A DNA stretch of 64,000 bases from Macrostomum hystrix (taxonomy: Eukaryota; Animalia; Platyhelminthes), in the NCBI GenBank assembly GCA_950097015.1, contig CATNEN010000034.1, positions 3,286,001 to 3,350,000 of the forward strand. The letters are read 5' to 3'. This document shows positions 1-64,000 of the stretch, in pieces. Every line of letters begins with the position of its first letter. Position 1 is the stretch's first letter. The position numbers were made by a program, and so were the translations under genes. The notes under the pieces are model-generated. The model saw nothing but the letters and a program-made list of their open reading frames with translations. It was not told where the DNA came from and searched no databases.

Positions 1-399
1 CAAGTAAGTCCCATGCACGCATCCGGCACAATTACGCTCGTATTTATATGCAGTTTCTAACGAAAGAAAAAGCTTTTTAATTATGCCTGTAGCGCAGTTT
101 GGATATTCGAAACGGCGGCGAAGTATCGGATTGAACTCATACCTATACGTTTTACTGTGGCATCAGAGTTCACCGTACAACGCAGTCAATCTTAAACTTA
201 AGAATATATGCCAGTACGAGTAGCTCAATGTAATGGAGACCACATCGAAGCGAATATAAATTTGCTGTTTATCTTATATAAAAGAGTACGACATCCAAAA
301 CCGGGCTTCATCTACGGCTTGAGGCCGTGTCGCTGTCGCTGATTAACGACGCAAGCAGATTCCGACTCCGCCCACCGGTCTGCAGGGGTGGGGTGAGTT

Positions 400-590
400 T
401 CTGAGTTTGGCGTGCAGGGCTGGTGTGGGTTTGTGGATTTGGTGGCAGGGCTGGGGTGGGTTTGTGGGTTGATTTGCAGAGCTGGGGTGGGTTTTTGGGT
501 TTGGCGTGTGCTGGGTGGGGAGGGTTTGTGGGTTTGGTGCTTTCAGGGGTGGTATGGGGTGGGTTTGTGGGTCTGTCTTGCCGTCCTAGA
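400..590. repeat. Degenerate G/T-rich low-complexity repeat (GGGTTTGT-like)
   Basis: Recurring gggtttgtgggtttgg and gctggggtgggttt motifs. Confidence 0.7.
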
Positions 591-1732
591 TACTGCATTG
601 TTTTTTTAATTAATTTTATTTCGTGCTGCAAGTCAGAAAATTAGTATTCTTAAAAGATATTTTCACGTGTGGCATTAAAAAGGTAAGCAGCTATTTCGCT
701 TCCAGAGCACTTTTCGAAGAAGAAGCGCTTTAGGGTACTTTATAGTAAACGCGGAAGCTTGCTTGTCGAAGTTTCCTTGCCGATATTTGCTTTCAGAAAT
801 TTTGCTTTAACCTACACGGAACTTTCGTTCAAGTAGACAAGACAAGTACTCAAGCAAATCTGCTCAGTCCATGAGGACTACTGAATTCAAACAGTGAAGA
901 TTTGACAATTGCAGCCAGTACTATGCTCATAGTTCTGCCTATTGTTATAATTTATATATTATCATATAAGTTCAAACGTGCTAAAATCATACTGCAAATG
1001 ATCCCTATCAACGAGTACTAAATCCTTCGTGTGAAATTCAAAATCTGAAGTCTTTACCCCCCCCTAAATGGGAATAGAGCAGTTAAGAAGGAGATCACAG
1101 CACAGACTTTAGCGACAGATATGCAGCATCAACGTCAGGATGTTAGTGAAGTTATGAAGGGGAAAATAATGTAAAACCGATTCAATTTCAATGTTATTAT
1201 TTTTTTTCATGCTTATGAAATAAAATACACTGTAATATACTTTTCAATCCACGAGCGAAATAAGAGAGAAGTCAACAGAAGGTTACTGACTCGAAAGTAT
1301 TCGTATTTATACTATGTATAGTAACATATATGTCACATTCATTTGAGCAAAGCTTTATCTAACAGCTCTAGATATATGTTAGAGAGAATACAATGACTGC
1401 GAAGAAAGTTTCAAATTTATATGCTACTTATAGTAGGCAGGAGCAAACGAAAACATCGATTGCTCAAAAGTGTGAATGGGGCATTTCACTGTCCCGAAAT
1501 TTCCCTTTGCCGAAACCCAAAAAATTTCCAGATTTATCGTCATTGGCTTTGGACGAAATAAATTTGGCTGACGAAGAGAAATTTTGGGAAATTAAAGTTT
1601 TGGATATGTGACTTGGGTGAACCAATCATTTTTGTGCAATGGGTAGTTTCAGTAAGTCCATTGCGTAGCTCAGGGACATCATTGAGTAGTTAGACGGGGC
1701 AATTTACTATACAAAAGAGGCAAAAATCCGCC

Positions 1733-2690
1733 CAGCCAATCCCGAGACTATTTACATTAGAGACTGGGGCAGCAAGCGATTGATTGGCCAGCTAGCCGTG
1801 GGTCGGGTTGGACACATGCCCAGCCAATCCCGAGACTATTTACATTAGAGACTGGGGCAGCAAGCGATTGATTGGCCAGCTAGCCGTGGGTCGGGTTGGA
1901 CACATGCCCAGCCAATCCCGAGACTATTTACATTAGAGACTGGGGCAGCAAGCGATTGATTGGCCAGCTAGCCGTGGGTCGGGTTGGACACATGCCCAGC
2001 CAATCCCGAGACTATTTACATTAGAGACTGGGGCAGCAAGCGATTGATTGGCCAGCTAGCCGTGGGTCGGGTTGGACACATGCCCAGCCAATCCCGAGAC
2101 TATTTACATTAGAGACTGGGGCAGCAAGCGATTGATTGGCCAGCTAGCCGTGGGTCGGGTTGGACACATGCCCAGCCAATCCCGAGACTATTTACATTAG
2201 AGACTGGGGCAGCAAGCGATTGATTGGCCAGCTAGCCGTGGGTCGGGTTGGACACATGCCCAGCCAATCCCGAGACTATTTACATTAGAGACTGGGGCAG
2301 CAAGCGATTGATTGGCCAGCTAGCCGTGGGTCGGGTTGGACACATGCCCAGCCAATCCCGAGACTATTTACATTAGAGACTGGGGCAGCAAGCGATTGAT
2401 TGGCCAGCTAGCCGTGGGTCGGGTTGGACACATGCCCAGCCAATCCCGAGACTATTTACATTAGAGACTGGGGCAGCAAGCGATTGATTGGCCAGCTAGC
2501 CGTGGGTCGGGTTGGACACATGCCCAGCCAATCCCGAGACTATTTACATTAGAGACTGGGGCAGCAAGCGATTGATTGGCCAGCTAGCCGTGGGTCGGGT
2601 TGGACACATGCCCAGCCAATCCCGAGACTATTTACATTAGAGACTGGGGCAGCAAGCGATTGATTGGCCAGCTAGCCGTGTGGGTCGGGT
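1733..2690. repeat. 88-bp tandem repeat, about 11 near-identical copies
   Basis: Unit cagccaatcccgagactatttacattagagactggggcagcaagcgattgattggccagctagccgtgggtcgggttggacacatgcc recurs at 1733, 1821 and onward. It lies just past the stop codon of the minus-strand gene ending at 2702. Confidence 0.97.
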
Positions 2691-2701
2691 TCGCCAGGTT
2701 T

Positions 2702-5700
2702 TCAGCCCTGGCCCACCTCGCCCCGATCTGTCTGGAAGGGCAGCTCGACCGTGTACAGGCTGGCAAGGCCGCAGTGCCGGGAGTTCATCAGCGCGATAAA
2801 GTCGCGTAGTCGGTAGAGCTCGCTAACCTGGTGAAACTCGGCCAGCAGGACGTGGGTGAAGGTGCCCCGCGCCATGGCCCGCCTGTAGAAGGTGATTCGG
2901 CGCAGGCTGCTCCGCTGCTGTGGAAGGAGGCCATTCAGGATGAACTCGGCGCCGCTCCACTCGCGCCAGTTGGTCTCCATGGAGGCCGCATTGCCGAGCA
3001 CCTTGCAGCAGACGATGATGTAGACGGCCTTGTCCGACAGAGGCGCGCGGCTCAGATCGCGCAGGCCGGCATCGTCCGAGTCGGTCCAGATGGTGCACAG
3101 CTCCTTAAAGCCGCCTGCAGTGTGTATTGATGTTCTTGACTTAATAATAATAATAATATTTGCAGGACGGCTGCGGGCAATGGACCATCATTTGGTGACA
3201 CTAGACCCGCAGCCAGCGAGGAGGAAACCCCCCCCCAAGCCTTCTCTCCGCGGCTGCGTCTCAATTTAATGTGGCCTCGCCACGAATTCGAGCTCGGGAA
3301 CCTTGATGAGTCGGATGCATCACCGCTCCGCCACTCAACCCCTGGCAGTCCAATTTAGCCCAGCCTCTCACCTTGATGATGCACCTGATTCTCGCCGTGG
3401 CCCTCGCGTATCACCTTCACCCAGGACGGGTCGTGTATGAAGGTGTTGGACGGATGCAGGTGAAAAACTGTGTAACTAAGGAAGGGAAATCGATCTGAAA
3501 CAAGGAAGAATTAATTTGCAGCCAGTAGATTCACAGTTCTTCACATTGCAAGATTGTCTTTACCATATTCTTCAACGTTTCTGAGTAACACTCCGCTCAG
3601 AAACTGAGGGTGCATCTTCATCACTTTGGACACGTGAACGAATCCGTCTTTGAATGTAGGAAAATTTGGAGGCGGCGTAATCGTTTCGAAGAAATTGAAT
3701 ATCGAGTACAGGGCATCCGTTGATTTCTCTGATCGGCCGTCCTCCTGCACAATTTAGGACACGGAAGCAGCCTAATTGCAAATTATGTTTGCGCAATTAG
3801 TTGGGCACGCGATTTTAAACTAATCAGATACATTCCTGTGAATGAATGCAAAGTGCGATCAAGAGTCTGAGTGTTTTAGTGTCAGAGACAGGGCCAAGAT
3901 CAAAGACAGAATCAAAGACAGGATCAGAAACAGAGCCGGAGACAGAAAGAGAGACAGAATCAGAAACAGAGCCGGAGACAGAAAGAGAGACAGGAGCAGA
4001 AACAGAGCCGGAGACAGAATGAGAGACAGGAGCAGAAACAGAGCCGGAGACAGAATGAGAGACAGGAGCAGAAACAGAGCCGGAGACAGAAAGAGAGACA
4101 GGAGCAGAAACAGAGCCGGAGACAGAAAGAGAGACAGAATCAGAAACAGAGCCGGAGACAGAATGAGAGACAGGAGCAGAAACAGAGCCGGAGACAGAAA
4201 GAGAGACAGGATCAGAAACAGAGCCGGAGACAGAATGAGAGACAGGAGCAGAAACAGAGCCGGAGACAGAATGAGAGACAGGAGCAGAAACAGAGCCGGA
4301 GACAGAAAGAGAGACAGAATCAGAAACAGAGCCGGAGACAGAATGAGAGACAGGAGCAGAAACAGAGCCGGAGACAGAATGAGAGACAGAATCAGAAACA
4401 GAGCCGGAGACAGAATGAGAGACAGGATCAGAAACAGAGCCGGAGACAGAATGAGAGACAGGAGCAGAAACAGAGCCGGAGACAGAAAGAGAGACAGGAT
4501 CAGAAACAGAGCCGGAGACAGAATGAGAGACAGGAGCAGAAACAGAGCCGGAGACAGAAAGAGAGACAGGATCAGAAACAGAGCCGGAGACAGAATGAGA
4601 GACAGGAGCAGAAACAGAGCCGGAGACAGAATGAGAGACAGGAGCAGAAACAGAGCCGGAGACAGAAAGAGAGACAGGATCAGAAACAGAGCCGGAGACA
4701 GAAAGAGAGACAGAATCAGAAACAGAGCCGGAGACAGAATGAGAGACAGGAGCAGAAACAGAGCCGGAGACAGAATGAGAGACAGGAGCAGAAACAGAGC
4801 CGGAGACAGAAAGAGAGACAGGATCAGAAACAGAGCCGGAGACAGAATGAGAGACAGGAGCAGAAACAGAGCCGGAGACAGAAAGAGAGACAGGATCAGA
4901 AACAGAGCCGGAGACAGAAAGAGAGACAGGAGCAGAAACAGAGCCGGAGACAGAATGAGAGACAGGATCAGAAACAGAGCCGGAGACAGAATGAGAGACA
5001 GGAGCAGAAACAGAGCCGGAGACAGAAAGAGAGACAGGATCAGAAACAGAGCCGGAGACAGAATGAGAGACAGGAGCAGAAACAGAGCCGGAGACAGAAA
5101 GAGAGACAGGATCAGAAACAGAGCCGGAGACAGAATGAGAGACAGGATCAGAAACAGAGCCGGAGACAGAATGAGAGACAGGAGCAGAAACAGAGCCGGA
5201 GACAGAAAGAGAGACAGGAGCTGAAACAGAGCCGGAGACAGAATGAGAGACAGGAGCAGAAACAGAGCCGGAGACAGAATGAGAGACAGGAGCAGAAACA
5301 GAGCCGGAGACAGAAAGAGAGACAGGAGCAGAAACAGAGCCGGAGACAGAAAGAGAAACAGGATCAGAGACAGGATCAGAGACAGGATCAGAGACATAAT
5401 CAGAGACAGGATCAGAGACAGGATCAGAGACATAATCAGAGACAGGATCAGAGACAGGACCAGAGACAGAGCCGGAGACATGATGAGAGACAGGATCAGA
5501 GACAGACTCAAAGACATGATCAGAGACAGAGCCGGAGACATGATGAGAGACAGGATCAGAGACAGACTCAAAGACATGATCAGAGACAGAGCCGGAGACA
5601 GGATGAGAGACATGATCAGAGACAGGATCAGAGACAGGATTAGAGACATAATTAGAGATAGGATCAGAGACAGACCCAAAAACTGGATGAGAGACCGAGC

Positions 5701-5967
5701 CGGAGGCTGCAGGATCAGAGACGTTATCAGAGACAGGAGCAGAGATGGGATCAGTCATCGTCTAAGCCTGATTACTATATAAAAAGAAGTTGACCTCTAA
5801 ACTGAATATATGCCAGCATTCTATAGCACTCATACCGAGAAGGTGACCTTTTTTGCCATCTGTCTGGCCGCAATGATTGTGTGCGTCACTCTCCAGAGTC
5901 GGTCGGCGCCAATGGCCCTACTGAATCCGCCATAGGGAAGCATTCTCGACGGCCTGCGTTCCTCCAT
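2702..5967 (-). CDS. Spliced gene, uncharacterized metazoan protein resembling the DUF7153 family
   Basis: Exons 5967-5836, 3744-3564, 3494-3372 and 3114-2702, all with GT-AG introns and compatible phases. Product: MEERRPSRMLPYGG...KKVTFS|EDGRS...GVLLRNVEEY|DRFPFLSYTVF...HHQ|GGFKELCT...ETNWREWSGAEF...LRRITFYRR...FTHVLLAEF...HCGLASLY. The family assignment is from remembered motifs and needs an HMM search. Confidence 0.75.
3142..3262 (-). mobile_element. SINE family A, internally deleted copy with (TTA)n tail
   Basis: Matches the tail and body of the copies at 14815-15180 and 19824-20190 (gcgggcaatgg...tttggtgacactagacccgcagccagcgaggagg...ccaagccttctctccgcggctgcg). It sits in the last intron of the DUF7153-like gene. 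Confidence 0.85.
3890..5720. repeat. 36-bp minisatellite built from 12-bp subunits, intronic
   Basis: Unit agaaacagagccggagacagaatgagagacaggagc, decaying into 12-mers (gatcagagacag) at the right end. It lies in intron 1 of the DUF7153-like gene. Confidence 0.95.
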
Positions 5968-8900
5968 GGATGCACTCGTTGCCGCAAATGACAGTATCCT
6001 GTCCAGTTAAACTTATTAGCTTAGACTGGGTGAATCAGCCTTTTGGAAATAAACTATATATGTACTGTCAACTGGCAATGCAAGACAGCAGCAGCAATGC
6101 AAGGCTATCCAAAAGCCTTAAAAAAGAGCCGCTTCTACAATTTAGATTTCGACCGCGTGCAGGTCACATTGTCAATGTGTATCGGCAGCTAAAAGCGGCT
6201 GCAAGCGATGTCTCAGCATGCGGGTCTAAAAGACTGGTCGACAGTCTCTGCGCCGTTCCTTTCTTCTCTTGGGCTGTTCTCTACTAACTGGCCTTAGTCT
6301 TCTCTCTTCCTGTTTCCTTTCTCCTCCTCACCCGTGTGCGGTATAGTCGCAGCTATAAAATTCGCACTTTTATATCCAATGCGCGATCAGTGCGGACACG
6401 CGGGAGCTAAAAAACAGAGCAGTAATAGCGTGTGTATTTAGTATGCATTTATCGTGAAAGGGAGATCGCGTATAGAATAGAGAGAGAGCGAGAGCGAGAG
6501 AGAGAGAGAGTAATGGAACACAACTGAAATGCGCCCGCTTGATCCAGCGACGTGCGCGCATAAGCACGACTGGTCGGTCCGCGTGGTCTCACGCAAAGCT
6601 AGTTCTCGCTTGCTGGCTTTGTAGGAGGGGGCGGATTGGTAAGGCTAGTTTTTATAGTCCGCGACACATTATAATATATCGATTAAAAATACTGCGTAGT
6701 GGGAGTTGTTTTTTCATTTCAAGCAGATCTGCATTTCTGCATGTACATGCTGTAGCAAAGCATATGCTGTGTTCGAGGGAAATGCCTACGCCCCCGATTA
6801 TACAGTTTTTTCTGTGAATAGCAATATTGGGTTCAACTTGGCTGCTGCAACTTGGTTTTGCTAGTAAGGTATGGTGAGCAGAAAATGGTGCAAGGTAAAG
6901 TGCAAGGATACGGTCTAGCTGAAGCGCGAGAGAGCACGGTTAGTTAGTTCAGTGAAAAGTACTTTGGAAGAAAAATGGACAAAATACACGAAGGTTTACA
7001 TATTTTTAATGCACTTTTAACTGTACAAAATAGCTAAGCATTCATGTTGAAACTTCAAAGTTTCAAACAGAGTATTTCTTTGAATAGCTCTTTTCCAGGC
7101 GGTAAAGGGATTCTCGAATCGCACTTTGCTTAGTCATAGTAATATAATTAAGGATTTAGTATTTGTTTCACGAAAAATTTGCTAGAATTGCTATACCTTA
7201 TTATCAACCTATGCTTGCCATTTCGAACTGAAAAATTATTATCATTCGTACAATTGCTTCCTGCGATCGTCTGCGCAATACAGAGGTAATGTTTTTAGAG
7301 AAGAGTAAAAGTAGTTGAAGAAAAAGCCATTATCATCTAACTGACAAATGGTAAACTGCACTATTTGTCACCTCGTAGGTCACTAAGAAATTCAGACGCA
7401 AGCGTTTCATTTTGAATTTATTTTATAGAGTCATATTTAAAGCCACAACTAACGAGTTAGTGAATGAAAAGCGAGATACACTTTGGTTTGAACATTTTTA
7501 TGGAGAGGTTTTTTAAACAAACTTAAACGCATATATGTTTTTGTTAAATGCATGTATTTCATAATTATTTCAGCAATGCCTACTGAACTATTAAAGAAAA
7601 ATATTTACTTAAGTAAAAAAAGAATTTAAAACTAAAAAATTTTACATTTAAATATTTTCGCTCCAGCGGTCACTTTAAATACACTTTTTTGCACAATGCA
7701 CACACCATTAGATGATTTGTTTTCTTTTTTTGTTTATTATATAACTATACCAATCGACTTTGGTAGTTAAAAATATATCCATAGACTTAATAAACTATAT
7801 ACGAGAGCAAAGAAAAAATGATATGGCCAACTTCTTGACAACAGCTTCACTACATATAATATATTGGAGGTTGCGATTTGTTTTTTTTGAACCTCACTGT
7901 CACTGATATCAAAGCATAGCATAGCAGAACATAGCAGATTTTTCAAAATGTTTTGTTATTTACAAAACAGTTACATCGAATAAAACTGATGTCACCTGAT
8001 TATGACAACTGGCATGATTTATTATCTATATTTTTCATTTTAAAATTCTTTATTTAATTAGCAATAAGCTGTTTTATATCTATAAATAATTTTGGAGCCA
8101 TTTTATGTGTGATTTTGTATGTGACTTCTATCAATTGGTGTAATGTTGGTATCGACATACATGTAAAATAAGGGGGCAGACATTTATAATAGGGCTCACA
8201 TTTAAATAAAACAAATTCAATGAGATGACTGTTTTTAAGTGACATCAGCATTGGTTTTACAGCATTGGTTTTTAATACTAGATTTTGATTGAAATTATAG
8301 TACGAGTAATAAGAACATTTTTTCTCAATACTGTCTTAAACTATTGTCTAACCTAGAATTGATGCATCATTTTACATAGATTGTGTATGCTCTGAGAGAA
8401 GAAATACACTTAAGATTGAGAAATTGTGTTTGTTTTCAATCAGAAAGCTTTATACTTGTCTAGTAAATTTATTAAACTTGATATATAAAAACAGTTTTAT
8501 CATTTAAAGTAAATATCATTGAAGCATTTTAAACAATCCATATTTTTTCTTCTACAATATCCATGCTTCTCTTTGGAAAAAAATATAGTTTTACTATAAA
8601 CTGTATGTTTTGAAGCTTACAGCATTTAAATATAATGAAGAATGTAATTAATGCTAAAATTTGTATAATTAGCAATGGTCTTAAATTGTAATCTTAAAAT
8701 TAAAATTATAATTTCTTAAATTAAATCAAAATTTGTAATTACAAAATGCTTAATTATGTTTTAATTAGCTAAGTCTATAAAATAAAAAAACACATTTTAA
8801 TTGTTTTGTGTTGTGGGTATTTCTGGAGTGTAAGTTAAGCAAGCATTCTAGAAAATTAAGGATAATTATAAAGAAAATATTTTTACATAGATTTAATATT

Positions 8901-9042
8901 ATCGACATATGGTAAATATATATGTTTTATGAATGTAATTATTAATTTTACTAAAGATGTTTATAAAAGGAAGGCATTACTTATGCATCTAAATACAACA
9001 TTAAACTTAAATAATTAGCCACTACATATTTCAGAATAAAAG

Positions 9043-12000
9043 ATGAGCCGAAAACCGAAATCAAAGCTCCCCCCTACTGACTTAGATGAAGATTCATTTA
9101 GTAATCTTTCGAAAGCTGATTCCTACCAGAATGCTTTGTCTGATGACAATAATGAGTTCTCTGGTAAGATGATTTGTATCATCGTAAACAAAAATTTTAT
9201 AGCTTATTTGAACTTTAAAGCATGTTCTGAAACATATTGCATTGTTCATTACCTATTGACAGATGCCGATAGCCTAATGAAGTCAATTCTGCCTCCCGAG
9301 CTTCTAAAAAAGGTTGGAAAATTTCCAAGCAGCAAGGGATCCAACTCGAAGAGAAAATTCGACCAGTTGTCTTTTAGCAGCTTTGGCAGCGACATAAATC
9401 CGGATAATGCAAAATCTAACACGAAGAGTAGCGCCAGTAAGGCTAGAACTAGAAAGACGTCCCAGAACAGCCTTGAAGATATCCTTGCCGGGTTGAGTGA
9501 CGATGACGATGACAACCCGCCCACTGATCGCCGTAGCGCAGCCAGAGGTTCCGCCGACGTCGCTGGCTCATCGAAATCGCATGGTCAGCCTTTCGGCCAA
9601 GAGTCGAAGAAGTCAAAGAGAGTGACAGCTGGTCAGGAGAAATCTTCGTCAGTCAGCTCTAAGTGGGCCCATAACTTGCCGCCTATGCCGCCATCTCCAA
9701 CTATCTCGCTGTCTCCTTCGATCCCGTCGTCTCCACCGTCTCATCGCCAAACGTGGGGTCAGGAGTCATCCCGAGTTCGAGACTCCACCAGCGCCTACTC
9801 AAAGTCTGGCCGGCACCAGACGACTCAAATGGCCGAAAATCGATCGTGCGCCTCTGTGCGCTTTGCGCCAGACACTAATCTTGGCGTTGAGAACGAAGAA
9901 CTTGATTTCAACGACTCAGAGTTGGACAATCTGCCGCAGTTTCCTGGCGCGGCAAACAAGCTCAACCGGTCCGATCGGGCCAGCGTTCAGCAGCAGCAAG
10001 ACCGGCTGGACAAGCCCCAGCGACCGCAGCGCCAGCCAGACCACCGCCAGCCATCGATGATGCGGTCGCAGCGCCAATCGGAACACGGCCAGCAAATGAT
10101 GATGCAACCTCAGCGCCAATCGGAAAACGGCCAGCAAATGATGATGCAACCTCAGCGCCAATCGGAACACGGCCAGCAAATGATGATGCAACCTCAGCGC
10201 CAATCGGAACACGGCCAGCAAATGATAATGCAGTCGCAGCGCCAGTCGCAGCAGCAGCCTTCTGGCCAGTTTTCGTTCGAAATGCCTAACATGGACTCTG
10301 AAAGCTCGCAGAATCCGTACGTTTTTAAATATTTTTTCTGTCGTTTTCTCTTCAATTCTCAAGTGTTTATATTCTTAAACTATTGCTAAACATCTAAAAG
10401 CGATACATAACGCAAAATGGAACATGCATTACCAATTGATACGGCGATCATGGTTTCATATTTTAATATCACACTTCCGTGGTGTGCAGGGCCCCAATGA
10501 GCGACGAACATATAGCCAAACTGAAGGACTGGGGCCAAAGAATTCGTCAGTGCATCTTCCAGTCGAATATGGCGATTAAGGAGAAGGTGAATAAAACTTA
10601 TCCTTTATTTTTACTGTCCGTGCTGACCTACTATGTCAATTTTCAGCATCTTTATACGAAAGAAATCCAAAAGTTCACTTTAAATGCAATAATTAAATAA
10701 TAATTAAATAATTAAATAATTAAATAATTAATGCAATAATACCCCGCCGGCTTTGTTAACCCCTTGGGTTTTCACACTTTTATTTTCTCTCTGCTCTGTC
10801 TGCCCCTCATTCTGTCTCAGCCAACCAAAGATACTCAAGTCCAACAGCTCTTTCGTACTGTCGTATGCGGACTCTGGCTAGTTATTAGTTTCTTTGTCTG
10901 CATTAATTTGTCTGCAATAATTTTTGTAACTGCAGAAGGGCTGTGGGCTCTGTCACATTTTTGGTGCCACTAGACGCGCAGCAAGTGAGGAAGCAATTGC
11001 CCTCGCTGATGTCTGATCACATGCGCACACAGATACTGTACGCACGAACACGCTCACACAGGTGTGTACATCTGCATCTGACTTTCTCATTGTCAGGCAT
11101 TTTACACTTCGGGGAGATTGGCCCTGAAGGGCGTAAATTTTCCTCAAGCGGCTGAGCCGCTAATAATAATTTTAGGCAGAATATAAACTAGACAATATAT
11201 GCTTTGGCTGCAGTGTATAAAATTTATATAATACAATATGTAATGTCGCTTTCAGGAAACTGAGATAGCCACCAAAAACAGCACTATCCGAACTCTGCAA
11301 GAAGAGAATGCAAAGCTAAAGGTAATTCGCATTGTATCAACAGTTTTTATACAGATAACACATGCCAATTTTCTTGAGTCCTGAATTACTCCTAAGCCAA
11401 AGCTAAGAACAGCTTTAATGATCCATCATTATTGCTCCAATATTTAAATATTCAATTTAAGAGAGACTCCGAGCTCACCAACATTGGATATCAGAGCGAG
11501 AAGGATGGTCGCACGTCCATCGAAAAGCGGTTAGTTAATCGAGCTGAAATGTTTGGTTATTATATTAAAAAGAGCTTTTCAAATGACACAATAATTCTGT
11601 TCGCTCAAACTCTTCGAATTTTTGTTTCTAAAGAATCAATGGTCTGCATCACCTCTGCGTCGGCCTGAAAGACAGTGCGGTGTCAATGGACTCCGTTGTG
11701 AAAGCGGGTAAGGCTAAAATGTTTCACTTTGTCAATAGACGATTCACAACTTATGTTTATTATCTATTAAATTAGAAATACAAGCATAGTTTTCCAAATG
11801 AAAAAATCCTATAGTGAAGAGTGCATTCGGCAACTCCAAGCTAATAGTGGAGAAATACCAAGCCAGTCTGAAATCCGTTGCTGCCTCGCTTGTCGAACTG
11901 GAGAAAAATCTGGCTGATAGCAAGGCTATCTGGCGCGAGAAATGTATAAACACTTTTTATTACATTCCTATTTTAATTTATGGTTAGAAATAAACTAGTC

Positions 12001-15000
12001 TAACTTTCACAAATACGATAATTATGTCACAATTGACAGTTCGTCAGCAGCAGGAGACAAGTGCCGCAGATGCAGCCAGTGCTCAAGCTTTGTACGATAA
12101 ACTGAACTCTGAGGTTAGAATATTTTTTTACTGTTCGCACGGCAATCAGATACACAAGAAACTAATACTTAGTGGCAACATTTTGTTTTACTTGTAAAAC
12201 CGTTGTACTTTAAGATGGCCGAGAAGGTCGCCATGCTGGAGCAGTGTCAGGCGGCTCTGATGCAAGCCGGAGCATCCTGCGAATCGTTTCAGCATCGTAA
12301 TAAAGATCTGGAAGACTCGCTAGGTGAGCCTGCTTCTGTGCATCTTTGAGTTTGCGAGGCACCATATTATCTCATGATTTCATACCAAGCCAGACTTTTT
12401 CAAGCCCTTTTCAAATTCAAACTTCCCATTCTGAAACATTTTCGCATCTGTGGCAACAAATCTAAATCTGGAGGCGTTTTTTAGTATAGATTTTAGGACT
12501 TGTCATGTTTTGCTTATGTAGTTTTTTTTGTCTTGTTAAACTAATCGGATTTTTTACTTGGGCACGAGAAACGCCTTTGGCCGAAATGGGCTATCAGAAA
12601 TGCCTATAAAAATTATTGCGAGCTTTAGCTCCAAAGCTCCTTCCTCTTCCTTCCTTCCTCTTCTGCAAGTGAGCTCATTGTTTTCCGCGATGATTGCATG
12701 CATTACTGTTCATCACAATATTCATCATAGTGCATCCCTCTTCTACCTGTTGTTTTTTTTCGTGCTAGTCCAAACCCGCGCCGAGAAGCAGAGCCTCGAG
12801 GCCGAACTGGACGCTACCAAGCAGAAGCTGCAGTCGACATCCGAGGTGAGCGCGCAGCTGCAGGACGCCTTGACTGACCTAGGCGAGAAGCGAGATAGCC
12901 TGGCTGCCCAAGTGAGCGCTCTAAGCCAAGCCAAGGCGGCTGTCGAGAGCGAACTGTCCGACGCCATGGTGGCTCATCAGGGCCAGGTGGCGGAGCTCGA
13001 GCGCCAGCTGATGGAGTGCCGCCTAGAGACTGACGAGCTCAAGAACAAGTGAGTTATCGATTGGCTGCCCCCACATTTGAGGACATGGAGTTTGGAATAT
13101 ATCCGTAGCTATTACGCTGCTGTTCTGTCCGTAAACCGAGGAGGCTGTCATACCTGCAACCTTGATTTCTACCCTTAATTGACTTGCTTAAGGGCTGACT
13201 CATCCATAGGGCTGAGATTCGAACTCCCGAACTCACAGGAGTTCAAAGCTCCTCTTGTCTCCTTTGAAATTTGTCTAACTAAGTCTAACTTTATTCGGTT
13301 TCATTACGAGTATTTCATTAAACTAGATCATAGCTAATTCTTTAATTTTTTGTCAGTAAACTAGGTGATATATAACATTATTGCAGCATTATCGCGCTTA
13401 ATCACGACTTGGACGAAGCTAATTGCAGCCTAGCTGAGACGTCGGATAACCTCTGTAAGTATAGCTTTCAGCTAGATTCTGAATACACCCAATTTTTATG
13501 TGATTTCTCGACCATTTATCACCGTTCTCAGCCACCATGGAGTCCGAAGTGGCCCGCCAGGCTCGCGAACTTAGCAGCGCCAACCTAGAACGGGACGAGC
13601 TCAAAGCTCAGATTGAGACTATCGAGTTGGCCAAAGCTGAGTGCGAGTCCCTGTTGCTAGCGGCGTCTGCTGAGAATGACAGAATGAAGGACAAAATGTT
13701 GGCCGACGAGGAGCTCACGGACTCGCTCAAGGTGATTAGCCAGAAATCAATCTTTAGAAACTTTTCATCGATTTTTATTTTTATATATATATTTATTTTT
13801 ATTACTCATCCCCCAAAGAATCTTCCAGCACCCGTTTACTCGCTGAAACTTCCCCAGAGTCCAATCTGTTCACAAAGAATCCTCTGGAATCCTCAGTGTG
13901 CTCAATCAAAAAGTCCTCTAGAATCCCAGTGTGCTCAATCAAAAAGTTATCTGGAATCCTCAGTGTGCTCACTCAAAAAGTCCTCTGGAATCCCAGTGTG
14001 CTCAATCAAAAAGTTATCTGGAATCCTCAGTGTGCTCACTCAAAAAGTCCTCTGGAATCCTCAGTGTGCTCACTCAAAAAGTCCTCTGGAATCCTCAGTG
14101 TGCTCAATCAAAAAGTCTTAAAATACCAGTTTGCTCTCTCAAAAAGTCATGTAGTCCCAGTGTGCTCATTAAAAGCCTCATAGTGTCCCAGTGTGCTGAC
14201 AAAAAAGTCCTCCAGAAGCGTAGCATACTCTCCTTAGTCCATTACATTCTCCCATTTTAATTGTCCGTAACTGCAGGCCCAGCTAGCCGAGATGAGTGGC
14301 CTAATGCAGGAGGCTCGTACTGAGACTGATGAGAAGGCCAGGCTGCTCAACCAGCGAGATGAACTCAACAATATGCTTCAGTAAGTTTTTGTTGCTTCTC
14401 TATTTACGATGTGCTGTTTAATGTCACTGTGCAGTCTATTAAAAAATAATAATAATAATTAAAATACTCGAAGTAACTATAGCAAAATTGAAATGAACGT
14501 TGAAAATTCATAGAGACGAGATTCAACAGCTGAAGGACGACAAGGCGTCCATTTCCGAACGTATAATTGACATGGAATGCGAACTGGCCAGCCTCAAGTT
14601 TGACAGCAACGAGAAGCTGCACCAGCTTGAGTTGAACATCTGCGACCTGGAGTGAGACCCAGAAATATATTGCCTGGAATGGGATGATCAAATTTTGGGA
14701 TGGGATTGTCATATTGTCGGATGAGAAAATCTTCATTTCAAAGATGATTTTAATAGATAGGATGGGATTACGGGATTGTCATCATGTGGGGTGTGATGAA
14801 GCTGCGTACAAAAAATAAATAAGAATTGCAGGAGGGCTGCAGGCAATGGCACATCATTTTGTGACACTACTAGACCTGCAGCCAGCGAGGAGGCAATTCT
14901 GCCCATTTCGCTGACTCCTGAGCACACACGCGCACAGATACTGTACGCAGTCACGCACTCACACAGGTGTGTCCATCTGCCCTGACTTTGTCATCGTCAG

Positions 15001-16536
15001 GCAGTGTATACACTTTTACCATGCCTTGGAGGTTGGCCCTCATGGGCGTAAATGGCACGACAAGCACCCAAGCCTTCTCTCCGCGGCTGCGCCTCAGATG
15101 AAGGTGGCATCGCCGCGGAGTCGAGCTCAGAGACCTTGGTGCGAGAGGCAAACGCGTTCGACCGCTCTGCCACTTGCCCCCTAAGCTGCGTACACAAAAA
15201 TGAAGCGTTTTTTCCGATACAGGCAACAGCTGTCCGAGAAGATTAGTGAGGCCAGTCGTCTGTCTGAGCGGACTGCTTCGCTGGCCGCCGCCCGAGACGA
15301 AGCCACTCGCCAGCTGGCCGAATCCGCCGCCACTGTCGAGTCAGTCAGTGCCGCTCTGTCCCGTCGCGAGGCCGAACTGCGCGCCACTGAGAGCCGCGTT
15401 GCTGAGGCCGTCGCTCGCGCGGACGGTCTGCAAACCGGCGAGATGCCGCGCCTGCGAGCCGCCCTGACCGACGCCGAGGCCCGGGCCGACAAGGCTGAGA
15501 AGTCGGCCGCGTCGCTAGCCCAGGAACTGGCCGCTGTCGGGGCCGCTGTGCGCGAGAAGGACGCCCGCCTGGACGACCTGCGTCAGGAGCTGGGCGGCCT
15601 GCGCGACGCCATGGCGCTCGGATCCGCCTCGATGAAGTCGGAGTTTGCTGCCATGCTGGAGCGACTGTGCGAGGAGAAGGACAGGCAGCTGGCCGACAGG
15701 GAGGACGAGCTGGCCAATCTGAAGGAGCGCAGTCGCCAGGTTTGCCGCAATTCGCACGTGCTGATGTCTGTTTAGTCGACAGGAAATCTTACTATAAAAA
15801 ATATAGATTTAGAATAAGAATTAACTAACAGTGGCAACTTTTCCAGGCTGCCAGCACGAAGCCAAAAACTCCGGTCGCTGCCATAGCCGCCACCGTCGTT
15901 ATTGACGACTCGGCCGATGAAAACGCCGATCAGCATCAGCGCAGCTCGCCGACGCACCGCTCGCCCAAATCATTGCCGCCAACTAAGCCGATGGCGTCGA
16001 CGTCGCCACTGATGCGCCAGTCGACGCCTCGTTCGCCCCAGACGCCCGCCGCTGTCACTGCCGCGTCTCTGCGCACGCCGAAGTCCACGACTGCCAATGT
16101 CAGCGCTGGTCGAAGCCAGTCGGCCACGTCGACGCCGCCGCCGGAGCGTCAGCTAAACGTGAAATCACCCAGGAGCATTATGCGCCGTCAGGAGCCCTCT
16201 GTGAAGCGACGCAAGGTGCACTTCAACGAGCGCGACAATGCCATCGAGTTGCGCAGCGCCGATTCTCCGGCTGAGGCTACGGTGCGCTCAACTGCTAAAC
16301 ATCTAGTTTTGAGCCCTCCCCAGGTGAGCGCTGAGCCAGTGATTCCAATAAACTTCCTGAAGATTCTGAGCCTTCCTTCTAGATGAAAATTCTTCTCATC
16401 AAATTTCTTACAGGCCTCGCCTAACAGCCGGCGCGCGACCACGGCCAAAGTAGCCGCCCCGGCCGAGGACGAGGATAGCAACGACGGATTCTGGTTCGAC
16501 TCGGACCTGATCTTTAGCCAGAAGAATAAGGCTTAG
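9043..16536 (+). CDS. SYCP1: Synaptonemal complex protein 1-like transverse filament protein, 17 exons, about 1230 aa
   Basis: Exons 9043-9163, 9263-10316, 10490-10586, 11256-11321, 11462-11529, 11634-11707, 11815-11943, 12040-12113, 12215-12323, 12769-13048, 13387-13454, 13532-13731, 14277-14380, 14514-14651, 15223-15739, 15847-16323 (alternative donor at 16281) and 16414-16536. All are GT-AG and phase-compatible. The spliced AKLKDWGQRIRQ...IKEKETEI...RINGLHHLCVGLKDS...VELEKNLADSK aligns without gaps to the mammalian SYCP1 N-terminal region as I recall it (SKLYKEAEKIKK...LRQKESKL...ENNATRHLCNLLKET...EELRVQAENSR). A long coiled coil and an S/TP-rich basic tail follow. Confidence 0.75.
10069..10250 (+). 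repeat. 42-bp coding repeat, 4 copies of QRQSEHGQQMMMQP, in SYCP1-like exon 2
   Basis: cagcgccaatcggaacacggccagcaaatgatgatgcaacct begins at 10069, 10111, 10153 and 10195. Confidence 0.9.
10925..11150 (-). mobile_element. SINE family A, diverged partial copy, intronic
   Basis: cacatgcgcacacagatactgtacgcac...cacacaggtgtgtacatctgc...gattggccctgaagggcgtaaat matches the body of the 14815-15180 copy. Confidence 0.8.
13055..13240 (-). mobile_element. Probable tRNA-derived SINE (family C), intronic
   Basis: The minus strand carries a B-box-like gggagttcgaatctcagccct, shared with 37296-37366. Confidence 0.55.
13880..14200. repeat. 34-35-bp minisatellite, intronic
   Basis: Unit gtcctctggaatcctcagtgtgctcaatcaaaaa, about 8 copies. 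Confidence 0.9.
14815..15180 (-). mobile_element. tRNA-derived SINE family A, near full length
   Basis: The minus strand starts GGGGCAAGTGGCAGAGCGGTCGAACGCG (A box), then gagctcgactcc (B-box-like), then a non-tRNA body and an A/T-rich tail. Five related copies occur in the window. Confidence 0.88.
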
Positions 16537-17277
16537 AAGAACTAGTAAGAGAGGGCTCCGCGTATAACTGTACGCTTCATTCTTCGATAAACTAAGAAGC
16601 TGTTCATTTGTTGGGCCATGTTTATTGTTTTCGCTGTTTATTTGTCGAATGAATCCAAAGTCCTTGTGTTAGCGAAAAGCAAGTTTCTCTAATAGTCCAT
16701 CTAAAAGACACTGCGGTGCTGGCTACATTTATCCTTGTTTTGCTTTGCATCCCCTTCCAGTTGTTTAATCTCAAGCTTCATCTACCCAAACCACTTCACT
16801 TTGTTTTCGAGCAGCATAACTACCGATGCTACGTTTTTTGATAGAGCAAATGTCTTCAGAAGTGTTTACAATAACTCAAATCCATCAACAAAATGTTTTT
16901 TCTCTACCCAGTTTTTTTGTTTGTCTATTCTAACTCTGCTTAAAGCATTTAGCCTAGAACATTTTGTCACCTCTTTGGGCACGGCTTCTGTTTTGAAGTG
17001 AACTCCGCTTTGCAGCTAGAAACTTTTGTTATACTCTTTAATAAAAAGAAATAGAGTTTTTAGAGATAAAGTCCACGTTTTTTGTTATAGATTTGTTCAA
17101 CAGCATTTGGGTGTCTTTTAAACATTTCTTCTTTTTCCAAGCTATAAATTTCACAAGGCAACTAGACAACAAAATAGCATAAAAACACATTCTTGAAACC
17201 TATCTTTAGCCAAAATTATCATTAGCTAATATTAAATTTCTTCCTTAGAATTCAATACTTTCATTAGTTGCTGGGCT

Positions 17278-18691
17278 TCAATTTTCGAAATTAATGAACT
17301 CGCCGCGTGCCACCCTGTCCAGTTCGAGCTGGGCGTCGATTTCCTGACGCCAGCGGGCCGACAAATGAAAGCTGACGATGAAGACGGCCATTGCACACAC
17401 GTAGATCTGTACGCAGATCTGCTGCCAGTGATACCGACGCATGTAGGCTTCGGTGTAATACTTTGTCGGTATCATTTGATTGTATTGAGATGGTTGAATA
17501 ATCAGAGCCACAGCGAATACCATGATTGACACAGTCAGCAGGATCAGGCTCAGAATCGCCATGAGCAGGTCGCGACTGTGTCGGATAACAACAGTTTATA
17601 ATATATATTTTAATTACTAGGAGTGGATTTTACAGTGTCCTACTGACAATGACTTAAAGTTGGAGAGGACTGACCAGTTTTCCTACTGACACCTCGTTTG
17701 GGCTGACCAGTTTTCCTACTGAAAACTCGTGTGGGCGACCAGTTTTCCTACTGACAAGTTGTGGGCTGACCAGTTTTCCTACTGACAAGTTGTGGGCTGA
17801 CCAGTTTTCCAACTGACAAGTCGTGTGGGCTGACCAGTTTTCCTACTGACAAGTCGTGTGGGCTGACCAGTTTTCCTACTGACAATTTGTGGGCTGACCA
17901 GTTTTCCAACTGACAACTCGTGTGGGCTGACCAGTTTTCCTACTGACAAGTTGTGGGCTGACCAGTTTTCCTACTGACAAGTTGTGGGCTGACCAGTTTT
18001 CCTACTGACAAGTTGTGGGCTGACCAGTTTTCCTACTGACAACTCGTGTGGGCTGACCAGTTTTCCAACTGACAACTCGTGTGGGCTGACCAGTTTTCCA
18101 ACTGACAACTCGTGTGGGCTGACCAGTTTTCCTACTGACAATTTGTGGGCTGACCAGTTTTCCAACTGACAAGTCGTGTGGGCTGACCAGTTTTCCTACT
18201 GACAAGTTGTGGGCTGTCCAGTTTTCCAACTGACAAGTTGTGGGCTGACCAGTTTTCCTACTGACAACTCGTGTGGGCTGACCAGTTTTCCTACTGACAA
18301 CTCGTGTGGGCTGACCAGTTTTCCTACTGACAAGTCGTGTGGGCTGACCAGTTTTCCTACTGACAACTGGAGTCGGGTTTTCACTGAGGGCATGCTTGCG
18401 AAAGCCTGTGATTAACATTAGCTAGCTGAACCTTTTAAACAGCCGCAGCAGCGTCGGGTTCTTCCGCAGCTCATCCCACAGAGTAAACTGCTGCAACTCA
18501 GCTTCTGGCACCAGTTCGGTCACCGAATCGCGCGGCCTGTCAGAAGTCCTCGGCTTTGACCGGACGGTTTTGTAGCTGGCTATCTGCGAGATGTTCAGAC
18601 TGGCCAGAGCTGCTTTGCGGATGCCATCAAGATCCCAGGATTCGCGACGCTCCTCTGTCACATTTACTGGCTGGGTGTCCGACTCGGCCAT
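17278..18691 (-). CDS. Two-exon uncharacterized membrane protein with two predicted TM helices, about 185 aa
   Basis: Exon 1 is 18691-18432 (MAESDTQ...LRLFK) and exon 2 is 17575-17278. The phase-2 junction gives K-S-RDLLMAILSLILLTVSIMVFAVALII...QQICVQIYVCAMAVFIVSFHL. The donor is a weak GTTCAG. Confidence 0.6.
17668..18368. repeat. 30/32-bp minisatellite, intronic
   Basis: Unit gggctgaccagttttcctactgacaagttgt with a 32-bp variant (aactcgtgt). Confidence 0.95.
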
Positions 18692-18840
18692 TCTGTCTTG
18701 CTTTTCTGGCCGAGATAAAGTTATATTTTGATAAGTTAGAGGTATTATCCTACCCTTCTATATCGTTGACTTTAAATAGCACATATAAGGTTCTGTGGTC
18801 CAAATGAGCTATCCTTGCAAGAAAAGCTATTTTTAGAATT

Positions 18841-19060
18841 GGGGGTTGTAGCCTCGTGGTTAGAGACGCTTTAGAGCGTCGGACTCACGACGTGTCGTTT
18901 CAGGGGTTCGATTCCAGACTCCACTTGAACAACCTGTCTTTTAGCAAGACAATTAGCCCTGCATTGCTTCAGTTTACCCAGCAGTTAAATGGGTACCAGC
19001 ATCAGCTGGGGTAATTAAGGGTGGGTGTGGCATTCCCCCAGTCCATGGACTGAACAGCAA
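18841..19060 (+). mobile_element. tRNA-derived SINE family B with CORE-like central domain
   Basis: Head gggggttgtagcctcgtggttaga...ggggttcgattcc, centre agcaagacaattagccctgcattgcttcagtttacccagcagttaaatgggtacc, 3' end ccagtccatggactgaacagc. An inverted copy lies at 32780-32990. Confidence 0.85.
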
Positions 19061-19520
19061 AACTGTAATGATTCGTTTGGACAAAATGCTAGGATCGTAG
19101 CAGGAACCGATTTTGAAGCTAGATTTTTGTAACCTTTCTAGTACTTTGTGTCTCTGGTCGAATAATGCATTTCCATCTCATAGTTGGGGTTGGGGTTGCA
19201 CACCTCAATTAGTGCAGCTGAAAAATCGACAGGATTTTAAAGCATTGCGGATGTCTGCAATCTTCACACAGTTGCAGCAATTATAAATGTGAAGGACGCA
19301 GTCATTAGTTAGTGTACCGATTCAACTTGCTACAAAAAAATATCGCAAAAATGTACTTTGTTCAAGCCTATCGCCATAGACCAAAGTCCAAAGCAACAGT
19401 GGACCGGGTAGACAGCTTCATTAGGGGCTCAAAATTGATCCGAGTCGCATTTTCAACCACAGCAAAGCGCGGCAAAAGCTTCACAAAAAGTCAACTTGTT
19501 ATTCATAACAAAATAAGAGA

Positions 19521-19820
19521 ATGTTCGGGCCTGTCCATGCCAGCGAAATCCCGCCCGAGGTGTGTTACTCCAACTGTCCGAGGATCTATCCCAGACCGGT
19601 GGAAGAGGAATCAATTGAATTGCTCATCAATTCCTTGCCAGAAGAGTACAGAACTGATGCCGGCAAAAAGATCTACAGCGAGCGGGACAAACCTTGCTAC
19701 CTGCTGTTCCAATTCCACAGGTCGCAGTGCCGAGCTCTGCGCAACTACCTCATCTCCAGCTCATCCAGGCTTGAGGTTTGTAAGGCGTTTTGGCATCTCC
19801 AAACTATATGATCTGCTTTC

Positions 19821-19899
<79 letters not shown>

Positions 19900-20878
19900 T
19901 GCAAGAGCACTGCGGGCAATGGCACAACATTTGGTGACACTACTAGACCCGCAGCCAGCGAGGAGGCAATTCTGCCCATTTCGCTGACTCCTGAGTGTGT
20001 CCATCTGCCCTGAATTTCTCATCGTCAGGCAGTGTATACACCTTTACTATGCCTTGAAGGTTGGCGCTCAAGGGCGTAAATTGCACGACAAGCACCCAAG
20101 CCTTCTCTCCGCGGCTGCGCTCCAAATGAATCGAGCTCAGGAAAAAAAATTCGAGAGGCGAACGCGTTAGACCGCTCCGCCACTTGCTCTCTAGCAGTAC
20201 AAATTAACCAATCATCTCGCACGACAGATGATGGCCGGCACGTACTGTGGAATCTCTACAAAGGTGTTTAACGTTGGCAGCAACATACTGGAGCCCAATG
20301 CATCCATCGGTATCCTGCGTTTCAAGAACACCAGCAGCGCTTATCGCTTTGTGATTTCGGAGAATCGTTTTAACCGACAGGAGTTCCTAGGCGGCCATTT
20401 CGACATCTGGAACCTGACGCTGATTGCCGAGGACCAGTCGGTAATTCCCAATCCGACCAATCCGGACAAGATGGTCAACCACATGAACGTGCTGCACCTT
20501 ATCCAGGTGCGCAACTGTGTTCACCTGCCCGAGAAGATGAAGGAAGTGACTGCTGCGGCTCGCGCTAAAGCGGAGTCGGACGCGGCCGAGGCTCAGAAGC
20601 AAATGGAGGAGGCGCTAAGCTCCGTGGCAGACTTCCAGGGCCGCTGGGTGGTGCAAACTAGCGCCGCAGCCCGGCTGAGATTCATGCCAGTGGGCGGCAA
20701 GAACAAAGAGCCCGGCATGCTCGTCTACGCGACCCAGTGGAAAGGAGTCTATCATTTCTGGCAGTGGTTTGAAAGTGAACAGGGTCGCAAGTTTTTTAGC
20801 CTGATAAAGAACTTTACTGGTAGCAACTATGAATCTTTGCTGCTAACCCTCTGCTTGGACTTTCACGACCTGATGTAA
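19521..20878 (+). CDS. Two-exon protein with two DUF1330-like (dimeric alpha+beta barrel) repeats, 301 aa
   Basis: Exon 1 is 19521-19775 (GAG|gtttgt) and exon 2 is 20228-20878 (acag|ATG), phase 0. Repeat 1: YLLFQF...NYLISSSSRLEMMAGTY...IGILRFKNTSSAYRF. Repeat 2: VLHLIQV...SSVADFQGRWVVQT...VYATQWKGVYHFWQWFESEQGRKF. Confidence 0.7.
19824..20190 (-). mobile_element. tRNA-derived SINE family A with long (TTA)n tail, filling most of an intron
   Basis: Head GAGCAAGTGGCGGAGCGGTCTAACGCG at 20190. The body matches 14815-15180, and (AAT)n of about 25 units lies at 19824-19898. Confidence 0.9.
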
Positions 20879-21289
20879 AAGGTCGCGCTATTTGATCAAC
20901 TTCGCCGGCTTACTTTCCGTCTGGAAGATGAGCAGAACTCACAAAAATCAATATTTTAAGCGACCTAAGCATGTATTTTATCCTATTTTAATGTGCAATA
21001 CAATCAATTATTTCTATCTACATACTTTACTGTTCATTTTCAGTAGAGAGGCAACAATTTAAATTAGAATTACTCCTATCAGCCAGTCTCGCTCCATCAG
21101 TCAGCCCCTGTCTCCAGCCTCATTAAATAAAAACTGTCTCAACTCAAACTTTCTACTTTATTGCACAAATAGACGCCATAATTCTGCGATAATCATCGAT
21201 ACCAGCCTGCGTGAGTTCATTTTTTTCAAGCTACACTAGCGCAAAACATTCCTTGTGTTGTTTAGTATCTGCTTTCTTATGGGCGGATG

Positions 21290-21830
21290 GGGTGGGTGGA
21301 ATGGAGTGGGGTGGATGAAGCAGGGAGGTGGGTGACGTAGTGAGGTGGGTGAAGTTGTGATGTTAGTTAGGTGTCTGTGGCCCTAAGCAGGTTCTCTGTG
21401 TCGGTGCAGCGACTGTACTCGATGGCGCCGGAGTCGCTTGCCGAACTGGATGTGTGGATCCTCATTGGTAAGCGCGACCACTTCAAAGGCTTCTTGAAGA
21501 GTCAAGTTGTTGGAGGAGTGAGACGGTCGGGGGAGTGAGGTGGTCGCATGGTCGGAGGAGTGAAGTTGTCAGAGGACTGAGGTGGTCTGGGAAGTGAGGT
21601 GGTCAGATGAGTGAGGTGGTCAGATGAGTGAGGTGGTCGAAGGAGTGGGTGGTTTTAGGAGTGACGTGGTCGGAGGAGTGAGGTGGTCGGAGGAGTGAGG
21701 CGGTCGGAGGAGTGAGGTGGTCGAAGGAGTGAGGTGGTCGAAGGAGTGAGGTGGTCGAAGGAGTGTGATGGTGGCTGGTGGAGTGAGACGGCTGGTGGAG
21801 TGAGGTGGCTGGTGGAGTGAGATGGCTGGT
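21290..21830. repeat. GGAGTGAGGTGG-family degenerate 17-18-bp repeat
   Basis: Repeated ggagtgaggtggtcg and ggagtgaggtggctggt motifs. Confidence 0.85.
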
Positions 21831-22219
21831 GGAGTGAGCTCACAGTACTGACAGCTCAAAGCACTGAGAGCTCACAGTACTGACAGCTCACAGCACTAAT
21901 AGCTAATAGTGAGAACTTGTAAAAGTGGCGAAAACATGTTCAATTAGTATTTCGGATTCACCAGCATTAAAAAATGGTGCAAAAGAGATAAACGATTTAC
22001 GAGCTATAACGACTCGCAGAATACCGGATGCGCAGGCGGCAGACCTGCAGCTGACCGAAGCCAATTTTCGAGTACCCGGAAGTCGAGCAGGAAGTCGATG
22101 ATTATAGCTAGTGGAATCCGCAGACTGGCCTGGCCCTGCAATAAAAGAACAATCGGAGCTCGCTACAGGGAGGAAATTTCATACGAGCCTCTGAACTGTC
22201 CCACTGACTTTGTGCCACC

Positions 22220-24475
<2,256 letters not shown>

Positions 24476-24744
24476 TACTGACTATTTTAGCTCCAGACCA
24501 CATTTGGGAGCAGCGTCGGTTAAACAGCGAATCTATTGCGAACTGCAAATATATAACTGAAAACACAAAATTAACCATTACCTTACGAGCGTACTTTCGA
24601 TAGCCATTCTGGTGGTGTTTCCTACCTGCGACTAAAAATAAACTATTTTCTTCATATTATATTTCTTATCTTTACCTAAACAGCATGTGCTCATACGAGC
24701 TACAAATTTTGTGTAATTCTTGCATTTTTTGCTGGTTCATCTAA

Positions 24745-25490
24745 TGTAAGGTGGCTTGTGGAGTGAGGTGGCTTGTGGAGTGAGGTGGCTTGTGGAGTGA
24801 GGTGGCTTGTGGAGTGACGTGGCTTGTGGAGTGAGTTGGCTTGTGGAGTGAGGCGGCTTGTGGAGTGACATGACTGGTGGAGTGAGGTAGCTGGTGGAGT
24901 GAGGTGGCTGGTGGAGTGATGTGGCTGGTGGAGTGAGGTGGCTGGTGGAGGGAGGTGGCTTGTGGAGTGAGTTGGCTTGTGGAGTGACATGACTGGTGGA
25001 GTGAGGTGGCTGGTGGAGTGAGGTGGCTGGTGGAGTGACATGACTGGTGGAGGGAGGTGGCTTGTGGAGTGAGTTGGCTTGTGGAGTGACATGACTGGTG
25101 GAGTGAGGTGGCTGGTGGAGTGAGGTGGCTGGTGGAGTGACATGACTGGTGGAGTGAGGTGGCTGGTGGAGGGAGGTGGCTTGTGGAGTGAGTTGGCTTG
25201 TGGAGTGACATGACTGGTGGAGTGAGGTGGCTGGTGGAGTGAGGTGGCTGGTGGAGTGACATGACTGGTGAAGTGAGGTGGCTAATGGAGTGAGGTGGCT
25301 TGTGGAGTAAGGTGGCTTGTGGAGTAAGGTGGCTTGTGGAGTAAGGTGGCTTGTGGAGTGGCATGAGGTGGCTTGTGGAGTGAAGTGGCTGGTGGAGTGA
25401 GGTGGCTGGTGGAGTGAGGTAGCTGGTGGAGTGAGGTGGCTTGTGGAGTGAGGTGGCTGGTGGAGTGATGTATCTGCTAGAGTGAGGTGT
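24745..25490. repeat. GGAGTGAGGTGG-family 18-bp minisatellite
   Basis: Units gtggagtgaggtggcttg / gtggagtgaggtggctgg / gtggagtgacatgactgg, about 40 copies. Confidence 0.93.
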
Positions 25491-26464
25491 GGGCCATAGT
25501 AGACGTAAAGAATGGATGAATTAATGCGGTGCATTTAGCGCTTCGCATGGTGTTTCAGTCCAAGCAGGGTCTGGGACTGGAAATGATCAAATTGGACACG
25601 CAAAGTACTTAAAACGGCATTTTGCCAGCCTTGTAGGTATCGATCGACAGTAGAGTTGACCTTGCTGTACCCAGCATTGGTTTTTATTGATAAAATTTCA
25701 TATTTTTTAAGGAAAGAATTAAAGACAGGCTAGGCTAGATTGTGACAGCGCAGGGCACGGAAAGTGTGGCAGAGACAGAAGCCCCACTCTTGAAGAAACT
25801 TTACGATTTTGAGAAGTAAAGGAGGCAGTCAGTGAATGAGAAATATAAAGCGCGTCTATGTACAATGTGGGTCGTTGGAGCTGGGATCATTCGCGGGTGC
25901 GTGTGTACCGAGTCGGGAAAAGCGGACACTACCGATACTACTAAGAGTAACCTAAGGCCGCCATGCGGGAACTTTCAAATAAAAAACGCGAAAAAAACCC
26001 TTGCCAGAAGAATTGGCGAGTTCTTGTTGGAGTCGCAAGAAAATTTAGAAAAAAATTGCAAGCAGAAACAGGAGGCGGTTTGACCTACAATGTCTGGGGT
26101 GCGTGAACTATTGGACAACAGAGGCAGGAATTTGTAATTCCGTGTTTTGCAGAGAAACCAAATAGCATTTTTGGGTGTCAATAGCAGAAGCATTTTTCAG
26201 GCTCAAATGTGTTGCACAACACTAACAGATTGGTCCCCGAACAAGAAATATAATAGCAAGTATTGGGACGCATTCGCACAGGCTGGTGCATGGCACAATG
26301 TCACATATTTGATTGTCTCTCACTCCTCTCCATCGAATTGTCATTACGTTCCAGTCGGTGGCGACATTTTGTACGAAATTTCAGAAAGTCTTGCACAATG
26401 CACACGCTTATATTTCTACTTTCAGTAGGCTATCAAGCGCAAATTCTTCGTTTTATATTTTTCG

Positions 26465-29400
26465 TCAGTGCCTCGACATGTCCACAGCCATGTCCTCGTC
26501 TTCGTCCAGATCGTCCGGCTCGCCAGACTGACAGCCGCCCAGCCCGTTGGTGGAATCGTCCCTCGCGGGGGAATGTCGGCCCAGAGGGCTCCCCAGTTGG
26601 CTGCCCTGATCGTCGGCGGCCTCGCCGGAGCTGCCGGAAACTTTGATACCAAGGCTCTTGGGAATCTTGGCCAGTATGTGCACCCCGGCGCCGAAGCTCT
26701 TGAACCAGGCGCCGCCCTGCTCCCAGGCTGGGTCCACGGCCAGGTAGAACGGATTGTAGGGCTGCCGGCACTCGATTGGTCGCAGGTTCGTATAGATCTG
26801 CGCAGTCGATTGTCAGGTATGTGAATTTGTATCGAATATTTGTTGAGTTTAAATCCCTACTCATCTATGTTGAATCTACTCAGCTCACCTTGAACACCTC
26901 CAGGGCATCTATAGGCAGTTCGCTGTACGAGTTGGATGCTGGCAGGTAGTACCGTCTCTCGTCTGCGCCGGGGCACTGGCTAAACTGCAGAAACTCCGAC
27001 CCGTCAAGATTATTTAACACCTGGAATTGGCTCCAGGTGAGCGACTTGTGCCGGCTAGTGCCCCGGATGCAGAAGTGAACCCGGTTGAAGAACCATAAAG
27101 TGTTGAGCAGAGCCTGGCAAATTGAGATAGTCGGCTGCCGCATTTAGGATTTTGTCTGATGGAACTCTAGAGTTTCTGGCAAACATTCACTCCAGTTCTC
27201 CTATCACTAGATGCATATTTTCGATCCAGGCAGCATCCATCAGCCTCCACCAAACAGTAGTAGCGATATCGATCCAGTCAGCACACCACCTCACTCCGCC
27301 AAACAGTAGTAGCGATATCGATCCAGTCAGCACACCACCTCACTCCGCCAAACAGTAGTAGCGATATCGATCCAGTCAACACACCACCTCACTCCGCCAA
27401 ACAGTAGTAGCGATATCAATCCATTCAACACACCACCTCACTCCACTAAACAGTAGTAGCGATATCGATCCAATCAACACACCACCTCGCTCCGCCAAAC
27501 AGTAGTAGCGATATCGATCCAGTCAACACACCACCTCACTCCGCCAAACAGTAGTAGCGATATCAATCCATTCAACACACCACCTCACTCCACTAAACAG
27601 TAGTAGCGATATCGATCCAATCAACACACCACCTCGCTCCGCCAAACAGTAGTAGCGATATCGATCCAGTCAACACACCACCTCACTCCACTAAACAGTA
27701 GTAGCGATATCGATCCAGTCAACACACCACCTCACTCCGCCAAACAGTAGTAGCGATATCGATCCAGTCGCAGTTCTCACTCGCAAAGCGCACAATGTTT
27801 AGCCGAAAAGCATTAAAAATAAGAGTGTCTATCTAAATATTTTAGAGAATCAACTAGCCTACTATGTGAATATAAATAAACGTGAAAAACAGAGGCAGAG
27901 TTACAGATCTAGTATTTCTGAAACTTTACACCGAATGACGTCAGCAGTTTTCGCGAGACTCTCAGGATTTCCTCACTTTGCCTAGCTAATGAGCTCAAGC
28001 ACTCCCTGTCTCAGTTATGAATAATATGACATTCATAATTTTGTAAGCGCAACTTGGCTGCAAGAACAGGGCCAAATCCTAATTAATACTTGGATTCGGC
28101 TGCTTGCGCGCGCTGCAGCAAAGTGTGCAAGCTCAAACAAGCCAAACAGTTGATATATAAACCTTTGCTTCCGTTTTTTGTTGCCAGGCCCCCCAACTCG
28201 GGGTGATATAAAATGCCAAAGAAGAATATAGGCCAGTGAAACAAAAAACATGGAAAAGCAGAATAAAAAAACTCTGCTTCTAGTGGCGGCCAATTTAGAA
28301 GAGGAAATTAGCTGCGATTGTGATATGACAGGCCTGGCCGTGGGGGGCATTTGGTGTTCCCGTCTGGATACCAAAATAAGCGGCGAGAAAATTCTTATGA
28401 CCGCATGGCTGCCTTCTCTAATTCATATTTTATTATATATTTTCCATTTTAATGGCGCAGTAAACAATAGTAATACAATATTATAGTACACATGATAGTT
28501 CCTTCTCGACCATTTATGTCTATGGCCTCTAGGCGCTGAGTAATCTAATGACCTTTAAAGCGGAAACTTATTTCCTTTTGTTCATTTATTTGGTCTAAAC
28601 CTGCCTATGGACCATAGACTTATTTGGAGTGGCCAAACGGGATATAAACCATGCTATAGGATTGTGCTTTTTGGAAGGGGAGCTTGTTGTCAAGTGGTTA
28701 GGGCGTCGAGCTCACGTATTGAATGTCGTGGGTTCTTTCCCGACTCCCGATAATTTAAAGATAAATTAATCACGAATTAAGCTTTCAAAAAATTCGTTGA
28801 AGCAACATGTTTTGCAAGATATCTTATATATATAGTGAAAAATTCCTATCTCGCTAGTTCATTTTTTTCGTGAAAATCTGCCTTTAATAAATTTTCCAAG
28901 AAACGAAATCCCGTCCTTCTGCTTCTAGTGAAGAAATCCTTGATGTAATTGCTATCCAAATGACGCTGTGAATAGAGGATATATTTATAAGCGGATGGGG
29001 TCATTATGGGCCACATTTACTAGACGAACCCGCAATAAACTGTGTAATAGGCGGCCAACTATAGCAAACAATTGCTTCTACAATAAAAAGCAATACCTGG
29101 AAAAACCGGAAAGTGCTTCTTTTAGAAGAAAATTGAAACATCTATGCAGGTAGCCCCGAAAACAAGTTTTCACTGAAGTGTATGCATATACGAGTGAATA
29201 TTCATTCATGAAGCGAAAATGGAGACAAAAATATTTAACAAAAAACTGGCAACATATACTATTTAATTTCGTGCAGCAGCATCTTCGTTGGCTAGTCATA
29301 TTATTAGCCCCAGGCCGACAAAGGGACTAATCTACTACCCGAATCGTGTCTTCCTCATTTAAAAAAATAAAAATGTGACCTTGCAACAAAAAATGTAGCC

Positions 29401-32400
29401 AAAAATCTCAATTCAACAAACTGCAGAGTCAATGCGGGCTCTTATTTTATATTTTAGTTCCAGTTTTGACCATCAGTTCGAGTTTTTACCGCTTGCTTCC
29501 TTATAGCAGCTCTTAAATTTCTCTATTTTTTTCTTCTAACCTGACTCTATTGCTGCAGCACAATGTCCCCAAATTCGGACCATCGTGCTGATACTTTGTC
29601 GGCAAACTCATGCAATTGTGGGCAACCGATTTTTATTTCTATGCGTCAGTGGCAGCAATAAATGCCGCTTCAATAAATAGCAATCAGAATTTTTTTAGTT
29701 TCTCTTTAACAATTTTATTATTTGATTTTACAGACCTGGAGCATACAATAGGAAATCTTTGGCCCACCCAGCTAGTTATCCCCAGACCAAGGGCTTTCAA
29801 TTCGTTCTCCAAATGTAGCCAAAATGAAAGTTATGCTGCTCATTTTGGCGCCGGAAATCCTCACTTAGATCCCAAAAAATTGAGCAAGAAAATGTTTTTT
29901 TTCGCCCAGTTTCCAGACAGACTTTGAGAATAGGTCACATGTCAATGAAATTTATTCAATGCGGCTGGACTGCTTCCTGAGTTAAATGACTGCTGCTATC
30001 TGCACCTGGAGCGACACTGTGGCTGTCAACAATAAACCAAATCATTTACAGTTTATTTAAATCCTGCTTGGAGTACTGGCCTAATGTAACAGATGCCAGT
30101 ATCTGGTACTGAATGTAATTTGTGATTTGAATATCCGGCACAAACATGCCATCCTGTAATTTAACTGCGTGTTATGACCGGGACAATACACTTTAATTTC
30201 TGCACCGTTCTTTTGAATTAATCCCCATTCTACTGAGCTTTCTAACTTAGAATCGCAGCAAGAGCCACAACTAGAATCGCAGCAAGAGCCACAACTAGAA
30301 TCGTAGCAAGAGCCACAACTAGAATCGCAGCAAGAGCCACAACTAGAATCGTAGCAAGAGCCATAACTAGAATCGCAGCAAGAGCCACAACTAGAATCGC
30401 AGCAAGAGCCACAACTAGAATCGCAGCAAGAGCCACAACTAGAATCGCAGCAAGAGCCACAACTAGAATCGCAGCAAGAGCCACATCTGGAATCGCAGCA
30501 AGAGCCACAACTAGAATCGCAGCAAGAGCCACAACTAGAATCGTAGCAAGAGCCATAACTAGAATCGCAGCAAGAGCCACAACTAGAATCGCAGCAAGAG
30601 CCACAACTAGAATCGCAGCAAGAGCCACAACTAGAATCGCAGCAAGAGCCACAACTAGAATCGCAGCAAGAGCCACAACTAGAATCGTAGCAAGAGCCAT
30701 AACTAGAATCGCAGCAAGAGCCACAACTAGAATCGCAGCAAGAGCCACAACTAGAATCGCAGCAAGAGCCACAACTAGCATCGCAGCAAGAGCCACAACT
30801 AGAATCGCAGCAAGAGCCACAACTAGAATCGCAGCAAGAGCCACAACTAGAATCGCAGCAAGAGCCACAACTAGAATCGCAGCAAGAGCCACATCTGGAA
30901 TCGCAGCAAGAGCCACAACTAGCATCGCAGCAAGAGCCACAACTAGAATCGCAGCAAGAGCCACATCTGGAATCGCAGCAAGAGCCACAACTAGAATCGC
31001 AGCAAGAGCCACATCTGGAATCGCAGCAAGAGCCACAACTAGAATCGCAGCAAAAGCCCATATGACCTACCTTTTTGGGTTGGCCTTTTCGTCTTACGAA
31101 GGCGACAAGTTTTTTTACGCGAAGAAAAACTATTTTGTTGAAATTTTTTGGTGGAAAGTTTTGATGCTGCGAATAACAGTTTCTTTAACAGTTTTCGTTT
31201 GTTCTTCTTCTTTTTCTGAATTAGGTTTGCGAAATCTTATTATTCTCGGGCCAAGATTTGGGAATAATTTCGCAGCGATACAGATTTCCCTGATGGAGGT
31301 CCTGCTGTAGCAAAGCTAAGACAAAAAGTCGTGCTTGGCGAAAATCTTGACAATTATTTTGTCCAGCATTGATCCAAACCGCCCAATTGATTTCGGAAGC
31401 AGTCCTCATATCCTTCTACTAGCTAAAATTTCAAGTGTTGTTTTGGGAGGCGCAAATACAAGGATACTAATGCATTTTGCCTGTAACATCGGCATCATTG
31501 GATCCAATCGATATAGTATGATACAGCATCAATACAGCTCATGGCAGCTCATTACAGCTTTATACAGCATCCGCTCATTACAGCTTTATACAGCATCCGC
31601 TCATTACAGCTTTATACCGCATCCGCTCATTACAGTTTTATACAGCATCCGCTCATTACAGCTTTATACAGCATCCGCTCATTACAGCTTTATACAGCAT
31701 CCGCTCATTACAGCTTTATACAGCATCCGTTCATTACAGCTTTATACAGCCTCCGCTCATTACAGCTTTATACAGCATCCGCTCATTACAGCTTTATACA
31801 GCATCCGCTCATTACAGCTTTATACAGCATCCGCTCATTATAGCTTTATACAGTATCCGCTCATTACAGCTTTATACAGCATCCGCTCATTACAGCTTTA
31901 TACAGTATCCGCTCATTACAGCTTTATACAGCATCCGCTCATTACAGCTTTATACAGTATCCGCTCATTACAGCTTTATACAGCATCCGCTCATTATAGC
32001 TTTATACAGCATCCGCTCATTACAGCTTTATACAGTATCCGCTCATTACAGCTTTATACAGCATCCGCTCATTATAGCTTTATACAGCATCCGCTCATTA
32101 CAGCTTTATACAGCATCCGCTCATTACAGCTTTATACAGCATCCGCTCATTACAGCTTTATACAGCATCCGCTCATTATAGCTTTATACAGTATCCGCTC
32201 ATTACAGCTTTATACAGCATCCGCTCATTATAGCTTTATACAGCATCCGCTCATTACAGCTTTATACAGTATCCGCTCATTACAGCTTTATACAGCATCC
32301 GCTCATTATAGCTTTATACAGCATCCGCTCATTACAGCTTTATACAGCATCCGCTCATTATAGCTTTATACAGTATCCGTTCATTACAGCTTTATACAGC

Positions 32401-35400
32401 ATCCGCTCATTACAGCTTTATACAGCATCCGCTCATTACAGCTTTATACAGCATCCGTTCATTACAGCCTCATTTAGATTCCCTAGAAGCCGCTCACCTG
32501 CGGATTATCGGTGCCCAGCAGTCCCATGCTGAACAAATGAGCTGCGTGTTCAACAGAGAGGCTCTTTGGCACAGCGGTGGTCCTGGAGATGGCTCGCAGC
32601 TCCTGCAGGCGCGCATTCATGGCGGTTCTGGTGCCCACAAATGCCGCGTCCCGCAGCACCGACCCACTGTAGTTGTAGGTCTGTAAAATAGTGAATGATT
32701 ATAAAAATATTAGATGATTTAATAAATTTATCACTTAGCAAAGCCGCAGCTATTGCGCGGCGCATCTGAAGGCTGCGTACAGCTGTTCAGTCCATGGACT
32801 GGGGGGACGCCACACCCACCCTAATTAGCCCCAGCTGAGACTGATACCTATTTAACAACTGGGTGAACTCAAGAAATACATAATTTAGTATCTTTAGTAA
32901 AGGACACAGATTTTTCCAGTGGAGTCGGGAAACGAACCCCCGACCTCCAAGTCGTAAGTCAGATGCTCTAACCACAAGGGTACAACCCCCTCAATGAATG
33001 TTATTCATTACTATTCAATCAATTTTTTCAGTATTAACTAACAATTTATTGAAATACTTTTTGCATCGTAAAGAAAAGTCAGACCATTTTCCAGGAATCC
33101 TGAACGACTCAGCCACACAAAATATCCTGCGAATTTGTACCATGAATGTCGGCCTTATTCAAATACAAGCCAAATATTGGTTGTAGCTATGCTAGTCCGG
33201 TTACATAGACCCTAGCATTGGGGCTTATCACAGGCACAGCTAATATTGCTCTGCATCTGCCGACTCGTGCTTCTCAAACGCCAATTCTTAATTTAATCAG
33301 TGCTCAAAGCGTTTGAGTACCTGATTTGCCTCGTATCGAATTGATATCGAAATATCAATGAAATATTGACATTGCAATACTTTGCGCTGAGCTAAGTACG
33401 AGAGAGAATCGGTAGATCTCTGAATTTCTTAGACTGGCGCTGTGATGAAGAAATAACAGCAGGTTGGATTGCTAGTCTATCCCGTGGGTGATGGATGAGA
33501 ATGGACTGCTAGTCTATCCCGTGGGTGATGGATGAGAATGGACTGCTAGTCTATCCCGTGGGTGATGGATGAGAATGGATTGCTAGTCTATCCCGTGGGT
33601 GATGGATGAGAATGGATTGCTAGTCTATCCCGTGGGTGATGGGACAGAACGGATTGCTAGTCTATCCCGTGGGTGATGGATGAGAATGGACTGCTAGTCT
33701 ATCCCGTGGGTGATGGATGAGAATGGACTGCTAGTCTATCCCGTGGGTGATGGATGAGAATGGACTGCTAGTCTATCCCGTGGGTGATGGATGAGAATGG
33801 ATTGCTAGTCTATCCCGTGGGTGATGGGACAGAACGGATTTCTAGTCTATCCCGTGGGTGATGGATGAGAATGGACTGCTAGTCTATCCCGTGGGTGATG
33901 GATGAGAATGGACTGCTAGTCTATCCCGTGGGTGATGGATGAGAATGGACTGCTAGTCTATCCCGTGGGTGATGGATGAGAATGGACTGCTAGTCTATCC
34001 CGTTGGTGATGGATGAGAATGGACTGCTAGTCTATCCCGTGGGTGATGGATGAGAATGGACTGCTAGTCTATCCCGTGGGTGATGGATGAGAATGGACTG
34101 CTAGTCTATCCCGTGGGTGATGGATGAGAATGGACTGCTAGTCTATCCCGTTGGTGATGGATGAGAATGGACTGCTAGTCTATCCCGTGGGTGATGGATG
34201 AGAATGGACTGCTAGTCTATCCCGTGGGTGATGGATGAGAATGGACTGCTAGTCTATCCCGTGGGTGATGGATGAGAATGGATTGCTAGTCTATCCCGTG
34301 GGTGATGGGACAGAATGGATTGCTAGTCTATCCCGTGGGTGATGGGACAGAATGGATTGCTAGTCTATCCCGTGGGTGATGGGACAGAATGGATTGCTAG
34401 TCTATCCCATGGGTGATGGATGAGAATGGATTGCTAGTCTATCCCGTGGGTGATGGATGAGAATGGATTGCTAGTCTATCCCATGGGTGATGGATGAGAA
34501 TGGATTGCTAGTCTATCCCGTGGGTGATGGATGAGAATGGATTGCTAGTCTATCCCGTGGGTGATGGGACAGAATGGATTGCTAGTCTATCCCGTGGGTG
34601 ATGGGACAGAATGGATTGCTAGTCTATCCCGTGGGTGATGGGACAGAATGGATTGCTAGTCTATCCCATGGGTGATGGATGAGAATGGATTGCTAGTCTA
34701 TCCCGTGGGTGATGGATGAGAATGGATTGCTAGTCTATCCCATGGGTGATGGATGAGAATGGATTGCTAGTCTATCCCGTGGGTGATGGATGAGAATGGA
34801 TTGCTACTCTATCCCATGGGTGATGGATGAGAATGGATTGCTAGTCTATCCCGTGGGTGATGGATGAGAATGGATTGCTAGTCTATCCCGTGGGTGATGG
34901 GACAGAATGGATTGCTAGTCTATCCCGTGGGTGATGGGACAGAATGGATTGCTAGTCTATCCCGTGGGTGATGGGACAGAATGGATTGCTAGTCTATCCC
35001 ATGGGTGATGGATGAGAATGGATTGCTAGTCTATCCCGTGGGTGATGGATGAGAATGGATTGCTAGTCTATCCCGTGGGTGATGGGACAGAATGGATTGC
35101 TAGTCTATCCCGTGGGTGATGGGACAGAATGGATTGCTAGTCTATCCCATGGGTGATGGATGAGAATGGATTGCTAGTCTATCCCGTGGGTGATGGATGA
35201 GAATGGATTGCTAGTCTATCCCGTGGGTGATGGGACAGAATGGATTGCTAGTCTATCCCGTGGGTGATGGGACAGAATGGATTGCTAGTCTATCTCGTGG
35301 GTGATGGATGAGAATGGATTGCTAGTCTATCCCGTGGGTGATGGATGAGAATGGATTGCTAGTCTATCCCGTGGGTGATGGGACAGAATGGATTGCTAGT

Positions 35401-38400
35401 CTATCTCGTGGGTGATGGGACAGAATGGATTGCTAGTCTATCCCGTGGGTGATGGGACAGAATGGATTGCTAGTCTATCCCGTGGGTGATGGATGAGAAT
35501 GGATTGCTAGTCTATCTCGTGGGTGATGGATGAGAATGGATTGCTAGTCTATCCCGTGGGTGATGGGACAGAACGGATTGCTAGTCTATCCCGTGGGTGA
35601 TGGGACAGAATGGATTGCTAGTCTATCCCGTGGGTGATGGGACAGAATGGATTGCTAGTCTATCCCGTGGGTGATGGATGAGAATGGATTGCTAGTCTAT
35701 CCCGTGGGTGATGGGACAGAACGGATTGCTAGTCTATCCCGTGGGTGATGGGACAGAATGGATTGCTAGTCTATCCCGTGGGTGATGGATGAGAATGGAT
35801 TGCTAGTCTATCCCGTGGGTGATGGGACAGAATGGATTGCTAGTCTATCCCGTGGGTGATGGATGAGAATGGATTGCTAGTCTATCCCGTGGGTGATGGG
35901 ACAGAACGGATTGCTAGTCTATCCCGTGGGTGATGGGACAGAATGGATTGCTAGTCTATCCCGTGGGTGATGGGACAGAATGGATTGCTAGTCTATCCCG
36001 TGGGTGATGGGACAGAATGGATTGCTAGTCTATCCCGTGGGTGATGGGACAGAACGGAGGCATCGTTATGCTGCTCCGATTTGTGAAGCGCAAACTGAAA
36101 ATATTTGTGACAGGAAAAAGCATCTTTCTTGGAAATAATCGATGAGATAAAATTCGATGCTCGGACAAGAAGCGAATTTTGCGGATCAATGGGAGATTAG
36201 GAACTGGGCGCAGCGGGTTAAAGAAATCCCACTTGGGAAATCGCTGCGCGTGGGATTTTAGAAATACAACTGTGAAGCAATTAGTGCCAAATACGAAAAT
36301 TTTCTACTCGGAAGCGGAACCAGAGAAAATAATTACCGAAATGGGCTGCGGCGGGCCTTAGGCACTGCCGGCTATTGGCAAATCTGACGATAAGCCCTGC
36401 TAAGGGGTTCTTAACTCTCTCAGATTCTGCTCACCAAATCCCCACTGCTAAGTAAGGTCTCGACTAGTCCACTTTGCGAGATCAGAACGGACCCCCACCC
36501 GAAACCCCAGAATCTGCACTGCTGCCGCGTAATTTGGGATGACAGGAATGAGACTGCTTGGGTCTCTAGTGGATACTGAGCTTGGGAAACTAGCTGGTTG
36601 GAGTGAGAAAAATGAGAGTTCCGTTTTGTTTGATTTCGCTCCTTCCGATTGACAACACAGACTCCCAGAAAAGACAGACTACCATAACAGACTGACAGAC
36701 AACCCTGAACAGACAGACATCCAGAACAGACAGACATCCAGAACAGACATACATCCAGAACAGACAGACACCCGGAACAGACACCCAGAAACCAGGACGG
36801 GACTCCAAAACTCACCCTGAGATGCCGCTCAAGCGAGTGAATGAAGGCCTTGAGACTCTCTGGCTCATATTCCTGGCCGTCCTTCTTCCTAGCCTGGCTA
36901 ACGAAGTCCCGAAGATGAGCGTCCAACTCTTCAGCCGGGATGCTCTGCACGTCGCGCTGATCGCCGCGCACCTGTTGAATAAATCGGCAGATGACCTTCA
37001 TGTCCGACTTGGTCTTGCGCATCGTGTTGTGCACCCCACCGCCACCGCCGCCGCCGCCGCCGGCTCCGCCTGGACTGTTGTTGTTGTTGGCGGCATCCGC
37101 TGCTGCAGCAGCCGCGGCGGCCGCATTAACTGCCGCCGATGACGAGGTAGTTGACGATGATGAGGAGCTGTTGTTGACGGAGCTCACTGGCTGCTGCTGC
37201 TGCTGCTGTGAGCGGGCCTTGCCACCGCCTGGAATTCGAAGTTCATCGCTCACCAAATACATTACCGCTGGGTAAAATAAAGCAACTGGCAATCAAGAAT
37301 GTTGTTCAAGGGCTGAGATTCGAACCCCCGACCTCTAGGTCAGGATTCCAAAGCTCTAACAGCTGGGCTACAGATAGAAACAACAGTATCTCTAGTACAA
37401 AGCATCCAATGCAAGTTGCCAATCTGAGAATGAATTCGATTGCATTTTGTCAATCTGAAAAAACAGTAGGCAATTTGTTATTTCAGTCTAGTCTAAATCA
37501 AAGATCAACTTTTTATCAGGAGTCAAAGAGGAAGGGGGGAGTGTCAAATATGGGACTGGCGGAAGCTGTTTTTTATCCCACACGCTGAGCTGCCCGCACA
37601 GACAATGCCGAACCGAGAGCGGCGCTTCAAATTTCCGAGAAGTCGAACCGAAGAAATCATTCAATGCGGCAGACAGCCTGGCACCAGACGCTTCCACCGA
37701 GGCATGGAGCTCCCCGAAGGCGGCATTAAAAAGCGGCGCAGTTGACAGGGCGGCGGCTGTACCGTGGCGCCAATTATGCAGTTTTTCTAGTCTGCCAGAT
37801 CCTATTCAGCTGCTATTGTTTCTCCTTTTTCCACTATAATCTCGACTCAAAAAGGGAGGAAAAAACATCTAATAAAAATCGGCACAACAAAACTGTTGAT
37901 AGGAAAAGTTGAAAACGTCTTTATCAAACTGGCAGACTGGCTGAAATTCATTGTGTTTTTTATTAATGCCACTAGCCTTTGACTCAGGAAATCCTCTCCA
38001 CTCACCTTGCAGTTGAGGGGCAGCAGCGTCTAGGCACGACTCGGAGCCCATTGGACTGTCGTCGGCCGTCTGCTGCTGCAGCTCCAGAACTGGCGGCAGC
38101 TGCTGTGGCAGCGGCGGCGGCAGCAGGGGAAGCGGCAGCGACGGCTGCTTTCTGCCGTCCAGGCCTGCAACGGCGGACACCGCGGCCGGACCGAAGCCGT
38201 GCGCCGCGGTCATGTGTGCCTCCAACTGGCGGAGGCTGCGGGCCGGCGAGCCACAGATCAAGCACTGAAAGTCAGGCAGGCCGATGCTGCCGCCGCCACC
38301 GGCGGCCAAACCCGCGGCGGCCGCCATCAAACCGAAATGAGTGGCCGCCGGATGAGGCGGAGGCGGCGGCGGCGGCGGCGGAGGCAGCGGCGGAGCTTGC

Positions 38401-40421
38401 GTCGGATGCTGATAAGCGCCGCCGGATGAGACGGCCGCGGCGGCGGCGGCTGCGGCTGCAGCTGCGGCAGCAGACACTGGCACCGGCCTGCCCAGACCGG
38501 CTGAAGCAGCAGCGGCTGCAGCCATGTGAGACATTGGAAAGTGCAGCACCTGAATGTGGGTGCTGAGATCCTCAGAGCACTGGCAGAGCGCCTTGCACAG
38601 CGGGCAGGGAATGCCGCGCATTTCCTGGCAGGCCGCTGAAGACTTTTGGTGCTGCAGCAGCTGCTGCTGCCAGATCTTGTCCAGCTGAGCGCCATTCGCC
38701 AGAGTTCCCGGTCGGCCGGTGAATTTTCGCACCGTGTCGCAGCACTCGATAATGTTGGCGTGCTGCAAAGGTGGGGGCGGCTGCTGTTTTAGGCCTATTG
38801 TTCTATTTGAGCTGTAGATATTTCATATAAGTCTTTGTTTTTTTAGAAGGCAAAGAGGTGTTGGGTTTCCTAGCTCCGATAAGGGCCGCCTAACATCGCG
38901 CAATCTTGTCGACTAGAATTGTTGTGTCTCACTCAGAAGCCCAGCATCTCGCATAGTCTAGTTTATCCGCGTCAAAGCCCAGCTGCAAATCTGAGATCCT
39001 TGAACCAAGCACAAGTTTTTTTCCCATATTTTGTTGCCCTTGTCAAACCTTTTTGAGCTGCAATCTGACACTTTCAAATGCCTTTTTGTCTTTTTGACAA
39101 TAATTTAGATGAGACCACATGGTCTAGAATGACATTGAAAGCCTAGCCGGCAGATAAATTGACAAACGCTAGAGAACTAATTTTGGGGATGAGTGAATAG
39201 TTGGGATCAATGATGCGGCATTCCTAGGCGAGAGTTCGGTCATTGTTTAGACATGGAGAAAAAAATGTAGGAAAGAAAAATTTTAAAGGAAAAATTCAGG
39301 AAAAAAAGCGTGGGTCCCTGCCCCTTACCCCGACCCAAAAACCTGTGTAAGAAGAAATTCAAGAAATATTTCTCCAATTATTTGGTCGGTGAACAAGCCC
39401 TCCCCTATGGCCCACGCACCGGAATTGAAACTATTCTATTCTTTCCTGTCTTAACCCCAGCGTCTATTCATTATTGCCTCCTCCGTGAACCAAAAAAGTT
39501 TGTGGATAGGCCCCACAAAACTGGTCGCAGTTAATTGGGAGATGGGAGTAAACGAAGTGGGGAAATGTTGGGGGTGAAGATGGAGATCTCACACTGCAAC
39601 CAAAGAAGACTCAAACAATGAACGCTATGAGAAACTCACTGCGCTCAACAACCAGCTGAGAATAGGAAGAATTGCTTTGAGGCCTGAGAACTAATAAAGA
39701 GAGATGAAGGAGCACGCTATTAAACTGGGATGGGAGAACATGACGAGTTGGGACAAAACAGATTGGGATATGACCATTCAGCGTGTTGGCTTCGTCAATT
39801 TACCAAGAGCATAGTTGAGGCTGCTTTTATAAAGAAAGAAAATGTAGCGATTGAAGCTTCCAAACTAATTGGTGTCGTTCTGCATCTGTGAAGGTGACTC
39901 AGTTTATCTGACTAAGAATGATTCCAGTCTCATTCTAGCCCTCACCTTCACTTTTCTGTGATAGATCTCCCGATGATCTTCCATGATCTCGCGGCTGGTG
40001 CTGATGGCTTGGCACACGCTGCACACGTAGGTGAAGTACTTTGGCGGCTCGTCCCTCAGGCTGCATGGAAAATGGGTCTCAAACTTGTGCAGATTTAGCG
40101 TTGTGTACGCGCACTCGGGACATCGGACAAAATGCACCCACGGCTGCGTCTGCGGCTGCGGCTGCTGCGGAGGCGGCGGCTGCTGCAGCTGCTGTTGCTG
40201 AGTCTGTGGCGACTGCCGCTCCATGAGGACTGCGCTCTGATAGGTTGGAAATGGCAGCAACAGACCCAGTGGCAAGGTGGCAAACGGCAGGGGCAGTGAG
40301 GCTGCTGCTGCTGCAGCTGCTGGAGTCGGGGACTGATGAAGATGATCCACTCTGTCTCCACCAGCGGATCTAGATGGGGACTGTATTGTTGAGCCTTGCT
40401 GTGCCTGATAGCGGGACTTAT
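26465..40421 (-). CDS. C2H2 zinc finger plus Crypton-derived tyrosine-recombinase-like (DUF3504; KIAA1958/QRICH1/ZMYM-type) protein; 5' end unresolved
   Basis: Exons about 40421-39946, 38762-38006, 37267-36816, 32680-32498, 27113-26889 and 26797-26465, with GT-AG introns and compatible phases. Zinc fingers: CSVC...HREIYH, CPLC...HIQVLH, CLIC...HMTAAH, plus CPEC...H-x2-C. DUF3504-type motifs: NTMRKTKSD, IPAEELDAHLRDF...RKKDGQEYEPESL...ERHLR|TYNYSGSVLRDAAF...GLLGTDNPQ|ALLNTLWFFN...IRGTSRH...LTW...RP...PFYLAV...WFKSFGAGVHIL. Confidence 0.85.
27251..27770. repeat. 49-bp minisatellite, about 10 copies, intronic
   Basis: Unit caaacagtagtagcgatatcgatccagtcaacacaccacctcactccgc. It contains the reverse complement of the GGAGTGAGGTGG motif. 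Confidence 0.95.
28676..28755 (+). mobile_element. tRNA-like SINE head (family B-like), truncated
   Basis: ggggagcttgttgtcaagtggttagggcgtcgagctcacg...gtgggttctttcccgactcc resembles the head at 18841. Confidence 0.55.
30243..31052. repeat. 24-bp minisatellite, about 33 copies, intronic
   Basis: Unit ctagaatcgcagcaagagccacaa. Confidence 0.95.
31545..32466. repeat. 26-bp minisatellite, about 35 copies, intronic
   Basis: Unit cagctttatacagcatccgctcatta. Confidence 0.96.
32780..32990 (-). mobile_element. tRNA-derived SINE family B
   Basis: The minus strand reads ggggttgtacccttgtggttagagcatctgacttacgacttggaggtcggggttcgtttcccgactcc...ccagtccatggactgaacagc, homologous to 18841-19060. Confidence 0.85.
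33467..36056. repeat. 37-bp minisatellite, about 70 copies, intronic
   Basis: Unit gctagtctatcccgtgggtgatggatgagaatgga(c/t)t with a gggacagaatgg variant that becomes more common rightward. Confidence 0.97.
37296..37366 (-). mobile_element. tRNA-like SINE head (family C)
   Basis: The minus strand reads tgtagcccagctgttagagctttggaatcctgacctagaggtcgggggttcgaatctcagcccttg, with A and B boxes. Confidence 0.6.
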
Positions 40422-42214
40422 CTGAAACGGTTCAAGTGTGAGCGCATTGATGCGGACTGGTTCCAGCTGTGACAGGCGGGCAGGGGGGAGCTGGTTGAGA
40501 AGGCGCTGAGTCTGGGAGCAATAACAGACTCGTGCATTATTCAAATTATCGGGGATCGGGCAGGTGAGAGCGAGTACACACCAGCTGGGGAGTCTGAGAA
40601 ACGCCCCCGCCTAAAACAGCCTTAGCAGAACGGCTACAAAACTGTGTTGGAGCCGCGCCAACTGGCGCAAAAGAATTGGCGGTCGTTATAAAGAAAAGAG
40701 AGAACAAAACCCCTAACCCTCAATGGAGTCCTAGCCCAGTGTTAGTTCTCAAAAGTTTTCCTAGCATTAATTCTATATTGTATATTGAGCAGTATAGAGA
40801 CCCAGGTGAGGCAAAATAAGTCCGCTAGTGAAGGATCCTCTGCATCTGGAGGTAGCGTGCATTGATTTTTTCAAGGTTTTCATTTTCCTGTCGGGGTCCG
40901 CCAGTTTTTGACACCTCTCTCTCTGGCAGCAGCAGCAGCCAGTGGCGGCCGATGCCTCCAAAGTAAAAAACAAATGGCCATTGAGAATCGACCCAGGCCA
41001 TGTGTTACGCAATCAAACAATTGAGCAGCCCAGCTAAGCAGAAAAGGAAAAAACAATGACGAAATATCTTCCGCTGATGCAGCATGTCCCAATTGCTAAG
41101 CTAAGCCGACTCAAGTCTGAATTTATTCATCTTATTCTTCCCACTGTCGGAGGGCCGCCTAGGCAAATTCAAAATTCATCCATTCCCAATGGGCTGGGGG
41201 GATGGAGGAAGTGGCGACTCAGTCTCCCCACCTCCCGGAACCGTCGCGCGAGGCCGCAGTCCCGTCTGGTCCTGTCATTATCGGTGCCGCACGGGGGGCA
41301 TTCTGATACGGAGGCCGGGACGGAGACGGAACAGAGGAAGTTGAGAACAAAACTACCAGATCCCTACCTTAGTTGGGATTCTCGGGTGCCATTGGGGAGG
41401 GGTGGGTCCACCGCTTCCTAATTCCGCAGCTCCGCCTAAACAGTCTATTATTCTCATTCTGTCTTCAATACATCTTCCTCTATAAGTCGCTTCCTCCCGC
41501 ACTAAGGTGGGAATTAGGGACCCTTTGTATGCGCGTGTAACTCAGGGGGCCTGAAATTTGTCTGCTACTGCTGCTGCTGCTGCTGCTGCTGCTTGCAGTT
41601 GCTTGCCAATGAAGTGGTGAAAAAAATACTTAAAAACCAATTTCTTGCTTTCCGCCGCATTGTGCTGGGCCCCAACCATCCCCAACTCTTATACTAAATT
41701 TTTCTATTTTTCAGCAAATTGCCCGGCCGCCAAGGACGCCACCAGTCCAGTTCTATCCTGAATGCCCATGCAGCTATACTGCTGCTCACACACTCATCTC
41801 CTTGACGCGAGATGGCTTGAATGCTTGGGTGTTTGAGTCCCTTTAGATTCCACTCGGCATTGTTAAGAAGCCTGTTTGAGAGCTGGCAGGAATAGGCATA
41901 AAAAATTAACTAATAATTTTCTATCAATTCCGAGGACCCTGACCAGAAGCAGAAAATGTCTTTCACCGACTGCCTGGGTTTTTTCGCTTCATTCATTCAT
42001 TCTCCTTTGGAGGACAATGGCTGCTGTATGACTTTGATACACGATGGCTAAGTGACTTTATTGAGTCGTGTCTTTTAACAATGCTAGCTAGTTTTTTTCT
42101 GTAAAATACACAATAAACTTTTGCTTTTCTTTCCTGGAAATCGCCTGTTTTATTTCGGTTGCTAATCTGCCAGATTTTGTTCAGAATATCGACTTCATAT
42201 TATGCTAATGACTT

Positions 42215-42770
42215 GACTAACCCACCTCAGAGATTGATTAACCCACCTCAAAGATTGATTAACCCACCTCAAAGATTGATTAACCCACCTCAAAGATTGA
42301 TTAACCCACCTCAAAGATTGATCAACCCACCTCAAAGATTGATTAACCCACCTCAAAGATTGATTAACCCACCTCAAAGATTGATTAACCCACCTCAAAG
42401 ATTGATTCAACCCACCTCAAAGATTGATTAACCCACCTCAAAGATTGATCAACCCACCTCAAAGATTGATTAACCCACCTCAAAGATTGATCAACCCACC
42501 TCAAAGATTGATCAACCCACCTCAAAGATTGATTAACCCACCTCAAAGATTGATCAACCCACCTCAAAGATTGATTAACCCACCTCAAAGATTGATCAAC
42601 CCACCTCAAAGATTGATTAACCCACCTCAAAGATTGATCAACCCACCTCAAAGATTGATCAACCCACCTTAAAGATTGATTAACCCACCTCAAAGATTGA
42701 TCAACCCATCTCAAAGATTGATTAACCCACCTCAAAGATTGATTAACCCACCTCAAAGATTGATTAACCC
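42215..42770. repeat. 21-bp minisatellite, about 26 copies
   Basis: Unit aacccacctcaaagattgat(t/c). Confidence 0.96.
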
Positions 42771-44379
42771 AAAGATTCATTCACCCGTTTAAAGAAAATC
42801 AGTTTTAGGTACTAGTCAAACTGTTAAAAACTGTTTATGGAACAATCTAACAATTAACAAGCCAGCTAGTTAGTCGCTCGTTTTGAAATTGTTCGCATAG
42901 TAAATTATTTTCGTCCTTAGAAAACGAGGCAATGCGCCCAGACAAAGTCCTATAAATGCCAATTCGGGTGTTGCTAATTAGCCAGGGCAATCTATTTTCT
43001 TCTCCTTCACAACGAAAGCCTCCATGACTGTAAATATTCGTACAAGAGAGAAAACTAATGCTTTATAGTGTTTTATCTCGCAGGTACAAAGATCATACAC
43101 CTGGGCCACACAGACTTGGGAAGTGGAGGATGTTTCAGGGATTTGGACTGAGAATGTCGCCCTACAGATATGAATTCTATGACTGCGGATTTTGCTGACT
43201 TCCAGACACAGCAGCACAGCTGCAATATCTTCTTTTTCAAAGCATTAAATGGTCTGGCCCCCCATATAGCATCATAGCGCAGACTGTCAACTGAACTGGG
43301 CCATTGGGACGGGGTTGGGAGCGAAAGCCAGGAACAACTATATGATAAAAAATTGTAAGCAAAATGTTTGGAAGACGCAGAAGAGAGAGAGAAGGGAGAG
43401 AACAAGAAGCGCATAGCTAGTTGCCAACCCCGCAACTTCGATGCGAAACTGTGATAACAAAAATATTTCCTTTTGCCCATTTTCGCTCGGGCTTGCTTGC
43501 CTGATAGCTTCTGCTTCTAAAGGTGGGTGGACGGATTGCTTTTGGCGGATGGGAGTCGCTGTTTGGTGGACAAATGTCATAGCAGGTTGGTTCCCGACCA
43601 CAAAACTCCCGGCCATGCAATAGCAGATGATGTTGATACGGCATTAGCAACAGCAGCAGCAGCAGCTGCAGCTGCAGCAGAAGCAGCCGTGGATCAAAAA
43701 ATATTAGACAAGTTCACTCTGATTCTCGATCAGTTGTGCGCTAACACAACTATTGGGCCTATCGATCAGCACTGATACGTATTGGAGTCAACCAAGCTGT
43801 TTTAATCTAGCTTTATTCGGCTTTGCTTGGAGTTAGAAATTGAAGGTAAACTAACTAAAGATCTGTAACTACACATTTAACAGCGTATCTCACTTTGTTC
43901 TCAAAGCACTGCTCAAACTGCAGCCAGCTAGGAAGGAATGCGGCTTTAAAAAATAGCGAGAAATCAACAGACTCAACATAGTAAAATAGATTTTTCTCTA
44001 AAACAAAAACTTATCAGGCCCTTCATATCTTGGAAATAGCGCTGAAGTGTATTTTTGTCAGTTTTTTCTCTCTTGCGGGAATAGGAAAATTAGCAGCGAA
44101 AAACTATTAGAAATGATCGCTGCGCGAGGACGATAGATTGAGAAGTTAAGAACGGCCGCCCATTCAGACAGCTAGTAATAACCACTCATTTGGCTTCAGA
44201 TAAGGCAAAATCTAATATACTAGCCTAAAGCCACATGGACTCCTGCACACAGCCTAAATGTGACTGCAATAGTACACAGAGCGAATAGCAATGCAACGAG
44301 TCACCTTTATAACTGTGGGTCATACACTGAAGGGTAGCAAATGACTGTATGTTTGGGTGTTGAAAATTCGCTGCTAACA

Positions 44380-46040
44380 ATAAGCTGACCATCTGTGATC
44401 CCCTACCTGATTATCAGTCACCTGATATCGGATCTGGGATAAGCTGACCATCTGTGATCCCCTACCTGATTATCAGTCACCTGATATAGGATCTGGGATA
44501 AGCTGACCATCTGTGATCCCCTACCTGATTATCAGTCACCTGATATCGGATCTGGGATAAGCTGATCATCTGTGATCCCCTACCTGATTATCAGTCACCT
44601 GATATCGGATCTGGGATAAGCTGACCATCTGTGATCCCCTACCTGATTATCAGTCACCTGATATCGGATCTGGGATAAGCTGACCATCTGTGATCCCCTA
44701 CCTGATTATCAGTCACCTGATATCGGATCTGGGATAAGCTGACCATCTGTGATCCCCTACCTGATTATCAGTCACCTGATATAGGATCTGGGATAAGCTG
44801 ACCATCTGTGATCCCCTACCTGATTATCAGTCACCTGATATCGGATCTGGGATAAGCTGATCATCTGTGATCCCCTACCTGATTATCAGTCACCTGATAT
44901 AGGATCTGGGATAAGCTGACCATCTGTGATCCCCTACCTGATTATCAGTCACCTGATATCGGATCTGGGATAAGCTGACCATCTGTGATCCCCTACCTGA
45001 TTATCAGTCACCTGATATCGGATCTGGGATAAGATGACCATCTGTGATCCCCTACCTGATTATCAGTCACCTGATATCGGATCTGGGATAAGCTGACCAT
45101 CTGTGATCCCCTACCTGATTATCAGTCACCTGATATAGGATCTGGGATAAGCTGACCATCTGTGATCCCCTACCTGATTATCAGTCACCTGATATAGGAT
45201 CTGGGATAAGCTGACCATCTGTGATCCCCTACCTGATTATCAGTCACCTGATATAGGATCTGGGATAAGCTGATCATCTGTGATCCCTACCTGATTATCA
45301 GTCACCTGATATAGGATCTGGGATAAGCTGACCATCTGTGATCCCCTACCTGATTATCAGTCACCTGATATAGGATCTGGGATAAGCTGACCATCTGTGA
45401 TCCCTACCTGATTATCAGTCACCTGATATAGGATCTGGGATAAGCTGACCATCTGTGATCCCTACCTGATTATCAGTCACCTGATATAGGATCTGGGATA
45501 AGCTGACCATCTGTGATCCCTACCTGATTATCAGTCACCTGATATAGGATCTGGGATAAGCTGACCATCTGTGATCCCCTACCTGATTATCAGTCACCTG
45601 ATATCGGATCTGGGATAAGCTGACCATCTGTTATCCCCTACCTGATTATCAGTCACCTGATATCGGATCTGGAATAAGCTAATGATCTGTGATCCCCTAC
45701 CTGATTATCAGTCACCTGATATCGGATCTGGGATAAGCTGACCATCTGTGATCCCCTACCTGATTATCAGTCACCTGATATCGGATCTGGGATAAGCTGA
45801 CCATCTGTGATCCCCTACCTGATTATCAGTCACCTGATATAGGATCTGGGATAAGCTGATCATCTGTGATCCCCTTCCTGATTATCAGTCACCTGATATC
45901 GCATCTGGGATAAGCTGATCATCTGTGATCCCCTACCTGATTATCAGTCACCTGATATAGGATCTGGGATAAGCTGACCATCTGTGATCCCCTACCTGAT
46001 TATCAGTCACCTGATATAGGATCTGGGATAAGCTGATCAG
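44380..46040. repeat. 59-bp minisatellite, about 28 copies
   Basis: Unit ataagctgaccatctgtgatcccctacctgattatcagtcacctgatat(c/a)ggatctggg. Confidence 0.97.
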
Positions 46041-48662
46041 ACAAGCCGGATATCAGTAATTATGTATATATGTATTTATGTATAGTTATCCCATCTTTTT
46101 AAGCTGGCGAGAATACAGTTTGCTACAATATATTACATAAAATGTATTTGTAGGATATTCCAGTAGTTTTTAATCTGAAAATCTCTAGGATTATAAGCGG
46201 AATGCAGCACATCTAACTCACGTTTTTTCACCGCAGAGCAGTTTTACAAGTTCGACGCGCAAAGTATGCCGTCCTGTTCCAGGGCTGTTTAGGCAGGATT
46301 CTGAGCAACGCGGCTCAATGGCTGAGTTAGGCAGGGGCAGACTAAAGGATATCGCCGCTGTCGAGATTGAGTCGAGTGAGGTGAATTAGTTAGCGCGCGC
46401 GCCAACTTTTAAAATAGGCGCCTTCTGATGGCATTGGACTGGGATTGGTGGGTGGGGTGGCCGTGTTATTGCTTGGAGTGCTGCGGTGGCCGGCCCATTG
46501 CTGACGGAAGTTGGCGAAAATGTCGCCATCCTATTGGTCCGCAGAGTTTTGCAGGTGAGGGGTGGCTACCCCACAGCCACCCCCAGCCAACACGCTAGCT
46601 GCTAAACTATGCCAGACAGTAAATAAACATGCTACTGCAGCAGTCTGTGAACTGTTTTGCCTATCCGGGCACCCTTGATAGCAGTGAGCACGATTTAATG
46701 CGAGTTTGTGCTCCAGCAGAGAATAAACCCAACTGGCTTATCCGCGACCACAGTCTACCAGAACTCATGTTTAAGTGAAGTTTGTGCTCAAAAGTTTAGC
46801 TCAACACTTCCCCCCGTCCAACACACTCCATACCGGCTCTTGCCCGCCCCCCTCGATTGTGTCCTGGGATAGAAAACCGCTTTGTGTTTTCCTCGCTCGG
46901 GATAGCACTGGGGGGGACACCATCTCCCACTCCACGCGGTCCCTACCGGAAGCTGGGGGCGCCAAGTCACTTTTCTCCTCCCTGACGTATCCCTGAATGG
47001 GATAATACAGGGAATCAGGGTGGGCCAGGCCCCGGATCCCCAGATCATCCCGGACCTGGGCCGTGAGGAGTTGAAGGGAAGCTGGGGTGGAGTTGTTGAA
47101 GTTGCGTTGGCTAGCTGGACAGGTTTTTGTGTTGTCCTCATTTTTTAAGGGGAAGCAGAATTTCCCAGATCCCACACAGCCAGCCTTCTTCTTCTTCTGC
47201 AGCAGCAGCAGCAGCAGCTCCATCGCTTCTCCCATGCTGAGCCCATCCGTCTCTTCTGCGTTTCCTCTTGTGAGGCCCCAAACTAAAGCCGGGTCCACCC
47301 CAGTGTCCAATTTTATCAGGGGAATAAGGCCGAGAGTTCCTATTCTTTTTCCTTCCAAAAACTCCCTACTTTGCTTGTTACAGTATCCCAAACCAGCTCT
47401 TTAGTGCCCTCCTACTTTATATACTACCTCCTGACTCCGAGACTCACCGCTGGGGCGTCGACGGGTGGGCCGAGGGAACAATAGGGAACAGGGCGACTCA
47501 GCACCTCCCACCCGGCCATCAACAAGTTGAGAAGGCCTGCCTGCTTAGTAGGGGCACTAAAGTTTCTTTTAAAATGCTTTAATTTCTTCCTACGCAGCGC
47601 CAACTAAATTGGGACTACTTGAAGATGTTAAACTTGTCATCTCGTCAGCCAGCACAAGAATACTCAATTTCTCTCCCAGGCAGCAACAGGCAGAGCGGCA
47701 AATGCTGGCAACAGCTCGCTGCCTTGAATGTAAAAGCTAGTAGGAGCTAGCGATATTAGTGAGTTAACTAGCTTGCTGCTTTTGTAAAGGAGCAAAGAGC
47801 AGTACAACTAGCCGCTCGCTTGCTAGTGTGTGTGTATGTGGCAGCAGCCGTTAATTAGAAGGTATAGGGTTTATCAGCACAAGTCGCGCATTAACAATGG
47901 CCCGATAACCAAGCAATGCGCTCCCGAAGGCCATATCTGTCCACCTCCCCTTTCCACCCTCGCGGCTAACGATGTCTCCGTGAGGCAAAGATCTCGGGCT
48001 GGCGGCTTTCGTATTACAATGTGTTGAGCAGACTCAGGGCGAGGAGGAGTCTAGGAGGGAGGTGGTGATAGTTCGCATCGTTGAGTACAAAGGTGAGCAC
48101 TGAGAGAATTATCGCATGCTAAAAAAGAGAGATGGGACAAATTATCCACAGTCAGTGACTCAAACTGATTAGAGGCAAGCCAATGTAATATATTTAGGGG
48201 TTGAAGGCCATTAATTTACAATGGGGTGAGATTTTTTGTCTGTTCTCATTCAGCCTGTCCGGTAACCCCAATCAAGCAGAAGCTTTGGCAGCGGGAACTA
48301 ATTTTTGCATATAATAAGCAGCGAATATATTAACTACCCAGCCTGACCATGTGCGTCCCTAGCCCCCATCTGCTTAACAGTTGTTAATCTATGAAATTAG
48401 TCCCAATTTATCCGGCCCCTGTACTGCTGAAGGGCTTCAATCCATTCAAGATCGTTGGTGGGTGGTTGATCAACTACTTATAGACCTCTCAGGTAGAACT
48501 GCTTCATCAAGAGCCTGTGAGAGCACACGGCCCACAGCTAGTTAACTTCCTATTGCAAATAGTGGACAAATTTTCACTTGCAAACCTGCAGTGGCTTGTG
48601 CGTGAATCAATTTTTCCTTGCACTGATTGATAAACAAAATGAAATTGTTTAAATAAATCACC

Positions 48663-48727
<65 letters not shown>

Positions 48728-48733
48728 CGCTCG

Positions 48734-48764
<31 letters not shown>

Positions 48765-48802
48765 TAATCTATCTATCTATCTATTAATCTATCTATCTAT
48801 TA

Positions 48803-48861
<59 letters not shown>

Positions 48862-49012
48862 CATCTATCTATCTATCTATCTAGCACATTTTTAGTTGGC
48901 TGCATGTACACTTGTTCATCGTGCCTGCTCAGCCTATCCACTCTCAATACCATTTATTTGTCGCTATAAAAGTCTCGCTCAAACTTCGCTCTCTTCGCTT
49001 CTCAAATAAACG

Positions 49013-49051
49013 GACCCTGACGAAGGCCCAGTAAGGGCCGAAATATTGGTC
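49013..49051 (+). ncRNA. Minimal type I hammerhead ribozyme (Penelope-like/retrozyme type), copy 1
   Basis: GACC-CTGACGA-A-GGCCC-AGTAA-GGGCC-GAAA-TA-TT-GGTC. This gives stem I GACC/GGUC, core CUGANGA, an extra A, stem II GGCCC/GGGCC, GAAA, a palindromic mini stem III (AAUAUU) and a UH site. Confidence 0.8.
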
Positions 49052-49124
49052 GACTGATTCAACTTGCAATTAAGAGAGATTCCTACTCTGTGTGCGTGGT
49101 TTCTTTACATTCGTCTATCTATCC

Positions 49125-49163
<39 letters not shown>

Positions 49164-49263
49164 CATCTATCTATCTATCTATCTATCTATCTATATATTA
49201 ATCAATCTATCTATCTATTAATCTATCTATCTATCTATCTATCTATCTCTCTTCAAATAAACG

Positions 49264-49302
49264 GACCCTGACGAAGGCCCAGTAAGGGCCGAAATATTGG
49301 TC
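49264..49302 (+). ncRNA. Minimal type I hammerhead ribozyme, copy 2
   Basis: Identical to 49013-49051 and offset by 251 nt. Confidence 0.8.
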
Positions 49303-49397
49303 GACAGATTCAACTTGCAATTAAGAGAGATTCCTACTCTGTGTGCGTGGTTTCTTTACATTCGTCTATCTATCTATTAATCAATCTATCTATCTAA

Positions 49398-49437
<40 letters not shown>

Positions 49438-50419
49438 AAGCAATGTCAATTATTTTTATCCGCTTTAAGAAACGGGACCCACTCTCTCTCTGTCTCCCTT
49501 ACGCCCTGTTTGTCTCGTATTGCTTTAAAAAATCAATTTCCTTAGTGGAAATAAAGGTGCCAGTGCAGTGCAGAGGCAACAGGCCAAGTGGGCGAGTTGA
49601 ACAGAAGCTTGTGAGCACCAAATCCTAGTCTTATCCTACTCTGGAGCTAACACACTTGGCTTTCAGGGATTTTGTCCACCCCCACCCGAGAGCTCAAGAT
49701 TTAGCCCTGGCCTCATTCAGTAATCAAGCTGTGCAAGTGACTCCGCAGTTTTTGCAAAATCCCCTAAGCAATACGCCAGTGTTGGGGATATATTGGTTAG
49801 CAGTTAGCCTAGGTCCTCTACCGTTTCTAGCCATAGCGGCGCTATAGAGTGTATTGACAAATCTCTCTTGTTACACACCTGAAAGATATTGAATTATATA
49901 TACCTTCAACTGGCTGCATTGTCGTCAGTCACCGAAGCAACGCGGGATTCGGCCTGGCAAAACGCACCCCCAGCCTGGCCGTATTGTGTGCGGTTGTATT
50001 AGCTGACCTCCCCCCACCCCAACCTACTCAACCCGGATAGCCGAGCTGGGACAATGCTCAGGAATGATCAGGAATGGGGATCGCCAGTTCTCGAACTCAC
50101 ATTGGGACTATTAAATTTTTCCTATTATTATGTAGTCTTTTCGACAAACTCCACAACCATGCCCTAGGCCACTCTTGTGCTGTTCGGAATTGCTAAAACT
50201 GCTCAAAAATATGCTCAGATTTTTTGCTTCGATTTTTTAATAGTTTGCGATGTAATTTTTCTAATGGAAAATTACAACTCTATTATAAAGGGTAAAAAGT
50301 TTACAGCACATTATACTACTAATAGCTCTATAGTAGGCTGTTATGATTGATAGGTTTGCAGTACCCGTGAACCTCGCGGCTGTCAATTCTGTTAGCCCTT
50401 GACAATAGTTTGACATATC

Positions 50420-51350
50420 CAGCTTCCTCCTGACAGATTCTGCTTACTCCTGACAGATTCTGTTTACTCCTGACAGATTCTGCTTACTCCTGACAAATTC
50501 TGTTAGGACTCATGACAGATTCTGTTTACTCCTGACAGATTCTGTTGACTTCTGACGGATTGTGCTTACTCCTGACAGATTCTGTTAGGACTCATGACAG
50601 ATTCTGCTTACTCCTGACAGATTCTGTTAGGACTCATGACAGATTCTGCTTACTCCTGACAGATTCTGTTTACTCCTGACAGATTCTTTTTACTCCTGAC
50701 AGATTCTGTTTACTCCTGACAGATTCTGTTTACTCATGACAGATTCTGTTTACTCCTGACAGATTCTGCTTACTCCTGACAGACTCTGTTAGGACTCACG
50801 ACAGATTCTGCTTACTCCTGACAGATTCTGTTTACTCCTGACAGATTCTTTTTACTCCTGACAGATTCTGTTGACTTCTGACGGATTGTGCTTACTCCTG
50901 ACGGATTCTGTTGCCTCCTGACCGATTCTGCTTACTCCTGACAGATCCTGTTTACTCCTGACAGATTCTGTTTGCTCCTGACAGATTCTGTTTACTCCTG
51001 ACAGATTCTGTTTACTCCTGACAGATTCTGTTTACTCCTGACAGATTCTGTTTACTCCTGACAGATTCTGTTTACTCCTGACAGATTCTGTTTACTCCTG
51101 ACAGATTCTGTTTACTCCTGACAGATTCTGTTTACTCCTGACAGATTCTGTTTACTCCTGACAGATTCTGTTTACTCCTGACAGATTCTGTTGACTTCTG
51201 ACGGATTGTGCTTACTCCTGACAGATTCTGTTGCCTCCTGACCGATTCTGCTTACTCCTGACAGATCCTGTTTACTCCTGACAGATTCTGTTTACTCCTG
51301 ACAGATTCTGTTTACTCCTGACGGATTGTGTTTACTCCTGACAGATTTAC
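50420..51350. repeat. 20-bp minisatellite, about 46 copies
   Basis: Unit ctcctgacagattctgttta. Confidence 0.95.
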
Positions 51351-52104
51351 TCCTCATTAAGATCATATTGCTTATTCTAGTCATAGGTCGCTCCGTTTCT
51401 GACAAAATTTGAGTTTTCCAGCTAATTCTGTGGCTTCAGTTAATCCTTAAGCGGAGTGAATAAGTTTGTGAAATAGCTAGCTATTTGAATACTATTATTT
51501 GTACAGTCATATAAAAGTGGTTCGGCTGATACGGATTATCTGATTCAGATCATTGCAAAAAAAGTGTATATACGGGACACTTTTTTGAATGACGCAGTTA
51601 AACCAACTGCATTATCTAAAGCGGGACATCTTAAAGTAATCCGCTTATTGCTTGAACAATGGACTGAGGGAAATAATAATTTCTTCAAACTCTCCAGTAG
51701 CTGCTGGAGTCTAAAGCTGTGCAGAATTTAATGAGAAAATATATGACACTCGTAGTTGTCAGGAGTTGAGTCAACAGCTGCATGAATAACAGCCAGTGTA
51801 AGGCAGTGACCATATTGCTAACAGCTGCTACTAAAGTAAGATATGGACAATCACAGACTGCTAGCTTAATAACTCACTACCTAAAGTGTTTTGACTACTT
51901 CTGTCTAATAAGTACGAATTATTTTCTGTGTGGGCAAAGCAATGGGCACTTTTTACTATTTGCAGAGTATGTAATTTTTTCTAAATGTTTCTACGAGCTA
52001 ATATAGCTGCAAATATTCTTTCTTCCTATTCTGCCTCCTATTTTGATTAGATACATTTAAAATGTAAAAATCATCATCTGAGTATCCTATCTCACCTATC
52101 TCCG

Positions 52105-52645
52105 ATCTCTCCTCTCTCATTTCTCTTCTCTCTCTTCTCTTCTTCTCCTTTCTCCTCTCTCCACCACTCTCCTCTCTCTTCTCTCCTCTCTCCTCTCTCC
52201 TCTCTCCACCTCTCTCCTCTCTCCTCTCTCCTCTCTCTTCTCTCCTCTCTCTTCTCTCCTCTCTCTTCTCTCCTCTCTCCTCTCTCCTCTCTCCTCTCTC
52301 TCTCTCCTCTCTCTTCTCTCCTCTCTCTTCTCTCCTCTCTCCTCTCTCTTCTCTCCTCTCTCTTCTCTCCTCTCTCCTCTCTCCTCTCTCCTCTCTCTTC
52401 TCTCCTCTCTCTTCTCTCCTCTCTCCTCTCTCCTCTCTCCTCTCTCCACCTCTCTTCTCTCCTCTCTCTTCTCTCCTCTCTCTTCTCTCCTCTCTCCTCT
52501 CTCCTCTCTCCTCTCTCTTCTCTCCTCTCTCCTCTCTCCTCTCTCTTCTCTCCTCTCTCTTCTCTCCTCTCTCCTCTCTCCTCTTTCCTCTCTCCACCTC
52601 TCTCCTCTCTCCTCTCTCCTCTCTCCTCTCTCCACCTCTCTCCCC
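52105..52645. repeat. Polypyrimidine (CTCTC/CTCTCTT)n tract
   Basis: About 540 bp of almost pure C/T on the plus strand. Confidence 0.95.
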
Positions 52646-53224
52646 TATCCTCTTCATCTATTTCTGCTGTATTTAGTAATTTGCCATCTCTTTCGGTTCC
52701 TTCCTCTGTTTTGTCTCTTATTTTCATTTTCGCTTCTCTAGCTTGTTCAGTCTCTACTTTTTCCTTTCATGTTCACCGTTGTCCAAAACAGTATGAATGA
52801 TGCTACTTCAAGTAGTCCGGTGAAGTATTTTGAATCCCACTTTGCATGTTTAATTTAATGAGGCTACGGAAGTGTGAACTTAGCTAGTTGAGGTGCTATC
52901 GACCTCGCTCGGTCTCGGATAATCCCAGACGACTGGGCCTCTTCAGTTTAACAAGATGGCTCACTTCGGAGCCTGACAAATAATAATAATCAGCTGACTC
53001 GGCCAAATGAATCAATTGAAGCGAGTGAGAATGCTAAAATAAAATGGCTTCCAATCACCATGATTGAGTTAATTCCAAGCAATTGGCTTTTCAGAATACA
53101 GCTCGCAATCTCGCAAAGTTAAAGATTCCTAAGAAACCTTAGAAATCCTCAGAATCCGCTCTTAGAGCCTGCTTATAAAAGCGAAAGTTACAAACTAGTC
53201 CATAAGTAGGTTTCATCCAAAATT

Positions 53225-53853
53225 GTCTGTCTGTGCTGGGTGTCTGTCTGTCTGTCTGTGCTGGGTGTCTGTCTGTGCTGGGTGTCTGTCTGTGCTGGGT
53301 GTCTGTCTGTCTGTCTGTGCTAGGTAGGTGTCTGTCTGTCTGTCTGTCTGTGCTAGGTAGGTGTCTGTCTGTCTGTCTGTCTGTGCTGGGTGTCTGTCTG
53401 TCTGTCTGTGCTAGGTAGGTGTCTGTCTGTCTGTCTGTGCTGGGTGTCTGTCTGTGCTGGGTGTCTGTCTGTGCTAGGTGTCTGTGCTGGGTGTCTGTCT
53501 GTCTGTGCTGGGTGTCTGTCTGTCTGTGCTAGGTAGGTGTCTGTCTGTCTGTCTGTGCTGGGTGTCTGTCTGTGCTGGGTGTCTGTGCTGGGTGTCTGTC
53601 TGTCTGTGCTGGGTGTCTGTCTGTCTGTGCTGGGTGTCTGTCTGTGCTAGGTGTCTGTCTGTGCTAGGTGTCTGTCTGTGCTAGGTGTCTGTGCTGGGTG
53701 TCTGTCTGTCTGTCTGTGCTAGGTAGGTGTCTGTCTGTCTGTCTGTGCTGGGTGTCTGTCTGTGCTGGGTGTCTGTCTGTGCTAGGTGTCTGTGCTGGGT
53801 GTCTGTCTGTCTGTGCTGGGTGTCTGTCTGTGCTGGGTGTCTGTCTGTCTGCC

Positions 53854-53892
<39 letters not shown>

Positions 53893-53893
53893 C
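53225..53893. repeat. (TCTG)n microsatellite with gctgggtg/gctaggtagg interruptions
   Basis: Reverse-complement relative of 22303-23088. Confidence 0.95.
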
Positions 53894-54580
53894 AGCTGTT
53901 TTTATTCACAGTCCTGTCCAGCATCTGCTTAGCAGGTTGAATATGTGAAATCAAACCAGCTGATGGTTCATGGCGCATTGGCGGCTGGTCTCTCCTTTTA
54001 TTCCAAGCAAGCTAGTTAAACTCAGAGCCCTGACTGAAGTTAATGCGACATGGCTCCAAGCTACATCCCAGTCATGAGTTAAACATGTTGAGCATAGATG
54101 AGTATGCATAAGGCAGTATTTAGCTTACCATCGCGTGCTCAAACTTGATGCTCAAATTCACGGAAATTCAATCGGCTCCCTTTTCCAACGCCTGCTTGTC
54201 ACACATTGTGGAATCATTCTAGTTTCCGACTCAGAAAAATCTCAGCTTTGAGTTGCTAAGGCTTTGTCAAGCTTTAGTGCTTGATATGCGAGTCAAAGTC
54301 TGCGTTCAATACACATTTTTAAGTTAAAGATGCAGCATGCAATTGTTTGAGCTAACACATTTCTGATAGCCCAATTGCAGTTGCTATAGCTTACTGCTAG
54401 ATTCTGACACATTGTCATTGAGGTTTTATTTCTCGAACAGGTATTCCGGATATAACTAGGTAAGCTGCTTAACTGCCAGGGCAACTTTGCACTTGATGAG
54501 AAAATTTCGAGTTTATGAATTGTTCCAGTGTCCCATGGATACAGGCGGTGTGTACATTGACAGCCTCTGAATGTACTGCC

Positions 54581-56840
54581 TTAACCGTAGTTGATGGGGT
54601 CAAAGTAGCTTGTTCCCTTTTTGTTGTACAGTCGCTTGCCGTAGTTGATGGGATCAAAGTAGGCTCGCTTCTTCCCGTAGTTGATGGGATCAAAGTAGGC
54701 TCGCTTCTTCCCGTAGTTGATGGGATCAAAGTAGGCTCGCTTCTTCCCGTAGTTGATGGGATCAAAGTAGGCTCGTTTCTTCCCATAGTTTATGGGATCA
54801 AAGTAGCCTCGCTTCTTCCCGTAGTTGATGGGATCAAAGTAGGCTCGCTTCTTCCCATAGTTTATGGGATCAAAGTAGGCTCGCTTCTTCCCGTAGTTTA
54901 TGGGATCAAAGTAGGCTCGCTTCTTCCCGTAGTTGATGGGATCAAAGTAGGCTCGTTTCTTCCCATAGTTGATGGGATCAAAGTAGGCTCGCTTCTTCTC
55001 ATAGTTTATGGGATCAAAGTAGGCTCGTTTCTTCCCATAGTTGATGGGATCAAAGTAGGCTCGTTTCTTCCCATAGTTTATGGGATCAAAGTAGGCTCGT
55101 TTCTTCCCATAGTTTATGGGATCAAAGTAGGCTCGCTTCTTCCCGTAGTTTATGGGATCAAAGTAGGCTCGCTTCTTCCCGTAGTTTATGGGATCAAAGT
55201 AGGCTCGCTTCTTCTCATAGTTTATGGGATCAAAGTAGGCTCGCTTCTTCCCGTAGTTGATGGGATCAAAGTAGGCTCGTTTCTTCCCATAGTTGATGGG
55301 ATCAAAGTAGGCTCGCTTCTTCTCATAGTTGATGGGATCAAAGTAGGCTCGTTTCTTCCCATAGTTTATGGGATCAAAGTAGGCTCGTTTCTTCCCATAG
55401 TTTATGGGATCAAAGTAGGCTCGCTTCTTCCCGTAGTTTATGGGATCAAAGTAGGCTCGCTTCTTCCCGTAGTTGATGGGATCAAAGTAGGCTCGCTTCT
55501 TCTCATAGTTGATGGGATCAAAGTAGGCTCGCTTCTTCTCATAGTTGATGGGATCAAAGTAGGCTCGCTTCTTCCCGTAGTTTATGGGATCAAAGTAGGC
55601 TCGTTTCTTCTCATAGTTGATGGGATCAAAGTAGGCTCGCTTCTTCCCATAGTTGATGGGATCAAAGTAGGCTCGTTTCTTCCCATAGTTGATGGGATCA
55701 AAGTAGGCTCGTTTCTTCCCATAGTTGATGGGATCAAAGTAGGCTCGTTTCTTCCCATAGTTGATGGGATCAAAGTAGGCTCGTTTCTTCCCATAGTTGA
55801 TGGGATCAAAGTAGGCTCGTTTCTTCCCATAGTTGATGGGATCAAAGTAGGCTCGTTTCTTCCCATAGTTGATGGGATCAAAGTAGGCTCGTTTCTTCCC
55901 ATAGTTGATGGGATCAAAGTAGGCTCGTTTCTTCCCATAGTTGGTGGGATCAAAGTAGGCCCTCTTCTCATCAGCAGCAATGTCCGCAGTCTCCAAGCCG
56001 TCAGGCGAGGCGTCCGTATTGTCAGCCTGCAAATTGCACATGTTCTAGGATTGCACAACCCTCAAAGTTAGGATGTTTTTGCTTCGAGGGTTGGTTCCTA
56101 GAGTTGAATCGTGCTTAACTATCAATTTCTGGTTATAGAAGGTGCTTAAAAATGTTCAGTCGAGTGGCTTCGCCCTCTTGAACCATCATGGATAATTATG
56201 CTTTGGCAGGGACTTCCACACTTCAATTTGATGAGGCGTTTCAGGAATCTCCGTGTTGCCTGGGGACACTGTGGAGACAAGGAGACTTGGAAAAGCAGCA
56301 GGAAATGATTAGCGTTGGAGGCAAGCTGGTTATTTTTTTAAACAAAAAGTTGAGCACAATGCTTACTTATTTCACGCGGCCTTGGCAGCAGACTGTCTCT
56401 ATTTTTAAGCTCATTTTCGCATGCGGGTCCCGCACTAGCATTGTCTGGCTAAAGAGGACTAAAGAGGTAATCCCTAAGGAGGCCTGCCTGCTTCTCCAGA
56501 GATTAATGACAGGCTTAGACACAGGGAGCATTGTAGAAATTTCTCACACAATGTAGTATTTTCCCCGCTGAAGAAACGCTGCCTTTTTCCTGTCTAACGG
56601 ATTTCGTGAAAAGCTGTGTAAGATGGGATTGTGTAGACTAGAAAATTCACTGGATGCTATTGTGGTGAAGGTGACACGGGTTTGTTTGGACCATGGGAAA
56701 AAGTTCCATTAGAAGACTTTCTGTCGATGAAAACTCACCTCTGCAGAGTCGGCCTTGACGGCGAGAGTAAGGCAGCTCAGCAGCAGCAGAAGCAGCAGCA
56801 GCAACGGCAGCGATGGCAGGGGCGAGCTAAACTGGGCCAT
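54581..56840 (-). CDS. Neuropeptide precursor (prohormone) with about 38 copies of AYFDPINY-amide, about 515 aa
   Basis: Exon 1 is 56840-56739 (signal peptide MAQFSSPLPSLPLLLLLLLLLSCLTLAVKADSAE, donor GAG|gtgagt). Exon 2 is 56026-54581 (ttgcag|GCT, phase 0): acidic spacer ADNTDASPDGLETADIAADE-KR, then (AYFDPINYG-KKR)n, ending SYFDPINYG*. Basic cleavage sites and an amide-donor Gly recur in register with no frameshift. Confidence 0.93.
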
Positions 56841-57057
56841 GTTGGACAGAACGACAGGCGAAAATGAGTGAGCTCGAGTTGAGTTGAGGTCTCAGCCTTG
56901 TCACCGTGTGGTGGGGATGTGAAAATGCGCCACGGGGTGGAGCCTCATCAGCTCTGCACGGAGACTGGGTGCGGCCTGCGCCTGTCTTTTGAGCCCTGCT
57001 TTGCGGCCAGAGACTGCCGATTGGAGGGGCCTGGCGATTGGACAGCTGCCACAGCTT

Positions 57058-57096
57058 GAGATAGATAGAGAGATAGATAGATAGATAGATAGATAC

Positions 57097-57135
<39 letters not shown>

Positions 57136-57164
57136 TATAGATAGATAGATAGATAGAGAGATTA

Positions 57165-57205
<41 letters not shown>

Positions 57206-57240
57206 GAGATTAATAGATAGATAGATAGATAGATAGATAG
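57058..57240. repeat. (GATA)n microsatellite
   Basis: Seen directly. Confidence 0.95.
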
Positions 57241-57611
57241 AATTAGCCGATGATTTGTAGTACTTTTTAATGTATTTCCCATCGATAAAAATACGCGAAG
57301 AAAGACAAGCATGTTTTTATTATTTTAACCTGATTGTGCCGGCTAAATCAAAATATTTTGTCAGGAATCGGATGAAGCAGATTATTTTGATTTAATCCTT
57401 TAGCCACAGGGCGCTGAAGACTATATTAGGATACGTAAAATGCCTTTTTATGGCGCATGCCAGGACCAATATCTCTGCCTGGCAACTGACGTGGAACCTC
57501 GCTTTTAAATGGGAATCTTAGAAGCAAAGCCGAAAAGAAAAACAAAAAACGAACAGTCCACTTAATGGTCGCCCGTTATTTTTTGCTATAATTCCTTAAA
57601 AAATTGGTTTC

Positions 57612-60600
57612 TCATGGTTTCTCATGGAGGATTGTCTTGGGACTGACTGCTTTCTCATAGAGGATTGTCTTGGGACTGACTGGTTTCTCATGGAGGATTG
57701 TCTTGGGACTGACTGATTTCTCATTGAAGATTGTCTTGTGACTGACTGCTTTCTCATAGAGGATTGTCTTGGGACTGACTGGTTTCTCATTGAAGATTGT
57801 CTTGTGACTGACTGCTTTCTCATAGAGGATTGTCTTGGGACTGACTGGTTTCTCATGGAGGATTGTCTTGGGACTGACTGGTTTCTCATTGAGGATTGTC
57901 TTGGGACTGACTGATTTCTCATTGAGGATTGTCTTGGGACTGACTGGTTTCTCATGGAGGATTGTCTTGGGACTGACTGGTTTCTCATGGAGGATTGTCT
58001 TGGGACTGACTGGTTTCTCATGGAGGATTGTCTTGGGACTGACTGGTTTCTCATGGAGGATTGTCTTGGGACTGACTGGTTTTTCATGGAGGATTGTCTT
58101 GGGACTGACTGGTTTCTCATGGAGGATTGTCTTGGGACTGACTGGTTTTTCATGGAGGATTGTCTTGTGACTGACTGGTTTCTCATTGAGGATTGTCTTG
58201 GGACTGACTGGTTTCTCATGGAGGATTGTCTTGGGACTGACTGGTTTTTCATGGAGGATTGTCTTGGGACTGACTGGTTTCTCATGGAGGATTGTCTTGG
58301 GACTGACTGGTTTCTCATGGAGGATTGTCTTGGGACTGACTGGTTTCTCATGGAGGATTGTCTTGGGACTGACTGGTTTCTCATTGAGGATTGTCTTGGG
58401 ACTGACTGGTTTCTCATGGAGGATTGTCTTGGGACTGACTGGTTTTTCATGGAGGATTGTCTTGGGACTGACTGGTTTCTCATGGAGGATTGTCTTGGGA
58501 CTGACTGGTTTTTCATGGAGGATTGTCTTGGGACTGACTGGTTTCTCATGGAGGATTGTCTTGGGACTGACTGGTTTCTCATGGAGGATTGTCTTGGGAC
58601 TGACTGGTTTCTCATTGAGGATTGTCTTGGAATTGACTGGTTTCTCATGGAGGATTGTCTTGGGACTGACTGGTTTTTCATGGAGGATTGTCTTGGGACT
58701 GACTGGTTTCTCATTGAGGATTGTCTTGGGACTGACTGGTTTCTCATTGAGGATTGTCTTGGGACTGACTGGTTTCTCATGGAGGATTGTCTTGGGACTG
58801 ACTGGTTTTTCATGGAGGATTGTCTTGGGACTGACTGGTTTCTCATGGAGGATTGTCTTGGGACTGACTGGTTTCTCATGGAGGATTGTCTTGGGACTGA
58901 CTGGTTTCTCATTGAGGATTGTCCTGGGACTGACTGGTTTCTCATGGAGGATTGTCTTGGGACTGACTGGTTTCTCATGGAGGATTGTCTTGGGACTGAC
59001 TGGTTTCTCATGGAGGATTGTCTTGGGACTGACTGTTTTTTCATGGAGGATTGTCTTGGGACTGACTGGTTTCTCATGGAGGATTGTCTTCGGACTGACT
59101 GGTTTCTCATGGAGGATTGTCTTGGGACTGACTGGTTTCTCATGGAGGATTGTCTTGGGACTGACTGGTTTCTCATGGAGGATTGTCTTGGGACTGACTG
59201 GTTTTTCATGGAGGATTATCTTGGACTGACTGGTTTCTCATGGAGGATTGTCTTGGGACTGACTGGTTTTTCATGGAGGATTGTCTTGGGACTGACTGGT
59301 TTTTCATGGAGGATTGTCTTGGGACTGACTGGTTTTTCATGGAGGATTGTCTTGGGACTGACTGGTTTCTCATTGAGGATTGTCTAGGAAATGACTGGTT
59401 TTTCTTGGAGGATTGTCTTGGGACTGACTGGTTTTTCTTGGAGGATTGTCTTGGGACTGACTGGTTTCTCATGGAGGATTGTCTTGGGACTGACTGGTTT
59501 CTCATGGAGGATTGTCTTGGGACTGACTGGTTTCTCATGGAGGATTGTCTTGGGACTGACTGGTTTCTCATGGAGGATTGTCTTGGGACTGACTGGTTTT
59601 TCATGGAGGATTGTCTTGGGACTGACTGGTTTCTCATGGGGGATTGTCTTGGGACTGACTGGTTTTTCATGGAGGATTGTCTTGGGACTGACTGGTTTCT
59701 CATGGAGGATTGTCTTGGGACTGACTGGTTTCTCATGGAGGATTGTCTTGGGACTGACTGGTTTCTCATGGAGGATTGTCTTGGGACTGACTGGTTTCTC
59801 ATGGAGGATTGTCTTGGGACTGACTGGTTTTTCATGGAGGATTGTCTTGGGACTGACTGGTTTCTCATGGAGGATTGTCTTGGGACTGACTGGTTTCTCA
59901 TGGAGGATTGTCTTGGGACTGACTGGTTTCTCATTGAGGATTGTCTTGGGACTGACTGGTTTCTCATGGAGGATTGTCTTGGGACTGACTGGTTTTTCAT
60001 GGAGGATTGTCTTGGGACTGACTGGTTTCTCATGGAGGATTGTCTTGGGACTGACTGGTTTTTCATGGAGGATTGTCTTGGGACTGACTGGTTTCTCATG
60101 GAGGATTGTCTTGGGACTGACTGGTTTCTCATTGAGGATTGTCCTGGGACTGACTGGTTTCTCATGGAGGATTGTCTTGGGACTGACTGGTTTCTCATGG
60201 AGGATTGTCTTGGGACTGACTGGTTTCTCATGGAGGATTGTCTTGGGACTGACTGGTTTCTCATGGAGGATTGTCTTGGGACTGACTGGTTTCTCATGGA
60301 GGATTGTCTTGGGACTGACTGGTTTTTCATGGAGGATTGTCTTGGGACTGACTGGTTTTTCATGGAGGATTGTCTTGGGACTGACTGGTTTTTCATGGAG
60401 GATTGTCTTGGGACTGACTGGTTTCTCATGGAGGATTGTCTTGGGACTGACTGGTTTTTCATGGAGGATTGTCTTGGGACTGACTGGTTTTTCATGGAGG
60501 ATTGTCTTGGGACTGACTGGTTTTTCATAGAGGATTGTCTTGGGACTGACTGGTTTTTCATAGAGGATTGTCTTGGGACTGACTGGTTTTTCATAGAGGA

Positions 60601-63600
60601 TTGTCTTGGGACTGACTGGTTTCTCATGGAGGATTGTCTTGGGACTGACTGGTTTCTCATGGAGGATTGTCTTGGGACTGACTGGTTTCTCATTGAGGAT
60701 TGTCCTGGGACTGACTGGTTTCTCATGGAGGATTGTCTTGGGACTGACTGGTTTCTCATGGAGGATTGTCTTGGGACTGACTGGTTTCTCATGGAGGATT
60801 GTCTTGGGACTGACTGGTTTCTCATGGAGGATTGTCTTGGGACTGACTGGTTTCTCATGGAGGATTGTCTTGGGACTGACTGGTTTCTCATGGAGGATTG
60901 TCTTGGGACTGACTGGTTTCTCATTGAGGATTGTCTAGGAAATGACTGGTTTCTCATGGAGGATTGTCTTGTGACTGACTGGTTTCTCATGGAGGATTGT
61001 CTTGGGACTGACTGGTTTCTCATTGAGGATTGTCTAGGAAATGACTGGTTTCTCATGGAGGATTGTCTTGTGACTGACTGGTTTCTCATGGAGGATTGTC
61101 TTGGGACTGACTGGTTTCTCATGGAGGATTGTCTTGGGACTGACTGGTTTCTCATTGAGGATTGTCTTGGGACTGACTGGTTTTTCATGGAGGATTGTCT
61201 TGGGACTGACTGGTTTTTCATGGAGGGTTGTCTTGGGACTGACTGGTTTCTCATGGAGGATTGTCTTGGGACTGACTGGTTTCTCATTGAGGATTGTCTT
61301 GGGACTGACTGGTTTCTCATTGAGGATTGTCTTGGGACTGACTGTTTTTTCATGGAGGATTGTCTTGGGACTGACTGGTTTCTCATTGAGGATTGTCTTG
61401 GGACTGACTGGTTTCTCATGGAGGATTGTCTTGGGACTGACTGTTTTTTTCATGGAGGATTGTCTTGGGACTGACTGGTTTCTCATGGAGGATTGTCTTG
61501 GGACTGACTGGTTTCTCATGGAGGATTGTCTTGGGACTGACTGGTTTCTCATTGAGGATTGTCCTGGGACTGACTGGTTTCTCATGGAGGATTGTCTTGG
61601 GACTGACTGGTTTCTCATGGAGGATTGTCTTGGGACTGACTGGTTTCTCATGGAGGATTGTCTTGGGACTGACTGTTTTTTCATGGAGGATTGTCTTGGG
61701 ACTGACTGGTTTCTCATGGAGGATTGTCTTCGGACTGACTGGTTTCTCATGGAGGATTGTCTTGGGACTGACTGGTTTCTCATGGAGGATTGTCTTGGGA
61801 CTGACTGGTTTCTCATGGAGGATTGTCTTGGGACTGACTGGTTTTTCATGGAGGATTATCTTGGACTGACTGGTTTCTCATGGAGGATTGTCTTGGGACT
61901 GACTGGTTTTTCATGGAGGATTGTCTTGGGACTGACTGGTTTTTCATGGAGGATTGTCTTGGGACTGACTGGTTTTTCATGGAGGATTGTCTTGGGACTG
62001 ACTGGTTTCTCATTGAGGATTGTCTAGGAAATGACTGGTTTTTCTTGGAGGATTGTCTTGGGACTGACTGGTTTTTCTTGGAGGATTGTCTTGGGACTGA
62101 CTGGTTTCTCATGGAGGATTGTCTTGGGACTGACTGGTTTCTCATGGAGGATTGTCTTGGGACTGACTGGTTTCTCATGGAGGATTGTCTTGGGACTGAC
62201 TGGTTTCTCATGGAGGATTGTCTTGGGACTGACTGGTTTTTCATGGAGGATTGTCTTGGGACTGACTGGTTTCTCATGGGGGATTGTCTTGGGACTGACT
62301 GGTTTTTCATGGAGGATTGTCTTGGGACTGACTGGTTTCTCATGGAGGATTGTCTTGGGACTGACTGGTTTCTCATGGAGGATTGTCTTGGGACTGACTG
62401 GTTTCTCATGGAGGATTGTCTTGGGACTGACTGGTTTCTCATGGAGGATTGTCTTGGGACTGACTGGTTTTTCATGGAGGATTGTCTTGGGACTGACTGG
62501 TTTCTCATGGAGGATTGTCTTGGGACTGACTGGTTTCTCATGGAGGATTGTCTTGGGACTGACTGGTTTCTCATTGAGGATTGTCTTGGGACTGACTGGT
62601 TTCTCATGGAGGATTGTCTTGGGACTGACTGGTTTTTCATGGAGGATTGTCTTGGGACTGACTGGTTTCTCATGGAGGATTGTCTTGGGACTGACTGGTT
62701 TTTCATGGAGGATTGTCTTGGGACTGACTGGTTTCTCATGGAGGATTGTCTTGGGACTGACTGGTTTCTCATTGAGGATTGTCCTGGGACTGACTGGTTT
62801 CTCATGGAGGATTGTCTTGGGACTGACTGGTTTCTCATGGAGGATTGTCTTGGGACTGACTGGTTTCTCATGGAGGATTGTCTTGGGACTGACTGGTTTC
62901 TCATGGAGGATTGTCTTGGGACTGACTGGTTTCTCATGGAGGATTGTCTTGGGACTGACTGGTTTTTCATGGAGGATTGTCTTGGGACTGACTGGTTTTT
63001 CATGGAGGATTGTCTTGGGACTGACTGGTTTTTCATGGAGGATTGTCTTGGGACTGACTGGTTTCTCATGGAGGATTGTCTTGGGACTGACTGGTTTTTC
63101 ATGGAGGATTGTCTTGGGACTGACTGGTTTTTCATGGAGGATTGTCTTGGGACTGACTGGTTTCTCATTGAGGATTGTCCTGGGACTGACTGGTTTCTCA
63201 TGGAGGATTGTCCTGGGACTGACTGGTTTCTCATGGAGGATTGTCTTGGGACTGACTGGTTTCTCATGGAGGATTGTCTTGGGACTGACTGGTTTCTCAT
63301 GGAGGATTGTCTTGGGACTGACTGGTTTCTCATGGAGGATTGTCTTGGGACTGACTGGTTTCTCATGGAGGATTGTCTTGGGACTGACTGGTTTCTCATT
63401 GAGGATTGTCTTGGGACTGACTGGTTTCTCATTGAGGATTGTCTTGGGACTGACTGGTTTCTCATGGAGGATTGTCTTGGGACTGACTGGTTTTTCATGG
63501 AGGATTGTCTTGGGACTGACTGGTTTCTCATGGAGGATTGTCTTGGGACTGACTGGTTTCTCATGGAGGATTGTCTTGGGACTGACTGGTTTCTCATTGA

Positions 63601-64000
63601 GGATTGTCTAGGAAATGACTGGTTTCTCATGGAGGATTGTCTTGGGACTGACTGGTTTCTCATTGAGGATTGTCTTGTGACTGACTGGTTTCTCATGGAG
63701 GATTGTCTTGGGACTGACTGGTTTCTCATGGAGGATTGTCTTGGGACTGACTGGTTTCTCATTGAGGATTGTCTTGGGACTGACTGGTTTTTCATGGAGG
63801 ATTGTCTTGGGACTGACTGGTTTTTCATGGAGGGTTGTCTTGGGACTGACTGGTTTCTCATGGAGGATTGTCTTGGGACTGACTGGTTTCTCATTGAGGA
63901 TTGTCTTGGGACTGACTGGTTTCTCATTGAGGATTGTCTTGGGACTGACTGTTTTTTCATGGAGGATTGTCTTGGGACTGACTGGTTTCTCATGGAGGAT
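57612..64000. repeat. 33-bp satellite, about 190 copies, running off the window end
   Basis: Unit atggaggattgtcttgggactgactggtttctc, with 1-bp indels near 59220, 61445 and 61860. Confidence 0.97.

Follow-up and report, generated by a model that had tools for sequence, protein, structure and literature searches.

A two-exon gene of Macrostomum hystrix with 38 peptide units is apparently an undescribed member of the flatworm NPP-26/SPP-15/SPP-16 family

A 36-bp tandem repeat in the genome of the flatworm Macrostomum hystrix spells out AYFDPINY-Gly and a basic site on its minus strand. Is this repeat a minisatellite, or is it the body of a neuropeptide precursor gene? A sequence-only reading had favored the second possibility and had proposed that a separate signal-peptide exon is joined to the array through a clean splice acceptor. 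We analyzed the stretch of 64,000 nucleotides which contains the repeat (contig CATNEN010000034.1, positions 3,286,001 to 3,350,000), hereafter called the window. All coordinates are positions in the window, and the features of the gene are collected in Table 1.

Exon 2 is indeed entered in frame after a TTTGCAG acceptor, and a GT donor is found at exon 1. Exon 2 (56026-54581, minus strand) comprises 482 codons without internal stop, and the precursor frame is intact over 515 residues (34 + 481, by arithmetic). The product of exon 1 consists of a predicted signal peptide (about residues 1-30) with a poly-Leu core and of four further residues. Its hydropathy reaches 3.8 in a 9-residue window and the signal peptide is likely cut after Val-Lys-Ala. 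Part of the gene is present in six public runs. In three of the four runs aligned (X2, X3 and X5, from two studies), a single contig each connects position 56739 to 56026; the contigs skip exactly the 712 nt of the intron, where the coverage is zero, and have 97-101 letters on the shorter side of the junction. The proposed joining of a signal-peptide exon to the array is thus borne out by contigs which behave as RNA and whose RNA status is guessed or unrecorded; the read alignment covered positions 55925-57050. The contigs run 62 nt 5′ of the ATG without an earlier ATG, and the sequence reads an in-frame stop further upstream. We conclude that the two-exon gene is transcribed and spliced from exon 1 through the start of exon 2. 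Upstream of the gene (57059-64000), an (AGAT)n tract starts at a distance of about 160 nt from the outermost transcribed base, and from position 57615 on there is a 33-bp array with more than 190 copies, so that little unique sequence is left for a promoter.

Table 1. Features of the precursor gene in window coordinates
Feature	Position	Strand	Basis
Exon 1, 5′ UTR, minimum extent	56841..56902	minus	contigs extend to 56902 in X3/X5 and to 56889 in X2
Exon 1, coding part, 34 codons, phase 0	56739..56840	minus	102 nt; contigs without mismatch
GT-AG intron, 712 nt, phase 0	56027..56738	minus	skipped in the X2/X3/X5 contigs; depth zero inside
Exon 2 start: acidic 20-residue spacer and first Lys-Arg site	55961..56026	minus	sequence; some conservation in the M. 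lignano orthologue
Peptide array, 37 units of 36 nt	54632..55960	minus	repeat and translation analysis; enrichment of silent changes
Eight-residue linker with Lys-Lys site, 38th copy (diverged, Gly-ended), TAA stop	54581..54631	minus	sequence
Candidate polyadenylation signal, first AATAAA past the stop	54425..54430	minus	sequence only

The repeat itself spans positions 54635-55968; its 37.1 copies match to 95% and contain no indels. Splitting the translation at the basic sites gives 38 peptide units, which are bounded by Lys-Arg, Lys-Lys-Arg or Lys-Lys, with Lys-Lys-Arg between the units of the array. Exactly AYFDPINY-Gly is found in 29 of the 38. Six units end in Glu instead (unit starts 55636, 55564, 55528, 55348, 55240 and 55024), one carries Thr for Ile (start 55960), one Gly for Ala (start 54808), and the diverged terminal unit has a longer N-terminus and ends with Gly-stop. 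Thus, the suggested number of about 38 holds for the units in total and not for AYFDPINY-amide, given the six Glu-ended units and the three other variants. Similarly, the prohormone grammar KKR-AYFDPINY-G is confirmed as far as the basic sites and the Gly of most copies are concerned; 32 of the 38 units end in Gly and are hence amidatable in prediction, but the Glu-ended sixth is not. Sequence coding for YFDPINY occurs 37 times in the window, always within this gene, and never in shuffled sequences.

Of all the arrays in the window, this one alone had been said to keep its frame. This is not the case, as four further arrays of the window (3904-5695, 10023-10248, 24749-25489 and 30248-31058) have a stop-free frame over their full length, and the AYFDPINY array is likewise open on the opposite (plus) strand. 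Because the other arrays are equally open, an open frame alone is no evidence of coding and we dropped it as an argument. A non-coding minisatellite with a chance open frame and a prohormone-like spelling could show the same openness. The silent changes point in the other direction. Among the distinct variant alleles of the units 6 of 10 are silent in the prohormone frame while 20% would be expected (p = 0.007), and there is no silent excess in any of the remaining five frames. Counted per copy 42 of 50 changes are silent, where the copies are not independent. Only one non-silent change is common, the replacement of Gly by Glu, and it abolishes the amidation signal of six copies. Since this bias is confined to one frame, since splicing attaches the array in frame to an exon for a signal peptide, and since the identical peptide is found in M. 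lignano behind a diverged leader and its family is known from mass spectrometry (see below), we regard a chance minisatellite as having next to no probability.

The other open frames of the region were also inspected. The 518-aa open reading frame on the plus strand (54515-56071) and the frame-shifted reading frames show no silent-site bias and are shadows of the gene. A Pfam match of exon 2 to OmdA is a repeat artefact, as no single stretch passes. The array at 10023-10248 lies within a 448-aa open reading frame (9043-10389, plus strand) and may be coding; the open frames of the arrays 3904-5695, 24749-25489 and 30248-31058 look like chance. A minus-strand open reading frame at 36420-37292 has a weak match to the QRICH1 domain (E = 9e-6), which is under the curated cut-off.

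For the database searches the two exons of the spliced model were queried separately. Among 1.84 billion representatives the top match is a protein of 2405 aa from Macrostomum lignano, UniRef100_A0A1I8IE52 (P0036), which is labelled "MMS1_N domain-containing protein" and bears no neuropeptide annotation. The C-terminal 240 residues make up a complete prohormone. The remainder of the model has no match in the window, which suggests that the annotation has been mis-fused. The orthologue has the identical peptide, the Lys-Lys-Arg spacing, a poly-Leu signal peptide and an acidic spacer, and an eight-residue linker is placed ahead of the terminal copy as in M. hystrix. It differs from the M. hystrix gene in having 16 units (15 and the terminal copy) instead of 38, in a terminal copy which ends in Glu and not in Gly, and in a diverged leader with 13 of 26 residues identical in the signal region. 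The peptide is hence conserved above the leader and spacer, as it is identical in both species with a leader that is about half identical. Two paralogues are found in M. lignano. One has four AYFDPMGY-Gly units and is labelled "Allatostatin" in UniProt (P0001), the other has five QVYFDPIDN units and is labelled "AMIN domain" (P0049). In all three M. lignano proteins the FDP-type prohormone sits at the C-terminus of a mis-fused or mislabelled UniProt model. The hallmark of allatostatin A is a C-terminal Phe-Gly-Leu-amide motif. We reject an allatostatin A identity because this motif is absent from the AYFDPINY peptide as well as from P0001 and because the allatostatin Pfam models give no match. 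Most other phmmer matches are matches of periodicity without basic sites.

The high copy number deserves separate consideration. Among the family members retrieved, 38 copies are the maximum, the others having 1-16. In this sense the number is extreme as had been stated; it is matched elsewhere, however, as the Antho-RFamide precursor of the sea pen Renilla has 36 copies (PMC7266959), and 38 copies are no record among neuropeptides. The count rests on one assembly. The precursor could be real but shorter, with part of the array being an assembly expansion or the assembly showing one allele of a locus of variable length, and the identity of units 2-8 as well as the 16 units of the M. lignano model would fit to this. 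However, there are 13 distinct unit types in irregular order, which are hard to obtain by assembly error, and in X3 and X5 the depth of single repeat contigs reaches up to about 13 times that of the junction contig, although contig depth is no copy count. We therefore consider a shorter array unlikely; such a precursor can be reconciled with the explanation which we prefer. The identical units 2-8 together with partial blocks which recur further along the array are as expected from unequal crossing-over.

To which family does the peptide belong? A profile search and a search with the start of exon 2 retrieve precursors with 1-7 peptides each from Clonorchis, Opisthorchis, Paragonimus, Fasciola, schistosomes and tapeworms, and the best named matches are from M. 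lignano, Clonorchis, Opisthorchis, Mesocestoides and schistosomes. AYFDPINY fits the core of this family, in which a single residue separates F-D-P-I from a Phe or Tyr at the end. We compared it with 54 distinct neodermatan peptides. These keep F-D-P-I almost without exception and most often have Tyr ahead of it; Ala is among the residues of position 1 and Tyr among those of position 8. Every residue at positions 1-6 and 8 of AYFDPINY is found among these 54 peptides, Asn at position 7 in none of them, and a following Gly in one.

The NPP-26 precursors of schistosomes, liver flukes and tapeworms (for example Sm-npp-26, Smp_071050) likewise consist of a signal peptide and tandem peptides of the type x-Y/H-F-D-P-I-x-F/Y between basic sites. 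One Clonorchis copy matches the first six residues of AYFDPINY, and there are schistosome copies with Y-F-D-P-I and a final Tyr. In contrast to the M. hystrix gene they have 1-7 copies, an amidation Gly is lacking in nearly all of these, and position 7 is hydrophobic and not Asn. In Schmidtea mediterranea SPP-15 gives rise to amidated FDPIQF from 8 copies, and SPP-16 to FDPIMY in amidated and free form with one Thr/Glu variant, similar to the variants of the M. hystrix array (PMC2953531); these planarian peptides have a shorter N-terminus, fewer copies and Gln or Met where AYFDPINY has Asn. NPP-26 and the planarian SPP-15 were already paired by Collins et al. (PMC2953531). Mass spectrometry has detected FDPIQF-amide and FDPIMY-amide in planarians and SYFDPIIY in schistosomes, and the Sm-NPP-26 peptides were seen as free acids (PMC2953531, PMC9495596). 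The link of the FDPI core to planarian peptides, which the sequence-only reading had drawn, was therefore right: the members of this family are called SPP-15/SPP-16 in planarians and NPP-26 in flukes and tapeworms. From sequence comparison, the M. hystrix gene is apparently an undescribed Macrostomum member of this known family. The assignment is made at the level of the family, as it is derived from 8-residue peptides and Macrostomum has several FDP-type genes (P0001, P0036 and P0049).

Literature searches for the exact AYFDPINY peptide or for the peptides of the Macrostomum paralogues returned unrelated string matches only. No FDPI peptides were found in the Platynereis and xenacoelomorph peptide catalogues as searched, scans of JGI metagenomes with a profile and with a degenerate pattern gave no matches, and the matches in the ESM Atlas were confined to generic neuropeptide precursors, each of them below 0.9. 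Several other precursors came up. One JGI sample contains a complete NPP-26-type precursor (L001:46-606, P0011). It has ten YFDPI(M/L)Y units, none of them with an amidation Gly, and is probably of flatworm origin. Unlabelled runs and metagenomes contain multi-copy precursors of an L-P-F-E-T-L-N-Y-Gly type (P0005, P0018, P0033, P0046, P0072, P0089, P0102 and others, L002-L006) with a final "IPxDGY" peptide; they have an Asn-Tyr-amide tail like AYFDPINY, and we found no paper on this motif. An uncharacterized protein of the brachiopod Lingula anatina (XP_013401647.1, P0039) has about 11 LSMDPFN(M/L)-Gly units in residues 128-250, with the same pattern D-P-hydrophobic-N-hydrophobic-Gly as in AYFDPINY. 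Our search of the supplements of PMC8557429 did not bring up this precursor.

A more distant relationship may be considered as well. The pedal peptides and orcokinins (we compared planarian PPP-1 and PPP-2 and nemertean pedal peptide 1 by eye) have a head of one or more aromatic residues, Asp, Pro/Ser/Lys and Ile, and AYFDPINY has the corresponding hydrophobic-Asp-x-Ile/Leu head. One peptide of nemertean pedal peptide 1 even starts with F-D-P-I-S-Y-G, similar to AYFDPINY-Gly. Pedal peptides and orcokinins continue, however, with several more Gly, Ser, Phe and Leu residues, and no amidation takes place at this point, whereas AYFDPINY stops at eight residues. The Gly/Ser-rich C-terminal extension with its hydrophobic end (11-15 residues in total) is absent, as the peptide ends at Gly-Lys-Lys-Arg. 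Since the C-terminal half is lacking, we do not file AYFDPINY as a pedal peptide/orcokinin member. The FDPI family could be a shortened, amidated branch of the pedal peptides/orcokinins with the Tyr-Gly end of Macrostomum as an intermediate state, an idea which we find rather doubtful given a likeness of 4-7 residues seen by eye. As a counterpoint SmGPCR20, a candidate receptor of the family (see below), is described as flatworm-specific. We found no paper which links the FDPI family to pedal peptide/orcokinin. Receptors for pedal peptide/orcokinin were not known in any phylum as of 2018 (PMC5818035), and our search of the literature from 2019 on gave no paper containing the words "orcokinin receptor". 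If the link were true, the NPP-26 receptors would be a way into this receptor question.

By analogy with prohormone biology and with the family we suggest that the gene very probably encodes a neuropeptide precursor which undergoes standard processing, is released from neurons and acts on a rhodopsin-type GPCR. The signal peptide would direct the precursor to secretory vesicles. There a PC2-type convertase would cleave after Lys-Arg and carboxypeptidase E would trim the basic residues. Peptidylglycine amidation would then convert the 32 Gly-ended units into amides, 29 of which would be AYFDPINY-amide (MH+ 1001.47), and the six Glu-ended units would remain free acids (MH+ 1131.50). After neuronal release the peptides would bind to a rhodopsin-type GPCR, as suggested by the family. 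The schistosome peptide NFDPILF activates SmGPCR9 at 1 uM in cells (PMC13367911) and a two-hybrid screen ties an Smnpp26 peptide to SmGPCR20 too (PMC10783048). The array probably grew by unequal crossing-over or slippage, which would raise the peptide yield per transcript.

The same gene structure could also give rise to a secreted peptide of glands or other non-neuronal cells, as in planarians the reproductive glands express some of the prohormones (PMC2953531). However, Smnpp26 transcripts are mainly neuronal (PMC13367911), and the precursor grammar as well as the family match are of the neuropeptide type. Thus, in our view a non-neuronal product is very unlikely. For the neuropeptide, a role in neuromuscular or reproductive control is our best and weaker guess. 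Upon knock-down of Smnpp26 the worms curl and slow down and their gonads shrink (PMC13367911), and the planarian genes spp-15 and spp-16 affect brain regeneration (bioRxiv 10.64898/2026.10.10.758126).

In summary, there is no new mechanism here. The prohormone layout and the family are already known; the Macrostomum member is apparently new. It extends the NPP-26/SPP-15 family to the macrostomids, an early-branching flatworm group, and draws attention to FDP-type genes which the public annotation of M. lignano misses or mislabels. One gene would give amidated and free-acid forms by a single Gly-to-Glu change, whereas the forms of flukes and tapeworms are almost all acids; this could allow a direct test of the role of amidation in receptor choice. 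As the family is needed in schistosomes for movement and gonad development (PMC13367911, PMC10783048) and has a role in planarian brain regeneration, M. lignano may serve as a tractable model for it.
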